Assembly (NCBI GenBank): GCA_036261495.1
Contig: DATAKR010000058.1
Location: 1-48,328 of the forward strand
DNA from: Acidimicrobiales bacterium
GTDB taxonomy: Bacteria; Actinomycetota; Acidimicrobiia; Acidimicrobiales; CADCTF01
Length of the DNA: 48,328 bases
Direction of reading: 5' to 3'
Shown piece by piece: positions 1-48,328 of the stretch (positions are counted from its first letter, which is position 1; every line of letters starts with the position of its first letter). A program made the position numbers and the translations under genes. Under the pieces are notes generated by a model, which was not told where the DNA came from, did not search any database, and saw nothing but the letters and a program-made list of their open reading frames with translations.

Positions 1-1297
1 CGGCGAGGGACCGCTCGACCTCGGTCTCGACGCGAACCGCGAGCTCCGCTCGCGGGCCGCCGAGCGAGCGGGCGATGGAGCGCAGCATGACCGACCGCGG
101 GTCGGCGGTCCGGTACACGGGGTGCCCGAAGCCCATGATCGTCTCGCCCCGCTCGACGGCGTCGCGCACCCACGCGGCGGCGCGGTCCGGCGTTCCGATG
201 GCGTCGAGCGTCTCGAGGGCGCGGTCGATGGCGCCGCCGTGGAGCGGGCCCGACAGCGCCGAGAGCGCGGCCACGATGGCGCCCCCGAGGTCGGCGCCGG
301 TCGAGGTGACGACTCGCGACGTGAAGGTCGAGGCGTTGAACCCGTGGTCGAGGGCCAAGATCAGGTACTGCTCGAGCGCCCGGGCGAGTGCCGGCGAAGG
401 CTCCTGGCCGGTGAGCATGTAGAGGTAGCCGGCCGCGTGGCCGAGGTCGGCCCGGGGCGCGACCGGCTCCTCGCCGAGGCGCAGGCGGTGGAGGGCGGCG
501 ACGATCGTCGGGACGGCGGCCGTCAGGCGCAGCGCCTCGCGGCGGAGCCGATCCGACGGTGCGTGGAGCGACGGCTCGGGGGAGCTCAGCGCCGCGAGGT
601 GTGACATGGCGGTGCGCAGTCCGGCCATCGGCGTCGTCGCGGCCGCCAGTGCCGGGAGCACGTCGCGGACCCCGCTGGGAAGCAATCGCAGGGGCGCGAC
701 CTCGGCCGCGAACGCGTCTCGGTCGGCACCGGAAGGGAGATCACCGAAGAGCATGAGGTGCCACACGTCCTCGAACGCCCGCCGCTCGGCGAGCTCCGTC
801 GCGGAGTACTGGCGGTAGTGGTAGAAGCCCTCGGTGCCGCGGACGTCGCCGAGCGCGGTCTCGGCCACGATCACGCCCTTGAGCCCTGGCGGCGCGACGA
901 GCGCCGGCTCGCCGGCGGGCCGCAGGGCGGCCACCGCGACGAGGTCGCGCATCGACACGATGCCCTTGAACTCGCCGCCCGCCACCACCGGGATGTGCCG
1001 GTAGCCGTGCTCGCCGAGCTGCCGCCAGGCGTCGTCGAGCACCGTGTCGGGGGTGACGCAATCGGGATCCGGCGTCATCCACTCGCGGACCGTCGCCCGG
1101 AGCGGATCGGCGGTGTCGGCGGCCGCTCGGAGCAGGTCGCGCTCGGTGAGGATGCCGACCGGCCGGTTGCCCTCGACGACGACGACCGACCCCACCCCGC
1201 TCGCGTTCATTCGCTTCGCCGCCACGGCGAGCGCCTCGTCCTCGGTGGCGGTGAGCGCCGGCGTGGTCATCACGTCGGCGACGGTCCTGGTGGCCAT
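1..1297 (-). CDS. CBS-pair domain fused to citrate synthase (start inside window, 3' end runs off left edge)
   Basis: Manual minus-strand translation from ATG at 1297 gives MATRTVADVMTTPALTATEDEALAVAAKRMNASGVGSVVVVEGNRPVGILTERDLL..., a CBS pair. It continues GVIVAETALGDVRGTEGFYHYRQY...SGPLHGGA...GFGHPVYRTADPR, which are citrate synthase signatures. Absent from the ORF track because no stop lies inside the window. Confidence 0.8.
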   Translation of the reverse strand, partial: MATRTVADVMTTPALTATEDEALAVAAKRMNASGVGSVVVVEGNRPVGILTERDLLRAAADTADPLRATVREWMTPDPDCVTPDTVLDDAWRQLGEHGYRHIPVVAGGEFKGIVSMRDLVAVAALRPAGEPALVAPPGLKGVIVAETALGDVRGTEGFYHYRQYSATELAERRAFEDVWHLMLFGDLPSGADRDAFAAEVAPLRLLPSGVRDVLPALAAATTPMAGLRTAMSHLAALSSPEPSLHAPSDRLRREALRLTAAVPTIVAALHRLRLGEEPVAPRADLGHAAGYLYMLTGQEPSPALARALEQYLILALDHGFNASTFTSRVVTSTGADLGGAIVAALSALSGPLHGGAIDRALETLDAIGTPDRAAAWVRDAVERGETIMGFGHPVYRTADPRSVMLRSIARSLGGPRAELAVRVETEVERSLA

Positions 1298-1342
1298 GAC
1301 GTCCCCTCTCGTCCGGTCCGAGTCTCGCGCCACCGGCACAAG

Positions 1343-1380
1343 TTGATCAAGGTTGATTGCATCAAGGTTGATCACATCAA
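1343..1380. promoter_or_regulatory. AT-rich operator-like cluster of three palindromes: TTGATCAA, TTGAT-TGC-ATCAA, TTGAT-CAC-ATCAA
   Basis: Read directly: ...aagTTGATCAAggTTGATtgcATCAAggTTGATcacATCAAtatgat... It sits in the 95-bp divergent spacer between the two citrate-synthase paralogs. A TATGAT -10-like hexamer lies at 1381..1386. Confidence 0.6.
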
Positions 1381-1392
1381 TATGATGAGGGT

Positions 1393-2601
1393 GTGGCCGA
1401 GGGATGGATGACGACCGAGGAGGCGGCGGCGCGGCTCGGCGTGAAGGCGGAGACGCTCTACGCGTACGTGAGCCGGGGGGTGATCCGCAGCGAGCGCATC
1501 CCCGGGGAGCGCCGCAGCCGCTTCCTGCGCGCCGACGTCGAGCGCCTCGCCGGCCGCCAGCGGGGCGGCGGCCGGGCCGGCGGGCTCGAGATCGTCGTCG
1601 AATCCGAGCTGACCCTGCTCGATCCCACCGGCCGTCTCTTCTACCGGGGGTGGGATGTCGAGGACGCGGCCCGGTCGGCTTCGTTCGAGGACGTGGCCAC
1701 GTGGCTCTGGACCGGTACGCATGGCGACGTCCCCTTCGAGGCCTCGAAGGCCGCCCTCCGTGCCGCCCGGCGGGTCGTCAGCGCGCTGCCACGGGAGGCG
1801 CCGACGATCGACCGGCTGCGCGCCGTGGTCGTGGCGATCCGTGGCCTCGATCCACTCCGCGACGACCGGCGGCCGGTTGCGGTGGCGCTCACCGGCCGGA
1901 GCCTCATCGCCACGCTGGTCGACGCGCTGCCGACGCTGGCCGGCGGCGAGCCACCGGCGTCGGGATCGGTGGCGTCGCGGCTGTGGCCCCGGTTGTCGTC
2001 GCGCCGCGCCACCGCGGAGCGGGTGCGGCTTCTCGACGCCGCCATGATCATGCTCGCCGACCACGAGCTCGCGGCGTCGACCTTCGCCGCCCGGGTGGCC
2101 GCGTCGACGTGGGCCGATCCCTACCTCGTGGTCGAAGCGGGCTTCGCGGCCCTCGGCGGCCCGCTGCACGGCGGCGCGTCCGACCAGGCCCGACGGATGC
2201 TGCGCGATGCGTCGCGGTCGGGGGACGCCGCCGCGGTGGTCGGTGCCCGCCTGCGCGACGGCGAGCTGATCCCCGGCTTCGGGCACCGGGTGTACCTCGA
2301 CCGCGACCCACGGGCCGACCTGCTGCTCCGGCTCCTCGAGGACGCCGGCGCACTCGACCGCGTCGCCGCGGCGCGTGGCGTCCTCGAGACCATGCGCCGC
2401 CGCAAGCTCCCCTTCGCCAACATCGACTTCGCGCTGGCGGTGCTCGCCGAGGACAACGACATGATCGCGGGCGCCACCGAGATCACCTTTGCCATCGCCC
2501 GGGTGGTCGGCTGGCTGGCCCATGCCGTCGAGGAGTACGACCACCGCCTGCGGTTCCGGCCGAGAGCGGCCTATGTGGGCCCGCGCCCGGCCGGCGGCTG
2601 A
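1393..2601 (+). CDS. HTH (MerR/excisionase-type) domain fused to citrate-synthase-like enzyme
   Basis: ORF track 402 aa. The N-terminus TTEEAAARLGVKAETLYAYVSRGVIRSERIPGERRSRFLRADVERL is HTH_17-like. The remainder carries citrate synthase motifs GGPLHGGA, GFGHRVYLDRDPR and ANIDFAL. Alternative ATG start at 1408. Confidence 0.8.
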   Translation: MAEGWMTTEEAAARLGVKAETLYAYVSRGVIRSERIPGERRSRFLRADVERLAGRQRGGGRAGGLEIVVESELTLLDPTGRLFYRGWDVEDAARSASFEDVATWLWTGTHGDVPFEASKAALRAARRVVSALPREAPTIDRLRAVVVAIRGLDPLRDDRRPVAVALTGRSLIATLVDALPTLAGGEPPASGSVASRLWPRLSSRRATAERVRLLDAAMIMLADHELAASTFAARVAASTWADPYLVVEAGFAALGGPLHGGASDQARRMLRDASRSGDAAAVVGARLRDGELIPGFGHRVYLDRDPRADLLLRLLEDAGALDRVAAARGVLETMRRRKLPFANIDFALAVLAEDNDMIAGATEITFAIARVVGWLAHAVEEYDHRLRFRPRAAYVGPRPAGG

Positions 2602-2611
2602 CCGCGCCCGC

Positions 2612-3094
2612 TCAGGCGAACACCATCAGCGTGAGCCACTCGGCGACGCACGCCGGGCGCGACTCGTTCTCGATCTCCACGGTCACCGTGCGCGTCACCT
2701 GCACGGTGCTCGGATCCTTGAGTCGCACGTCGCTCACCACGCTACGGGCGCGGATCCTAGAGCCGACCTTCACGGGGCTCACGAAGCGCACCTTGTCGAA
2801 GCCGTAGTTGACGCCCATCATCAGGCCTTCCATGGCGCCACCGCCCTCGGTGCGCGGCACCGAGGCGGACAGGTGGGTGACGAGCGACAGCGTCAGGAAC
2901 CCGTGGGCGATGGTCGACCCGAAGGGTGTCGCCTTGGCGCGCTCGGGATCGACGTGGATGAACTGGTGGTCGTGGGTGACGTCGGCGAAGGTGTCGATGA
3001 GCGGCTGGTCGATCGTGAACCACTCGCCGGGGCCCGGGTCGTGGCCCACGCTTGCCTGCATCTGCTCCAGAGCCTTCTCGGCGTTGCTCGCCAT
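2612..3094 (-). CDS. MaoC-like (R)-specific enoyl-CoA hydratase/dehydratase
   Basis: ORF 2612..3115. Hot-dog fold motifs DVTHDHQFIHVDPERAKATPFGSTIAHGFLTLSL. Start placed at MASNAEK (3094). Confidence 0.75.
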   Translation of the reverse strand: MASNAEKALEQMQASVGHDPGPGEWFTIDQPLIDTFADVTHDHQFIHVDPERAKATPFGSTIAHGFLTLSLVTHLSASVPRTEGGGAMEGLMMGVNYGFDKVRFVSPVKVGSRIRARSVVSDVRLKDPSTVQVTRTVTVEIENESRPACVAEWLTLMVFA

Positions 3095-3191
3095 GGGTCT
3101 CCTCCTCGCCGGCACCGTCGGTCGGCCGGCCCCTTCGTAGCCGTCGCGGCGGCCCGCCCGCCAGCGCCGGCCCGGGGCGCCGGCCGCGTGA

Positions 3192-3824
3192 TCAGTTCGA
3201 TCCGGCCAGGGCGAGGAAGAGGATGGCCAGCACGACGACGCCGACCCTCACGACCTGCGACGGGAGCCGCCCACGGAGGAGCAGGAGGGCGCCGGCCCCG
3301 ATCACCACGACGGGCAGCAGGATGTTGGCGGCCACGTGCGGCAGCAGCCCGAGGAGGGCGACGCCGCCCGCCGTGGCGCCGACGATGCCGAAGAACGCGG
3401 CCGCGATCAGGGCCCACGTCGATCGGTGTGGGTAGCGCACGAACACGGCGAGGAACCCGAGCGCGGCGCCGAACGAGCTCAGCATGGTCGCCGGGACGCC
3501 GGTCATGACGCTGTGCACCAGCGCGCCGGCGCCGAACCCGGTCACCACCGCGCCGCCGACGAACCATCCGTAACGGCGCACCTGGAGCCAACCGGCCAGC
3601 AGCCCGGCGCCCACCGCGAACGGGCCGAAGTGGAGCGACAGGCCCAGGGCGCGCTCGATGAGGAGCGCCAGGCCGGCCACCACCAGGCCGGTGCCGACGG
3701 CGGTGCGCATCCGGCGCGAGCGGTCCTCCGGCGTGGGATGACCGGCGTCCGGGGGATAGAGGCCGTCGGTGTCGTCGGCCATGCCGAAGCCCGCATGGCC
3801 CGTGGAGAGGTCGCCGAAGCTCAT
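3192..3824 (-). CDS. hypothetical polytopic membrane protein
   Basis: 210-aa ORF with about 6 hydrophobic Gly/Ala/Val/Leu-rich segments. Same strand as the upstream two-component genes, directly downstream. Confidence 0.55.
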   Translation of the reverse strand: MSFGDLSTGHAGFGMADDTDGLYPPDAGHPTPEDRSRRMRTAVGTGLVVAGLALLIERALGLSLHFGPFAVGAGLLAGWLQVRRYGWFVGGAVVTGFGAGALVHSVMTGVPATMLSSFGAALGFLAVFVRYPHRSTWALIAAAFFGIVGATAGGVALLGLLPHVAANILLPVVVIGAGALLLLRGRLPSQVVRVGVVVLAILFLALAGSN

Positions 3825-3901
3825 GCCCGGGACGGTAGGCCCGTCGGCCCCCGATGTCGTCCGCCTGCGAGATGATTCGCGGGGTCGTCCGCGAGGACGA
3901 C

Positions 3902-4609
3902 CTACGACGAACCGGGCGGTACGAGGCCCGACTCGTACGCCACGACCACGGCCTGGACGCGATCCCGCAGACCGAGCTTGGTGAGGATGTGGGCGACGTG
4001 CGTCTTGACGGTGGTCTCGCTGATGAACAGCGCCTCGCCGATCTCCGCGTTCGTCGAGCCCTTGGCCACCTCGCGCAGCACCTCGACCTCCCGCTCGGTG
4101 AGCTGGTCGAGCGTGGGCCCGGCGCTCGAGCTCCGGGGCGCCGCCCGCGAGAACTCCTCGAGGAGTCGCTTGGTCATCCGCGGCTCCACCAGCGCGTCGC
4201 CTCGGGCGACGGCGCGGACGGCGGCGGCGAGGTCGTCGGGCGGTACGTCCTTGAGGAGGAAGCCGCTGGCGCCGGCCTTGACCGCGTTGAAGAGGTACTC
4301 GTCGAGATCGAACGTCGTGAGCACCAGCACCTTGTGGCCGTCGGCGGCGAGCTGCCGGGTGGCCTCCACGCCGTCGAGGCGCGGCATGCGGATGTCGATG
4401 AGCACGACGTCGGGTGCGAGCCGGCGGGCCTGCTCGATGGCCTCCACGCCGTCGGCGGCCTCACCGACCACCTCGAAGTCGTCCTCGGCCTCGAGGATGA
4501 GCCGGAAGCCGAACCGGACCAGCGCCTCGTCGTCGACGACGAGGAGGCGGGTGATGACGGCGCCGGATGGGGTCGGAGGGCTCGGAGGTGTCGAAGGCGT
4601 CGGGGTCAT
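3902..4609 (-). CDS. NarL/LuxR-family response regulator
   Basis: Receiver motifs LLVVDDEALVR, DVVLIDIRMP, LVLTTFD, plus the LuxR HTH LTEREVEVLREVAKGSTNAEIGEALFISETTVKTHV. ATGA overlap with the kinase stop. Confidence 0.9.
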   Translation of the reverse strand: MTPTPSTPPSPPTPSGAVITRLLVVDDEALVRFGFRLILEAEDDFEVVGEAADGVEAIEQARRLAPDVVLIDIRMPRLDGVEATRQLAADGHKVLVLTTFDLDEYLFNAVKAGASGFLLKDVPPDDLAAAVRAVARGDALVEPRMTKRLLEEFSRAAPRSSSAGPTLDQLTEREVEVLREVAKGSTNAEIGEALFISETTVKTHVAHILTKLGLRDRVQAVVVAYESGLVPPGSS

Positions 4610-5568
4610 GAGGCGAGCGGCACCGGGAACCGGGCGTGCACCCGCCAGCCGGGGCGACCCGCCCGCGGGCCGAGATCGAGCGTGCCACCTGCAGCGGCCA
4701 CGCGCTCGCGCATGCCGACGAGACCGTGGCCGTCACCCGCCGGCGGGGGCGGCACGTGCCCCGCGCCGTCGTCGTCGACGACGACGTCGACGCTGTTCGG
4801 GGCGTAGTCGAGCTCGATCCGCACGGTGGCCCGCGGGGCATGACGGACCACGTTGGTGAGCGACTCCTGCACCACGCGGTACGCGGCCAGCTGGACGCCC
4901 GGCGAGACGGTCGGGGGGATCTCGCCGATCACGTCGAGGTGGGCGTCGAGGCCGGCGGTGCGGAGCGTGTCGACGAGGTCGGGGATGTCGGTGAGCCGTG
5001 GAAGTGGAGCGGTCGGCGCCGCCTCGGGCGCCGGCGGCGGCGAGCCGGTCGTGCCCCAGCCCGGAGCCCGCGCCTGCCATCCGGATGGATCGCCGGAGGG
5101 CGGACGCGCCGCGTCGCCCAGCGAGGCGTCGGCGCCCCGGAGCACGGCCAGCAGGTTTCGCAGCTCGGTGAGGCTCTGGCGTCCGGCCTGCTCGGCGGCC
5201 GCCAGCGCCTGGTCCGCGAGCTCCGGTGAGCGAGGCGCCGCCCGCCGCGCCGCCGCGATCTGGATCGTCATGAGGCTCACGCCGTGGGCGACGATGTCGT
5301 GGAGCTCGCGTGCGATGCGCACCCGCTCCTCGGCCACCGCGAGCCGGGCGGTGCGGTGCTCCTCGATCTCGAGGCGGCGCTCCTCGATCTCGATGCGGCG
5401 GGCCCGACCGACCAGGAACTGGACCCCCACGCCGATCAGGATCAGCGGCCAGACGTAGACGAGCTGCACCGTCCAGAGGCCGGCCGACTCGAGCAGGAAG
5501 CCGGTGCCGATGAGCGCGAAGACGACGCCGGCGACGGCGCGCCCGCTCCTGACGTCACCGGCCGGCAC
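4606..5568 (-). CDS. HisKA_3-type sensor histidine kinase (LiaS/DesK-like)
   Basis: Two N-terminal TM helices, H-box RIARELHDIVAHGVS, and a C-terminal HATPase region (DDGAGHV...GHGLVGMRERV). Confidence 0.85.
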   Translation of the reverse strand: MPAGDVRSGRAVAGVVFALIGTGFLLESAGLWTVQLVYVWPLILIGVGVQFLVGRARRIEIEERRLEIEEHRTARLAVAEERVRIARELHDIVAHGVSLMTIQIAAARRAAPRSPELADQALAAAEQAGRQSLTELRNLLAVLRGADASLGDAARPPSGDPSGWQARAPGWGTTGSPPPAPEAAPTAPLPRLTDIPDLVDTLRTAGLDAHLDVIGEIPPTVSPGVQLAAYRVVQESLTNVVRHAPRATVRIELDYAPNSVDVVVDDDGAGHVPPPPAGDGHGLVGMRERVAAAGGTLDLGPRAGRPGWRVHARFPVPLAS

Positions 5569-6334
5569 GGGCGACCCGGCTACGGAACGGGCCCACGGAG
5601 CCGCGCGTCGCGTCCTCGCTGCGGACGACGATCTGGCCTCCGGCGACCGACAGGTCGAGCACGAGCGGCGCGTTCGGAGGGCCCTGCACCCGGTCGGCGG
5701 GCCCTCCGCCCTGGGCCACGTTCGTGCCGAACAGCTGCACGTCGCCGCCCCATCGCACGTGGGTGACGATCCGCACGTTCTGCCCGAGCGCGTCGGGCAC
5801 CACGACTTCGATCTGCCCGAAGCCGAGGGTCGCTCGCACCGTCTTCGGTTGGGGGGCGTCGGTGACGGGTGCCGCCGGTGTGTCGGTCGAGGCGGTCGAG
5901 GCGGTCGAGGCGGTCGCCATGGCGCGGGTGGCGTCGGTGAGGTCGATCACCATGTGGCCGATGAACAGGTCGTAGGAGGTCGCCGGAGCTTCCAGGGCGG
6001 TCGGGTGGAACCGGCGCTCGCCGATGCCACCGTGCATCGACGACGTGTCGAGCGAGACCGACGACGTGGTGGCGAGGGCCACCGTGAGCGCGATGCCGAC
6101 GAGCACCAGGCCGCCCCCGCGGCTCTTCGCCGTCGCCACCATCGACACGCCGAGCACCACGAGGAGGCCGGCGAGGATCGCCTGCCACGACAGGCCGATC
6201 ACGCCCGATTCGCGGAGCAGCCAGGCGGCCCCGAAGAGCACCAGCAGCAGGCCCAGGATGGGCGCGTCGGCGGAGCGCGAACGCCGCGTCGCGGGACGGG
6301 AGTGGGGTCGCGGCGGCGTCGCCGTGGCGGTCAT
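5555..6334 (-). CDS. LiaF-like membrane protein (cell-wall-active-antibiotic response type C-terminal domain)
   Basis: This is the C-terminal 259 aa of ORF 5555..7300, starting at MTATATPP (ATG 6334). It has TM helices followed by a beta-rich tail, ATLGFGQIEVVVPDALGQNVRIVTHVRWGGDVQLFG...LVLDLSVAGGQIVVRS. Overlaps the kinase start by 14 nt. Confidence 0.55.
   Translation of the reverse strand: MTATATPPRPHSRPATRRSRSADAPILGLLLVLFGAAWLLRESGVIGLSWQAILAGLLVVLGVSMVATAKSRGGGLVLVGIALTVALATTSSVSLDTSSMHGGIGERRFHPTALEAPATSYDLFIGHMVIDLTDATRAMATASTASTASTDTPAAPVTDAPQPKTVRATLGFGQIEVVVPDALGQNVRIVTHVRWGGDVQLFGTNVAQGGGPADRVQGPPNAPLVLDLSVAGGQIVVRSEDATRGSVGPFRSRVARAGR
5885..5916. repeat. in-frame 9-bp tandem repeat (GGTCGAGGC x3 plus partial)
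   Basis: Read directly. It encodes the ASTASTAST linker of the LiaF-like protein. Confidence 0.85.
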
Positions 6335-6417
6335 GCCTCGGAGGGTATGGCGCCGCGGCCGTCCCGCCATCCTCCTGCAGGGCGAATTGCGTGTCGTCCC
6401 CGGCGACGATGCGCGCT

Positions 6418-8439
6418 TCAGAACGGCAGCGGGAGGGCGTGCACGACGGAGAGGTGCTGGGTCGGGCGGCTCAGCGCGATGTAGACGAGGCGCAGACCAC
6501 GGGGCGCGTCGTCCGCGATCTTGGCCGGCTCGACCACGATCACGGCGTCGAACTCGAGGCCCTTGGCCGACAGCGCGGGCACGAGCGTGACGTCGTGGCC
6601 CAGCCCCTGGCGCTCGGCGTCGCCCAGGTCGAGGTCCTGGTGAGAGAGGGCCTCGGCGATCTCGTCGTGCAGCGCGGAGGGGACGATCACTGCCACCGAC
6701 GCGTGGCGCTCGACGAGGTCGGCGGCTTCGGACGCGACCGCGGCGGCGAGCCGCGCCGGGCCGCCGACGGCGACGAAGTGGGGGTCCCAACGTCCTGGGC
6801 GGATCGACTCGGTGGGCCTCAGCGACGGGGCGATGACCGGCAGCAGGCGCGACGCCACGTCGAGCACCTTGCCGGGCGCTCGGTAGCCGAGGCGCAGCTC
6901 CTCGATCCGCGTGCCGTCGGGGGACGGCAGGTGCTGCAGCAGGTCGTCCCAGGAGTCGCGTGCCCAGACACCGGCGCCCTGGGCGATGTCGCCCAGGATC
7001 GTCATCGAGCCGCGCGGCACCCGCCGGCCGAGCATCCGCGCCTGCATCGGCGACAGGTCCTGGGCCTCGTCGACCACGGCGTGGCCGTAGGTGCGGGTAC
7101 GCCCCTCCACGAGATCGATCGCCTCGTCGACGAGGGCGACGTCGGCGTCGGTCCACGGCTCGTCCTTGAGCGATCGGGCGCCCTTCCGATGGAGCAGGCG
7201 CTGCTCGCCGGCATCGAGCACGCCCGCCGCCGCGCCGGCGAGACGGGCCCGGTTGGTGAGCAGGTCGCGCACGAGCGCCGGCCCGGACACGGTTGGCCAC
7301 AGCACGTCGAGCGTCTTCTTGAACGCGGCCTGACCCTGCAAGGCCTTCGAGATCTCGGCGTACTCCGCGGACGCCCCACCGGTGCGCTCGGCGTAGCGGT
7401 CGTAGACCTCACGCGCGAGCAGGTCGCGAAGCGTCGACCTGCCGGCGGCATGGGCGAGCCGCCGGGCGGCGACGGTGTCGGCGAGGGCGTTCACCGTGGC
7501 GGCTGGGATGGTGACCCGGGTGAAGCGGTGCGTCACTTCGAGGTCGTCGGTGAGCCGCCCACGGCGGCTGCGAAGCGCGCCGGCGAGGACGGCGGCCATC
7601 CGCCCGTCACCCTTCAGGCGCGCCACGTCGGGCGCGTCCTCGGCGCGCACGGGCGCGTCGGGCACGAGGTCGCGCAGCGTGGTCTGCACGACGGCCTCCT
7701 CGCCCAGCGAGGGCAGCACCTGGGCGATGTAGCGGAGGAACGTCCGGTTGGGGCCGACGACGAGGACGCCGTCGCGCGCCAGCTCGTCGTTGCCGTAGAG
7801 GAGGAACGCGGCGCGGTGGAGCCCGATGGCGGTCTTGCCCGTGCCCGGACCTCCCTGCACGGTGAGGATCCCCGGCTGCGCGGCGCGGATGACGACGTCC
7901 TGCTCCGCCTGGATGGTCGACACGATGTCGAGCATCTGGCCCGTACGCGCCCGCTCGAGCTCCGCCAGGAGGGCGTCGCGGCCGCGGACGTGCGGACCAT
8001 CAGCGGCCCGCTGCTCCGCGTCGGGGCCGAAGAGGTCGTCGGCCATCTGCACGAGCGTCCGGCCGTCGACGACGAACTGCCGGCGGCGTTCGAGGCCGAG
8101 GGGTTCGGCGATCGTGGCCCGGTAGAAGGGGACGGCCACCGGCGCGCGCCACTCGACCACGACGGGTTCGGCGTCCTCGTCTTCGACATGGCGTCGCCCG
8201 ATGTGCCACGTGTCGCCGTCGTCGGTGTCGATGCGGCCGAAGCACAGCGCCCGGCCGGTGTCGGCCAGCTGGTTGATGCGTCGCTTCAGTGCGACCACGT
8301 GATCGAGGTCGGTCTCGTTCACGGTCGTGAGCAGGTACTCGGCCCGCCGGCGCATGAAGTCGAGGCACTCGTAGGCGAAGTCGAGATGCGCCTGCTCCGA
8401 CTCGAGTTCGGCGTCGACGTCGTCGCGCGAGACGGCCAT
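6418..8439 (-). CDS. helD: HelD / UvrD-like helicase IV (RNA polymerase-associated ATPase)
   Basis: 673 aa. N-terminal coiled region, RIDTDDGDTWHIGRRHV, Walker A GGPGTGKT, VVDEAQDLSPMQ, and C-terminal SAKGLEFDAVIVVEP. Confidence 0.85.
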   Translation of the reverse strand: MAVSRDDVDAELESEQAHLDFAYECLDFMRRRAEYLLTTVNETDLDHVVALKRRINQLADTGRALCFGRIDTDDGDTWHIGRRHVEDEDAEPVVVEWRAPVAVPFYRATIAEPLGLERRRQFVVDGRTLVQMADDLFGPDAEQRAADGPHVRGRDALLAELERARTGQMLDIVSTIQAEQDVVIRAAQPGILTVQGGPGTGKTAIGLHRAAFLLYGNDELARDGVLVVGPNRTFLRYIAQVLPSLGEEAVVQTTLRDLVPDAPVRAEDAPDVARLKGDGRMAAVLAGALRSRRGRLTDDLEVTHRFTRVTIPAATVNALADTVAARRLAHAAGRSTLRDLLAREVYDRYAERTGGASAEYAEISKALQGQAAFKKTLDVLWPTVSGPALVRDLLTNRARLAGAAAGVLDAGEQRLLHRKGARSLKDEPWTDADVALVDEAIDLVEGRTRTYGHAVVDEAQDLSPMQARMLGRRVPRGSMTILGDIAQGAGVWARDSWDDLLQHLPSPDGTRIEELRLGYRAPGKVLDVASRLLPVIAPSLRPTESIRPGRWDPHFVAVGGPARLAAAVASEAADLVERHASVAVIVPSALHDEIAEALSHQDLDLGDAERQGLGHDVTLVPALSAKGLEFDAVIVVEPAKIADDAPRGLRLVYIALSRPTQHLSVVHALPLPF

Positions 8440-8552
8440 AGCGGAGGGGCGACGCTAGTGACGCCTGACCGCGTGCGGCAACCGGTTTTCGGCGCGATGC
8501 TCGACGCGCGGCCGGCTGCTGGGGCTGGCGAGCTGGGGAGGTGGTCCGCGAC

Positions 8553-9791
8553 ATGTCCGCGACCGACGACGTGGTCGACCTGCGCGAGGTCGAGCTGTTC
8601 GACCCCGAGCACTGGGCCGACCCGCACCCCCTCTACCACCACCTCCGCGCCGCGGCGCCGATCTGGCGGAACGAGCGGTACGGCGAGTGGGTGCTCACCC
8701 GGTTCTCCGACTGCGAGGCAGTGCTGCGCGACCCGCGGTTCAGCACCAACCCCGCCCACCTCGACCCGAGCCTGCTGCCGGTCGAGGTCAACGACATGCG
8801 CACCGACCTGCTGGGGCTCGACGCCAACGTCCTGCTGTTCATGGATCCGCCCGATCACACCCGGCTTCGGCGCCTGGTCAACCCGGCGTTCTCGCCGCGG
8901 GCGGTGGAGGCACTTCGCGCCCGCATTCGCGAGCTCGTCGCGCAGCTGCTCGACGAGGCGGCCGAGAAGGCGCGCGACGCCGGCGAGTTCGACGTGCTCG
9001 CGGACCTCGGCTACCCGCTCCCGGTGATCGTCATCTGCGAGCTGCTCGGCGTGCCGGCCGACGACCGCCACCTGTTCGGGCCGTGGTCGTCCGCGGCGAC
9101 GCGCCTTCTCGACGGTGACCTCCCGGCCGACGAGGCCAACCGCGGCGTGATCGCCGCGATGAACGTCCTCAACTACCTCAACGGCCTCATCGAGGACCAC
9201 CGCGCCCATCCTCGCGACGACCTCCTCTCGAAGATGATCGCGGCGGAGGACGACGGTGAGAGCCTCACCGAGGCCGAGCTGCGGCTCATGGCGATGCTGT
9301 TGTTCCTCGCCGGCCACGAGACGACGATGAACCTCATCGGCAACGGTGCGAAGGCACTCCTGCAGCACCGGCGGGAGTGGGAGCGGCTGTGCGCCGACCC
9401 CTCGCTCGTGCCGTCGGCCGTCGAGGAGCTCCTCCGCTACGACGGCCCGGTGCACATGACGGCGCGGATCCCGACCGCCGACATCGAGGTCGGCGGCCAC
9501 GTCTTCCGCAAGGGCGAGCAGCTCGTCGCGCTGCTCGCCGCCGCCAACCGCGACCCGGCGCGGTTCGCGGACCCCGACCGACTCGACGTCACCCGACCCG
9601 ACAACCGGCACCTCGCCTTCTCCCACGGCATCCACATCTGCCTCGGGGCGGCGCTGGCGCGCATCGAGGCCCAGGAGGCGTTCGCGGCGCTGGCCCGGCG
9701 CTTCCCCGACATCGACTTCGCAGACGGCGTGCCGGAGTACCGCGACCATCGCGTGCTCCGAGGTCTGCGCGACCTGCGCGTCACCGCCTGA
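8553..9791 (+). CDS. cytochrome P450
   Basis: EELLRYD (ExxR) and the heme loop FSHGIHICLGAALAR. Start moved to ATG 8553, 11 nt after GGGGAGG. Confidence 0.9.
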   Translation: MSATDDVVDLREVELFDPEHWADPHPLYHHLRAAAPIWRNERYGEWVLTRFSDCEAVLRDPRFSTNPAHLDPSLLPVEVNDMRTDLLGLDANVLLFMDPPDHTRLRRLVNPAFSPRAVEALRARIRELVAQLLDEAAEKARDAGEFDVLADLGYPLPVIVICELLGVPADDRHLFGPWSSAATRLLDGDLPADEANRGVIAAMNVLNYLNGLIEDHRAHPRDDLLSKMIAAEDDGESLTEAELRLMAMLLFLAGHETTMNLIGNGAKALLQHRREWERLCADPSLVPSAVEELLRYDGPVHMTARIPTADIEVGGHVFRKGEQLVALLAAANRDPARFADPDRLDVTRPDNRHLAFSHGIHICLGAALARIEAQEAFAALARRFPDIDFADGVPEYRDHRVLRGLRDLRVTA

Positions 9792-9844
9792 CCCTCGTCC
9801 CGCCGGCGCGCGGTCGGGGCTCGGAGTGGGAAGGTTGTCCTCCG

Positions 9845-10852
9845 ATGGCGCTCGACAAGTACCAGTCGATGCGGGACTTCGAGAGGACGGCCGAGCCGTC
9901 GGGCACCGACGAGCCGGAGATCTCCGAGCACGAGGCGAGGGGCGAGCCGCGCTTCGTGGTGCAGGAGCACCACGCGACCGCCCTGCACTGGGACTTCCGC
10001 CTCGAACGTGGAGGGGTGCTGGTGTCGTGGGCGCTTCCGAAGGGCGTCCCCCCGCATCCGAAGGTCAACAACATGGCCGTGCACACCGAGGACCACCCCC
10101 TCAGCTACTTCGACTTCGCGGGCGACATCCCCGAGGGGGAGTACGGCGGCGGCAAGGTGATGCTCTGGGACCAGGGCACCTACGACGAGCTCAAGTGGAG
10201 CGACCGCGAGGTGATGGTCGTCCTCCACGGCGAGCGGGCCCGCGGCAAGTACGTGCTCTTCAAGACCGGCAACGACGCCCGCAGCTGGATGATCCACCGG
10301 ATGGATCCGCCCGAGGACCCCACACGGGAGCTGGTGCCCCGCGACGTCCGCCCGGCGGCTCCGGAGGAGGGACCCCTGCCTCGCGGCGACGCCGCCCGCG
10401 GTTGGCGGTGGATGCCGACGTGGGGCGGTGCCCGCGTCGCGATCACGGTCGAAGGGGGCCGGTGCACGGCGCGGGAGGCCGCCGGCGACGACGTCACGAA
10501 GGCGTGGAAGGTGCTCGCCCCGTTCGGGCGCGCCGTCGGGTCGTTGGCGGTCGTGTTCGCCGGCGAGCTGGTGCATGCGTCGGCCTCGTCGAAGGACGGC
10601 GGGGCCGTGTTCCTCGACGACGTGCTGTGGCTCGACGGGCACGACGTCTCCGCACTGCCGTTCGCAACGCGGCGGTCGCGGCTCGAGGAGACGGGTCTCG
10701 AAGGGCCGGCGTGGCACGTCGCCCCGGCGTTCGACGAGCCGGCAGTGCTGCTCGAGGCGGCGGCGGCGCAGGGCCTGCCCGGCATCCTCGGTGTGCGTGA
10801 CGACGCGCCCTACGGCCCACCGCGGCTCGTCCGCACGGGCGACGTCGCCTGA
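9845..10852 (+). CDS. LigD-type 3'-phosphoesterase domain fused to a degenerate ATP-dependent-ligase-like domain
   Basis: C-terminal 335 aa of ORF 9377..10852, from MALDKYQSMRDFERTAEP. PE motifs FVVQEHHATALHWDFRLE, SWALPKGVP, HTEDHPLSYFDF and GEYGGGKVMLWD are present. The ligase-like tail has motif I reading TWGG instead of KxDG. Confidence 0.8.
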   Translation: MALDKYQSMRDFERTAEPSGTDEPEISEHEARGEPRFVVQEHHATALHWDFRLERGGVLVSWALPKGVPPHPKVNNMAVHTEDHPLSYFDFAGDIPEGEYGGGKVMLWDQGTYDELKWSDREVMVVLHGERARGKYVLFKTGNDARSWMIHRMDPPEDPTRELVPRDVRPAAPEEGPLPRGDAARGWRWMPTWGGARVAITVEGGRCTAREAAGDDVTKAWKVLAPFGRAVGSLAVVFAGELVHASASSKDGGAVFLDDVLWLDGHDVSALPFATRRSRLEETGLEGPAWHVAPAFDEPAVLLEAAAAQGLPGILGVRDDAPYGPPRLVRTGDVA

Positions 10853-10878
10853 CCAGCGGCGTGCCGGCTGATTGCCGC

Positions 10879-10900
10879 CTGTATACGCAGGAGTATACAG
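10879..10900. promoter_or_regulatory. perfect 8-bp inverted repeat CTGTATAC-N6-GTATACAG (operator-like), flanked by direct TTGCCGCC repeats (10872..10879, 10901..10908)
   Basis: Read directly. AT-rich island about 40 nt upstream of the predicted start at 10939. Confidence 0.55.
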
Positions 10901-10938
10901 TTGCCGCCGTTGTCACCACTTGGGGGGTGCTCGCGCGG

Positions 10939-12042
10939 ATGACCACGCTGCAGACCGAGTTCACGGCCGACGAGATCCTCATGGATCAACCGATCGCCGA
11001 GCCGCTCGTCACCGGCGGGGTCCGGTGCCACGGCGGGTTCGACGACACCGGCCGGTACGTCTCGCCGCGCACGCGCTTCCGCGTGCCCGGCATCGAGGCA
11101 TGGCAGCAGAAGCACCGCGAGGAGTTCGGCAACGAGATCCTCGACATCCCGCTCGAGACGTGGCCGTCGCACTACCCGAACGTCGCCCAGGCCCGCTACC
11201 TCATCGAGGCGGGGGTGCCCGAGCCGCTCGTGTCGACGCTCACGCGGATCGGCACGGTGGAGGGGTTCGGCGCCAACATCCGCTTCCTGCAGCCCGGCGA
11301 CATGCAGCGCCACTTCGACGAGTCGATCACCGGCACCGCGGTCGATCACCTGGGCAAGGGCCTGTTCGAGGCGCACGGCCGCGACGAGGCCGGGTGGGAG
11401 CGCGAAGCGGGGCACAAGGACATGTGGTTCACGGCGCGCGACATCGCGTTCGAGAACCCGTCGGCCCACATCGACATCGACGGCATGCTCCAGCGGATGG
11501 GGTTCGGCCAGAACCGGGGCTCCGGCGGCGGCGGGGGCGGTCCGCTGTTCGAGCGCCTCCTGCCCGACGACATCGACGCCAACCTCGAGCTCATCGCCGG
11601 GCTGATGACGCGCGTGCTGCTCATCGAGATCCAGGCGTTCCACACCTTCCGGTGGGCCGAGGCGTGGCTCTCCGACGACCAGCTCGTCGCCGGCGACGGC
11701 GAGGCCGCGAAGATCGTCACCTACATCCGCGCCGACGAGACGCCCCACGTCGGTTACCTCAAGACGGCGCTGACCGAGATGCGCGACCGCACCTGGATCG
11801 GCGAGTCCGGCAAGAAGTACGCGGGCGAGGAGATGATCGGGCGCATCTGGAACGCGGCGCTCGACCAGTCGCTCGGCGCCGGTCGCGAGCAGAACCGCAA
11901 GGCCATCCTCGGCGAGGTCGAGCACTTCTGCGGCAAGCGCCCCAACGGCGCCGAGATCCTCGAGGGCTTCCACGCCCTCGGCGACGGTGACCGCCCGGAG
12001 GCCGGCGGCGCCGCCGAGTACGGCCAACCGGCCACGTACTAG
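10939..12042 (+). CDS. conserved-looking hypothetical protein (Glu/His-rich helical motifs, internal Gly6 linker)
   Basis: ORF 10861..12042. The first about 26 codons use AT-ending codons and contain the palindrome, so the start is placed at ATG 10939. I do not recognise a family. Motifs LFEAHGRDEAGWE, LLIEIQAFH and ADETPHVGYL are noted. Confidence 0.6.
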   Translation: MTTLQTEFTADEILMDQPIAEPLVTGGVRCHGGFDDTGRYVSPRTRFRVPGIEAWQQKHREEFGNEILDIPLETWPSHYPNVAQARYLIEAGVPEPLVSTLTRIGTVEGFGANIRFLQPGDMQRHFDESITGTAVDHLGKGLFEAHGRDEAGWEREAGHKDMWFTARDIAFENPSAHIDIDGMLQRMGFGQNRGSGGGGGGPLFERLLPDDIDANLELIAGLMTRVLLIEIQAFHTFRWAEAWLSDDQLVAGDGEAAKIVTYIRADETPHVGYLKTALTEMRDRTWIGESGKKYAGEEMIGRIWNAALDQSLGAGREQNRKAILGEVEHFCGKRPNGAEILEGFHALGDGDRPEAGGAAEYGQPATY

Positions 12043-12088
12043 AAACGACCTGCCGCGAGCCGCGGCAGCGACCAGGGGGGAACGGCCG

Positions 12089-13444
12089 ATGAAGTTCGGC
12101 ATCTTCTACGAGCACCAGCACCCGCGCCCGTGGACCGACGACAGCGAGCGCCAGCTCATCCAGGACGCGCTCGACCAGGTGGAGCTGGCCGACAAGCTCG
12201 GCATCCAGTACGTCTGGGAGGTCGAGCACCACTTCCTCGAGGAGTACTCGCACTCGAGCGCGCCCGAGGTGTTCCTCGCGGCGGCGAGCCAGCGGACGAA
12301 GAACATCCGTCTCGGCCACGGCATCGTGCAGACCGCACCCTTCTACAACCACCCGGCCCGCACCGCCGAGCGCATCGCCACGCTCGACCTCGTCTCGAAC
12401 GGTCGCGTCGAGTTCGGGTCGGGCGAGTCGTCGTCGGAGGCCGAGCTCGGCGGGTTCCGGATCGACCCTGCAGTGAAGCGCGAGCAGTGGAAGGAGGGGC
12501 TCGAGGTCGCCATCCGCTGCATGACCGAGACGCCCTTCACGGGCGTCGACGGCCGGTTCGTGCAGATGCCTCCCCGCAACGTCGTGCCCAAGCCGGTGCA
12601 GAAGCCGCACCCGCCGCTCTGGGTGGCGTGCAGCCGGCGCGACACGATCCACCTCGCCGCCCAGCTCGGCATCGGGGCGCTCACGTTCGCCTTCATCGAC
12701 CCCGAGGAGGCGAAGCACTGGGTCGCCGACTACTACGGCACCCTCGAGAACGAGGGCGTTCCCGTCGGCAAGGTCGTGAACCCGAACATCGCCTGCGTCA
12801 CCACGTTCATGTGCGCGCCCACCGAGGAGCAGGCGATCGCGCGCGGCCTCGAGGGCGCGAACTTCTTTGGCTACTCCCTTGCCCACTACTACGTGTTCGG
12901 CGAGCACCGCCCCGGCGTCACCGACGTCTGGCAGGAGTACCAGGAGCGCCGCGACCAGCACGGCTACTCGGTCGACGCCGCCGCCATCGAGCAGGAGCGC
13001 CTCGGCGCCAAGATCGCCGCCGGCGACAACACCGGGCTCCGGGGCGCCGTCGGCACGCCCGACCAGATCCGGGAGTTCCTGCGGCGCTACGAGGAGATGG
13101 GCGTCGACCAGATCATCTTCGTGAGCCAGGCCGGCAAGAACCGGCACGAGGACATCATGGAGAGCCTCGAGCTGTTCGGCCGCGAGGTGCTCCCCGAGTT
13201 CGTCGAGCGCGACGAGAAGCTCTCGGCCGACAAGGCCAAGCGCATGGCGCCGATCGTCGAGAAGGCCATGGCCCGCAAGGCCGACGACGCCCCGCCGCTG
13301 CCGGCGCCCGACTACTCGTTCCCGGCGATGCCGCGACGCATGGCCGAGGCCACCGGCAACACCGAGCTCAAGGAGATGCTCGAGAAGGTCGCCGACGACC
13401 GCGCCTCGGGCCGCCGCGACCCTCGCGCCGGCATCATCGGCTGA
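12089..13444 (+). CDS. luciferase-like (LLM class) flavin/F420-dependent oxidoreductase
   Basis: Starts MKFGIFYEHQHPRPW... after AGGGGGG. TIM-barrel LLM pattern: HHFLEEYSHSSAPEVFL, GHGIV, GRVEFGSGES, QKPHPPLWVA. Confidence 0.8.
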   Translation: MKFGIFYEHQHPRPWTDDSERQLIQDALDQVELADKLGIQYVWEVEHHFLEEYSHSSAPEVFLAAASQRTKNIRLGHGIVQTAPFYNHPARTAERIATLDLVSNGRVEFGSGESSSEAELGGFRIDPAVKREQWKEGLEVAIRCMTETPFTGVDGRFVQMPPRNVVPKPVQKPHPPLWVACSRRDTIHLAAQLGIGALTFAFIDPEEAKHWVADYYGTLENEGVPVGKVVNPNIACVTTFMCAPTEEQAIARGLEGANFFGYSLAHYYVFGEHRPGVTDVWQEYQERRDQHGYSVDAAAIEQERLGAKIAAGDNTGLRGAVGTPDQIREFLRRYEEMGVDQIIFVSQAGKNRHEDIMESLELFGREVLPEFVERDEKLSADKAKRMAPIVEKAMARKADDAPPLPAPDYSFPAMPRRMAEATGNTELKEMLEKVADDRASGRRDPRAGIIG

Positions 13445-13479
13445 GGCCGCCACCGCCCCCCAACACCACCCCCTCCCCA

Positions 13480-13526
13480 TTCTGCAGGCACAGGCGCGGC
13501 CTGGAGCCGCGCCAGCGCCTGCAGAA
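13480..13526. repeat. palindromic intergenic element, copy 1 (TTCTGCAGGCACAGGCGCGGC-ctgga-GCCGCGCCAGCGCCTGCAGAA)
   Basis: Read directly. Stem has 2 mismatches. Nearly identical to 39902..39950. Lies between convergent genes, so it probably also acts as a terminator. Confidence 0.8.
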
Positions 13527-13530
13527 CGGT

Positions 13531-13568
13531 GGGGGGACGGGTGCCGGCGGGGGGGACGGGTGCCGGCG
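13531..13568. repeat. perfect 19-bp tandem duplication GGGGGGACGGGTGCCGGCG x2 (plus a partial third); G-quadruplex-type tract
   Basis: Read directly, position by position. Confidence 0.85.
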
Positions 13569-13582
13569 GGGGGTCCGGGTCG

Positions 13583-14014
13583 CTATGGGTTCTCGGTGGT
13601 GTGGAGCGCGGCTTCCTCGGCGCTGTAGGAACCCTCGTCCTCGGAGTAGAGCATCCCGACCGCGTCCTTCTCGTCGTCGACCTCGTCGACGTCGTAGGAC
13701 CCCGGCTCGACGATTCGACCGACGAGTGGTCGACCTTCGTCGGACGCGTCGGCGTCCTCCGGGTGGACGTCGTCTTCGTCGACGTCGGGGCGTTCCTGCC
13801 GCGCCCGCTCCTCGACCGATTCCTCGAGCCGCTCCTCCTCCTGCGTGGTGCCGAAGGAGTCGACGGCGCGGGGGTGCTCGCGGGGCGGGATGATGCCGCC
13901 GTCGAAGTCGTCGACGTTGTCGTCGAGGACGGGGATCCCCTCGGCATCGAGGTCGTCGGCGTTGTCGTAGTTGTTGTCGGGCTCGACCACGGACGCAGTC
14001 CTACCCGAACGCAC
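13583..14014 (-). CDS. highly acidic protein, DUF5709-like
   Basis: 143 aa, Asp/Glu rich. FGTTQEEERLEESVEERARQERPD ... VGRIVEP ... SAEEAALHTTE resembles the DUF5709 pattern as I recall it. Confidence 0.6.
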   Translation of the reverse strand: MRSGRTASVVEPDNNYDNADDLDAEGIPVLDDNVDDFDGGIIPPREHPRAVDSFGTTQEEERLEESVEERARQERPDVDEDDVHPEDADASDEGRPLVGRIVEPGSYDVDEVDDEKDAVGMLYSEDEGSYSAEEAALHTTENP

Positions 14015-14033
14015 CCCGGATCGTCACGTCACG

Positions 14034-14504
14034 TCACGTCGCGGCGAGGTCAAGCGCGGCGCGTGCCGCCTCGCTGGGGCCGCCGACGGCGGTGATGCCG
14101 TCGATCGGCCAGGTTCCGAGGCCCACGACGGGGCGGCCGATCTTGAGCGCGAACGCGATCTCTGAGAGGGTCCCGTGCTCTCCGCCGATGGCGACGAGTG
14201 CGTCGGCGGCCCGCACCACGAGGACGTTGCGCGCCTCACCGAGCCCGGTCGCGATGGCGACGTCGACGAAGTCGTTGGCGGCGGCTCGGTCGTCGCCGGG
14301 CAGGATGCCCACGGTCGTGCCGCCGGCGTCCTTCGCGCCGCGGCACGCCGCCGCCATGACACCGCCGAGTCCTCCGCAGACGACGACGGCGCCGGCCGCC
14401 CCGAGACGCCGGCCGACCTCGAACGCCTCGGCGACCTCATCGTCCGACGCCATCGCCGCACCCACGACGGCGACATAGGGAGCGGCTGGCAGACTCGGCG
14501 CCAT
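14034..14504 (-). CDS. TIGR00725/LOG-like (SLOG) family protein
   Basis: YVAVVGAAMASDDE..., VVVCGGLGGVMAAACRGAKDAGGTTVGILPG, ALVAIGGEHGTLSEIAFALKIGRPVV. Start taken at ATG 14504. A longer alternative start is at 14540. Confidence 0.7.
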   Translation of the reverse strand: MAPSLPAAPYVAVVGAAMASDDEVAEAFEVGRRLGAAGAVVVCGGLGGVMAAACRGAKDAGGTTVGILPGDDRAAANDFVDVAIATGLGEARNVLVVRAADALVAIGGEHGTLSEIAFALKIGRPVVGLGTWPIDGITAVGGPSEAARAALDLAAT

Positions 14505-14868
14505 GGAGCCCACCGTCGCGGAAACCACCGTGTGGTTCAACCCGAGCTGCTCGAAGTGCCGTGGCGCCCGGGAGATCCTGGAGTCGTGCGGGGTCGAGGC
14601 GGCCTACGTCGAGTACCTGCACGATGCCCCCGACCGGGCCGAGCTCGAGCGGGTGATGGTGCTCCTCGGGATCGACGACCCGCGCCAGATGATGCGTACC
14701 GGCGAGCCGGTGTACGCCGACCTCGGGCTGGCGGCCGCCGACGCCGACCGGCTGCTCGACGCCATGGTGGAGCACCCGATCCTGATCGAGCGCCCCATCG
14801 TCATCCGGGGCGACCGCGCCGTCATCGCGCGACCGCCCGAGCGCGTGCGGGAGCTGCTCGACACCTGA
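14503..14868 (+). CDS. ArsC/Spx-family thioredoxin-fold reductase
   Basis: 121 aa. WFNPSCSKCRGAREIL near the N-terminus, and ...HPILIERPIV. Confidence 0.75.
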   Translation: MEPTVAETTVWFNPSCSKCRGAREILESCGVEAAYVEYLHDAPDRAELERVMVLLGIDDPRQMMRTGEPVYADLGLAAADADRLLDAMVEHPILIERPIVIRGDRAVIARPPERVRELLDT

Positions 14869-14907
14869 GGCGGTCGCAGGCGGGAGCCGTAGACTCGTCG
14901 GTGCACG

Positions 14908-15504
14908 ATGACGCAACCCCGCCAGCTCCTCGATCGCCCGGCGCGTCGCGAGGCGATCCTCAGGGGCGCCGCCGACGCCTTCGCGGTGAAGGGCTTCGCC
15001 GCGACCTCGATGGAGGACGTCGCCGCGGCCGCCGGCATCACGAAGCTGATCGTCTACCGGCACTTCGAGTCGAAGCAGGAGCTGTACGACGCCGTGCTCG
15101 AGCGGGTCGCCGACCGGCTCCGTGACGAGTGGGTGCAGCGGCTTGCACCTGGGCGCGCCGCGACCGGTGCGGTGCACTCGCTGCTCGCGGTCGCCCGGGA
15201 GGACCCCGCCGGCTTCACCTTGCTCTGGCGCCATGCGGCGCGCGAACCGCAGTTCGCCCCGCATGCCGACGACATCCGAGCCCGCGGCGTCAGGGCGGCC
15301 GCCCGCGTCCTCGCGCCCGCACCGCTGCCCGACGACGTCAAGGCGTGGGCGGCGTCGACGGTCGTCACCTACCTGGTCACGGCGGTGCTCGGGTGGCTCG
15401 AACAGGGCTCGCCCGACCGCGACGGGGCGTTCGCCGAGATGCTGACCCGCTCGCTTCCCGCGCTCGTCGGCTCGTGGGCGGGTGCCTCGCCAGGAAACGG
15501 ATGA
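14908..15504 (+). CDS. TetR-family transcriptional regulator
   Basis: N-terminal HTH ILRGAADAFAVKGFAATSMEDVAAAAGITKLIVYRHFESKQELY. Confidence 0.85.
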   Translation: MTQPRQLLDRPARREAILRGAADAFAVKGFAATSMEDVAAAAGITKLIVYRHFESKQELYDAVLERVADRLRDEWVQRLAPGRAATGAVHSLLAVAREDPAGFTLLWRHAAREPQFAPHADDIRARGVRAAARVLAPAPLPDDVKAWAASTVVTYLVTAVLGWLEQGSPDRDGAFAEMLTRSLPALVGSWAGASPGNG

Positions 15505-15529
15505 AGGCCGCGAACTAGTCTCCGCCGCC

Positions 15530-16555
15530 ATGCGAGCCGCGGTGATGCGCAACAGGGAGCTGATCGTCGACGAGGTGGCCGATCCGGTCCCCGCGCAAGG
15601 AGAGCTTCTCGTCCGGACGCTCGCCTGCGGGATCTGCGGGTCCGACCTCCACGCCCTGCGTCACGGCGATCAGATGGTCGACATGTCGCGCACCGCGGGC
15701 GCGCCCTTCGTCATGGACCTCGAGCGTGACGTCGTGATGGGTCACGAGTTCTGCGCCGAGGTGCTCGACGTGGGCCCCGACACGGCGGCGATGGTGAAGT
15801 CGGGCGACCGCATCGTGTCGATCCCGGTCGTGCTGACCGCGACCGGCGGTCTCCACTCCGTCGGCTACTCGAACGACTACCCGGGCGGCTACGCCGAGCG
15901 GATGCTGCTCTCGTCGATGCTGGCACTTCCCGTCCCGAACGGCCTCGACAGCGAGCTGGCCGCGCTCACCGAGCCGATGGCCGTGGGTCGCCATGCCGTC
16001 GCCCGCTCCGGCATCACACCTGGTCACGCGGCGCTGGTGGTCGGCTGCGGACCGGTCGGTCTCGCCGTCATCGCCGAGCTGGCGCGCCTCGGCATCGGCC
16101 CCATCGTCGCCGCCGACTTCTCGCCGGCCCGGCGGGCGCTCGCCGAGACGATGGGTGCCACCGAGGTCGTCGACCCGGAGGTCGAGGCGCCCATCGCGGC
16201 GTGGCAGCGCGTCGACGGCGCCAAGCAGCTCGTGATGTTCGAGGCGGTCGGTGTGCCCGGCATGATCGACCAGGCGATGCTCGCCGCGCCGCGGGGCACG
16301 AAGATCCTCGTCGTCGGGGTCTGCATGGAGCCCGACACGGTGCGCCCGATGATCGGCATCGGCAAGGAGCTCGACCTGGCCTTCGCCCTCGGGTACTCCT
16401 ACGAGGAGTTCGCCGGCACGCTGCGCTCCATCGCCGAGGGCGAGCTCGACGTCTCGCCGCTGATCACCGGGCGTGTCGGCCTCGACGGCGTGCCGAAGGC
16501 CTTCGTCGACCTCGGCAACCCCGAGTCGCACTGCAAGATCCTCGTCGAGCCCTGA
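15530..16555 (+). CDS. zinc-dependent medium-chain alcohol dehydrogenase
   Basis: MRAAVMRNRELIV..., ACGICGSDLH, GHEF, and the Rossmann motif VVGCGPVGLAV. Start ATG 15530 lies inside ORF 15482..16555. Confidence 0.85.
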   Translation: MRAAVMRNRELIVDEVADPVPAQGELLVRTLACGICGSDLHALRHGDQMVDMSRTAGAPFVMDLERDVVMGHEFCAEVLDVGPDTAAMVKSGDRIVSIPVVLTATGGLHSVGYSNDYPGGYAERMLLSSMLALPVPNGLDSELAALTEPMAVGRHAVARSGITPGHAALVVGCGPVGLAVIAELARLGIGPIVAADFSPARRALAETMGATEVVDPEVEAPIAAWQRVDGAKQLVMFEAVGVPGMIDQAMLAAPRGTKILVVGVCMEPDTVRPMIGIGKELDLAFALGYSYEEFAGTLRSIAEGELDVSPLITGRVGLDGVPKAFVDLGNPESHCKILVEP

Positions 16556-16623
16556 CCTCTGAGCCCTCGAGCAGCGGGCCGGCGGAGAGGGAGGTAGCGG
16601 GACCGCCCGCCTAGCCTGGGCTC

Positions 16624-17550
16624 GTGCGCCAGGCCCAGGATCTGAAGGCGAACGACCCGTGCTGGTGCGGCAGCGGGCGTAAGTTCAAGCGATGCCACAA
16701 GTCGGAGCGGCTGCGGCCGGGCCGGGTCAGCCCCATGCGCACCGTCCCCGACCACATCGAGCGCCCTCCCTATGCCGCGACCGGCGAGGTGATCCGCCGG
16801 CCCGAGCCGCTCGTCAAGTCACCCGGCGTGATCGAGCGCATGCGGATCGCCGGTCGCGTGGCCGCCGAGGTCCTCGACGAGGTCGGCGCGGCCGTCCGCG
16901 TGGGGAGCACCACCGACGAGCTCGACCTCATCGCCCACGACGCGTACGTGCGCCGTGACGCGTACCCGAGCACGCTCAACTACCACGGGTATCCGAAGAC
17001 GATCTGCACCTCCGTGAACGAGGTGATCTGCCACGGGATCCCCGACGACCGCGCGCTCGTCGACGGCGACATCGTCAACGTCGACGTCACGGCCTACATC
17101 GGTGGAGTGCACGGCGACTGCAACGCGACGTTCCTCGTCGGCCACGTCGACGACGCGTCCCGGCGCCTGGTCGACGTCACCCGAGAGTGCCTCGACCGGG
17201 CGATCGCCGAGGTCCGGCCGGGCGCGCCGCTCAACGCCATCGGCAAGGCGATCCAGGACCACGCCGAGGGCCACGGCTACGGCGTGGTGCGCGCCTTCGT
17301 GGGGCACGGCATCGGCGAGCAGTTCCACACCGACCTGCACGTGGCCCACTACTACGACCCCGATCTGACGATGCCCCTCCAGGCCGGGATGACGTTCACG
17401 ATCGAGCCGATGATCACCATCGGCGACCACCGCTACCGCGTGTGGAACGACGGCTGGACGGCGGTGACGGCCGACGGCACGCGCACCGCCCAGTTCGAGC
17501 ACACCCTCCTCGTCACACCCGACGGTGCCGAGATCTTGACACTCGCCTGA
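16624..17550 (+). CDS. map: type I methionine aminopeptidase with N-terminal SEC-C zinc motif
   Basis: CWCGSGRKFKRCH at residues 13-25, then the MetAP core: NEVICHGIP, DIVNVDVT, GDCNATF, HGIGEQFH, FTIEPM, FEHT. GTG start. Confidence 0.9.
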   Translation: MRQAQDLKANDPCWCGSGRKFKRCHKSERLRPGRVSPMRTVPDHIERPPYAATGEVIRRPEPLVKSPGVIERMRIAGRVAAEVLDEVGAAVRVGSTTDELDLIAHDAYVRRDAYPSTLNYHGYPKTICTSVNEVICHGIPDDRALVDGDIVNVDVTAYIGGVHGDCNATFLVGHVDDASRRLVDVTRECLDRAIAEVRPGAPLNAIGKAIQDHAEGHGYGVVRAFVGHGIGEQFHTDLHVAHYYDPDLTMPLQAGMTFTIEPMITIGDHRYRVWNDGWTAVTADGTRTAQFEHTLLVTPDGAEILTLA

Positions 17551-17588
17551 CCCGGGCCCCGGCGACGGGGCGACGCCAGCTGCGGTTG

Positions 17589-18296
17589 TCAGGACGACGA
17601 CGACGGCTGGCGAGCCGGCGGTGCATCCTCGGCCGAGGGCGCCGGTTCGGAGCGGGCGACGGTGTGGCTCGCCGGCCCGCCGACCACGGCGCGGTGGTGG
17701 GTGGTCGCGGCGCCGGCAACACCGGAGGCGCCGGCCCGCACCAGCCAGGCGAGTGCGGCGACGACGGCGATGACCGCCGCGACGGCGAGAAGGACCAGCA
17801 GCGTCACGACGAGCGGTGCGAGCAGCGCGCCGAAGAGCAGCGTCGCCGGGCCGCCCGGGAACAGCGAGTACGCGACCACGGCGGCCGCGACGAGCACCAG
17901 GAGCGGGATGACGGCGCCGAGGACGTGCCGGAGCCGCTCGCCTCGGTCGACGCGGTCGCCTTGGTGCCGGCGTTGCCACTCGTCCCGCCAGCGGGCCCGC
18001 TGCGCGGCGATGGCGCGGCGGCGCCGGTAGACATGCGTCCGGGCGACGGCGAGCCCCGAACGCGAGGCCGCGACCGCGGTGTGGCCGGTGGTGACGGCGG
18101 CGCGGCGGACCGTGGGCCCGTGCGTCCTCGCGAGGGCGACCGCCCGGTCCTTGACCGCGACCGCATGCTCGCGCAGCGGCGAGGCCGATCCCGGCGTGGT
18201 CGCGCTCGGCGGCGTCACGGGCAGGCGCCGGCGCTGCTCGTCGATGCGGTCGGCGAGTCGCGCGAGGGAGTCGGGAGACGCCACGGGATCGTTCAC
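17589..18296 (-). CDS. hypothetical membrane protein
   Basis: 235-aa ORF with an Arg-rich cytoplasmic N-terminal half and two long hydrophobic helices (VIPLLVLVAAAVVAYSLF..., LLAPLVVTLLVLLAVAAVIAVVAALAWLV). No family recognised. Confidence 0.45.
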   Translation of the reverse strand: MNDPVASPDSLARLADRIDEQRRRLPVTPPSATTPGSASPLREHAVAVKDRAVALARTHGPTVRRAAVTTGHTAVAASRSGLAVARTHVYRRRRAIAAQRARWRDEWQRRHQGDRVDRGERLRHVLGAVIPLLVLVAAAVVAYSLFPGGPATLLFGALLAPLVVTLLVLLAVAAVIAVVAALAWLVRAGASGVAGAATTHHRAVVGGPASHTVARSEPAPSAEDAPPARQPSSSS

Positions 18297-18373
18297 TTCG
18301 GCGCGCGCCTACCCACTTCGGGCCGGCGAAAACCCCACGAGGGCCGACAACGCCGCGATCCGGTGTGAACCGG

Positions 18374-18529
18374 TCAGCCGACCAGGTCGGCGACAAAGGG
18401 CGTGACCGGCCGAGAGGAGGCGAGCGGCGCGGTCGTCAACCCGCAGGCCAGACCCGCGGTGACGACGCACGGGCCGTCGCGGTGATCGACGACTCGGCGC
18501 TGCTGCTCGATGAGCGCGACAGCGGGCAC
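18374..18529 (-). CDS. possible unannotated 51-aa ORF
   Basis: Manual translation gives VPAVALIEQQRRVVDHRDGPCVVTAGLACGLTTAPLASSRPVTPFVADLVG. 45 of 51 codons end in G/C. GTG start 2 nt after the upstream stop. Too short for the ORF track. Confidence 0.25.
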   Translation of the reverse strand: MPAVALIEQQRRVVDHRDGPCVVTAGLACGLTTAPLASSRPVTPFVADLVG

Positions 18530-18530
18530 G

Positions 18531-19487
18531 TCAGTCCATGGTGAGGACGATCTTGCCGAGCTTGCCGCCGGCCGCGAAGCGGTCGTACGCCGCCGCGGCC
18601 TCCGCCAGCGGGAACGTCTCGGCCACCGGTACGCGCACGTCGCCGGCGTCGAGCAGCGGGAGCACGTGGCGCTCGACGCGCCGGGCCGCGTCGGCCTTCT
18701 CCTCGAGCGACCGGGTGCGCAGCGTCGAACCCCGGATCGCCCCTCGCGAGCGCATCAGCGCCGACAGGTCGATCTCGGCCCGGGCGCCGGCGCCGACGCC
18801 GATGATCGAGATGCGCCCCCATGTGTCGAGCGTCGCGAGGTTGGCCGCGAGGTTCGGTGCGCCGACGAGCTCGAGGATGACGTCGTAGGGCCCGTGCTCG
18901 ACGAACGCGCCCGGCGCCACCACCGACGTCCACCCCGCCTCGCTGCCGAGCGCGGCGACGGCGTCGCGAAGCTCCTCGTTGCGAACCGTCGCCGTCACCC
19001 ATGCTCCCGCCGCTGCGGCGAGCTGCACGGCCGCGGTCCCCACGCCGCCGGCCGCGCCGTGGACGCACACCCGCTCGCCCATCTGGAGACCGCACTGGGT
19101 GAACAACGCGTCGTGGGCGGTCGTGAACACCTCCGGGAAGCCGCCGGCCTCGGGCCAGTCGATCGACACGGGGACGGGCATCGCCAGCCGCTCGTGCACG
19201 ACGGCGAGCTCCGCCTGGCCGGCGCCGGCGACGACCGCCATGACCCGGTCGCCGAGCGAGAGGCGGGTGACGCCCGGCCCCGCGGCGACGACCTCGCCGG
19301 CGATCTCGAGTCCGGGGATGTCGGCCGGCACGCCCGGCGGCGGCGGGTAGAAGCCCTGGCGTTGCATCAGATCGGCACCGTTGAGCCCGGCCGCGAACAC
19401 CCGGACGAGGACCTCCCCGGTGCCGGGTTCGGGCGGCGGCCGCTCCGCCACGACGATCTCGCCCTCGACGATCGTTGCCGCGCGCAT
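18531..19487 (-). CDS. NADPH:quinone oxidoreductase (zeta-crystallin type MDR)
   Basis: GEVLVRVFAAGLNGADLMQRQG, PGLEIAGEV, VHGAAGGVGTAAVQLA, GKLGKIVL. Start at MRAATIV (19487). Confidence 0.85.
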   Translation of the reverse strand: MRAATIVEGEIVVAERPPPEPGTGEVLVRVFAAGLNGADLMQRQGFYPPPPGVPADIPGLEIAGEVVAAGPGVTRLSLGDRVMAVVAGAGQAELAVVHERLAMPVPVSIDWPEAGGFPEVFTTAHDALFTQCGLQMGERVCVHGAAGGVGTAAVQLAAAAGAWVTATVRNEELRDAVAALGSEAGWTSVVAPGAFVEHGPYDVILELVGAPNLAANLATLDTWGRISIIGVGAGARAEIDLSALMRSRGAIRGSTLRTRSLEEKADAARRVERHVLPLLDAGDVRVPVAETFPLAEAAAAYDRFAAGGKLGKIVLTMD

Positions 19488-19577
19488 GGCCGACGAACCT
19501 AGCGCCGCGACCATCCTCCACCTCGCGCACGCGGCGGTCCACCATGTGCGGGGCGGACCAAGCGAGGAGGGCGCGCG

Positions 19578-19781
19578 GTGACGGCGTCGTACGTGGAAGC
19601 TGATCGGGACGCAGCCGGAGCGATGCTCTGCCCGGCGTGCGGTTGGGTGCGCGCCGGCGACGGGTGCAGCTGCGGCGACGCCATGTCTTCGTCGCTGCCG
19701 GCGGTCCGCTGGTTCGACGTGGCGGCCGTCACCATCCTCGTGGTGGGATTGGTGTCGCTGCTCGTCCTCGCCGCGGCCTGA
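19578..19781 (+). CDS. possible small Cys-rich (CPAC...CSC) protein with a C-terminal TM helix
   Basis: 67-aa ORF with a GTG start. Contains LCPACGWVRAGDGCSCGD followed by VAAVTILVVGLVSLLVLAAA. No homology recognised. Confidence 0.3.
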   Translation: MTASYVEADRDAAGAMLCPACGWVRAGDGCSCGDAMSSSLPAVRWFDVAAVTILVVGLVSLLVLAAA

Positions 19782-19797
19782 CCGCGCCGGCGGGGCG

Positions 19798-21009
19798 TCA
19801 GTTGACGCGACCGGCGCCGTAGAGGTCGCTGCGGAAGATCGAGGCGTAGCGCACGTAGGCGCCGGTGTGGGGCGCCTCGATCATCTGGCCGTTGCCCACG
19901 TAGATGCCCATGTGGTGCAGGTCGCTTCCGAAGAACACGAGGTCGCCGGGCTGCAGGTCGGAGATGGCGACGCGACTCGTGGCGTCCCACTGCGCGTAGG
20001 TGGAGTGGGGCAGGCTCTTGCCGCCGGCACGCCAGGCCCACATCGTCAGCCCGCTGCAGTCGAACGAGTCGGGTCCGGCGGCGCCCCACTGGTAGGGCTT
20101 GCCGAGCTGGCGCTGGGCCTCGGCGACCGCCGCCGAGGCGCCGGAGGAAGGCGGCGGCGCGTTCGAGGGGGCCGGCGCCGGCGACCCGCCGCTCGACGGC
20201 GGCGCGGTGGTCGTCGTGGTGGCCGGCTTCTGGGTGACGAGGGGGCTCGCCGGCGCGGTCGTCGTCGTGGTCGTCGCTGCTCGGGCCCGAGCGGCAGCAG
20301 CCGCGGCCGCGTCCTCGCGCGCCTTCCGCGCCGCCAGCTCGGCCTGCACGCGCGCCGCCTCCTCGGCGGCGCGGCGCTCCTGCTCGGCCTGCACGAGGGC
20401 CGCCAGCTCACCCTGGGTCTTGGCGAGGAGGTCGCGCTGCTGCTTCTCGAGGGCCTGGGCCTGCGCACGCTTGGCGTCGACGGTCTTCAACGCGTTGTCG
20501 GCCTGCTCGCGCGACGTGCGGAGCGCGGCCTGCTCCTCGTCGAGCCGCTTGCGGGCCTCGCGGAGCGCGTCGAGCGTCTCGCCGGCCGAAGCCGTGACGG
20601 CCCGCACGTAGGTGCCCCGCACGGCGAGGTCGTCGGTCGACTTCGTGGAGGCGAGCATCTGCAGCGCCGGCGACGACCCGCCGCGCATGTAGGCGACGAC
20701 CGACTGGCCCTTCAGCCGGGCGCGGATGGCGCTCACCTGCGCATCGGTGTCGGCGACGTTCTTCTCGGCGGTCGCCTGCCGCTCCTGGAGCTTCTGCACC
20801 TGGATCTGGGCTTGGTCGTACTGCTCGGCGAGCACCGACATCTGGCGGTCCTGGGCTTCGAGATCGCTGGCGATCTGCTGCGCCTGCGCGCGCTTGTCGC
20901 TGATCTCGTCGGCGCGCGCGGGCGACGCGAGGGTCGGCAGCAGAGCCACCACCACCGAGAGGATGGCGACCGCACGCAGACGGGGAAGGGCGTGGAGGGT
21001 CTGTCTCAT
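19798..21009 (-). CDS. secreted NlpC/P60 (C40) peptidoglycan endopeptidase with N-terminal coiled-coil (RipA-like architecture)
   Basis: Signal peptide, long Gln/Ala/Glu coiled-coil, Thr/Pro linker, then [21 protein letters not shown]...[21 protein letters not shown]. Confidence 0.9.
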
Positions 21010-21062
21010 CGCATGAGAACCGGCCTTGGTGCCCGGCTGGTGGCCAAGGGTACCGTGCCGGC

Positions 21063-22445
21063 ATGACGGAGTACCGCATCGAGCACGACACGATGGGTGA
21101 GGTTCGCGTTCCCAAGGACGCGAAGTGGCAGGCCCAGACGCAGCGGGCCGTCGAGAACTTCCCGATCTCGGGGATCCCGATCGATCCGTCGCTCGTCCGC
21201 GCGCTCGCCGCGATCAAGGGCGCGGTCGCCGCCGAGAACGCACGGCGCAAGACGATCGACAAGAAGAAGGCCGACGCCATCCAAGCGGCCGCACGCGAGG
21301 TGATCGACGGGCAGTGGGACGCCGAGTTCCCCATCGACGTGTTCCAGACGGGCTCCGGCACGTCGTCGAACATGAACATGAACGAGGTGCTCGCCACGCT
21401 CGCGTCGGCCGCGCTCGGCGAGCCCGTGCATCCCAACGACGACGTCAACAACCCGCTGTCGTCGAACGACATGTTCCCGTCCGCGATCCACATCGCCGCG
21501 GCGATGTCGCTGAAGGGCGACTTGCTGCCGGCGCTGGCCCATCTCGCCGACGGGCTGCGGAAGAAGGCCCGCCAGTTCTCGAAGGTCGTCAAGTCGGGAC
21601 GCACGCATCTCATGGACGCGGTGCCGGTCACCCTCGGCCAGGAGTTCGGTGGCTACGCCGCCCAGATCGAGCAGTGCATCGAGCGCATCGAGTCGTCGCT
21701 GCCGCGCGTCGGCGAGCTGCCGCTCGGCGGATCCGCGACCGGCACGGGGTTGAACGTCCCGCGCGGGTTCGCAGCGAAGGTCGTCGCGAAGCTCTCCGCC
21801 GATCTCGACCTTCCGCTGAGCGAGGCGCGCGACCACTTCGCGGCGCAGGCGTCGCGTGACTCCCTCGTCGAGGCGTCGGGCCAGCTGCGCACCGTTGGTG
21901 TCGCCCTCACCAAGATCGCCAACGACCTGCGGTGGATGGGGTCGGGGCCGCGCACGGGTCTCGCCGAGATCTTCCTCCCCGATCTCCAGCCCGGGTCGTC
22001 GATCATGCCGGGCAAGGTCAACCCGGTGATCCCCGAGGCGGTGACGCAGGTGTCGGCCCAGGTGTTCGGCAACGATGCCACGGTCGCGTTCTGCGGCTCA
22101 CAGGGCGCCTTCGAGCTCAACGTCTACCTGCCGGTGATGGCCCGCAACCTGCTCGAGTCGATCCGCCTGCTCGCCAACGTGAGCCGCGTGTTCCGCGACA
22201 AGTGCATCGACGGCATCAAGGCCAACGAGGCGAAGTGCAAGGAGTACGCCGAGTCGTCGCCGTCGATCGGCACGTCGCTCAACCCCTACATCGGCTACGA
22301 GAAGGCCGCCGAGGTCATCAAGGAGTCGACCAAGACGGGGCGGTCGATCCGCGACCTCGTGCTCGACCGGGGCTGGATGACCGACGCCGAGCTCGACAAG
22401 GCCCTCGACGTGCTCTCGCAGACCAAGGGCGGCGTCCAGAAGTAG
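21063..22445 (+). CDS. fumC: class II fumarate hydratase
   Basis: 460 aa. [14 protein letters not shown], signature [21 protein letters not shown]. Confidence 0.95.
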
Positions 22446-22468
22446 CGGCGGCCCAGTCCGCGGCGCGG

Positions 22469-22954
22469 TCAGTACGCCGGCGAGCCGACGAACGGGCCGG
22501 GATCCTTGGTGAGGGGGATCACCGGGGCGCTCCACTTCATCATCCGGGCCAGGTTCTCCGTCACGGCTCGCCACTCGAGGGGCTTCCAGCCCTCGCTCGC
22601 ACCGACGACCGTGCCGTCCATGGCGAGGTGGACGATGGCCGGGAGCCGTTCGAGGCCGAGCGACTTGACCGCGGTGCGGTCGGCGTCGGCGAAGGTCAGC
22701 ACCTCGTCGGCCCACGGGCCGAGGAACCGCCGGCAGTCCTCCGCGTCCGCAGTCACCAGGAACGCCACCCGGCAGTCGGCCTGCTCGAACGTCTTCACGA
22801 TCCGCAGCGCCGTCTGCAGGATCCACGCGCTCTCGTTCGTGTAGGGGTCGAGGACGATGAGGAGCAGGTTGAAGGTGGTGAGCCACTGCTCGACCGTCTT
22901 GCCTGTGCCATTGACGGGCGTGAGCACGAGGTCCTGCGCCGGGTTGCTTGCCAC
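22469..22954 (-). CDS. thioredoxin-fold protein lacking a CxxC motif
   Basis: ORF 22469..23038. LLLIVLDPYTNESAWILQ occupies the place where a CxxC would sit, and ERLPAIVHL is a cis-Pro-like loop. Start uncertain: GTG 22954 chosen, while ATG 23038 would overlap the divergent neighbour. Confidence 0.55.
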   Translation of the reverse strand: MASNPAQDLVLTPVNGTGKTVEQWLTTFNLLLIVLDPYTNESAWILQTALRIVKTFEQADCRVAFLVTADAEDCRRFLGPWADEVLTFADADRTAVKSLGLERLPAIVHLAMDGTVVGASEGWKPLEWRAVTENLARMMKWSAPVIPLTKDPGPFVGSPAY

Positions 22955-23021
22955 GGGCCGAGAAGGTAGTGCGTCTACTCTTCCGCCTACGAACTCGCTG
23001 GGAGCCTGAAAGGCGGGCGGA

Positions 23022-23534
23022 ATGCGCCACATCAGCACGCTCTACGACATCCTTCTCGTGATCCACCTCATGACCGCCATCGTCGGCTTCGGTGCGGTCT
23101 TCCTCAACGGCGTCTACGGCGCGAAGGCGAAGGCCGCCGGCGGCGCCGTCGGGCTCGGCATCGCGCGCGCCAACCTCGACGTGACGAAGATCGGCGAGTA
23201 CCTGATCTACAGCGTGCCCGTGTGGGGGATCCTCCTCGTGATCACGTCGAAGAAGGCCTGGGACTTCAGCCAGATGTGGATCTCGCTGTCGTTCCTCCTC
23301 TTCATCGTCGGGCTCGGCATCTCCCATGGCGTGCTCCTGCGCAACGCCAAGAAGATGGATGCGCTCATGGAGGAGCTCGTGAGCGCGGGGCCGGCGCCGG
23401 CCGCCGCGGGCGGGCCGCCGCCGCAGGTCGCGCAGCTCGAGGCCCTCGGCAAGCAGCAGGCCATGGCCGGCGGCGTCCTCAACGTCCTCCTCATCGTCAT
23501 CGTCGTCCTGATGGTGTTCAAACCCGGCGCGTAG
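23022..23534 (+). CDS. DUF2269-like integral membrane protein
   Basis: 170 aa with four hydrophobic helices (LLVIHLMTAIVGFGAVFL..., VLNVLLIVIVVLMVF). Confidence 0.65.
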   Translation: MRHISTLYDILLVIHLMTAIVGFGAVFLNGVYGAKAKAAGGAVGLGIARANLDVTKIGEYLIYSVPVWGILLVITSKKAWDFSQMWISLSFLLFIVGLGISHGVLLRNAKKMDALMEELVSAGPAPAAAGGPPPQVAQLEALGKQQAMAGGVLNVLLIVIVVLMVFKPGA

Positions 23535-23584
23535 CGGGCGGTCTCCGGGCGCGTTGCGTCGGTCGAGCACGTAGCGTTCGACCG

Positions 23585-24388
23585 ATGCCGCACCCGATCG
23601 AACGCCTGCGTTGGATCGCCCGCGCCGAGGGCGCGGGGCCGTCGCTGCTCGCGCAGGAGGCGGCCGCCGCGCTTGCCACCATCGGCGACGATCCGGCCGC
23701 CATGGTCACCGGGTGCCGGCGGCTCATCGATCGGCATCCCGGCATCGGGCCCATGTGGTGGCTGGCCGCGCGCGTGCTCGCGGCGGGCGACCCCGTCGGT
23801 GAGGCCTGGGCCGCGGCCGCCGAGCTCGACGCCGACCCCACGCCGTCGGTGCTGGCCGCCCACCTGCCCGACGAGGCGACGGCCACAGTTGTCGGCTGGC
23901 AGGAGCAGCTCGCCGACGCGCTGCACCGGCGGGGTGATCTCGAGGTGCTCGTGGTCCGGGGCGACGGGGAGGGGCCGGGCCTCGTGCGCCGGCTGTCGTC
24001 GAGCGGTGTCGAAGCGGTCGACGTCCCCGACTCGGGCCTCGGCGCCGCCGTCCGCGACAGCCAGCTCGTCCTGCTCGAGGCGCTCGCCCTCGGCCCCGAC
24101 GGCTTCACCGCGACCTCGGGCTCGCTCGCCGCGGCCTCGACAGGCTGGGCCCTCGGCATCCCGGTGTGGGTGACCGCCGGCGCCGGTCGGGTGCTCCCGG
24201 GGAGGCTGTGGGAGGCACTCCAGTCGCGCCTCGACATGGAGGGCGACCCGTGGGAGACGACGGTCGATGTGGTGCCGCTCGGGCTCGCCGCGACCATCGC
24301 CGGGCCGCACGGGTTCGACGACCCTGAGGATGCGGTGAGGCGGGCCGACTGCCCGATCACCCCCGAGCTGCTGCGTTGGGAGAGCTGA
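23585..24388 (+). CDS. hypothetical protein, weak eIF-2B/MtnA-like fold resemblance
   Basis: Starts MPHPIERLRWIARAEG (ATG 23585 inside ORF 23222..24388). The C-terminal part SQLVLLEALALGPDGFTATSGSLAAASTGWALGIPVWVTAG resembles the IF-2B family core. Confidence 0.45.
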   Translation: MPHPIERLRWIARAEGAGPSLLAQEAAAALATIGDDPAAMVTGCRRLIDRHPGIGPMWWLAARVLAAGDPVGEAWAAAAELDADPTPSVLAAHLPDEATATVVGWQEQLADALHRRGDLEVLVVRGDGEGPGLVRRLSSSGVEAVDVPDSGLGAAVRDSQLVLLEALALGPDGFTATSGSLAAASTGWALGIPVWVTAGAGRVLPGRLWEALQSRLDMEGDPWETTVDVVPLGLAATIAGPHGFDDPEDAVRRADCPITPELLRWES

Positions 24389-24390
24389 CG

Positions 24391-24849
24391 ATGTCACGCC
24401 GCGACCAGATCAAGATGTCGGAGGAGGAGATCGACGCGTTCCTCCACGAGCGCCACACCTTGCAGGTGGCGACCGTCGGTGCGTCGGGCCGGATCCACCT
24501 CGTGGCGATGTGGTACGGGTTCCTCGACGGCGACATCGCGTTCTGGACGTACGGCAAGTCGCAGAAGGTCGTCAACCTCCGCCGCGACCCGCGGATGACC
24601 TGCCTCGTCGAGACCGGTGACACCTACGACCAGCTCCGCGGCGTCGAGCTGGTGGGCCGCGGCGAGATCGTCGACGACCGCGAGGCGGTGCTCCGCATCG
24701 GCGAGAGCGTGTCGGAGCGCTACACCGGCCCGGTCGACGACCAGGTCCGCGCCGGCCTCGCCGTGGTCGGCGCCAAGCGGGTCGGTGTCCGCCTTCGGAT
24801 CGACTCGGTCGTGTCGTGGGACCACCGCAAGCTCGCCGGCGCCTACTGA
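24391..24849 (+). CDS. PPOX-class (pyridoxamine 5'-phosphate oxidase-like) probable F420/FMN-dependent enzyme
   Basis: MSRRDQIKMSEEEIDAFLHERHTLQVATVGASGRIHLVAMWY... Confidence 0.7.
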   Translation: MSRRDQIKMSEEEIDAFLHERHTLQVATVGASGRIHLVAMWYGFLDGDIAFWTYGKSQKVVNLRRDPRMTCLVETGDTYDQLRGVELVGRGEIVDDREAVLRIGESVSERYTGPVDDQVRAGLAVVGAKRVGVRLRIDSVVSWDHRKLAGAY

Positions 24850-24871
24850 CCCCGCGGTAGGGTCCGCGGCC

Positions 24872-25567
24872 ATGGGTGAGACGGTCGAGTTCCCGAGCAA
24901 TGGCAACAACGCGTCCGGCTATGTCGCGACACCGTCGGGCGGATCCGGTCCCGGCGTCATCGTGATCCAGGAGTGGTGGGGCCTGGTGCCCCAGATCAAG
25001 GGCGCGTGCGACGACCTCGCCGGCGAGGGCTTCGTCGCGCTGGCCCCCGACCTCTACCACGGCGAGATCGCCGAGCACGACGAGATGGACAAGGCCGGCC
25101 ACCTCATGAACAGCCTTCCGATGGACCGGGCGGCGCGCGACATGGGCGCCGCCGTCGACTACCTCCTCGGCCTCGACGCCACGACGGGTGGCAAGGTCGG
25201 CGTGGTCGGCTTCTGCATGGGCGGCATGCTGACCCTCGTGCTCGCCGCGCAGCAGGGCGACAAGATCGGCGCCGCGGTCCCGTGGTACGGCGCGCCCGTC
25301 GACCCGAACGCGGCGCCCGACTGGAGCAACCTGACCGCGCCTGTGCTCGGCCACTTCGCCGAGAACGACTCGTTCTTCGCGCCGGGCCCGGTGAAGGACC
25401 TCGAAGCGACGTTGCGCGGCATGGGCAAGGACGTCACCTTCGACATCTACCCGGGGACGGGCCACGCCTTCGGCAACGAGACCAACGCCCTCGGCACCTT
25501 CGACGCCGATGCGAAGGCGAAGGCCTGGTCGCGCACGGTCGACTTCCTGCGATCGAAGCTTGGCTGA
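24872..25567 (+). CDS. dienelactone hydrolase family protein
   Basis: GVIVIQEWWGL, nucleophile motif GFCMGG, and C-terminal YPGTGHAF. Confidence 0.85.
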   Translation: MGETVEFPSNGNNASGYVATPSGGSGPGVIVIQEWWGLVPQIKGACDDLAGEGFVALAPDLYHGEIAEHDEMDKAGHLMNSLPMDRAARDMGAAVDYLLGLDATTGGKVGVVGFCMGGMLTLVLAAQQGDKIGAAVPWYGAPVDPNAAPDWSNLTAPVLGHFAENDSFFAPGPVKDLEATLRGMGKDVTFDIYPGTGHAFGNETNALGTFDADAKAKAWSRTVDFLRSKLG

Positions 25568-27725
25568 CGGCGGCCCGGCGGGCGGTGCCGAGGCGGCGCC
25601 TCGCCCGATCACGGTCGACGACGTCGCGCACCAGCCGCTGCCCGGCGCGTCGGTGCCGGCCGCGCTCGCGTTCAGCCCCGACGGCCGCTACGTCACCTAC
25701 CTCCACAGCCCCGACCGGGGCCTGACCCGCGAGCTGTTCGCGCACGACGTGGAGACCGGTGAGGTGCGCCGGGTGCTCGAGCCTGTCGCCGGCGGTGACA
25801 CCGAGGCGAACCTCACGCTCGACGAGAAGCTGCGGCGCGAGCGGCGCCGCGAGCTGGGGCTCGGCGTCACCCGGTACGCGTGGGCGGAGACCGCCGGCGT
25901 CCTCCTCATCCCGACATCCGATGGCGTGTTGGTGAAGGACGGCGTCGAGGGCGACCTCCGCCGGGTCGTCGACCACCCGGTCGTCGACCCGATGCTGTCG
26001 CCCGACGGGCGGCTGGTGGCGTACGTCGACGAAGGCGAGGTCCACGTCGTGGCCGCCGACGGGTCGGGTCCTCACCGCCAGCTCACGAGCGGAGCGCGGT
26101 CGACGGGGCGCACGAACGGGCTCGCCGAGTTCATCGCCCAGGAGGAGATCGACCGCCTGCGAGGCTTCTGGTGGTCGCCCGACTCGGCTCGCATCGCCTT
26201 CTGCGAGGTCGACGAGCGCCACATCCCCGTGTACCGCATCGTCCATCAGGGCAGCGACGCCGTCGGCGAGGCGGCCCAGGAGGACCACCGCTATCCGTTC
26301 GCCGGCGGCGACAACGCCCGGGTGCGGCTCGGGATCGTCGAGGTCGACGAGGGGGAGCCCGTGTGGGCCGACCTCGGTGAGTACGAGTATCTGGCCCGGG
26401 TCGACTGGCACCCCGACGGCTACCTCTTGGTGCAGGTCGAGGACCGCCGCCAGCAGGAGCTCCGGGTCCTTCGCGTCGATCCGGTCACCGGCGTCTCGAC
26501 CCCTCTCCTCACCGAGACCAGCGACATCTGGATCAACGTGCACGACCTCCTCCGACCGGTGCGCGCCGGCGGGTTCCTGTGGGGCTCCGAGCGCACCGGG
26601 TACCGGCACCTCGAGGTGCGCGACGACGCCGGCGCGCTCATCCGAACGCTGACGGCCGGGAAGTGGTTCGTGGAATCCGTCGCCGCCCTCGATGACCGCC
26701 ACGTGTGGTTCACGGCGACGAAGGATTCGCCGCTCGAGCGCCACCTGTACGTGGTGCCGCTCGAGGGTGGCCCCGACGACGTGCAGCGGGTCACGCGCGA
26801 GCCCGGTACCCACGCCGTGGTCGTCGACGCCGAGCGCGGACGGTTCGTCGACACCCGCTCGTCGCTCGAGCATCCGCCGGTGGTGCTGCTCCGTCACCTC
26901 CACGGCGGAGTCGTCATCCGGTCCATCTTCGACGAGCCCGACCCCCGCGTCGCCGAGCTCGGCCTCGCGGCACTGGCACCGGAGCTCACCACCATCGATG
27001 TCGACGACGTCACGATCCACGTGGCCCTGTGGGTGCCCGAGGGCGAGGGGCCGTTCCCGACGGTGGTGAGCGTCTACGGCGGGCCGCACGCGCAGCGCGT
27101 CACCGACTCGTGGCTCGTGACCGTACGTCTGCGCGAGCAGCTCCTGCGGCAGATGGGTTACCTCGTCGTCACCGCCGACAACCGCGGGAGCTGGGGCCGC
27201 GGCCTCGAGTTCGAGGGCGCCGTCCGCCACGAGCTCGGCGACCTGGAGGTGCGCGACCAGGCGGCGGTCGTCGGGGCGCTCGTCGCCCGCGGGCTGGCCG
27301 ATCCGGCGCGGGTGGGCATCTTCGGGTGGAGCTACGGCGGGTACATGAGCGCGATGGCGCTCGTGCGGGCACCGGACGTGTTCGCCGTCGCCGTCGCCGG
27401 CGCGCCGGTGACCCACTGGGACGGGTACGACACCCACTACACCGAGCGCTACATGGGCTTGCCCGCCGAGAACGTCGAGGGATACGAGAGATCGAGCGTC
27501 CTCGCGCACGTGGAAGCCCTCCGCGGCCACCTCCTGCTCGTGCACGGCCTCATCGACGAGAACGTGCACTTCCGCCACACGGCGCGGCTCGTGAACGCGC
27601 TCATCCGCGCCCGAAAGCGCTACGAGCTGCTGCTGTTCCCCGACGAGCGCCACCTGCCGCGGCGCGAGGAGGACCGGGTCTACATGGAGGAGCGGATCCT
27701 CACCTACGTGTGCACACATCTGTGA
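25560..27725 (+). CDS. S9-family prolyl oligopeptidase / dipeptidyl aminopeptidase
   Basis: N-terminal beta-propeller region, then the catalytic domain GWSYGGYMS, LLLVHGLIDENVH and ERH. Start uncertain: TTG 25560 or ATG 25509. Confidence 0.85.
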   Translation: MADGGPAGGAEAAPRPITVDDVAHQPLPGASVPAALAFSPDGRYVTYLHSPDRGLTRELFAHDVETGEVRRVLEPVAGGDTEANLTLDEKLRRERRRELGLGVTRYAWAETAGVLLIPTSDGVLVKDGVEGDLRRVVDHPVVDPMLSPDGRLVAYVDEGEVHVVAADGSGPHRQLTSGARSTGRTNGLAEFIAQEEIDRLRGFWWSPDSARIAFCEVDERHIPVYRIVHQGSDAVGEAAQEDHRYPFAGGDNARVRLGIVEVDEGEPVWADLGEYEYLARVDWHPDGYLLVQVEDRRQQELRVLRVDPVTGVSTPLLTETSDIWINVHDLLRPVRAGGFLWGSERTGYRHLEVRDDAGALIRTLTAGKWFVESVAALDDRHVWFTATKDSPLERHLYVVPLEGGPDDVQRVTREPGTHAVVVDAERGRFVDTRSSLEHPPVVLLRHLHGGVVIRSIFDEPDPRVAELGLAALAPELTTIDVDDVTIHVALWVPEGEGPFPTVVSVYGGPHAQRVTDSWLVTVRLREQLLRQMGYLVVTADNRGSWGRGLEFEGAVRHELGDLEVRDQAAVVGALVARGLADPARVGIFGWSYGGYMSAMALVRAPDVFAVAVAGAPVTHWDGYDTHYTERYMGLPAENVEGYERSSVLAHVEALRGHLLLVHGLIDENVHFRHTARLVNALIRARKRYELLLFPDERHLPRREEDRVYMEERILTYVCTHL

Positions 27726-27744
27726 GCGCGGGTAGACCGACCCC

Positions 27745-28416
27745 GTGATCGTCGACTGCGTCGTCCCGGCCCGGAACGAGGCGGAGACCGTGGCGACGGT
27801 CGTCGAGGCATGCCGGGCGTGCTCCTACGTCCGCGAGGTCATCGTCGTCGACGACGGCTCCACTGACGACACGGCGGAGCGGGCGGCCGCCGCGGGCGCC
27901 AAGGTCGTGCGCCGCGAGGACGGCGGCTCGAAGGCCCACGCCATGGAGCAGGGCGTGGCCGCGAGCGACGCCGAGGCGATCCTGTTCGTCGACGCCGACT
28001 GCCTGGGCCTCGAACCGCGCCATCTCGATGCGATCTGCCGGCCGGTGGTCGCGCGCCGGGCGGGGATGTCGCTCGGGACCTTCGACTACGGGTTCTGGAA
28101 CCCGCTCGTCCTCCGGTTCCCGCCGACGACGGGCGAGCGCATCGTGCCGAGGTGGGTGTTCGAGGCCATCCCGCCGCACACGCTCGACGGCTACACCATC
28201 GAGATCATGATCGACGAGGTGGTGGCCGAGGCCCGGCTTCCCACCGTCGCCCGCGTGATGGACGGCGTCACCCACCGCACCAAGCGCGACAAGTTCGGAC
28301 ACTTCGAGGGCTGGAAGCGCACGTGGCGCATGTTCTGGGACCTGTGGGCGCTGTGGAGCGTGTGCCGCAAGCGCCTCTACTGGTTCTACCTGCGAGACCT
28401 CGTCGTCGAGCGCTGA
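27745..28416 (+). CDS. family 2 glycosyltransferase (GpgS-like size)
   Basis: VVPARNEAETV, VVDDGSTDDT, and FVDADC (DxD motif). Confidence 0.75.
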   Translation: MIVDCVVPARNEAETVATVVEACRACSYVREVIVVDDGSTDDTAERAAAAGAKVVRREDGGSKAHAMEQGVAASDAEAILFVDADCLGLEPRHLDAICRPVVARRAGMSLGTFDYGFWNPLVLRFPPTTGERIVPRWVFEAIPPHTLDGYTIEIMIDEVVAEARLPTVARVMDGVTHRTKRDKFGHFEGWKRTWRMFWDLWALWSVCRKRLYWFYLRDLVVER

Positions 28417-28435
28417 CGGGCCCCGCCGGCGGGTT

Positions 28436-29245
28436 CTACGCGACGCGCGTCGCCACCGTGAGCACCTTCTCCCATCGGGCGCGGAACGTCCGGGCCGCGG
28501 TTCGCGCCCGCTGCTCGGCGAGCCACTCGGTCGCGGCCGCCGCCGACACGTGTCCCGTCTCGACCGCCCGCGCCAGGAACGCGTCGGCGGCGATCGGCAG
28601 GGTGTCGACGGAGTAGCCGAACGACGACTCGGTCACGATGTCGTCGACGCGGAACCCGCTCCCCTCGAGCAGACCGGGTACCAGCCTGCCGATGGCAGGA
28701 TGCCGCACGCGCAGCCCGCTCCGGGGCAGATCGCGGCAGCGGGGATCGTCGCTGTCGGTGTCGACGGTGAACGTGTCGAGGTCGGGCTCGAACACCGCGA
28801 CCGTTCCGTCGGGACGGACGACACGGGCGATCTCGTGCACGACGGCGGCGGGATCGTCGACGTGCTCGAGCACCCGCTCCACACGGACCGCGTCGACCGA
28901 CGCGTCGCCCAGCGGAAGCCGCTCACCGTCGGCTCGCACGAGCGCCGGCGGCACGGAGGCCGCCCGCCGGCGCGTGTGGTCGAGCATGACGGCGCTGTGG
29001 TCGACACCGATCGGATGCAGCCCGGCGGCGGCGAGGCGGCTCAGGTCGTGGCCAGCGCCGCAACCGAGGTCGATCACGACACCGCCCGGAACGGCGCGCG
29101 CGATCGCGGCGGCGATGTAGCCCTTGATCGCCGCGAGGCCGGCGTCGGTCTCGTCGAGGTACTCGATCAGCCGGCGTGGATCGCTACGTCCGGTTCGGAT
29201 GCTGGCGTCGACGTCGGAGAAAGCCGATTCGCGGGGAGCGGTCAT
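28436..29245 (-). CDS. class I SAM-dependent methyltransferase
   Basis: VIDLGCGAGHD, LRPDG-type motif VVRPDGTVAVFE. Start MTAPRES at 29245. Confidence 0.8.
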   Translation of the reverse strand: MTAPRESAFSDVDASIRTGRSDPRRLIEYLDETDAGLAAIKGYIAAAIARAVPGGVVIDLGCGAGHDLSRLAAAGLHPIGVDHSAVMLDHTRRRAASVPPALVRADGERLPLGDASVDAVRVERVLEHVDDPAAVVHEIARVVRPDGTVAVFEPDLDTFTVDTDSDDPRCRDLPRSGLRVRHPAIGRLVPGLLEGSGFRVDDIVTESSFGYSVDTLPIAADAFLARAVETGHVSAAAATEWLAEQRARTAARTFRARWEKVLTVATRVA

Positions 29246-29369
29246 GCGAAGCACCTCCTCGAGCGAGGCCCAGGCGGTCGGCCCCGCACGAACGTGGTCC
29301 CCGGTGGTGCTCCACCTCTCGGCCGCCAGTCGCGCGTCTCGTGAGTCTCGCGCGGGGAAGGATGGGGCC

Positions 29370-30056
29370 GTGGACCCCTGCGTGCTGGTCGTTGAGGACG
29401 ACGACTCGCTGCGTGAGGTGGCGGCGATGATCCTCACCGACGAGGGCTACGACGTCGAGACCTGCGCCACGGGCACGGATGCTCTCGCGCGTGTCCACGC
29501 CCGCCCGCCCGACCTGGTCCTCCTCGACGTGATGCTGCCCGACCTCGACGGCCTCGCCGTCTGCCGGGCGCTTCGCGACGAGGGTCTCGATCTTCCGATC
29601 GTGATGCTCACCGCGCGTCGCGCCGTCTCCGATGTGGTGGCGGGCCTCGACACCGGCGCCGACGACTACGTGACCAAGCCGTTCGATGCCACCGAGCTGC
29701 TGGCCCGGGTGCGCGCCGTCCTCCGCCGCCGGGCGCCGCACCTCGAAGACGCCCGCGACGCCATCGAGCTCGACGTCGCGGCCGTGCGCGTCTGGCGCGG
29801 TGGGGTCGAGGTCGCGCTCACTGCGACCGAGTTCCGGCTGCTCCGCGAGCTCGTCTCCGCGAGCGGTATCGCGCTCACGCGCGGCGACCTCGTCCGACGG
29901 GTCTGGGGCACGCAGTGGCTCGGCAACTCCCGCCTCGTCGACATGGCGGTCAAACGCCTGCGCGACAAGCTCGGCACGCCGGGAGACGGCGACGGGCCGA
30001 TCACCACCGTACGCGGCGTCGGCTACCGCTTCGACGGTGCCGCCCACGTGCGCTGA
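29370..30056 (+). CDS. OmpR/PhoB-family response regulator
   Basis: VLVVEDDDSLR, DLVLLDVMLPDLDG, MLTAR, plus the winged helix LTATEFRLLRELV...TVRGVGYRF. GTG start 29370 after GGGGAAGGA. Confidence 0.9.
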   Translation: MDPCVLVVEDDDSLREVAAMILTDEGYDVETCATGTDALARVHARPPDLVLLDVMLPDLDGLAVCRALRDEGLDLPIVMLTARRAVSDVVAGLDTGADDYVTKPFDATELLARVRAVLRRRAPHLEDARDAIELDVAAVRVWRGGVEVALTATEFRLLRELVSASGIALTRGDLVRRVWGTQWLGNSRLVDMAVKRLRDKLGTPGDGDGPITTVRGVGYRFDGAAHVR

Positions 30057-30172
30057 CCGACACCGTCGAAGACGCCCACCCCGCATCGACGTCGCCAGCA
30101 CCGATCCGTGACATTGCCGTTACACGACTGTGGGCATACCGGAAGCAGGTGCTCGAGGAAGAGGAGAAGCGT

Positions 30173-30898
30173 GTGTCGGACGTCGTCGACGCGGCCCCAT
30201 CGGTTGACGGGATGCATCGCGAGTACGCGACGACCCGAGACCCGCGGCTGCGCTCGGCCCTCCTCGAGCACTACCAGTCGTATGCGCGTGCCATCGCGGC
30301 GCGATACGGACACTCCAACGCCGGCCCCGACGACCTCGAGCAGGTGGCGCTCCTCGGTGTGTTGAAGGCGATCGACCGCTTCGACCCCGAGCGGGGCGTG
30401 AGCTTCAGCACGTTCGCCTGGGCGACGACCCACGGCGAGCTCAAGCGCCACCTACGCGACTCCGGTTGGTCGGCGCGCGTGCCGCGGCGCGTCAAGGAGG
30501 TGTTCCTCGTCGTCAACCGCACGGCCGACGACCTCACGCTCGCCCTCGGGCGCTCACCGACGGTCGCCGAGATCGCGCAGACCGCCGGCATCTCCGACGA
30601 GGAGGTCGTCGAGGCCATGGCGGCTCAGGGCGCCTACCGCCCCGACTCCGTCGACCGCCGCGCCGAGGAGTGGGAGCCGAGCGAGCGCGAGCTCGGCTTC
30701 GAAGAGGTCGAGGTGAGGTCGGAGCTGGTGTCGGTCATCCGCCGGCTGCAGCCCCAGCAGCAGGAGCTCCTCCGGTTGCGCTTCGCGGAGGAGCTCAGTC
30801 AGACGGAGATCGCGGCCCGGCTCGGGACGAGCCAGATGCAGGTGTCGCGGATGCTCTCAGCCGTGCTCGGCCGGCTGCGGCGCCAGCTCGCGCCCTGA
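30173..30898 (+). CDS. SigB/SigF-type (group 3) sigma-70 family sigma factor
   Basis: DDLEQVALLGVLKAIDRFDPERGVSFSTFAWATTHGELKRHLRDSGWSARVPRRVKE (regions 2-3) and the region 4 HTH LSQTEIAARLGTSQMQVSRML. GTG start 30173 after GAGGAAGAGGAGAAG. Confidence 0.85.
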   Translation: MSDVVDAAPSVDGMHREYATTRDPRLRSALLEHYQSYARAIAARYGHSNAGPDDLEQVALLGVLKAIDRFDPERGVSFSTFAWATTHGELKRHLRDSGWSARVPRRVKEVFLVVNRTADDLTLALGRSPTVAEIAQTAGISDEEVVEAMAAQGAYRPDSVDRRAEEWEPSERELGFEEVEVRSELVSVIRRLQPQQQELLRLRFAEELSQTEIAARLGTSQMQVSRMLSAVLGRLRRQLAP

Positions 30899-32314
30899 GG
30901 TCGGCTCGATCGCCGGCGGCACGGTGACCCGGAACACGGTGCGGCCCGGCCCCGTGGTGACGAGCTCCACCGACGCACCGATCAGGCGGGCGCTCTCCTG
31001 GGCGATCGCCAGGCCGAGCCCGGTGCCCGGTGCGGCCCGTGCCGGATCCGCCTTGTAGAAGCGCTCGAACACGTGGCCGCGGTGCTCGGCGGGGATCCCC
31101 TCGCCATGGTCGGCGACGTCGATCGTGGCGTAGGAACCACCGCTCCGCTCATCGGGGAGCCCGCAGGCCGTCACCACGACGGGCGGCCGGCCGTGCGCGA
31201 ACGCGTTCTCGACGAGGTTGCCGACGACCCGGGTGAGGCAGGTGACGTCGGAGACGACGACCGCGTCGGCGGCCGCGTCGATGACGAGATCGTCGCGCCC
31301 GAAGGAGGCCGCGACGTCGGCGAGAACATCGCGGAGCGACACGGGCGCAAGTGACACGCTCCTCTCGGCGTCGAGTGCGGCCAGATCGAGGAGCTCCTCG
31401 GCCAGCCGCGCCGTGCGACGGGCGTCGCCGGCGATCAGCTCGATCACGCGGCGGAGCCCGGGCGGCGCCTCGGCGACCCGCTTCTCGGCCAGCGTCGCGG
31501 CCGACACCAGCGCCGACAGCGGCGTCAGGAGGTCGTGGGCCGCGTCGGCGGTGAAGCGCCGCTCCCGATCGTGGGCGGCGGCGATCTCGGTGATCTTGGC
31601 CTGGAGGGCGTCCGCCATGGCGTTGAACTCTCGGGCGAGGAGCGCGAACTCGTCGTCGCCCAGCACCGGGACGCGGGCATCGAGGTCGCCGGAGCGGATG
31701 GCCCGCGCCGTGCGGGCGGCGGTCGCGACGGGGCGCAGGGTGCGCTGGGCCATCACCTGCCCGACGAGCAGGGCGACCGCCACCGACAGCAGCCACCCCG
31801 CGGCGAGGATGGCCCGCAGCTCGTACAGGCCGTCGTCGAGCGTTCGCATCGAGAAGTAGAAGACCAGCGTCACCGCGTCAGGGCTCGCGACCGCGACCAC
31901 GTAGCGCCGGACGCCGGCGATCGTCATCGTCGTCGCGCGGGTGCCGCCCGGCGGCGTCGATCGGAGCGTTGCCGGCACCGTCCGCTCCGACAGGCGCGGC
32001 GTCGACGACATCGACCCGTCGGGCGTGAGCGCGACGACTTCGGCATCGACCCCGTCGTACGAAGCGACCAGGCGATCGAGCGGCGCGGTGCCGGTGAGCC
32101 CCGACAGGAAGGCGGCAGTGGCGCGCGCCTGCTGCTCGGACTCATCGCGGAACGCTCGCTGTCGATAGGCGGAGACCGCGCCCACGGTGGCGATCGCCAG
32201 CAGCCCGCTGGTGAGGGCGGCCACGCCGACGAATGCAAGCGTGATCCGCCGCCGGAACGGGTGGCGGGCCGACGTCCGTCGTGGTTCGCGCGCGGAGCGC
32301 GGCCGTAGGGCCAC
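30857..32314 (-). CDS. sensor histidine kinase (TM-sensor-TM-HAMP-HisKA-HATPase)
   Basis: HAMP-like RSGDLDARVPVLGDDEFALLAREFNAM, H-box FTADAAHDLLTPLS, N/G boxes NLVENAFAHG and DHGEGIP...GTGLGLAI. The 3' end overlaps the sigma gene by 42 nt. Confidence 0.9.
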   Translation of the reverse strand: MALRPRSAREPRRTSARHPFRRRITLAFVGVAALTSGLLAIATVGAVSAYRQRAFRDESEQQARATAAFLSGLTGTAPLDRLVASYDGVDAEVVALTPDGSMSSTPRLSERTVPATLRSTPPGGTRATTMTIAGVRRYVVAVASPDAVTLVFYFSMRTLDDGLYELRAILAAGWLLSVAVALLVGQVMAQRTLRPVATAARTARAIRSGDLDARVPVLGDDEFALLAREFNAMADALQAKITEIAAAHDRERRFTADAAHDLLTPLSALVSAATLAEKRVAEAPPGLRRVIELIAGDARRTARLAEELLDLAALDAERSVSLAPVSLRDVLADVAASFGRDDLVIDAAADAVVVSDVTCLTRVVGNLVENAFAHGRPPVVVTACGLPDERSGGSYATIDVADHGEGIPAEHRGHVFERFYKADPARAAPGTGLGLAIAQESARLIGASVELVTTGPGRTVFRVTVPPAIEPTSGRELAPQPAEHG

Positions 32315-32340
32315 GTCGAGGTCCTACCCCGTGGCGCCGG

Positions 32341-33981
32341 CTACGCCGTCGGCCCTGTGCCCTCGAGCCGCAACGCCTCGACACCCATCTCCCGCAGCTT
32401 GTACTTCTGGATCTTGCCGGTGACCGTCATCGGCATGGCATCGGTGAAGAGCACGTAGCGCGGCACCTTGAAGTGCGCGATGCGGCCGCGGCAGAACTCC
32501 TTCACCTCCTCCTCGGTCAGCATCCGACCGTCGCGCACCTGCACCCACGCGAGGATCTCCTCGCCGTAGCGCGGGTCGGGCACGCCGACGACCTGCACAT
32601 CGGCGATGTCCTCGTGCCCATACAGGAACTCCTCGATCTCCCGGGGGTACACGTTCTCGCCGCCGCGGATGATCATGTCCTTCGAGCGCCCGACGATGTT
32701 GACGTAGCCGTCGGCGTCCATCGTCGCCAGGTCTCCCGTGTGCATCCAGCCGACGGCATCGATCGCCTCGCGGGTGCGCTCCTCGTCGTTCCAGTACCCG
32801 ACCATCACCGAGTAGCCCCTCGTGCACAGCTCGCCGGCAACGCCCCGCGGCACCGTGCGACCGGTGGCCGGGTCGATCACCTTGACCTCGACATGGGGGT
32901 GCACCCGACCGACGGTGGAGACCCGGTGCTCGAGGGAGTCGGTGACCTCGGTCTGGGTCGACACCGGCGACGTCTCGGTCATGCCGTAACAGATGGTCAC
33001 CTCGTCCATGTGCATGCGCGTGACCGTCTGCTTCATCACCTCGACCGGGCACGGCGACCCCGCCATGATCCCCGTGCGCAGCGACGTGAGGTCGAAGCGC
33101 TCGAACTCCGGATGCTCCAGCTCGGCGATGAACATCGTGGGGACGCCGTACAGGGAGGTGCAGCTCTCGGCCTCCACCGTCTCGAGGGTCGCCAGCGGGT
33201 CGAACGCCGGCGCAGGGATGACCATGGCCGCACCGTGCGTCGTGCAGGCGAGGTTGCCCAGCACCATCCCGAAGCAGTGGTAGAAGGGCACGGGGATGCA
33301 GACCCGGTCGCGCTCGGTGTAGCCGCACCGTTCACCGATGAAGAACCCGTTGTTGAGGATGTTGTGGTGCGACAGCGTCGCGCCCTTCGGGAACCCGGTG
33401 GTGCCGCTCGTGTACTGGATGTTGATCGGGTCGTCGAAGTCGAGGTCGGCCTCGCGCGCTCGCACGGCGGAAGCGCCCGCGGCGCGGCCGGCGGCGACCA
33501 CCGCGTCCCACTCACCCTCGCCGAGGTAGATCACCGTGCCGAGGTCGGTCAGCGAAGGCCGCACCTCCTCCACCATCGAGCGGTAGTCGGACGTCTTGAA
33601 CGTCGTCGCCGACACCAGCACCGAGCACGACGACTGGCGGAGCACGTACTCGAGCTCCGACGTCCGGTACGCAGGGTTGATGTTGACGAGGATCACGCCG
33701 AGCCGCGCCGTCGCGTACTGGAGCAGCACCCATTCCGCGCAGTTCGGGCTCCAGATGCCGAGCCGGTCACCCTTCTCGAGCCCCAGGGAGAGGAGACCGG
33801 CAGCGATCTCGTCGACCGCGCGGTCGAGCTCCGCATAGGTGTAGCGCACCCCCTGATGCCGCGACACCAGCGCCTCGTCATCAGGGTGGGCGCCGACCGT
33901 CCGGGCGAGGTTCGCGCCGATCGTCTCGCCGAGCAGCGGGATCGACGACGCACCATGGGCGTACGACAGCACCTCAGCCAT
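32341..33981 (-). CDS. AMP-dependent acyl-CoA synthetase/ligase (FadD-like)
   Basis: [24 protein letters not shown]-like [39 protein letters not shown]. Start [10 protein letters not shown] at 33981. Confidence 0.9.
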
Positions 33982-34034
33982 GTGCGGACCTCCTCGTCGC
34001 GGGCCATTTGCCAGCCGCGCCCATCCTGCCGCGA

Positions 34035-34100
34035 TGTCAATGGCCTCGCTCTGCGGTGCGGCGGCCTTGTCCATGGCCTCGCTCTGCGGTGCGGCGGCCT
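34035..34100. repeat. 33-bp tandem duplication (TGTCAATGGCCTCGCTCTGCGGTGCGGCGGCCT x2, 1 mismatch)
   Basis: Aligned base by base in the 194-bp spacer between the NuoF-like stop and the FadD start. Confidence 0.9.
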
Positions 34101-34156
34101 GGCGGCCGCGTGGGCTTGCCGCTCGGCTGGCGGCCGCGTGGGCTTGCCGCTCGGCG
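34101..34156. repeat. 28-bp tandem duplication (GGCGGCCGCGTGGGCTTGCCGCTCGGC[T/G] x2)
   Basis: Aligned base by base. It directly abuts the 33-bp duplication. Confidence 0.9.
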
Positions 34157-34175
34157 GGCGGCTGCTCGCGGGCGC

Positions 34176-35654
34176 CTAGGAGGCGCGCCAGACCTGGCCG
34201 TCCTCGGCGCGGTGCTCGGCGAACCGCTCCGAGGGGAACTTGCCGGAGTCGGACGGGTCATAGGTCCAGTCGGGTTGCTTGGCCAGGTGGCGCTCGTCGA
34301 GCGTGGCGACGCCCTCGTCGTCGATGTCGACGAGCTCCGCCACGAGCGCCGGGTCGCTCTGGATCTCGTGCTCGACGTGGGCTTCGACGGCCTCCGGGAA
34401 GCGGTCGAACAGGCTCGCGACGACCGTCTGCTGCTGGGTCGCGAGATAGCACCGCGCCTCCGTGGTCACCGACACGATCCGCTCCTGCAGCTCCTCGACG
34501 TCGTTCGCGCTGGCCTCGCCGCGTGACAGCGAGTCGAGGAGCTGGGCCATCACGAGGCCGTCGGACTTGCAGGGCATGCACTGCCCGCACGACTCGACCG
34601 CAAGGAAGCGCGACGCGCCCGCGACCACCGCCACGGGATCGGTGCGCGAGTCGAGGACGATGAAGCCCGCGGAACCGAGCCCACTTCCCGCCGCGGTCAT
34701 GTCCTCGTAGGTGAGGGGCGTGTCGAGGCGCTCTGCGGACAGCAGCGCGTTCGACACACCGGGCAGCACCGCGGCGATGTCGTCGGTGCGCCCACCGCCG
34801 AGCGCGACGAGCACCTCGCGAAGCGGTGTGCCCATGGCGAACTCGCCCACACCCGCCGTGGGCACGGCGCCGGTCACCGTGCACACGATCGTGCCGGGTG
34901 ATGTGTCGGTGCCGACCTCTCGGAACCACGCCGCGCCCCGCCACACGATCGCCGGGATGTTGGCCATCGTCTCGACGTTGTCGACGAGCGCCGGCGGCGC
35001 GTCCGAACGACCGCCGGGCTCCGCCATCTCGACCCGGTTGGCCAGCTTGCTGTCGGGCGTCGCCGTGGCGTCCTCGACGACCTCGACGTACCCGCGGCGA
35101 TAGGGAGGTTGGATCCGCGGCAGCGGGGCCCGCCCGTCGAGCACCTCGAGCAGGCCCGTCTCCTCGCCGTACAGGTACTCGCCCGGGCCCTCGGCCACGG
35201 TGACCGCGACGTCGCCGACGAGCCCCGCCGCCGTCATCTCGTCGATCGCGGCCCGCAGCCGAGCGACCTCCCGGCCGAAGCGCTCCTTGGTGGCGATGAT
35301 CACCTGACCGGCGCCAACCACGTGGGCGGCGACGAGTGCACCCTCGATCACGGCATAGGGGTTGCGCCGCAGGATGGTGCGGTCCTTGAACGTGCCGGGC
35401 TCGCCCTCGGCCGCGTTCACGACCACCGTCGTGCGGAGCGTCGGGCTGGCGTTCGTCAGCACCGTCTGCCACTTGACGCCCGTCGGGAAGCCGGCACCTC
35501 CCCGGCCCCGCAGGCCCGACGCCGTGAGCTCCGCGACCACCGCCGACGGGTCGACCGCCCGGGCGGCCTCGAGCCCCTTGATCCCGCCGACCGCTCGGTA
35601 GTCGTCGAGCGACGCGAGCGGTCGGTCGGGGAGCACGCGGGAAACGAGCGTCAT
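34176..35654 (-). CDS. orphan NuoF-like (complex I 51-kDa family) FMN/NAD(H)/[4Fe-4S] flavoprotein with C-terminal extension
   Basis: Starts MTLVSRVL (ATG 35654 inside ORF 34176..36128). [41 protein letters not shown], and a later Cys at TTEARCYLA. Confidence 0.8.
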
Positions 35655-35742
35655 GGTCGGAGTCCTTCCCGGTCGGACCCCGGCCGATGCACGACGGTCA
35701 CCGGGTTTCCTGCGCGGAGGCCGGTGCGCGTACCTTCCCCCC

Positions 35743-36792
35743 ATGCGCAACCCGAAGGACTTCTTCCGCCCGCTGGCCGTCGGTGCGCCCGAGCCGGTGC
35801 GCGAGATCCCGGTACGCCCCTCGCGCGTCATCCACTTCCTGCCGGGATCGAACCCGAAGATGGTGGCGAAGATCCCCGACATCGCCCCGACCGTCGACAT
35901 CCTCCTCGTCAACCTCGAGGACGGCGTTCCGGCGAGCGACAAGGAGGCGGCTCGCGCCGGGCTGATCGACGCCGGCAAGGCGTGGGGGACGCCGGGGACG
36001 CAGTTCTGGACGCGCGTCAACTCCCTGGACTCGCCGTGGTGCCTCGACGACATCGAAGCGGCGGTCACCGAGATCGGCGACAAGCTCGAGGTGATGATGA
36101 TCCCGAAGGTCGAAGGCCCCGAAGACATCCACTACGTCGACCGCCTCCTCGCGCAGCTCGAGGCGAGGGCCGGGTTGAAGCGTCCGATCCTCGTGCACGC
36201 CATCCTCGAGACGGCCCGCGGCGTCGCCAACGTCGAGGAGATCTGCGCGGCGTCGCCGCGGATGCAGGGGCTCTCGCTGGGCCCGGCCGACCTCGCCGCC
36301 AACCGCCGGATGAAGACCACTCGCGTCGGCGGCGGCCATCCGGGCTACCTGGTGCGCAGCGATCCCGCCGGCGACGATCTCAACGAGGGGCGGGTCACGG
36401 CCCAGCAGGATCTCTGGCACTACACGATCGCCCGCATGGTCGACGCCTGCGTCGCCAACGGGATACTCCCGTTCTACGGGCCGTTCGGCGACATCAAGGA
36501 CACCGTCGCCTGCGAAGACCAGTTCCGCAACGCCTACCTGCTCGGCTGCGTCGGCGGATGGAGCCTCCATCCCGTGCAGATCGCCATCGCCAAGAAGGTG
36601 TTCAGCCCCGACCCCGCCGACGTCGAGCACGCCAAGCGCGTCATCGAGGCCATGGGCGACGGGACGGGAGCGGTGATGCTCGACGGGAAGATGGAGGACG
36701 ACGCGTCGGTGAAGCAGTGCCGCGTCATCCTGGCGTTGGCCAAGGAGCTGGCCGAGCGCGACCCCGACCTGGCCGCCGCGTACGGTCTCTGA
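35743..36792 (+). CDS. mcl: L-malyl-CoA/beta-methylmalyl-CoA lyase-like enzyme (HpcH/HpaI-CitE superfamily)
   Basis: 349 aa. [91 protein letters not shown]. Strongly resembles characterised Mcl enzymes as I remember them. Confidence 0.75.
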
Positions 36793-36825
36793 GCCCCACC
36801 TTACGAACGAGAGAGAGAGCGACAG

Positions 36826-37704
36826 ATGGACCAGAACCTGCGGCCGCGCCGCTCCGTCCTCTACATGCCGGGCGCCAACGAACGGGCGCTCGAGAAGGCC
36901 AAGACCATCCCGGCCGACGCGCTGATCCTCGATCTCGAGGACGCCGTCGCGCCCGATGCCAAGCCGGACGCGCGCGAGCGCGTGTGTGCGGCGGCGTCGT
37001 CCGGCGAGTACGGCCTCAAGGAGGTCGTGATCCGGGTGAACGGTCTCGACACCCAGTGGGGCGACGACGACATCCGGGCCGCGGCCGCCGCCGGCCCCGC
37101 CGCCATCCTCGTCCCGAAGATCGGCTCGGTCGCCGCGCTGAGCGAGGTCGAGCGCCGGCTCGAGGCCGCGGGCGCGCCCGACTCCACACGTGTCTGGGCG
37201 ATGCTCGAGACGCCGTCGGGTCTCTTCGATGCGCGCGCCATCGCCGCCTCGTCGGAACGGCTGGCGGTGCTCGTGATGGGCACCAACGACATCGCCAAGG
37301 AGCTCCACGCCGAGCACGTCCCCGGTCGCCAGCCCCTGCTGTTCGCGCTGTCGCAGTGCCTTCTCGCCGCGCGCGAGGCCGGCAAGGTGATCCTCGACGG
37401 CGTCTACAACGACATCCAGAACGCCGAAGGGTTCGAGGCCGAGTGCGTCCAGGGCCGCGAGATGGGCTTCGACGGCAAGACGCTCATCCATCCGTCACAG
37501 GTCGAGCCGTGCAACCGGGTGTTCGCCCCGAGCGAGGCCGAGGTCGACCAGGCGCGCAAGATCATCGCCGCGTTCGAAGACGCCGAGGCCCAGGGCAAGG
37601 GCGTCGTCACCGTCGACGGCCGCATGATCGAGAACCTGCACGTCGAGAACGCCCGGCGCGCCCTGGCACTCGCCGGCGCCATCGCCGAGCTCCAGGCCGG
37701 CTGA
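36826..37704 (+). CDS. CitE-like acyl-CoA lyase/thioesterase (HpcH/HpaI family)
   Basis: RRSVLYMPGANERALEKA, ILDLEDAVAPDAK, VRVNGLDT, LVPKIGS, MGTNDIAKEL, GFDGKTLIHPSQV. Confidence 0.8.
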   Translation: MDQNLRPRRSVLYMPGANERALEKAKTIPADALILDLEDAVAPDAKPDARERVCAAASSGEYGLKEVVIRVNGLDTQWGDDDIRAAAAAGPAAILVPKIGSVAALSEVERRLEAAGAPDSTRVWAMLETPSGLFDARAIAASSERLAVLVMGTNDIAKELHAEHVPGRQPLLFALSQCLLAAREAGKVILDGVYNDIQNAEGFEAECVQGREMGFDGKTLIHPSQVEPCNRVFAPSEAEVDQARKIIAAFEDAEAQGKGVVTVDGRMIENLHVENARRALALAGAIAELQAG

Positions 37705-37819
37705 GCGCAGGCTCGCTCCGGGTCGTTCGGGGGCGTCCGCCGGGACCAACGACCCTGCGCTGATCGCCGCGAACCGGGCACCGTCGGAGGTGTTCGACGG
37801 AAGAGGAGGAGCGGTTCCC

Positions 37820-38077
37820 GTGGGCATGCGCGTGTGGATCGATCAGGACCTGTGCACCGGCGACGGCCTGTGCGAAGAGGTGTGCGCGGCGACGTTCTCG
37901 GTCGGCGATGCCGGCCTCGCCTATGTGCGCGAGGACGCGAAGCACTTCGGCGAGGGGCGCTCGTTCGACGGCGCCGGCGAGGCCGGCCAGGCCCGCGTGC
38001 CCGACGGGTGGGAGGACGCGGCGATCGAGGCGGCGGAGACCTGCCCCGGCGAGTGCATCTTCATCGAAGTCGGCTGA
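37820..38077 (+). CDS. small ferredoxin (3Fe-4S/4Fe-4S single-cluster type)
   Basis: VWIDQDLCTGDGLCEEVC ... ETCPGECI. GTG 37820 lies 9 nt after AAGAGGAGGA. Alternative ATG at 37826. Confidence 0.8.
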   Translation: MGMRVWIDQDLCTGDGLCEEVCAATFSVGDAGLAYVREDAKHFGEGRSFDGAGEAGQARVPDGWEDAAIEAAETCPGECIFIEVG

Positions 38078-38093
38078 ACCCACCTCGCGCCAT

Positions 38094-38116
38094 CGCCGCC
38101 GCTGCCGGCGGCGTTT
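38094..38116 (+). terminator. GC hairpin CGCCGCCG-ctgc-CGGCGGCG followed by TTT
   Basis: Read directly, 17 nt after the ferredoxin stop. Confidence 0.5.
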
Positions 38117-38151
38117 CCCGAGGCAACCGGCCCGATTCGCCTCCCCGCCGT

Positions 38152-38204
38152 TTTCGAGGCGAACCGCCGCGGCGACGTGCGAGAACGCGCGTGTTCGCCT
38201 CGAA
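38152..38204. repeat. 13-bp perfect inverted repeat TTTCGAGGCGAAC ... GTTCGCCTCGAAA (27-nt loop)
   Basis: Read directly between convergent genes. A degenerate copy of the left arm (TTTCCCGAGGCAAC) lies at about 38114. Confidence 0.7.
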
Positions 38205-38209
38205 AGATC

Positions 38210-38256
38210 GGAGGGCGGGTCAGGCGGCGGCGTGGAGGGCGGGTCAGGCGGCGGCG
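38210..38256. repeat. 23-bp unit GGAGGGCGGGTCAGGCGGCGGCG duplicated with 1-nt spacer; the second copy contains the ACAD stop codon
   Basis: Aligned base by base. Confidence 0.9.
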
Positions 38257-39848
38257 CGGCGGACCAGCTGGCGGGCGATGACCTTGAGCGCCAGCGTCTC
38301 GTCGGCGCCCTCGAAGATCGACAGCACCCGGGCGTCGACGAACAGCCGGCTCACCGGGAACTCCTCGGCGTAGCCCATCCCGCCATGGATCTGCATGGCC
38401 TCCCGGGTGACCCACTCGGCGGCGCGGCACACGTAGGCCTTGACCATCGACGCCTCCATGGCGCCCTCGCCCTTGGCCATCAGCCGGGCGACCTCGTACA
38501 TGAACTGCCGGGCCGACTGGATGATCACCGCCATCCGCGCCAGCTTCACCTTGGTGAGCTGGTAGTCGACGATGGCCTCGCCGAACACCACGCGGTTCTG
38601 CGCGTAGTCGAGCGCCTGCTCGTAGGCCGCCTGCATCACGCCGACGGCCCGCGCCGCGGTCTGCAGCCGGCCGTTCTCGAAGCCCTCCATCTGCAGGTAG
38701 AAGCCCCGGCCGAGGCCGGCCTCGCCGCCGATGAGGTTCTCCTCCGGCACGATCCAGTTGTCGAACGCGACCTCATAGGAGTGCATGCCGCGGTAGCCGA
38801 TCGTGTCGATGGCGCGTCCCTCCATGCGCCCGCCGGTGCCCTCCTGGGTGAACTCGAACCCGTGGCCCTCGCCCCGCGGCTTGGGAACGATGAAGAGCGA
38901 CAGCCCGCGATGACCGGCGGAGCGATCGGGATCGGTGCGTGCGAGCAGCATCAGCACGTCGGCGCGGGCCGCGAACGTGCACCAGGTCTTGACGCCGTTG
39001 ATGGCCCAGCCGGGGCTGCCGTCGGCGGTCTCGGCGCGGGTGGCCGTCACCTTCAGTCCGGCCACGTCGGAGCCGAAGTCGGGCTCGGTGACGGCGACGG
39101 CGTTCATGATCTCGCCGGTAGCCAGCATCGGGAGCCAGTGCTGCTTCTGCTCCTCGGTGCCGCCCTTCACCAGGGCGCGGGTGAGGATCTCGGGCCGGGT
39201 GATCAGCGAGCCGCCGACTCCGAGCGATCCGCGAGCCAGCTCCTCGGTGGCGACCACCATCGCCATGTACTCGCCCTCGCCGCCGGCGGCGAAGCCGCCG
39301 TACTCCTCGGGCACCGAGAGCCCGAACGTGCCGATCTCGGCGAGGCCCGAGATCACGTCTTCGGGGATGTCGTCGTTGTGGCGATGGATGTGCTCGGCGA
39401 CCGGCTTGATCTTGTCGTCGGCGAAGCGCCGGAAGGTGTCCTGCACCATCTCGAACTCATCGTCGAGGTGACGCGGCCCCTGGTCGCCGGCGAGCGCCGC
39501 GAGGTACTCGGGGTCGCGGTAGGCGCGGACGAAGTCGCGGGTCGACGACAGCGCGCCCTCGTCGATGCCCCACTCCGGCTCGCGACCGATGGTCTTGGAG
39601 ATCAGGTCGAAGACGGCGTCGGCCACGAACGCGCAGGCGATGCGTGCTTCGAGATCGCCCTTGGCGCCGTAATCGAGGACGGCGCGCGCGTTCTCCACGG
39701 CAGCGGCAGCGTGGGCGAGGTCGTAGGCGACGACCTGGTTGGCGTCGAGGTCGCCGGCCGCGGCGAGCGTCTTCGCGGCGGTATCGACGACCGACTTCGC
39801 GGTGTCGACCACCGCGGCGGCGGCGGCGAGATCGGGGATCGCGGGCAT
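38244..39848 (-). CDS. long acyl-CoA dehydrogenase with an N-terminal extension of about 150 aa (methylsuccinyl-CoA-dehydrogenase-like architecture)
   Basis: 534 aa. An Ala-rich helical N-terminal extension precedes the canonical ACAD core: AVTEPDFGSDVAG, WCTFAARAD, QIHGGMGYAEEFPVSRLFVDARVLSIFEG. Confidence 0.8.
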   Translation of the reverse strand: MPAIPDLAAAAAVVDTAKSVVDTAAKTLAAAGDLDANQVVAYDLAHAAAAVENARAVLDYGAKGDLEARIACAFVADAVFDLISKTIGREPEWGIDEGALSSTRDFVRAYRDPEYLAALAGDQGPRHLDDEFEMVQDTFRRFADDKIKPVAEHIHRHNDDIPEDVISGLAEIGTFGLSVPEEYGGFAAGGEGEYMAMVVATEELARGSLGVGGSLITRPEILTRALVKGGTEEQKQHWLPMLATGEIMNAVAVTEPDFGSDVAGLKVTATRAETADGSPGWAINGVKTWCTFAARADVLMLLARTDPDRSAGHRGLSLFIVPKPRGEGHGFEFTQEGTGGRMEGRAIDTIGYRGMHSYEVAFDNWIVPEENLIGGEAGLGRGFYLQMEGFENGRLQTAARAVGVMQAAYEQALDYAQNRVVFGEAIVDYQLTKVKLARMAVIIQSARQFMYEVARLMAKGEGAMEASMVKAYVCRAAEWVTREAMQIHGGMGYAEEFPVSRLFVDARVLSIFEGADETLALKVIARQLVRRAAA

Positions 39849-39901
39849 GGCCGGAGGTTACCGACGTGCGTTCGCGCACTCCCACTCCGACTCCGGTCCC
39901 G

Positions 39902-39950
39902 GTTCTGCAGGCACTGGCGCGGCTTCAGCCCGCGCCAGTGCCTGCAGAAC
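39902..39950. repeat. palindromic intergenic element, copy 2 (perfect 21-bp stem GTTCTGCAGGCACTGGCGCGG-cttcagc-CCGCGCCAGTGCCTGCAGAAC)
   Basis: Read directly. Arms differ from copy 1 (13480..13526) by one base each. Confidence 0.85.
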
Positions 39951-39957
39951 GAGGCGG

Positions 39958-40608
39958 TCAGGACGCCGGGCGGCGGGCGACGACCGTCACCAGCGGGGGG
40001 AGCACGATGGCGACTTCGCCAGGGTCGACGCCGGTGAGGGCCTCGAGGTAGTCGGCCACACCGCCGGCACCCGCGCCGGCCGGAGCCTCGGCCCAGGCAT
40101 CGACGATCTCGAGCCCCGCGTCGCGCACGAGCGCCGGCAGCAGGGCACCGACGTCGGGATCGCGGGCGTCGGGGAACGACAGGGGCGTCCCGTCGACGCG
40201 GCCGGCGGTGGTGATCGGCTCTTGGGCCACCACCCAGCCGCCCGGCCGGACGGCGTCACCCATCCGGCGCAGCACGCGGACCGGGTCGACGACGTGCATG
40301 AGCAGGAACCGGCAGAAGGCGAGGTCGACCGGTTCGGGAAGGGTCAGGTCCTCACCCGACTGGGTGATGGCGATCACCTGGGCTCCGAGCGCGGCGGCCG
40401 CGCGCGCCACCTCGTCGCGCCGCGCCGGGTCGACGTCGACGGCGTAGATCCGCCCGTCCCGCCCCACGATCTCGGCGAGTGCGACGCTGACGTCACCGCC
40501 GCCGGCGCCGACGTCGACGCACCGCCATCCCTCGCGCAGCCCCAGGCGGTCGAGCGCGGTCGCGAGCGGCCGCCGGTAGACGTCGTTGCGCAGGCCGAGC
40601 TCGGTCAC
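39958..40608 (-). CDS. class I SAM-dependent methyltransferase
   Basis: CVDVGAGGGDVSVALA, IYAVDVD, VRPGGWVV. Confidence 0.8.
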   Translation of the reverse strand: MTELGLRNDVYRRPLATALDRLGLREGWRCVDVGAGGGDVSVALAEIVGRDGRIYAVDVDPARRDEVARAAAALGAQVIAITQSGEDLTLPEPVDLAFCRFLLMHVVDPVRVLRRMGDAVRPGGWVVAQEPITTAGRVDGTPLSFPDARDPDVGALLPALVRDAGLEIVDAWAEAPAGAGAGGVADYLEALTGVDPGEVAIVLPPLVTVVARRPAS

Positions 40609-40619
40609 GGTGGCGAACG

Positions 40620-41078
40620 CTAGCGACCGCTCGCGGCGGCGACGGCCGACACGAGGTCGTCGATCGAGGGCCGGTCGCGCGACGTCGCCTGGCGGTGGAG
40701 CATCGCGATCCGCCCGGCACCGTCGACGACGACGTCGCCGCCGAGCTGCGAGCCGTCGGCGGCCGACCGACCAAAGCCGAAGGCCCCGTAGGTGGCGAGC
40801 GACTCGTCGGTGGCCACCGTGAGCGGCTCGAGGAAGCGGGCGCGGTACCCGTGCAGGGTGCGGGGGCGCGCGTGGACGACGACGACGACCTCGGCGTCGC
40901 CGAACTCCTCGAGGCGGTCGCGCACGGCGGCCGCGTGGTCGCGGCAGGGCAGTCAGGCGAGGTCGCGCGAGTAGAGCAGCACGACCGGGTGGCCCCGGTG
41001 ATCGCGGAGGCGCCAGGTCGAACCTGCGTGGTCGACGAGCACGACGTCGGGCGCAGGGTCGCCGGAGGACAGAGCCAT
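40620..41078 (-). CDS. peroxiredoxin-like (AhpC/TSA-redoxin fold) protein with in-frame TGA at 40953..40955: candidate selenoprotein (U-L-P-C motif), or else a pseudogene
   Basis: Manual translation from ATG 41078 gives MALSSGDPAPDVVLVDHAGSTWRLRDHRGHPVVLLYSRDLA-TGA-LPCRDHAAAVRDRLEEFGDAEVVVV..., continuing in frame into track ORF 40620..40925. The TGA sits where the first Cys of the family CxxC(R) motif lies. Confidence 0.55.
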
Positions 41079-42264
41079 GCGCAACTATCGCGCGGTGACC
41101 GCGCCCCTCTCACGCACCGATCCCGCGCTCGCCGACGACCTGGTCGCCGCCGTCCGCACCTTCGTGGAGAAGGAGGTGCTGCCCGTCGCATCCGACCTCG
41201 AGCACGCCGACGAGTACCCGGAGGCGCTCGTCGCGCAGATGCGCGACCTCGGCCTCTTCGGCGCCACCATCCCCGTGGAGCACGGCGGGCTCGGGCTCGA
41301 CACCGTCACGTACGCGCGGATCGTCGAGGAGCTCGCCGCCGGCTGGATGTCGCTCTCCGGCGTCGTCAACACGCACCTGATCTGCGCCACCCTCATCCGC
41401 CTCCACGGCACCGACGGGCAGAAGTCCAGGTGGTTGCCGCAGATGGCGTCCGGTGAGCGGCGCGGGTGCCTCTCGCTGTCGGAGCCCGACGCCGGCAGCG
41501 ACACTCGGGCCCTGCGCTGCAAGGCCACGCGCGACGGCGACGAGTACGTGCTCAACGGCACGAAGATGTGGGTCACCAATGGCGAGCGAGCCGGCATCGT
41601 GGCGCTCGCCGCGAGAACCGACGAGGGCATCACCTGCTTCATGGTCGAGAAGGACCCGGGGCCGGCCTACAAGGGCATCGCCGTATCGAAGAAGATCGAC
41701 AAGCTCGGCTACAAGGGTCTCGAGACGGTGGAGATGACCTACACCGACCACCGGGTCCCGGCCGACTGGGTGCTCGGCGGGACCGACGCCGGCCTCGGCC
41801 ACGGTCTGCCGCAGATCCTCGGCGCGCTCGAGCTCGGGCGGGTCAACATCGCCGCCCGAGCGTGCGGCGTCGGGCGGGCCGCGTTCGAGGCCTCGATCCG
41901 GTACGCGCAGGAACGAGAGACGTTCGGCGTTCCGATAGCCCGGCACCAGGCGATCCAGTTCAAGCTGGCCGACATGGCCACCAAGCTCGAGGCGGCCCGG
42001 CTCCTCACTCGGTCGGCCGCGGAGAAGCTCGACACCGGCCAGCGGGCCGACGTCGAGGCCGGCATGGCGAAGCTGTTCGCGTCGGAGACGGCGCTCGAGC
42101 TCGCGACCGAGGCGATGCGCATCCACGGCGGCTACGGCTACACCACCGAGTTCCCGGTGGAGCGCTACTACCGCGACGCGCCGCTGATGATCATCGGCGA
42201 GGGCACCAACGAGATCCAACGCCTGGTGATCGCCCGCGGCCTGCTCGCGCGCTACAGCATCTGA
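41077..42264 (+). CDS. acyl-CoA dehydrogenase
   Basis: 395 aa. LSEPDAGSD, WVTNG, RIHGGYGYTTEFPVERYYRDAPLMIIGEGTNEIQ. Confidence 0.9.
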   Translation: MRNYRAVTAPLSRTDPALADDLVAAVRTFVEKEVLPVASDLEHADEYPEALVAQMRDLGLFGATIPVEHGGLGLDTVTYARIVEELAAGWMSLSGVVNTHLICATLIRLHGTDGQKSRWLPQMASGERRGCLSLSEPDAGSDTRALRCKATRDGDEYVLNGTKMWVTNGERAGIVALAARTDEGITCFMVEKDPGPAYKGIAVSKKIDKLGYKGLETVEMTYTDHRVPADWVLGGTDAGLGHGLPQILGALELGRVNIAARACGVGRAAFEASIRYAQERETFGVPIARHQAIQFKLADMATKLEAARLLTRSAAEKLDTGQRADVEAGMAKLFASETALELATEAMRIHGGYGYTTEFPVERYYRDAPLMIIGEGTNEIQRLVIARGLLARYSI

Positions 42265-42278
42265 TCACGGGGCCGCCG

Positions 42279-43910
42279 TCACGCCGCGAAGGACGCCGTC
42301 GCGAGCCAGCTCTCGAAGGCGTCCGGGGCGAGGGCCTTCGAGACGTGGTGCCCCTGGATCTCGTCGCACCCGAGCGACTCGAGTCGATCGATCGTGCCGG
42401 CGGTCTCGACGCCCTCGGCCACGACATGCAGTCCGAGGTCGTGACCGAGCCCGATGATCGACTGCACGACGGTGGTGCCCTGGTCGCTCGTCAGCTCACC
42501 GACGAACGAACGGTCGATCTTGAGCTCGTCGAGCGGAAGGCGTGACAGGTACGCGAGCGACGAGTAGCCCGTGCCGAAGTCGTCCATGCTCACCCTGGCG
42601 CCGAGCGCCTGGAGGCGGCGCAGGAGCGTCCGGGCCATGGGCAGGTCCTCCGCCATCTGGGTCTCGGTGAGCTCGAGCGTCAGCCGGCCGGGATCGAGCG
42701 CCTGGTCGTCGATGACCTTGGTGAGCACGCGCACGAGGTTCGGGTCGTAGAGGTTCCGTGCAGAGATGTTGGCGGCGACGCTGAGGTCGTGGCCCGAGTC
42801 GAGCCACCGCCGGCACTGCCGCGCGGCGCGGTCGATGACCCAGGCCGTGAGCGGGCCGATCAGCGCGCTCTCCTCGGCCATCGGGATGAACTCGGCCGGC
42901 GAGACCGGTCCGAGCGTCGGGTGGTTCCACCGCAGCAACGCCTCGGCGCCCTTCACGTGCTTGGTCGCGAGGTCGATCTTGGGCTGGAAGTGGAGCTCGA
43001 GCTCGCCGTTGTAGATGGCGTCGCGCAGCTCGGAGATGAGGGTGAGGCGCCGCATGTTGAAGCGGTCCTCGTGGGCGTTGTAGACGGCGACGCCACGCGG
43101 GGCGCGCTTCGCGAGCCACATCGCGACGTCGGCCTGGCGCAGGAGCTGGTCGGCATCGGTGCCATGGTCGGGGTAGCCGCTCACGCCGACGCTTGCGGTC
43201 ACCCGCACCGCCAGCTGGCCGGCGACGAACGGCGACGAGAAGGACCGGGCGACGCGGGCGGCGACCTCGTCGAGGCGCGCATCCTCCACCGGCACCAGGA
43301 GCGCGAACTCGTCGCCGGCGACCCGGCACACGGCGCGCACCGGCCCGGGCAGCCGCTCGAGGCGTCGGGCCACCTGATGGAGGATGAGGTCACCCTGACG
43401 ATGGCCGAGGGTGTCGTTGATCTCGTTGAAGTGGTCGAGGTCGAGAAGGACGACGGCCAAGCGCTCGCGATCGCCGCCGGTGACGGCCTCGTCGAGGCGG
43501 CGCACGAAGGCGTCGCGGTTCTCGAGCTCGGTGAGCGGATCGTGGCTCAGCATGTGGTCGAGGCGGACGCGTGTCTCCTCGGAGGCGGTGGTGTCGACCA
43601 TCGTGATGGCGACGTGCCCGGCGGCCACGGGCTTCATCTCGATCTCCACGACGCGCCGCCGGGCGACCTGGACGTTCGGGATGCGCAGTGGTGCGCCGGT
43701 GCTCGCCGCGTATGCGAGGGCGACGATGGCGCCGTGGTCGGGAAGGACCGACGTAAGCGGGCTGCCGACGGGAAGCTCACGGCCGAGCAGGCGGGCCGCG
43801 GCGGCGTTCGCCTCGACGAGGACGACGTCGTGCGTGGCCGACGCGTCGACGCGCCACAACGACATCCCGATGTCGACGCTGCGGAACAACGCCTCGTGGA
43901 GTGCCGTCAC
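42279..43910 (-). CDS. PAS-GGDEF-EAL signalling protein (c-di-GMP turnover)
   Basis: The GGDEF domain carries an AGDEF active-site variant (RVAGDEFALLV). The EAL domain has GAEALLRW, LELTE, DDFGTGYSSL, LKIDRSF, VAEGVET and QGHHVS. Confidence 0.9.
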   Translation of the reverse strand: MTALHEALFRSVDIGMSLWRVDASATHDVVLVEANAAAARLLGRELPVGSPLTSVLPDHGAIVALAYAASTGAPLRIPNVQVARRRVVEIEMKPVAAGHVAITMVDTTASEETRVRLDHMLSHDPLTELENRDAFVRRLDEAVTGGDRERLAVVLLDLDHFNEINDTLGHRQGDLILHQVARRLERLPGPVRAVCRVAGDEFALLVPVEDARLDEVAARVARSFSSPFVAGQLAVRVTASVGVSGYPDHGTDADQLLRQADVAMWLAKRAPRGVAVYNAHEDRFNMRRLTLISELRDAIYNGELELHFQPKIDLATKHVKGAEALLRWNHPTLGPVSPAEFIPMAEESALIGPLTAWVIDRAARQCRRWLDSGHDLSVAANISARNLYDPNLVRVLTKVIDDQALDPGRLTLELTETQMAEDLPMARTLLRRLQALGARVSMDDFGTGYSSLAYLSRLPLDELKIDRSFVGELTSDQGTTVVQSIIGLGHDLGLHVVAEGVETAGTIDRLESLGCDEIQGHHVSKALAPDAFESWLATASFAA

Positions 43911-44019
43911 TACGCGCAGTGTGACCGAGTACGGGCAGAAGCGAAATGGCCCAGCGGGGCTAATCGTCAGTGGACGAACGGGTCACTCACCAGGCCCCGT
44001 CGAGGAGCGCGGCGAAGGA

Positions 44020-44628
44020 TCAGGCGGCGACGAGCGCGCTGACGAGGCCCGAGATCTGATCGCGGTCGACGTCATCGATCTCGAGGAACACGAGCCGGTA
44101 CTCGAACCCGTCGTCGACCGTCTCGCTCTGCAACACCGCGGCCAGTGCGACGACGGTGCCGCCGTTGGGGAGCGTAAGCGTGACCGTCGGGTCGCACCCG
44201 CCGGGGAACGCCTTCCGGGTGCGCACCCGGCATCCTCCCTGGCCGAGGTCGACGGTGTCGCCGATCACCGACACGAACGCGCCGGGGTCGTCGAAGTTCG
44301 AGAGCGTGGCCGGGAGCACGACCCGGGCCCGAGGTGTCGCGCGTCGCTGCACCCGTTCGATGCGATGCACGGTGAGATCGACGATCTTGGCGCGCCCGTC
44401 GTGGGGCGACGCGGTCGCGTTGACGCGGTAGAGGGCGTCGGGCGCGAAGAAGCTGGCGACCACCTCGACGGCGTCACCCGGCGGCTGCGGGGAGGCGCCG
44501 AGGTCGATGACGACGGCATCGTCGTCGTCGTCGCCGCCGACGACGACACCGGTGAGGCAGTCGCGACTCCCGTCGGCGAGCTCGATCAGCGCGAGCTGGC
44601 CGGCGACGGGCCTCCATGCGAACGGCAT
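44020..44628 (-). CDS. PilZ-domain protein (probable c-di-GMP receptor)
   Basis: QRRATPR (RxxxR motif) and DLGQGGCRV (D/NxSxxG-like motif). Start MPFAWRPV at 44628. Confidence 0.65.
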   Translation of the reverse strand: MPFAWRPVAGQLALIELADGSRDCLTGVVVGGDDDDDAVVIDLGASPQPPGDAVEVVASFFAPDALYRVNATASPHDGRAKIVDLTVHRIERVQRRATPRARVVLPATLSNFDDPGAFVSVIGDTVDLGQGGCRVRTRKAFPGGCDPTVTLTLPNGGTVVALAAVLQSETVDDGFEYRLVFLEIDDVDRDQISGLVSALVAA

Positions 44629-44815
44629 CGCTTCCACCCCCCTCGGTGTGTCGCGCGAAGTATCGGCCGAATGGGCGCTCCTCGCAGCCTCCGGGCCGCG
44701 AAATGACACGTACGGACCATGAGTGGATAGCACGGCGGCACCAGCCGAGCCCCGAGGGGCGCCATGGCGGCCCGACGTTTGGCCTCGCGATCCCGGCGTT
44801 GCCTACCGTTCGGCC

Positions 44816-45343
44816 ATGACCGTGTACGACCGTCCCTTCGGGCGCTACTACGAGGACTTCGAGCCGGGCGACATCTACAAGCACTGGCCGGGCAAGACCA
44901 TCACCGAGTACGACGATCACCTGTTCTGCATGATGACGATGAACCACCACCCGCTGCACACCAACGAGTGGTTCGCCGAGAACGAGACGCCGCAGGGTCG
45001 CAACGTCGTGGTGGGCAACCTCGTCTACTCGCTCGTGCTCGGCATGAGCGTGCCCGACGTGAGCGGCTCGTGCATCGCCAACCTCGAGGTCGAGTCGCTG
45101 AAGCACGCGAAGCCGACGTACCACGGCGACACGATCTACGCCGAGACCCGGGTGCTCGACAAGGTCGAGTCGAAGTCGCGCCCCGATCGGGGTGTCGTCA
45201 CCGTCGAGACGAAGGGCTTCAACCAGCGCGGCGAAGAGGTGTGCTACTTCCGGCGCAAGCTCATGGTGTGGAAGAAGGACGCCGCGCCGGCGCGGCAGCG
45301 CCCCTACGGCGACGACGTCTGGCCCGATCCGATCGGGACCTAG
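44816..45343 (+). CDS. MaoC-family enoyl-CoA hydratase (Rv2499c/mesaconyl- or itaconyl-CoA hydratase-like small type)
   Basis: MTVYDRPFGRYYEDFEPGDIYKHWPGKTITEYDDHLFCMMTMNHHPLHTNEWF... Start ATG 44816. Confidence 0.8.
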   Translation: MTVYDRPFGRYYEDFEPGDIYKHWPGKTITEYDDHLFCMMTMNHHPLHTNEWFAENETPQGRNVVVGNLVYSLVLGMSVPDVSGSCIANLEVESLKHAKPTYHGDTIYAETRVLDKVESKSRPDRGVVTVETKGFNQRGEEVCYFRRKLMVWKKDAAPARQRPYGDDVWPDPIGT

Positions 45344-45350
45344 CGGTCGC

Positions 45351-46133
45351 TTGACCGACGACGCGCACGTGCACCAGGCGGCGGCGACGGGGTTCGAGCG
45401 GGGCGCGACCGAGTACGACCTGGGCCGGCCCGGCTACCCCGGCGACGTGCTCCGACTCCTTCGCGATGACATCGGCGTCGGGCCGGGCGTCGTCGTCGTC
45501 GACGTCGGGGCCGGCACCGGCAAGTTCACGCGGCTGCTGGTGTCGACGGGCGCCGACGTGATCGCGGTCGAGCCCGTCGCCTCGATGCGCGTGGTCCTCC
45601 AGATGACGCTCCCCGACGTCCCGGTGCACAGCGGCACCGCCGAGCGCCTGCCCATCGACGACGAGTCGGTCGACGTCGTCGCCGCGGCCCAGGCGTTCCA
45701 CTGGTTCGAGGCCGGCGCCGCGCTGGCCGAGGCCCATCGGGTGCTCCGCCCCGGCGGCGCGCTCGTGCTCGTCGGGAACAAGCGGGACGATCGCCACGAC
45801 TGGGTGCGCGACCTCGAGGAGGTCCACCTCGAGCTGGCGGGGGACGCCCCCCGCTACCTGCGCGCCGGGGTGCCGTGGGTGCGGACGATCGCCGAGTCCG
45901 GCGGGTTCGACGCCGTGGAGCACCTCACGTTCGACAACCCGGTCCGCGTCGACGTCCCCACCTTCCGAGCACGGGAGTCGTCGATCAGCTACATCTCCGC
46001 GCTGCCGGATGCCGAGCGCGAGGAGGTGCTCGATCGCGTCGAGCGGATCGTCCGCTCGGGACCGATGGCGGCGGGCGGCGAGACCTTCGTCGAGCCCTAC
46101 CTGACGGACGTGTACTGGTGCCGGCGCCGCTGA
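45351..46133 (+). CDS. class I SAM-dependent methyltransferase (type 11)
   Basis: VVDVGAGTGKFT, AAQAFHWF, LRPGGALVLV. TTG start 45351, which is uncertain. Confidence 0.75.
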   Translation: MTDDAHVHQAAATGFERGATEYDLGRPGYPGDVLRLLRDDIGVGPGVVVVDVGAGTGKFTRLLVSTGADVIAVEPVASMRVVLQMTLPDVPVHSGTAERLPIDDESVDVVAAAQAFHWFEAGAALAEAHRVLRPGGALVLVGNKRDDRHDWVRDLEEVHLELAGDAPRYLRAGVPWVRTIAESGGFDAVEHLTFDNPVRVDVPTFRARESSISYISALPDAEREEVLDRVERIVRSGPMAAGGETFVEPYLTDVYWCRRR

Positions 46134-47020
46134 GACCACCGCTCGCGCCGGCACGCACGCCGTTCCAGCGAGCGCTGCTCTCGTGGTGGGACGCGAACCG
46201 CCGCGATCTGCCGTGGCGGGCGACGCGCGATCCCTGGGCGGTGCTCGTCAGCGAGCTCATGCTCCAGCAGACGCAGGTCGCGCGGGTGGTGCCGAAGTTC
46301 CAGGCGTTCCTCGCGATGTTCCCCACTCCCGGCGACTGCGCCGGCGCGCCGGTCGGCGACGTGGTGAGGATGTGGCAGGGCCTCGGCTACAACCGCCGCG
46401 CCGTGAACCTCCACCGTGCCGCCCAGGCGTGCGTGGCGCACCACGGTGGACAGCTGCCGGCGACACTGCAGGAGCTGCTCGACCTGCCCGGCGTCGGGCC
46501 CTACACCGCCCGAGCGGTGCTCGCGTTCGCGCACGAGCGCGACGTGGGTGTTGTCGACACCAACGTGGCGCGGGTGCTCTCGCGCATCCGGGACGCACGG
46601 CTCGCGAGCCCGGGCGAAGCCCAGGCGGTCGCCGACGCGCACGTGCCGGCCGGCGCCGGCTGGTCGTGGAACCAGGCGCTGTTCGACCTGGGCGCCACCG
46701 TCTGCGTCAAGCGCTCGCCCGCGTGCGGGCGCTGCCCGGTCGAAGCCGGGTGCGGCTGGGCCCGCCGGGGCCGGCCGTCGCCCGATCCCGCGGACGGGAG
46801 CGCCGGCGCCTCGCGTCCTCAACCGCCGCTCGCCGGCTCCGATCGCGAGGGCCGCGGTCGCCTCGTCGACGCCCTCCGCCGAGGTCCGGTCGCGGCCGGC
46901 GACGAGGCGCGGGCTGCCGGCTGGCCGGCCGACCCGGCACGCGCCTCGCGGATCGCCGGCGGCCTCGTCGCCGACGGGCTCGCGGTGCGCGCCGGCGACG
47001 GCTCGCTACGGCTGCCCTGA
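46118..47020 (+). CDS. mutY: HhH-GPD adenine DNA glycosylase (MutY-like, short form)
   Basis: LPWRATRDPWAVLVSELMLQQTQV, LGYNRRA, LPGVGPYTARAV, VVDTNVARV, and the Fe-S loop CVKRSPACGRCPVEAGC. GTG start 46118 overlaps the upstream gene. Confidence 0.75.
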   Translation: MPAPLRPPLAPARTPFQRALLSWWDANRRDLPWRATRDPWAVLVSELMLQQTQVARVVPKFQAFLAMFPTPGDCAGAPVGDVVRMWQGLGYNRRAVNLHRAAQACVAHHGGQLPATLQELLDLPGVGPYTARAVLAFAHERDVGVVDTNVARVLSRIRDARLASPGEAQAVADAHVPAGAGWSWNQALFDLGATVCVKRSPACGRCPVEAGCGWARRGRPSPDPADGSAGASRPQPPLAGSDREGRGRLVDALRRGPVAAGDEARAAGWPADPARASRIAGGLVADGLAVRAGDGSLRLP

Positions 47021-47527
47021 CGTCAGGGCCGCGAGCACTGCGTCGACCGCGTCGTCGGCCAGCCGGTGCATCTCGTCGTCGGTGCGGTCCTGGATCGGGT
47101 GCGGCACGAAGACGCGCCGCACGTCGAGGCCGAGCGAGTGCACCTGCGCGTCGGCGGCCGCCACGAACTCGGAGGACGCGACGAACACGCCCGGGACGCG
47201 GCGACCCTCGAGATCGACGATGTCGTGCACACTGCACGACGTGCACGAGCCTCAGTCGGCGAGCGCCTCGATCACGACGTCGCAGCTCACCGAGATCTCG
47301 TGGCGAAGATCGACCGGCGCCGGCTTCGTGAAGGTCGGCTTCCGGTAGCGGCGGACCTCGAGGCCGCGCTCGCGCAGCCGCTCCTCGAGCCGGTCGAGGA
47401 ACACGTCGCCGCGGGGCTTGGAGATGTCGAGGAGACCGACGACCTTGCCCTCGAGCGATGCCGGCCTTGCGGTCAAGGGCCGCGCCACCGGTGCCCGTTC
47501 GCCCGTCGGATCGAGAAGGATGCTCAC
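47006..47527 (-). CDS. UGSC-motif protein with in-frame TGA at 47252..47254: candidate selenoprotein
   Basis: GTG 47527, 7 nt after GGGAGG, opens VSILLDPTGERAPV...SCDVVIEALAD-TGA-GSCTSCSVHDIVDLEGRR...TSGQP. This joins the tail of track ORF 47252..48286 to ORF 47006..47230 in one frame. An 8-bp stem hairpin starts 3 nt after the TGA. Confidence 0.65.
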
Positions 47528-48328
47528 GCTCGTACCTCCCGTGTGACGGGCTGGCTGCCCGCGGGGCCGTTCACCCACCCACCGATGATGGCCGAGAACA
47601 TGCCGGCCGTGCCGCCGGCGTGCACGACGAGGAGGCCGTCGGGCCGGAACTTGGGCAGCACGGCGTTGCGCACCTGCTCGGGCGCGCCCTCGGCGATGCC
47701 GCCCGCCCCCTTCACGATCTCCTCGCCGGGCAGCTGCAGCAGGGCGTGGAGCTCGGCGACGAGACGCTCTCGGCTCCAGCCGTCGGCGCGGAACGTCCGC
47801 GCGTGCTCGGGTGACACCACCACGACCGCGTCGAACCCGAGTGGGAGCTTCGGGTGGGCGACGGTGCGCAGGCACGCCGCGAAGGAGCGGGCGAGCGAGT
47901 CGGCGGTGCGCGACGCCTGGTCGATCACGCCCCGCACGCCTTCGCCGGCGAACAGCGTGACTGCCGACGTGCCGGGTGCGATGCCGCGGCTCACCGCCAG
48001 CGGCTCCCAGGGCGACGAGTCCTCGCTCTCGGCGAAGCAGAACGTGTACTTGCCCGGGTTGCCGAGCGTCGCCCGGTCGACCTCGCCCGGCCGCCCGCCA
48101 CCGACGTTGCGGATCACGAGCTGGAGCGCCCGCCCGATCGTCGCGTTGGCGCGGTTGCCCTGCCCGAGCGCGTTGATGCCGGAGTTCATCCCGATGGCCT
48201 TGGTGATGGGGCCGTTCACGATCACCATCGGCCCCGAGAAGTAGGTGGTCGCCAGAAGGCCGTGGATGTTGAACTGGTCGGTGCACGCGGCCTCGACGGC
48301 CGCGAGCACCACCGGCAGGTACTCGGGC
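47524..48328 (-). CDS. uncharacterised conserved-looking protein, 5' end beyond the window; GTGA-coupled to the UGSC gene
   Basis: Open to the right edge: ...PEYLPVVLAAVEAACTDQFNIHGLLATTYFSGPMVIVNGPITKAIGMNSGINALGQGNRANATIGRALQLVIRNVGGGRPGEVD... Family not recognised. Confidence 0.6.
   Translation of the reverse strand, partial: PEYLPVVLAAVEAACTDQFNIHGLLATTYFSGPMVIVNGPITKAIGMNSGINALGQGNRANATIGRALQLVIRNVGGGRPGEVDRATLGNPGKYTFCFAESEDSSPWEPLAVSRGIAPGTSAVTLFAGEGVRGVIDQASRTADSLARSFAACLRTVAHPKLPLGFDAVVVVSPEHARTFRADGWSRERLVAELHALLQLPGEEIVKGAGGIAEGAPEQVRNAVLPKFRPDGLLVVHAGGTAGMFSAIIGGWVNGPAGSQPVTREVRA

Follow-up and report, generated by a model that had tools for sequence, protein, structure and literature searches.

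A citrate synthase-fold protein with a winged-HTH head is conserved beside a partner citrate synthase gene in Acidimicrobiales and most likely switches the pair on and off through a palindromic site

The TCA cycle is entered through citrate synthase, and the locus described here raises the question why a relative of this enzyme should carry a DNA-binding head and lie divergently next to a second citrate synthase gene: is it an enzyme, a regulator, or both? The locus occupies positions 1 to 2,601 of a window of 48,328 nucleotides (the whole stretch of DNA that was analysed) from an Acidimicrobiales bacterium, the assembly of which (GCA_036261495.1) amounts to 2.64 Mb and is 69.6% complete. Soil metagenome DNA runs from three studies contain the stretch; no RNA runs containing it are listed. 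In what follows, loci, motif counts and tree rows exclude the unpublished genomes G143, G042 and G065, which the order-level tally includes.

The product of gene A (2..1297, minus strand) joins a CBS pair to a CitA-like citrate synthase (CS). The first base of the window is also base 1 of contig C110, so that the 3' end of the gene is missing and 432 of about 508 codons are present (full-length relatives measure about 508 residues). The reading frame runs without a stop from 1375 up to where the window begins, and ATG 1297 is the preferred start codon, as in database protein P0123 (432 residues, 100% identity), with the Shine-Dalgarno-like GAGAGGGG on the minus strand 6 nt upstream. The CBS pair, or Bateman module, that the original prediction had read here is matched by PF00571 in two stretches with 98.3 bits (935..1282, minus strand; residues 32–147 of P0001); the two tandem repeats place it among CBS pairs, and it probably serves adenine-nucleotide control of the enzyme itself. 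Its presence in the module varies, for about half of the partner genes in Acidimicrobiales are without one. The CS domain (11..886, minus strand) aligns with profile positions 1–297 of the 357 in PF00285 (E 2.9e-87) and belongs to the citrate synthase family at 293.5 bits against a cut-off of 27, while the truncated protein scores 278.1 bits against NCBIfam equivalog TIGR01800, under the cut-off of 421.3. Its expected GPLHGGA and GFGHPVY signatures are in place, as are both catalytic histidines, and the third catalytic position falls beyond the contig end. In 115 of 116 full-length relatives this position, the catalytic Asp, is Glu, as it is in Bacillus subtilis CitA (2C6X, citrate synthase 1), which is also the best solved relative of a full-length gene A homologue.

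Gene B (1393..2601, plus strand) codes for a protein of 402 residues with HTH and CS profile matches, hereafter HTH-CS, and is the candidate regulator. Residues 5–56 (1405..1560, plus strand) form a winged HTH of the excisionase/MerR_1/HTH_17 type, in keeping with the original assignment: HTH_17 (PF12728) scores 37.8 bits against a cut-off of 27, MerR_1 27.9 against 21.6 and TIGR01764 'excise' 38.6 against 28.8, and the AF2 model has the corresponding secondary structure (E5–7, H8–15, H19–27, E33–35, E42–45, H46–55). Both the scores of the N-terminal 56 residues and their secondary structure are those of the small winged HTH proteins of the excisionase/MerR_1/BldC kind, and place gene B in the HTH_17/excisionase family. 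MerR proteins in the strict sense combine an N-terminal HTH with a long coiled-coil dimerisation helix and a C-terminal effector site, and their operator lies in a promoter spacer of 19–20 bp. Gene B is not one of them: PF00376 (MerR) scores 21.8 bits, below its cut-off of 28.2; in the AF2 model a disordered linker and then a CS body come after the HTH, with neither a coiled-coil dimerisation helix nor a C-terminal effector domain, and dimerisation would come from the CS body instead; and the apparent promoter spacers in HTH-CS loci measure 17–18 bp.

The Gly-rich, flexible linker of gene B (residues 57–64; 1561..1584, plus strand) has pLDDT values below 50 in a model of overall pLDDT 89, and leads into a CS-fold body (1591..2565, plus strand) that is matched over profile positions 6–357 of PF00285 (E 5.4e-66). 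With 223.5 bits against a cut-off of 27 this body belongs to the citrate synthase family, and it lies outside the NCBIfam citrate/2-methylcitrate synthase equivalogs (TIGR01800, 180.6 against 421.3 bits; PRK12350, 175.5 against 332). Foldseek returned Mycobacterium tuberculosis PrpC and CitA as its best matches. Modelled as a homodimer, gene B reaches an ipSAE of 0.84, with 0.00 for the best control; of 30 proteins with solved pair structures 20 attain that mark, as does 1 of 23 with single-chain structures. Contacts agree between runs to at least 82%, partner pLDDT is 87, and the predicted interface (residues 63–75, 120–157, 225–260 and 384–400) starts directly after the linker. This outcome indicates likeness to CS dimers, not binding, and may reflect the predictor's memory of the solved CS dimers that exist.

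Both fusions recur in thousands of database proteins and the divergent pair is present in 25 of 30 related loci, which disposes of the concern that either fusion might be an assembly artefact. ORF clustering of 15 loci identified the two CS genes as the only conserved genes within about 8 kb, and together they form a conserved self-contained unit; a downstream MaoC-like gene, considered as a further member, was discarded since it is not conserved over that distance in these loci. In a quick IQ-TREE run, HTH-CS proteins from several phyla group as a single clade (SH-aLRT 100), apart from partner and canonical CS, and their CS domains are only about 30–40% identical to those of the partners. Genes A and B are therefore not recent local duplicates, as the description of the two as a local paralog pair could have suggested, for HTH-CS constitutes a separate, old, multi-phylum clade. 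Most proteobacterial HTH-CS loci are without a partner CS and retain the operator described below; in the three Caulobacter loci examined, HTH-CS is present and no CS is adjacent. Many database sources label HTH-CS genes 'citrate synthase'. Full-text literature searches returned no published description of either fusion, as anticipated, nor of a regulator of this kind, and a paper on the roTCA cycle in Acidimicrobiia does not mention these CS paralogues. Adjacent CS-like genes have been described in Streptomyces coelicolor, where the response regulator MtrA binds the spacer of the divergent pair SCO5831/SCO5832 ('citA3/citA4'; PMC12323332), and in Caulobacter crescentus, where of the products of citB and citC only the former complements E. 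coli gltA (PMC7083601); neither paper mentions an HTH, and both pairs are at most candidate members of the HTH-CS family.

The divergent intergenic control region extends from 1298 to 1392, as originally delimited and as read directly from the DNA. It contains a candidate operator (1343..1380) made up of three AT-rich palindromes, TTGATCAA at 1343–1350, TTGATTGCATCAA at 1353–1365 and TTGATCACATCAA at 1368–1380, of the TTGAT-N3-ATCAA type with a 15-bp period; the same element can be described as a 15-nt direct repeat at 15-bp spacing combined with a 14-nt inverted repeat. From 34 sites in 27 loci we derived the family consensus TCAA-cg-TTGATC-nnA-TCAA. A tentative gene B promoter (1357..1386, plus strand) comprises TTGCAT at 1357–1362, an 18-nt spacer that holds the third palindrome, and TATGAT at 1381–1386. 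The GTG start codon of gene B at 1393 lies 7 nt past this candidate −10 box, which suggests that gene B mRNA is leaderless. Because a strict scan of 1200..1500 for sigma-70 promoters and terminators returned nothing, the overlap of promoter and operator is inferred by reading. Relatives carry TTGTCA-18-TATATA around the same palindrome, and in several relatives the palindrome sits inside the spacer between −35-like and −10-like hexamers.

That the HTH fusion controls the pair through this spacer, as the original prediction proposed, is supported by the distribution of the palindromic motif. It occurs upstream of 29 of 29 related HTH-CS genes and of none of 19 CBS-CS genes that serve as controls, these being taken from loci without an HTH-CS match, a contrast that overstates the statistical support as related genomes are not independent samples. 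Four loci with HTH-CS and without a partner CS (L018, L028, L031 and L033) retain the operator. Within the 2.64-Mb assembly the 13-bp motif is unique to the spacer, and TTGAY-N3-RTCAA occurs only twice, both times in the spacer. Further afield, in Pseudomonadota, Acidobacteriota and Chloroflexota, 43 of 80 HTH-CS genes are preceded by a TCAA-N2-TTGA or TTGATCAA core, and the helix TLYAYVSRG/K and the wing residues of the HTH are near-invariant between Acidimicrobiia and Pseudomonadota members; thus both the TCAA-N2-TTGA core and the DNA-reading helix are conserved across phyla.

Searched in ten genomes, the composite pattern TCAA-N2-TTGA-N4-6-TCAA matches only at HTH-CS loci save for two sites, with a single match for its reversed control; six of the ten genomes are without a match because their operators deviate from the exact pattern. 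A larger regulon was considered and set aside, as the pattern yielded only these two extra sites, of which the one in G073 is probably due to chance, lying inside an ORF. One near-copy of the operator is located upstream of a family III CoA-transferase gene on contig C180 of the same assembly; homologues of this gene in two relatives have no operator site upstream. Canonical gltA is absent from the assembly, an absence that, like that of further operator sites, means little at 69.6% completeness.

We consider it probable that gene B is a one-component regulator built on a CS fold that controls its own gene and that of the partner CS. The protein would dimerise through the usual CS large-domain interface, setting two winged-HTH heads on short glycine linkers near the two-fold axis, from where these would read the tandem TTGAT-N3-ATCAA/TCAA-N2-TTGA palindromes at 1343..1380. 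As the palindromes appear to overlap the −35 box and spacer of the probably leaderless gene B promoter, and lie upstream of gene A, operator binding would most likely repress both genes. Occupation of the oxaloacetate/citrate pocket by a ligand would induce the open-to-closed movement of CS and thereby alter DNA affinity, and the supply of TCA-cycle acids would in this way be coupled to expression of an accessory CitA-like citrate synthase.

The catalytic residues bear on whether gene B is instead a true trigger enzyme, that is, a working citrate or 2-methylcitrate synthase whose fused HTH autoregulates the pair by turnover, as PutA does; we regard this as unlikely, though not negligible. The GPLHGGA (residues 256–262), GFGHRVY (295–301) and NIDFAL (343–348) signatures noted originally are all present, and on alignment the protein has the His-His-Asp triad of the citrate synthase family, H259/H298/D345, which we take to correspond to H274, H320 and D375 of pig citrate synthase. 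All 120 close relatives have the complete triad together with the oxaloacetate-site arginines, and there is hardly any variation among 29 more distant HTH-CS, every one of which has H259 and D345 while 28 have H298. The full-length CS-domain match and the fold shared with the solved PrpC and CitA favour an enzyme too, and the operator evidence fits it as well. Gene B may indeed be chiefly an enzyme, because a pure ligand sensor would not need an invariant triad. Against this, no NCBIfam equivalog cut-off is approached (180.6 against 421 bits at best), all 120 gene B relatives have Ala instead of the Asn of DHE-x-N-A-S-T, and a position that is Arg or Lys in 43 of 44 enzyme-type CS (partner and canonical) is variable or Pro in HTH-CS. 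Moreover, a proteobacterial sister subclade has lost the triad and kept both the HTH and the oxaloacetate-site residues, of which H224, R307 and R389 are found in every HTH-CS subclade, and sensing rather than catalysis would therefore be the function that the family shares. Taken as a whole, the residue pattern is sensor-like, with the ligand site kept, the triad lost in one subclade and the Arg/Lys position variable. It is rather doubtful that in this triad-keeping clade the regulator performs or begins the condensation, with the flux of oxaloacetate and acyl-CoA, and not just their concentration, setting its DNA affinity; such a protein might swap subunits with the Glu-variant partner, each titrating the other, and the near-copy on C180 would in that case link the module with a side pathway of acyl-CoA and dicarboxylates, not with the TCA cycle proper.

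Two further readings concern the boxes and the partner. We think it very unlikely that the AT-rich boxes are no more than promoter elements or bind another regulator, with the HTH of gene B irrelevant to transcription of the pair. The boxes do resemble and overlap −35-like and −10-like hexamers and could in part be promoter elements instead of a repressor site, and MtrA binding at the 'citA3/citA4' spacer (PMC12323332) means that other regulators can act on such spacers. Yet the candidate operator consists of tandem palindromes, none of the 19 CBS-CS promoters in the control loci has it, it accompanies HTH-CS even where there is no partner gene, and conservation across phyla extends to its core as well as to the HTH recognition helix. 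There is at best a slight chance that HTH-CS and partner CS act as a heteromer, in which mixed dimers would allow the enzyme, through its amount or state, to titrate the regulator off DNA or the regulator to modulate the enzyme. In CS the active sites draw on both subunits at the dimer interface, and both proteins share the dimerising fold; the genes are co-located and seemingly diversify in parallel, and partnered subclades keep the triad that the mostly partnerless subclade lost. The low identity of the two CS domains speaks against mixed dimers, as does the retention of the operator by HTH-CS without a partner, both in the four Acidimicrobiales loci and in most proteobacterial ones.

A one-component regulator on a CS fold would have a close counterpart in MocR/GabR/PdxR, in which a winged HTH is fused to a fold-type I aminotransferase body. 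As proposed for HTH-CS, these proteins use a whole enzyme fold as effector-sensing and dimerising module behind an N-terminal winged HTH and a flexible linker, and keep part of the residues for cofactor or ligand chemistry. They differ in having a GntR-type instead of an HTH_17/excisionase head and a PLP aminotransferase instead of a citrate synthase body, there is no sequence relationship, and for HTH-CS the neighbouring target would be a paralogous real enzyme gene. The arrangement of the genes recalls citA-citR of B. subtilis, where a minor citrate synthase is divergent from a dedicated regulator, CitR, of the LysR type. In both cases an accessory CS of the CitA type, which has Glu in place of the catalytic Asp (here as in full-length relatives of gene A), is divergent from a regulator, but the one proposed here is itself built on the CS fold behind an HTH_17 head, and its enzyme neighbour bears a CBS pair. 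The trigger enzymes PutA and BirA likewise join a DNA-binding domain to an enzyme and autoregulate genes of the same pathway; catalysis is proven for them and central to the switch, whereas for HTH-CS it is a candidate activity, and the catalytic residues are gone from a sister subclade.

In summary, the pairing of HTH-CS with a partner CS is conserved, and on/off switching of the pair through the palindromic site is the most likely role of the former. The short, very specific operator and the compact architecture could yield an oxaloacetate/citrate biosensor. 'Citrate synthase' labels on HTH-CS inflate apparent CS copy numbers in metabolic reconstructions, for instance those of roTCA-type carbon fixation in Acidimicrobiia. 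The family series from triad-keeping to triad-lost members makes the evolution from enzyme to sensor directly testable, and a family of CS-built regulators, if true, would extend the repertoire of bacterial one-component regulators by a new sensor fold.

The DNA under study has a G+C content of about 74% and finds its best protein matches in Acidimicrobiales, and three studies include soil metagenome runs that contain near-identical DNA; the source assembly comprises 2.64 Mb in 206 contigs and is 69.6% complete. Gene A, on the minus strand, runs from an ATG at 1297 to the contig end and codes for a CBS pair and, C-terminal to it, a citrate synthase (CS) domain covering profile positions 1–297 of 357. 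Its full-length relatives measure about 508 aa, and some 76 C-terminal codons, the third catalytic position among them, are missing because the window opens at base 1 of contig C110 (window 1–10). These full-length relatives carry Glu where the catalytic Asp is expected, as does CitA of B. subtilis, the relative that matches them best among solved structures (2C6X). Gene B (1393..2601, plus strand, 402 aa) encodes an HTH_17/MerR_1/excisionase-type head, above both the Pfam and the NCBIfam cut-offs in a profile search, followed by a full CS domain. The original prediction had both genes keep CS catalytic signatures, and all the motifs it named were found, confirming that observation. A canonical 430-aa citrate synthase, present in nearly all related genomes, was not found in this 69.6%-complete assembly.

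Both architectures, CBS-CS and HTH-CS, are seen again in thousands of database proteins, and contigs of equal size appear in both match lists, which suggests that the two genes are often co-located. Full-length HTH-CS occurs in about 35 of 151 genomes of the same order, a tally that takes in three unpublished genomes (all other results rest on none of these). A divergent CS gene lies directly upstream of HTH-CS in 25 of 30 loci, including L024, whose partner runs off the contig; four more lack a partner, and the last has its HTH-CS gene itself truncated at the contig end, so that pairing there cannot be judged. About half of the partners at the 25 paired loci carry a CBS pair and half do not. 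No further conserved gene was found within about 8 kb of the module in 15 loci, which makes the MaoC-like gene and the LiaF-like two-component pair of the window bystanders. The former, an (R)-hydratase/hotdog gene (2612..3115, minus strand), is convergent with gene B, with stop codons 10 bp apart, and its position next to the module is not conserved in 14 other loci. The minus-strand genes at 3192–5568 encode a 210-aa membrane protein without Pfam match, then a NarL/GerE-type response regulator and then a HisKA_3 kinase with a LiaF-like transmembrane region, and nothing was seen to connect them with the CS module.

The key new evidence is that the candidate operator in the spacer travels with HTH-CS. 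Palindromes read from the spacer sequence are TTGATCAA at 1343, TTGATTGCATCAA at 1353 and TTGATCACATCAA at 1368, and the element comprises a 15-nt direct repeat at 15-bp spacing and a 14-nt inverted repeat. The same element, with the consensus TCAA-cg-TTGATC-nnA-TCAA across HTH-CS loci, stands 18–125 nt upstream of 29/29 HTH-CS genes, and the motif was absent upstream of all 19 control CBS-CS genes with a placeable N-terminus (from a set of 20 at loci without a listed HTH-CS match). It is kept at loci where HTH-CS stands without a partner, and so belongs to the regulator gene and not to the enzyme gene. The 13-bp motif occurs in the source assembly in the spacer only, and a search of ten genomes returned the composite pattern at HTH-CS loci only, apart from two sites, with one match for a reversed control pattern. 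The complete relative G150 has two further strict palindromes, TTGATCGCATCAA and TTGATCTGATCAA, away from its HTH-CS locus (G150:C1:3566539 and G150:C1:604525). Many of the CBS-CS genes without an HTH-CS match (loci L036–L054) have a TAnnnT-type box shortly before the start codon (TAGGAT, TAAGAT, TACACT, TAGACT), often preceded by GG, which suggests simple, operator-free, short-leader promoters.

Because a strict scan reported no promoter in the spacer, we infer the promoter geometry of gene B by reading the sequence. A putative −10 box, TATGAT (1381–1386, plus strand), ends 7 nt before the GTG at 1393, suggesting a leaderless mRNA, and a putative −35 box, TTGCAT, stands 18 nt upstream of it on the same strand. 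The third palindrome would fill the −35/−10 spacer and the second would overlap the −35 box; in relatives, TTGTCA-18-TATATA flanks the palindrome. This putative geometry favours repression. A second target may lie on contig C180 of the same assembly (locus L158 of G000), where a near-copy of the candidate operator, TCAACGTTGATGGCAATCAA, occupies positions 1074–1093 in a gap of about 70 nt. On the strand of the gene it reads AAGGTTGATTGCCATCAACGTTGACAC, which carries one inserted base and four substitutions relative to AAGGTTGATTGCATCAAGGTTGATCAC in the window. The start codon 32–51 nt downstream of it, probably the ATG at 1042 (minus strand), belongs to a gene encoding a family III CoA-transferase domain and an unassigned 210-aa N-terminal part. 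Such a site is absent at the nearest homologues of this CoA-transferase in two relatives (37% identity), and the near-copy is a single-genome lead.

HTH-CS is also found in Pseudomonadota (Caulobacteraceae, Pseudomonas, Novosphingobium, Bradyrhizobium and others), Acidobacteriota and Chloroflexota. Between phyla, the recognition helix (TLYAYVSRG/K) and the wing hardly vary, and 43 of 80 HTH-CS genes from these three phyla are preceded by a TCAA-N2-TTGA or TTGATCAA core. In a quick maximum-likelihood tree all HTH-CS proteins form one clade (support 100), separate from partner and canonical CS, and partners with and without CBS are intermixed in one CitA-like clade. The module is therefore old rather than a recent tandem duplication, and the CBS pair is an optional addition.

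Its residues bear on whether HTH-CS acts as enzyme or sensor. In the Acidimicrobiia clade 120 of 120 close relatives share H259, H298 and D345 (gene B positions) as well as H224, R307 and R389 of the oxaloacetate site, and 29 more distant relatives keep the same six with one exception (H298 to Gln in one). Against this, these proteins always have Ala in place of the Asn of DHE-x-N-A-S-T, and they vary at a position where 43 of 44 partner and canonical CS have Arg/Lys, the equivalent of pig R324, a CoA-phosphate contact. Catalysis by the Acidimicrobiia proteins is possible. A proteobacterial subclade (P0243–P0362, at loci L070–L124; Caulobacteraceae, Steroidobacteraceae, Pseudomonas, Massilia and others) has all three catalytic residues replaced (R/K, A/S, A), keeps H224, R307 and mostly R389, mostly lacks an adjacent partner CS gene, and looks like a pseudoenzyme sensor. 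Retention of the oxaloacetate site where the triad is lost thus points to occupancy of the oxaloacetate/citrate pocket as the function common to the whole HTH-CS family.

The AF2 model of the gene B protein (pLDDT 89) comprises a winged HTH (5–56), a disordered Gly linker (57–64) and a CS body that Foldseek groups with M. tuberculosis PrpC and CitA. A two-copy model gave an ipSAE of 0.84 against 0.00 for the best control, passing a mark that was attained by 20 of 30 proteins with a solved pair structure and by 1 of 23 with a solved single-chain structure, with at least 82% of contacts common to runs and a partner pLDDT of 87; since CS dimers are already solved, this pass expresses likeness, not binding. 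The predicted interface (63–75, 120–157, 225–260, 384–400) begins directly after the linker, an arrangement that would keep both HTH heads close to the dyad and fit short palindromes.

A literature search found no published description of either fusion. Bergé et al. 2020 (PMC7083601) describe citB and citC as neighbouring Caulobacter genes, of whose products CitB, but not CitC, can complement E. coli gltA. In a paper of 2025 (PMC12323332), S. coelicolor SCO5831/5832 are regarded as divergent citrate synthases, and an MtrA site lies between the two. The module is real and conserved and, as far as the literature was searched, unpublished. It quite probably consists of a CS-fold one-component regulator, its operator and its target enzyme gene, and falls among the enzyme-derived regulators, an already known kind.

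Follow-up and report, generated by a model that had tools for sequence, protein, structure and literature searches.

Selenoproteins that combine a peroxiredoxin (Prx)-like domain with a UxxC motif have been on record since 2005–2008. The class was predicted bioinformatically, with a bacterial SECIS element (bSECIS) located downstream (PMC2398784 Table 2; PMC13188914). UxxC Prx-like proteins figure, together with UGSC-containing proteins, in the Sargasso Sea and GOS selenoproteomes and in current catalogues (PMC2398784; PMC5029168; PMC13188914). A family called "ULPU-containing selenoprotein" is also named in one of these sources (PMC5029168), and the DUF3179 proteins, which carry a UxxC/T motif, are a further catalogued selenoprotein family (PMC13188914).

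We analysed a contig of 48,328 nucleotides from an Acidimicrobiales bacterium (hereafter the window, meaning the whole stretch of DNA under study; 72% GC). One gene of this window very probably encodes a SelL-related / Prx-like UxxC thiol-disulfide oxidoreductase of about 16 kDa, in which the UGA codon at 40955..40953 is read as selenocysteine (Sec). This would be a case of UGA-to-Sec recoding in a high-GC genome of the Acidimicrobiia type, a group whose selenoproteomes are little described.

The redoxin gene and its in-frame TGA

Translated from a minus-strand ATG at position 41078, the predicted protein starts with MALSSGDPAPDVVLVDHAGSTWRLRDHRGHPVVLLYSRDLA and displays the redoxin N-terminus GDPAPDVVLVDHAGSTWRLRDHRGHPVVLLYSRDLA, after which the TGA comes next. 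Past this codon, the same frame reads LPCRDHAAAVRDRLEEFGDAEVVVV and continues up to a TAG (Table 1). Both sequence and frame were rechecked, and the start, the TGA and the in-frame continuation are as the preliminary description of this DNA had given them. When the TGA was written as Cys, the protein scored 44.3 bits against the Pfam AhpC-TSA domain (PF00578, cutoff 26) and 29.3 bits against Pfam Redoxin (cutoff 26.6). A start codon is located 41-45 codons ahead of the TGA in 12 of the 12 orthologs examined, and Cys45 is invariant in an alignment of 11 orthologs. The ORF that gene callers report here, 40620..40925, is truncated, the GUG at 40925..40923 being wrongly taken as the start.

Table 1. 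Position and nature of the features of the window discussed in the text.
Feature	Coordinates	Strand	Remarks
Redoxin gene, probable selenoprotein	40620..41078	minus	152 codons including the Sec codon, then TAG 40622..40620
In-frame TGA (U42)	40953..40955	minus	First residue of the U-L-P-C motif, presumed nucleophile
TGC codon (Cys45)	40944..40946	minus	Second residue of UxxC, presumed resolving residue
Candidate bacterial SECIS hairpin, GCGGCCGC-CGUGC-GCGACCGC	40914..40934	minus	8-bp stem, covariation
Apical loop C-G-U-G-C	40922..40926	minus	Contains GUG 40925..40923
Simple hairpin of the preliminary description, GCCGCG-ACCA-CGCGGC	40930..40945	minus	Local alternative
Bulged stem of the preliminary description	40919..40943	minus	Overlaps the 40934..40914 hairpin, pairs differently
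Second predicted selenoprotein gene, UGSC family	47006..47527	minus	TGA 47254..47252, ...EALAD-TGA-GSCTSC
SAM-dependent methyltransferase gene	39958..40608	minus	11 nt downstream of the redoxin gene; Pfam Methyltransf_11/25/12/23

A protein search returned 29 homologs. Four close full-length ones (P0002, P0003, P0005 and P0006) have Cys at the TGA column, in the context RHLAC[P/E/L]PC, which bears out the proposal that the TGA replaces the first Cys of a CxxC motif and that Cys-form homologs carry Cys at this place. About 17 of the 29 are gene calls of 98-133 residues that start with (M/V)R[D/S]R just past the TGA column, at the same place as ORF 40620..40925 in the window. The DNA behind three of these truncated homologs was retrieved, and in all three an in-frame TGA was found at the same column with a redoxin N-terminus upstream.

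Orthologs carrying TGA at this column, which had been suggested as a check, were then counted at the DNA level. A scan of contigs, with one genome per species, produced nine loci, all with TGA (9/9), from MAGs of Acidimicrobiia, Acidimicrobiales, Ilumatobacter or unclassified Actinomycetota. A scan of metagenomes produced 356 confirmed relatives, of which 80 loci were taken in. The search patterns for genomes and metagenomes were placed downstream of the TGA column, so that neither TGA nor TGC was favoured in the counts. Among 95 homologous loci from independent assemblies, 93 carry TGA at the column and two (L032 and L052) carry TGC. The proteins of these loci are 36-70% identical, and a redoxin N-terminus is present ahead of the TGA in each.

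Rates of substitution were compared on the two sides of the TGA with four cleanly aligned orthologs (L001, L016, L017 and L007), the downstream values for L021 and L024 being out of register through indels. The dN/dS ratio was 0.29-0.46 upstream (36 codons) and 0.30-0.59 downstream (52 codons). As judged from these ratios, purifying selection acts on either side of the TGA. With TGA in 93 of 95 loci and dN/dS below 1 on both sides, the data agree with the earlier proposal that the codon reflects Sec recoding and not a nonsense mutation.

The hairpin downstream of the UGA and probable selenocysteine decoding

RNA structure was tested in an alignment of 76 distinct gap-free TGA-form sequences, each starting 6 nt ahead of the UGA and ending 51 nt past it. 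The candidate hairpin at 40934..40914 has its stem at positions 21-28 / 34-41 and its loop at 29-33 (position 0 being the U of UGA), so that the stem begins 18 nt and the loop 26 nt after the UGA. Over the 76 sequences, 89.1% of the cells in this stem were paired, as compared to 22-51% for slid controls. We counted 46 double-sided changes at four pairs, a level reached by none of 500 shuffles (score 0.264 versus 0.169), with pairs varying as CG/UA/UG and GC/AU/GU/CG. In the loop, 58 of the 76 sequences read CGUGC and 72 read CGUGN. Codons +8 to +11 (Val GTC, Ala GCC, Val GTG and Arg CGC) have a synonymous entropy of 0-0.33 bits, as compared to about 1.2-2.1 bits for upstream codons with 4- or 6-fold degeneracy; these values were computed within sequences sharing the majority amino acid and are thus independent of amino-acid conservation. 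dS, too, is lower past the UGA than ahead of it.

According to the consensus used by bSECISearch, a bSECIS reportedly has an apical loop containing G/U, about 16-37 nt after the UGA. The 8-bp stem, the distance of 26 nt from UGA to loop and the G-U within the loop fit this published bacterial consensus. At gathering thresholds, Rfam gave no SECIS or other match near the gene; bacterial SECIS elements are poorly represented in Rfam. The features common to this lineage (an 8-bp stem, a CGUGC loop and 18 nt from UGA to stem) make up a bSECIS consensus that could seed a covariance model for the class.

The hairpin potential is not exclusive to Sec forms and does not discriminate between the two, since 7-8 of the 8 pairs are kept in three of five Cys-form genes. 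Part of the complementarity may be due to the conserved peptide A-V-A-V-R-D-R. The window copy of the stem contains one C-A mismatch, which is also present in several other loci coding for A-A-A-V-R-D-R.

Two other hairpins had been proposed for this region, and both are present in the window as written. The simple hairpin at 40945..40930 was rejected as a conserved element: only 65.8% of its cells were paired, which is not above shuffles. It has a folding energy of +2 to +6 kcal/mol in long-form orthologs (see below) and is kept only among the closest relatives. In the bulged stem at 40943..40919, also rejected, the upper four base pairs are near-invariant without covariation and 62 of 76 sequences do not pair in the lower stem; like the simple hairpin, this lower part is confined to the window and its nearest relatives. 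The expectation of a conserved structure after the UGA was thus correct, whereas the element that covaries, and is better supported, is the hairpin at 40934..40914 and neither of those first put forward. In the window copy, this hairpin (-10.9 kcal/mol) and the simple one (-11.2 kcal/mol) are mutually exclusive; they are isoenergetic and compete.

The loop of the 40934..40914 hairpin bears on the possibility that the locus makes two products, a 41-residue peptide ending at the UGA and a 101-residue C-terminal protein restarted at GTG 40925. Many orthologs do have a GTG or ATG at this place, and gene callers use it as a start. Nevertheless, GUG 40925 is a Val codon within the conserved hairpin loop, Cys-form homologs are single polypeptides and, in the structural model described below, restarting would leave the ULPC motif and the strands beta-1 and beta-2 on a different chain from the remainder of the domain. 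We consider that separate products are hardly conceivable here, and retain a single Sec-containing protein as the product.

Public protein sets contain wrong calls for this family: roughly 17 of 29 homologs begin at the GUG of the hairpin loop. While Sec occurs in about 98% of the loci of this Acidimicrobiia clade, public gene calls systematically split or truncate the gene. Correct calls matter for the annotation of actinobacteria that are abundant in soil, freshwater and marine environments.

We scanned the window for in-frame stops having coding signal on both flanks, set as a GC content above 0.88 at third positions in the 35 codons to either side. Exactly two were found, 40955..40953 and 47254..47252, and both are TGA. 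TGA is also the commonest terminator among the high-GC3 ORFs of the window, which indicates that the genetic code is standard. Taken with the conservation of the column, nonsense mutation, sequencing error and code reassignment are all effectively excluded.

The second TGA belongs to a gene whose product scored 155.9 bits against the NCBIfam model for the UGSC family (seleno)protein (NF041046, cutoff 125). To the extent that sequence can tell, this gene is independent evidence that UGA is decoded as Sec here, and its score strengthens the earlier argument that a second TGA in a redox motif favours Sec recoding. A comparable association was seen on a related contig (L004), where the redoxin gene with its TGA is located about 10 kb from a DUF3179 gene with an in-frame TGA (...SW-U-PLC...).

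The UGA could also be read through without Sec, either by a code reassigned to Trp or Gly or by a near-cognate tRNA inserting Cys or Trp in cells devoid of Sec machinery. DNA alone cannot give the inserted residue, and direct searches for the machinery are in line with such a reading: no tRNA was found in the 48-kb window, which is the whole contig, no tRNA-Sec in 73 related loci and no SelD active-site signature in 518 kb of fetched sequence. An ARAGORN "tRNA-???" prediction in locus L011 was discarded, since Rfam gave it no support even with E allowed to rise to 1. Against non-Sec read-through, TGA terminates the high-GC3 ORFs of the window more often than any other stop, and the only two internal TGAs both occupy Cys positions of redox motifs, a signature of Sec and not of code reassignment. 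Furthermore, the product of the second TGA gene falls into a curated (seleno)protein family and the UGA is followed by a conserved, covarying hairpin. Acidimicrobiia also includes lineages with selABCD: in Actinomarina, selC, selA and selD and a divergent selB were reported in 84 of 84 complete genomes (preprint 10.64898/2026.04.03.716425). Read-through by other means appears very unlikely, and we infer that the residue at the UGA is Sec rather than another amino acid. In this scheme of Sec decoding, the hairpin at 40934..40914 would bring SelB, loaded with Sec-tRNA(Sec), to a ribosome that has paused on the UGA, and this recruitment would lead to the insertion of Sec instead of termination.

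Protein family, short form and predicted active site

The best NCBIfam family for the window protein is SelL-related redox protein (SelL_rel_redox, NF040769; E 6.9e-23). The cutoff of this model is 120 bits; the proteins of the window and of L001 remain below it (81.2 and 85.9 bits, each matching in two stretches), whereas the TGA orthologs L008 (151.9 bits) and L007 (148.0 bits) are above. The latter are long forms. The window protein falls below the cutoff because it is a short form, in which about 29 residues are missing from the stretch that separates GFGR(G) and EDxxQLGGD. The short-form clade consists of the window, L001 and L016/L029, all with TGA, and of the Cys form P0003. Its TGA genes read [Y/F]-[S/L]-R-D-L-A-U where long forms read F-H-R-H-L-A-U, and in the window protein (YSRDLA-U) both His of FHRHLA-U are gone. 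Conserved positions in alignment A4 include U42, P44, C45, Q111-L-G-G-D115 and R136-P137, and the window protein keeps all 28 family-invariant residues.

The gene also evolves faster than its surroundings. Between the window and L001, whole-gene dN/dS is 0.36 for the redoxin versus 0.06-0.15 for the neighbouring genes, which corresponds to an approximately 4-fold faster evolution at non-synonymous sites, and the selenoprotein is 70% identical as compared to 89-93% for the neighbours. This faster evolution and the loss of both His indicate that constraint is weaker in the short-form clade; the gene is constrained, yet clearly less than its neighbours.

The absence of some 29 residues present in most relatives, the score below the family cutoff, the raised dN/dS relative to neighbours and the splitting of the gene by callers could all be read as marks of a pseudogene. 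On this view a Cys-type redoxin gene would be decaying, the TGA would stem from nonsense mutation or from faulty assembly, and the locus would yield fragments at most. This explanation is effectively refuted because the TGA is conserved across lineages (93 of the 95 independent loci have it at this column), and we regard it as extremely unlikely. The short-form copies of the window, L001 and L016/L029 have no other stop or frameshift, their length differences being whole codons; dN/dS is well below 1 on either side of the TGA, and 28 of 28 family-invariant residues are kept. P0003, a natural Cys short form, also does without the insert and is predicted to fold confidently. Since three independent short-form TGA copies are in intact frame and P0003 models with confidence, the deletion of about 29 residues is a lineage feature rather than damage.

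The fold was examined on a model of P0003, which shows a complete Prx/Trx fold (pLDDT 95.5, pTM 0.90) with the first Cys directly before helix alpha-1 (32-43). Structural matches of this model are AhpE and BCP, with TM scores of 0.87-0.88, as well as two CxxC enzymes, ResA and human prostamide/prostaglandin F synthase (PGFS/PRXL2B). In an alignment with M. tuberculosis AhpE, which is weak (E about 4e-3), the peroxidatic Cys stands opposite C45 and the Thr position of Prx corresponds to U42. That Sec takes the place of Thr in the Prx TxxC motif argues for a thioredoxin-style site and not for a Prx-style T-x-x-U site. From its sequence, the active site is thus predicted to be a thioredoxin-style UxxC and not a Prx peroxidatic centre. 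The term "peroxiredoxin-like" used in the preliminary description is appropriate for the fold; it does not hold for the active site, U42 being at the Thr position of Prx.

By analogy with CxxC enzymes of the thioredoxin fold, a catalytic cycle can be proposed. The U42-L-P-C45 motif would sit at the N-terminus of helix alpha-1, from where the U42 selenolate could attack a disulfide or another oxidised substrate. C45 would resolve the intermediate as a selenenylsulfide, to be re-reduced by a cellular thiol system.

Upstream of the redoxin gene is a divergent acyl-CoA dehydrogenase (ACAD) gene, whose ATG overlaps the redoxin ATG in a CATG palindrome. The methyltransferase gene located downstream probably shares an operon with the redoxin gene in the short-form clade, and beyond it lies a second acyl-CoA dehydrogenase gene. 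The order ACAD / redoxin / SAM-methyltransferase / ACAD is common to the window and L001, the methyltransferases of which are 93% identical; the L016/L029 loci are too short to show the arrangement of the cluster. It is tempting to view the short-form U-L-P-C clade as a neofunctionalised selenoenzyme, with a substrate differing from that of long-form SelL-related proteins, on the grounds of the lost insert of about 29 residues, the loss of both His, the approximately 4-fold faster evolution and the shared gene cluster. Its role might then be connected with the methyltransferase next to it or with acyl-CoA metabolism. We hold this to be a rather unlikely, speculative reading.

Comparison with known selenoproteins

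Proteins of the SelL-related family NF040769 share with the window protein a thioredoxin-like fold, the [C/U]-x-P-C motif and the QLGGD and DRP motifs. The window protein differs from them by its score of 81.2 bits in two stretches, by being about 29 residues shorter and by YSRDLA-U in place of the long-form FHRHLA-U. Unlike the UGSC model, NF040769 has a product name without a "(seleno)protein" tag. Eukaryotic SelL itself carries a UxxU motif.

The UGSC family (NF041046) is represented on the same contig and minus strand, and also has a UxxC motif. It is nevertheless an unrelated family, in which the Sec is found in the context D-U-G-S-C.

AhpE, BCP/PrxQ and the TxxU Prx selenoproteins resemble the window protein in overall fold (TM 0.87-0.88 for AhpE and BCP with the short-form model). 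In a typical Prx, however, the motif is PxxxTxxC and the active Cys or Sec ends TxxC/TxxU, while in the window protein Sec is at the Thr position and Cys45 at the peroxidatic one. The site is closer to those of the CxxC oxidoreductases ResA and PGFS/PRXL2B, which are also structural matches.

The name of the ULPU-containing selenoproteins recalls the U-L-P-C motif, but the fourth position is Cys in all loci examined (TGC 40946..40944 in the window). This resemblance of names is only a lead towards a link between the two families.

The window protein also agrees with the Prx-like thiol:disulfide oxidoreductase selenoproteins (PF00578, UxxC/UxxU). As in that class, the domain scores above the gathering threshold, the motif is UxxC with Sec first and Cys homologs are abundant. 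The reference members of the class include WP_010940744.1, and its GOS subfamilies are Prx-like 1, 2 and 3. The clade of the window differs in being found mainly in Acidimicrobiia, in its high GC content and in being almost entirely of the Sec form (93 of 95 loci). The gene is a further member of the known UxxC Prx-like selenoprotein class, and leaves the general knowledge of Sec biology unchanged.

Start codon overlap and divergence of the selenoprotein gene

The start codon of the SelL-related redoxin selenoprotein gene and that of a divergent acyl-CoA dehydrogenase gene overlap in a CATG palindrome (see the table), leaving zero intergenic space for promoters. This arrangement looks real, since the N-termini of both genes are kept in L001, the locus carrying the close short-form relative. 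It suggests leaderless transcripts, or promoters located within the opposing genes.

In a comparison of window positions 38244..42264 with L001, the selenoprotein changes far more quickly than the genes syntenic with it: it has a dN/dS of 0.36 and 70% protein identity, as compared to 0.06-0.15 and 89-93% for the neighbours in the same species pair. Both His residues of the FHRHLA-U motif found in long forms are gone in the short-form TGA clade.

For the truncated C-terminal ORF, gene callers take as start a conserved codon, the GUG in the loop of the candidate SECIS hairpin (40923..40925, − strand), and the same column is used as called start in about 17 database homologs. The redoxin family is therefore systematically truncated in public protein sets.

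Second selenoprotein gene and other features of the window

A second selenoprotein gene, of the UGSC family, reads D-U-G-S-C-T-S-C around its TGA. The ORF upstream of it (47524..48312, − strand) gave no Pfam match. The sole Rfam match at gathering level in the window was a ZMP/ZTP riboswitch. Adjoining GGDEF-EAL and PilZ-domain genes form a c-di-GMP signalling pair (42279..44733, − strand), close to MaoC hydratase and HpcH/HpaI aldolase-lyase genes.

Features of the window and of related contigs
Feature	Contig	Position	Strand	Detail
ZMP/ZTP riboswitch	window	29261..29343	−	Rfam RF01750, 50.3 bits (gathering score 39)
CATG palindrome	window	41076..41079	both	start of selenoprotein gene (−), start of acyl-CoA dehydrogenase gene (+)
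GGDEF-EAL protein gene	window	42279..43910	−	adjoins PilZ-domain gene
PilZ-domain protein gene	window	44020..44733	−	adjoins GGDEF-EAL gene
UGSC family selenoprotein gene	window	47006..47527	−	TGA 47252..47254; 155.9 bits vs UGSC family (seleno)protein (cutoff 125 bits)
DUF3179 gene	L004	19405..20265	+	split by callers at in-frame TGA; ILVSW-TGA-PLCATA, a UxxC motif
Redox-rich neighbourhood of P0009 ortholog	L002	12835..17755		OsmC, DsbA/Rv2466c-like, DoxX, T4-deiodinase-family gene, another AhpC-TSA gene

Related contigs

On L011, which carries a homolog of the selenoprotein gene, ARAGORN called a "tRNA-???" of 91 nt whose anticodon assignment is odd (5504..5594, + strand) about 3 kb from that gene. 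Because Rfam gave no match for this segment even with E up to 1, the call is probably spurious rather than a tRNA-Sec.

The P0009 ortholog, a database homolog of the redoxin, lies among redox genes on L002, and several of the families found there include selenoproteins. On L004, the acyl-CoA dehydrogenase adjoining the redoxin is also represented by two gene calls (10427..10987 and 11225..11572). The same contig harbours, 10 kb from its SelL-related TGA gene, a TGA-containing gene of DUF3179, which is a catalogued selenoprotein family (PMC13188914).
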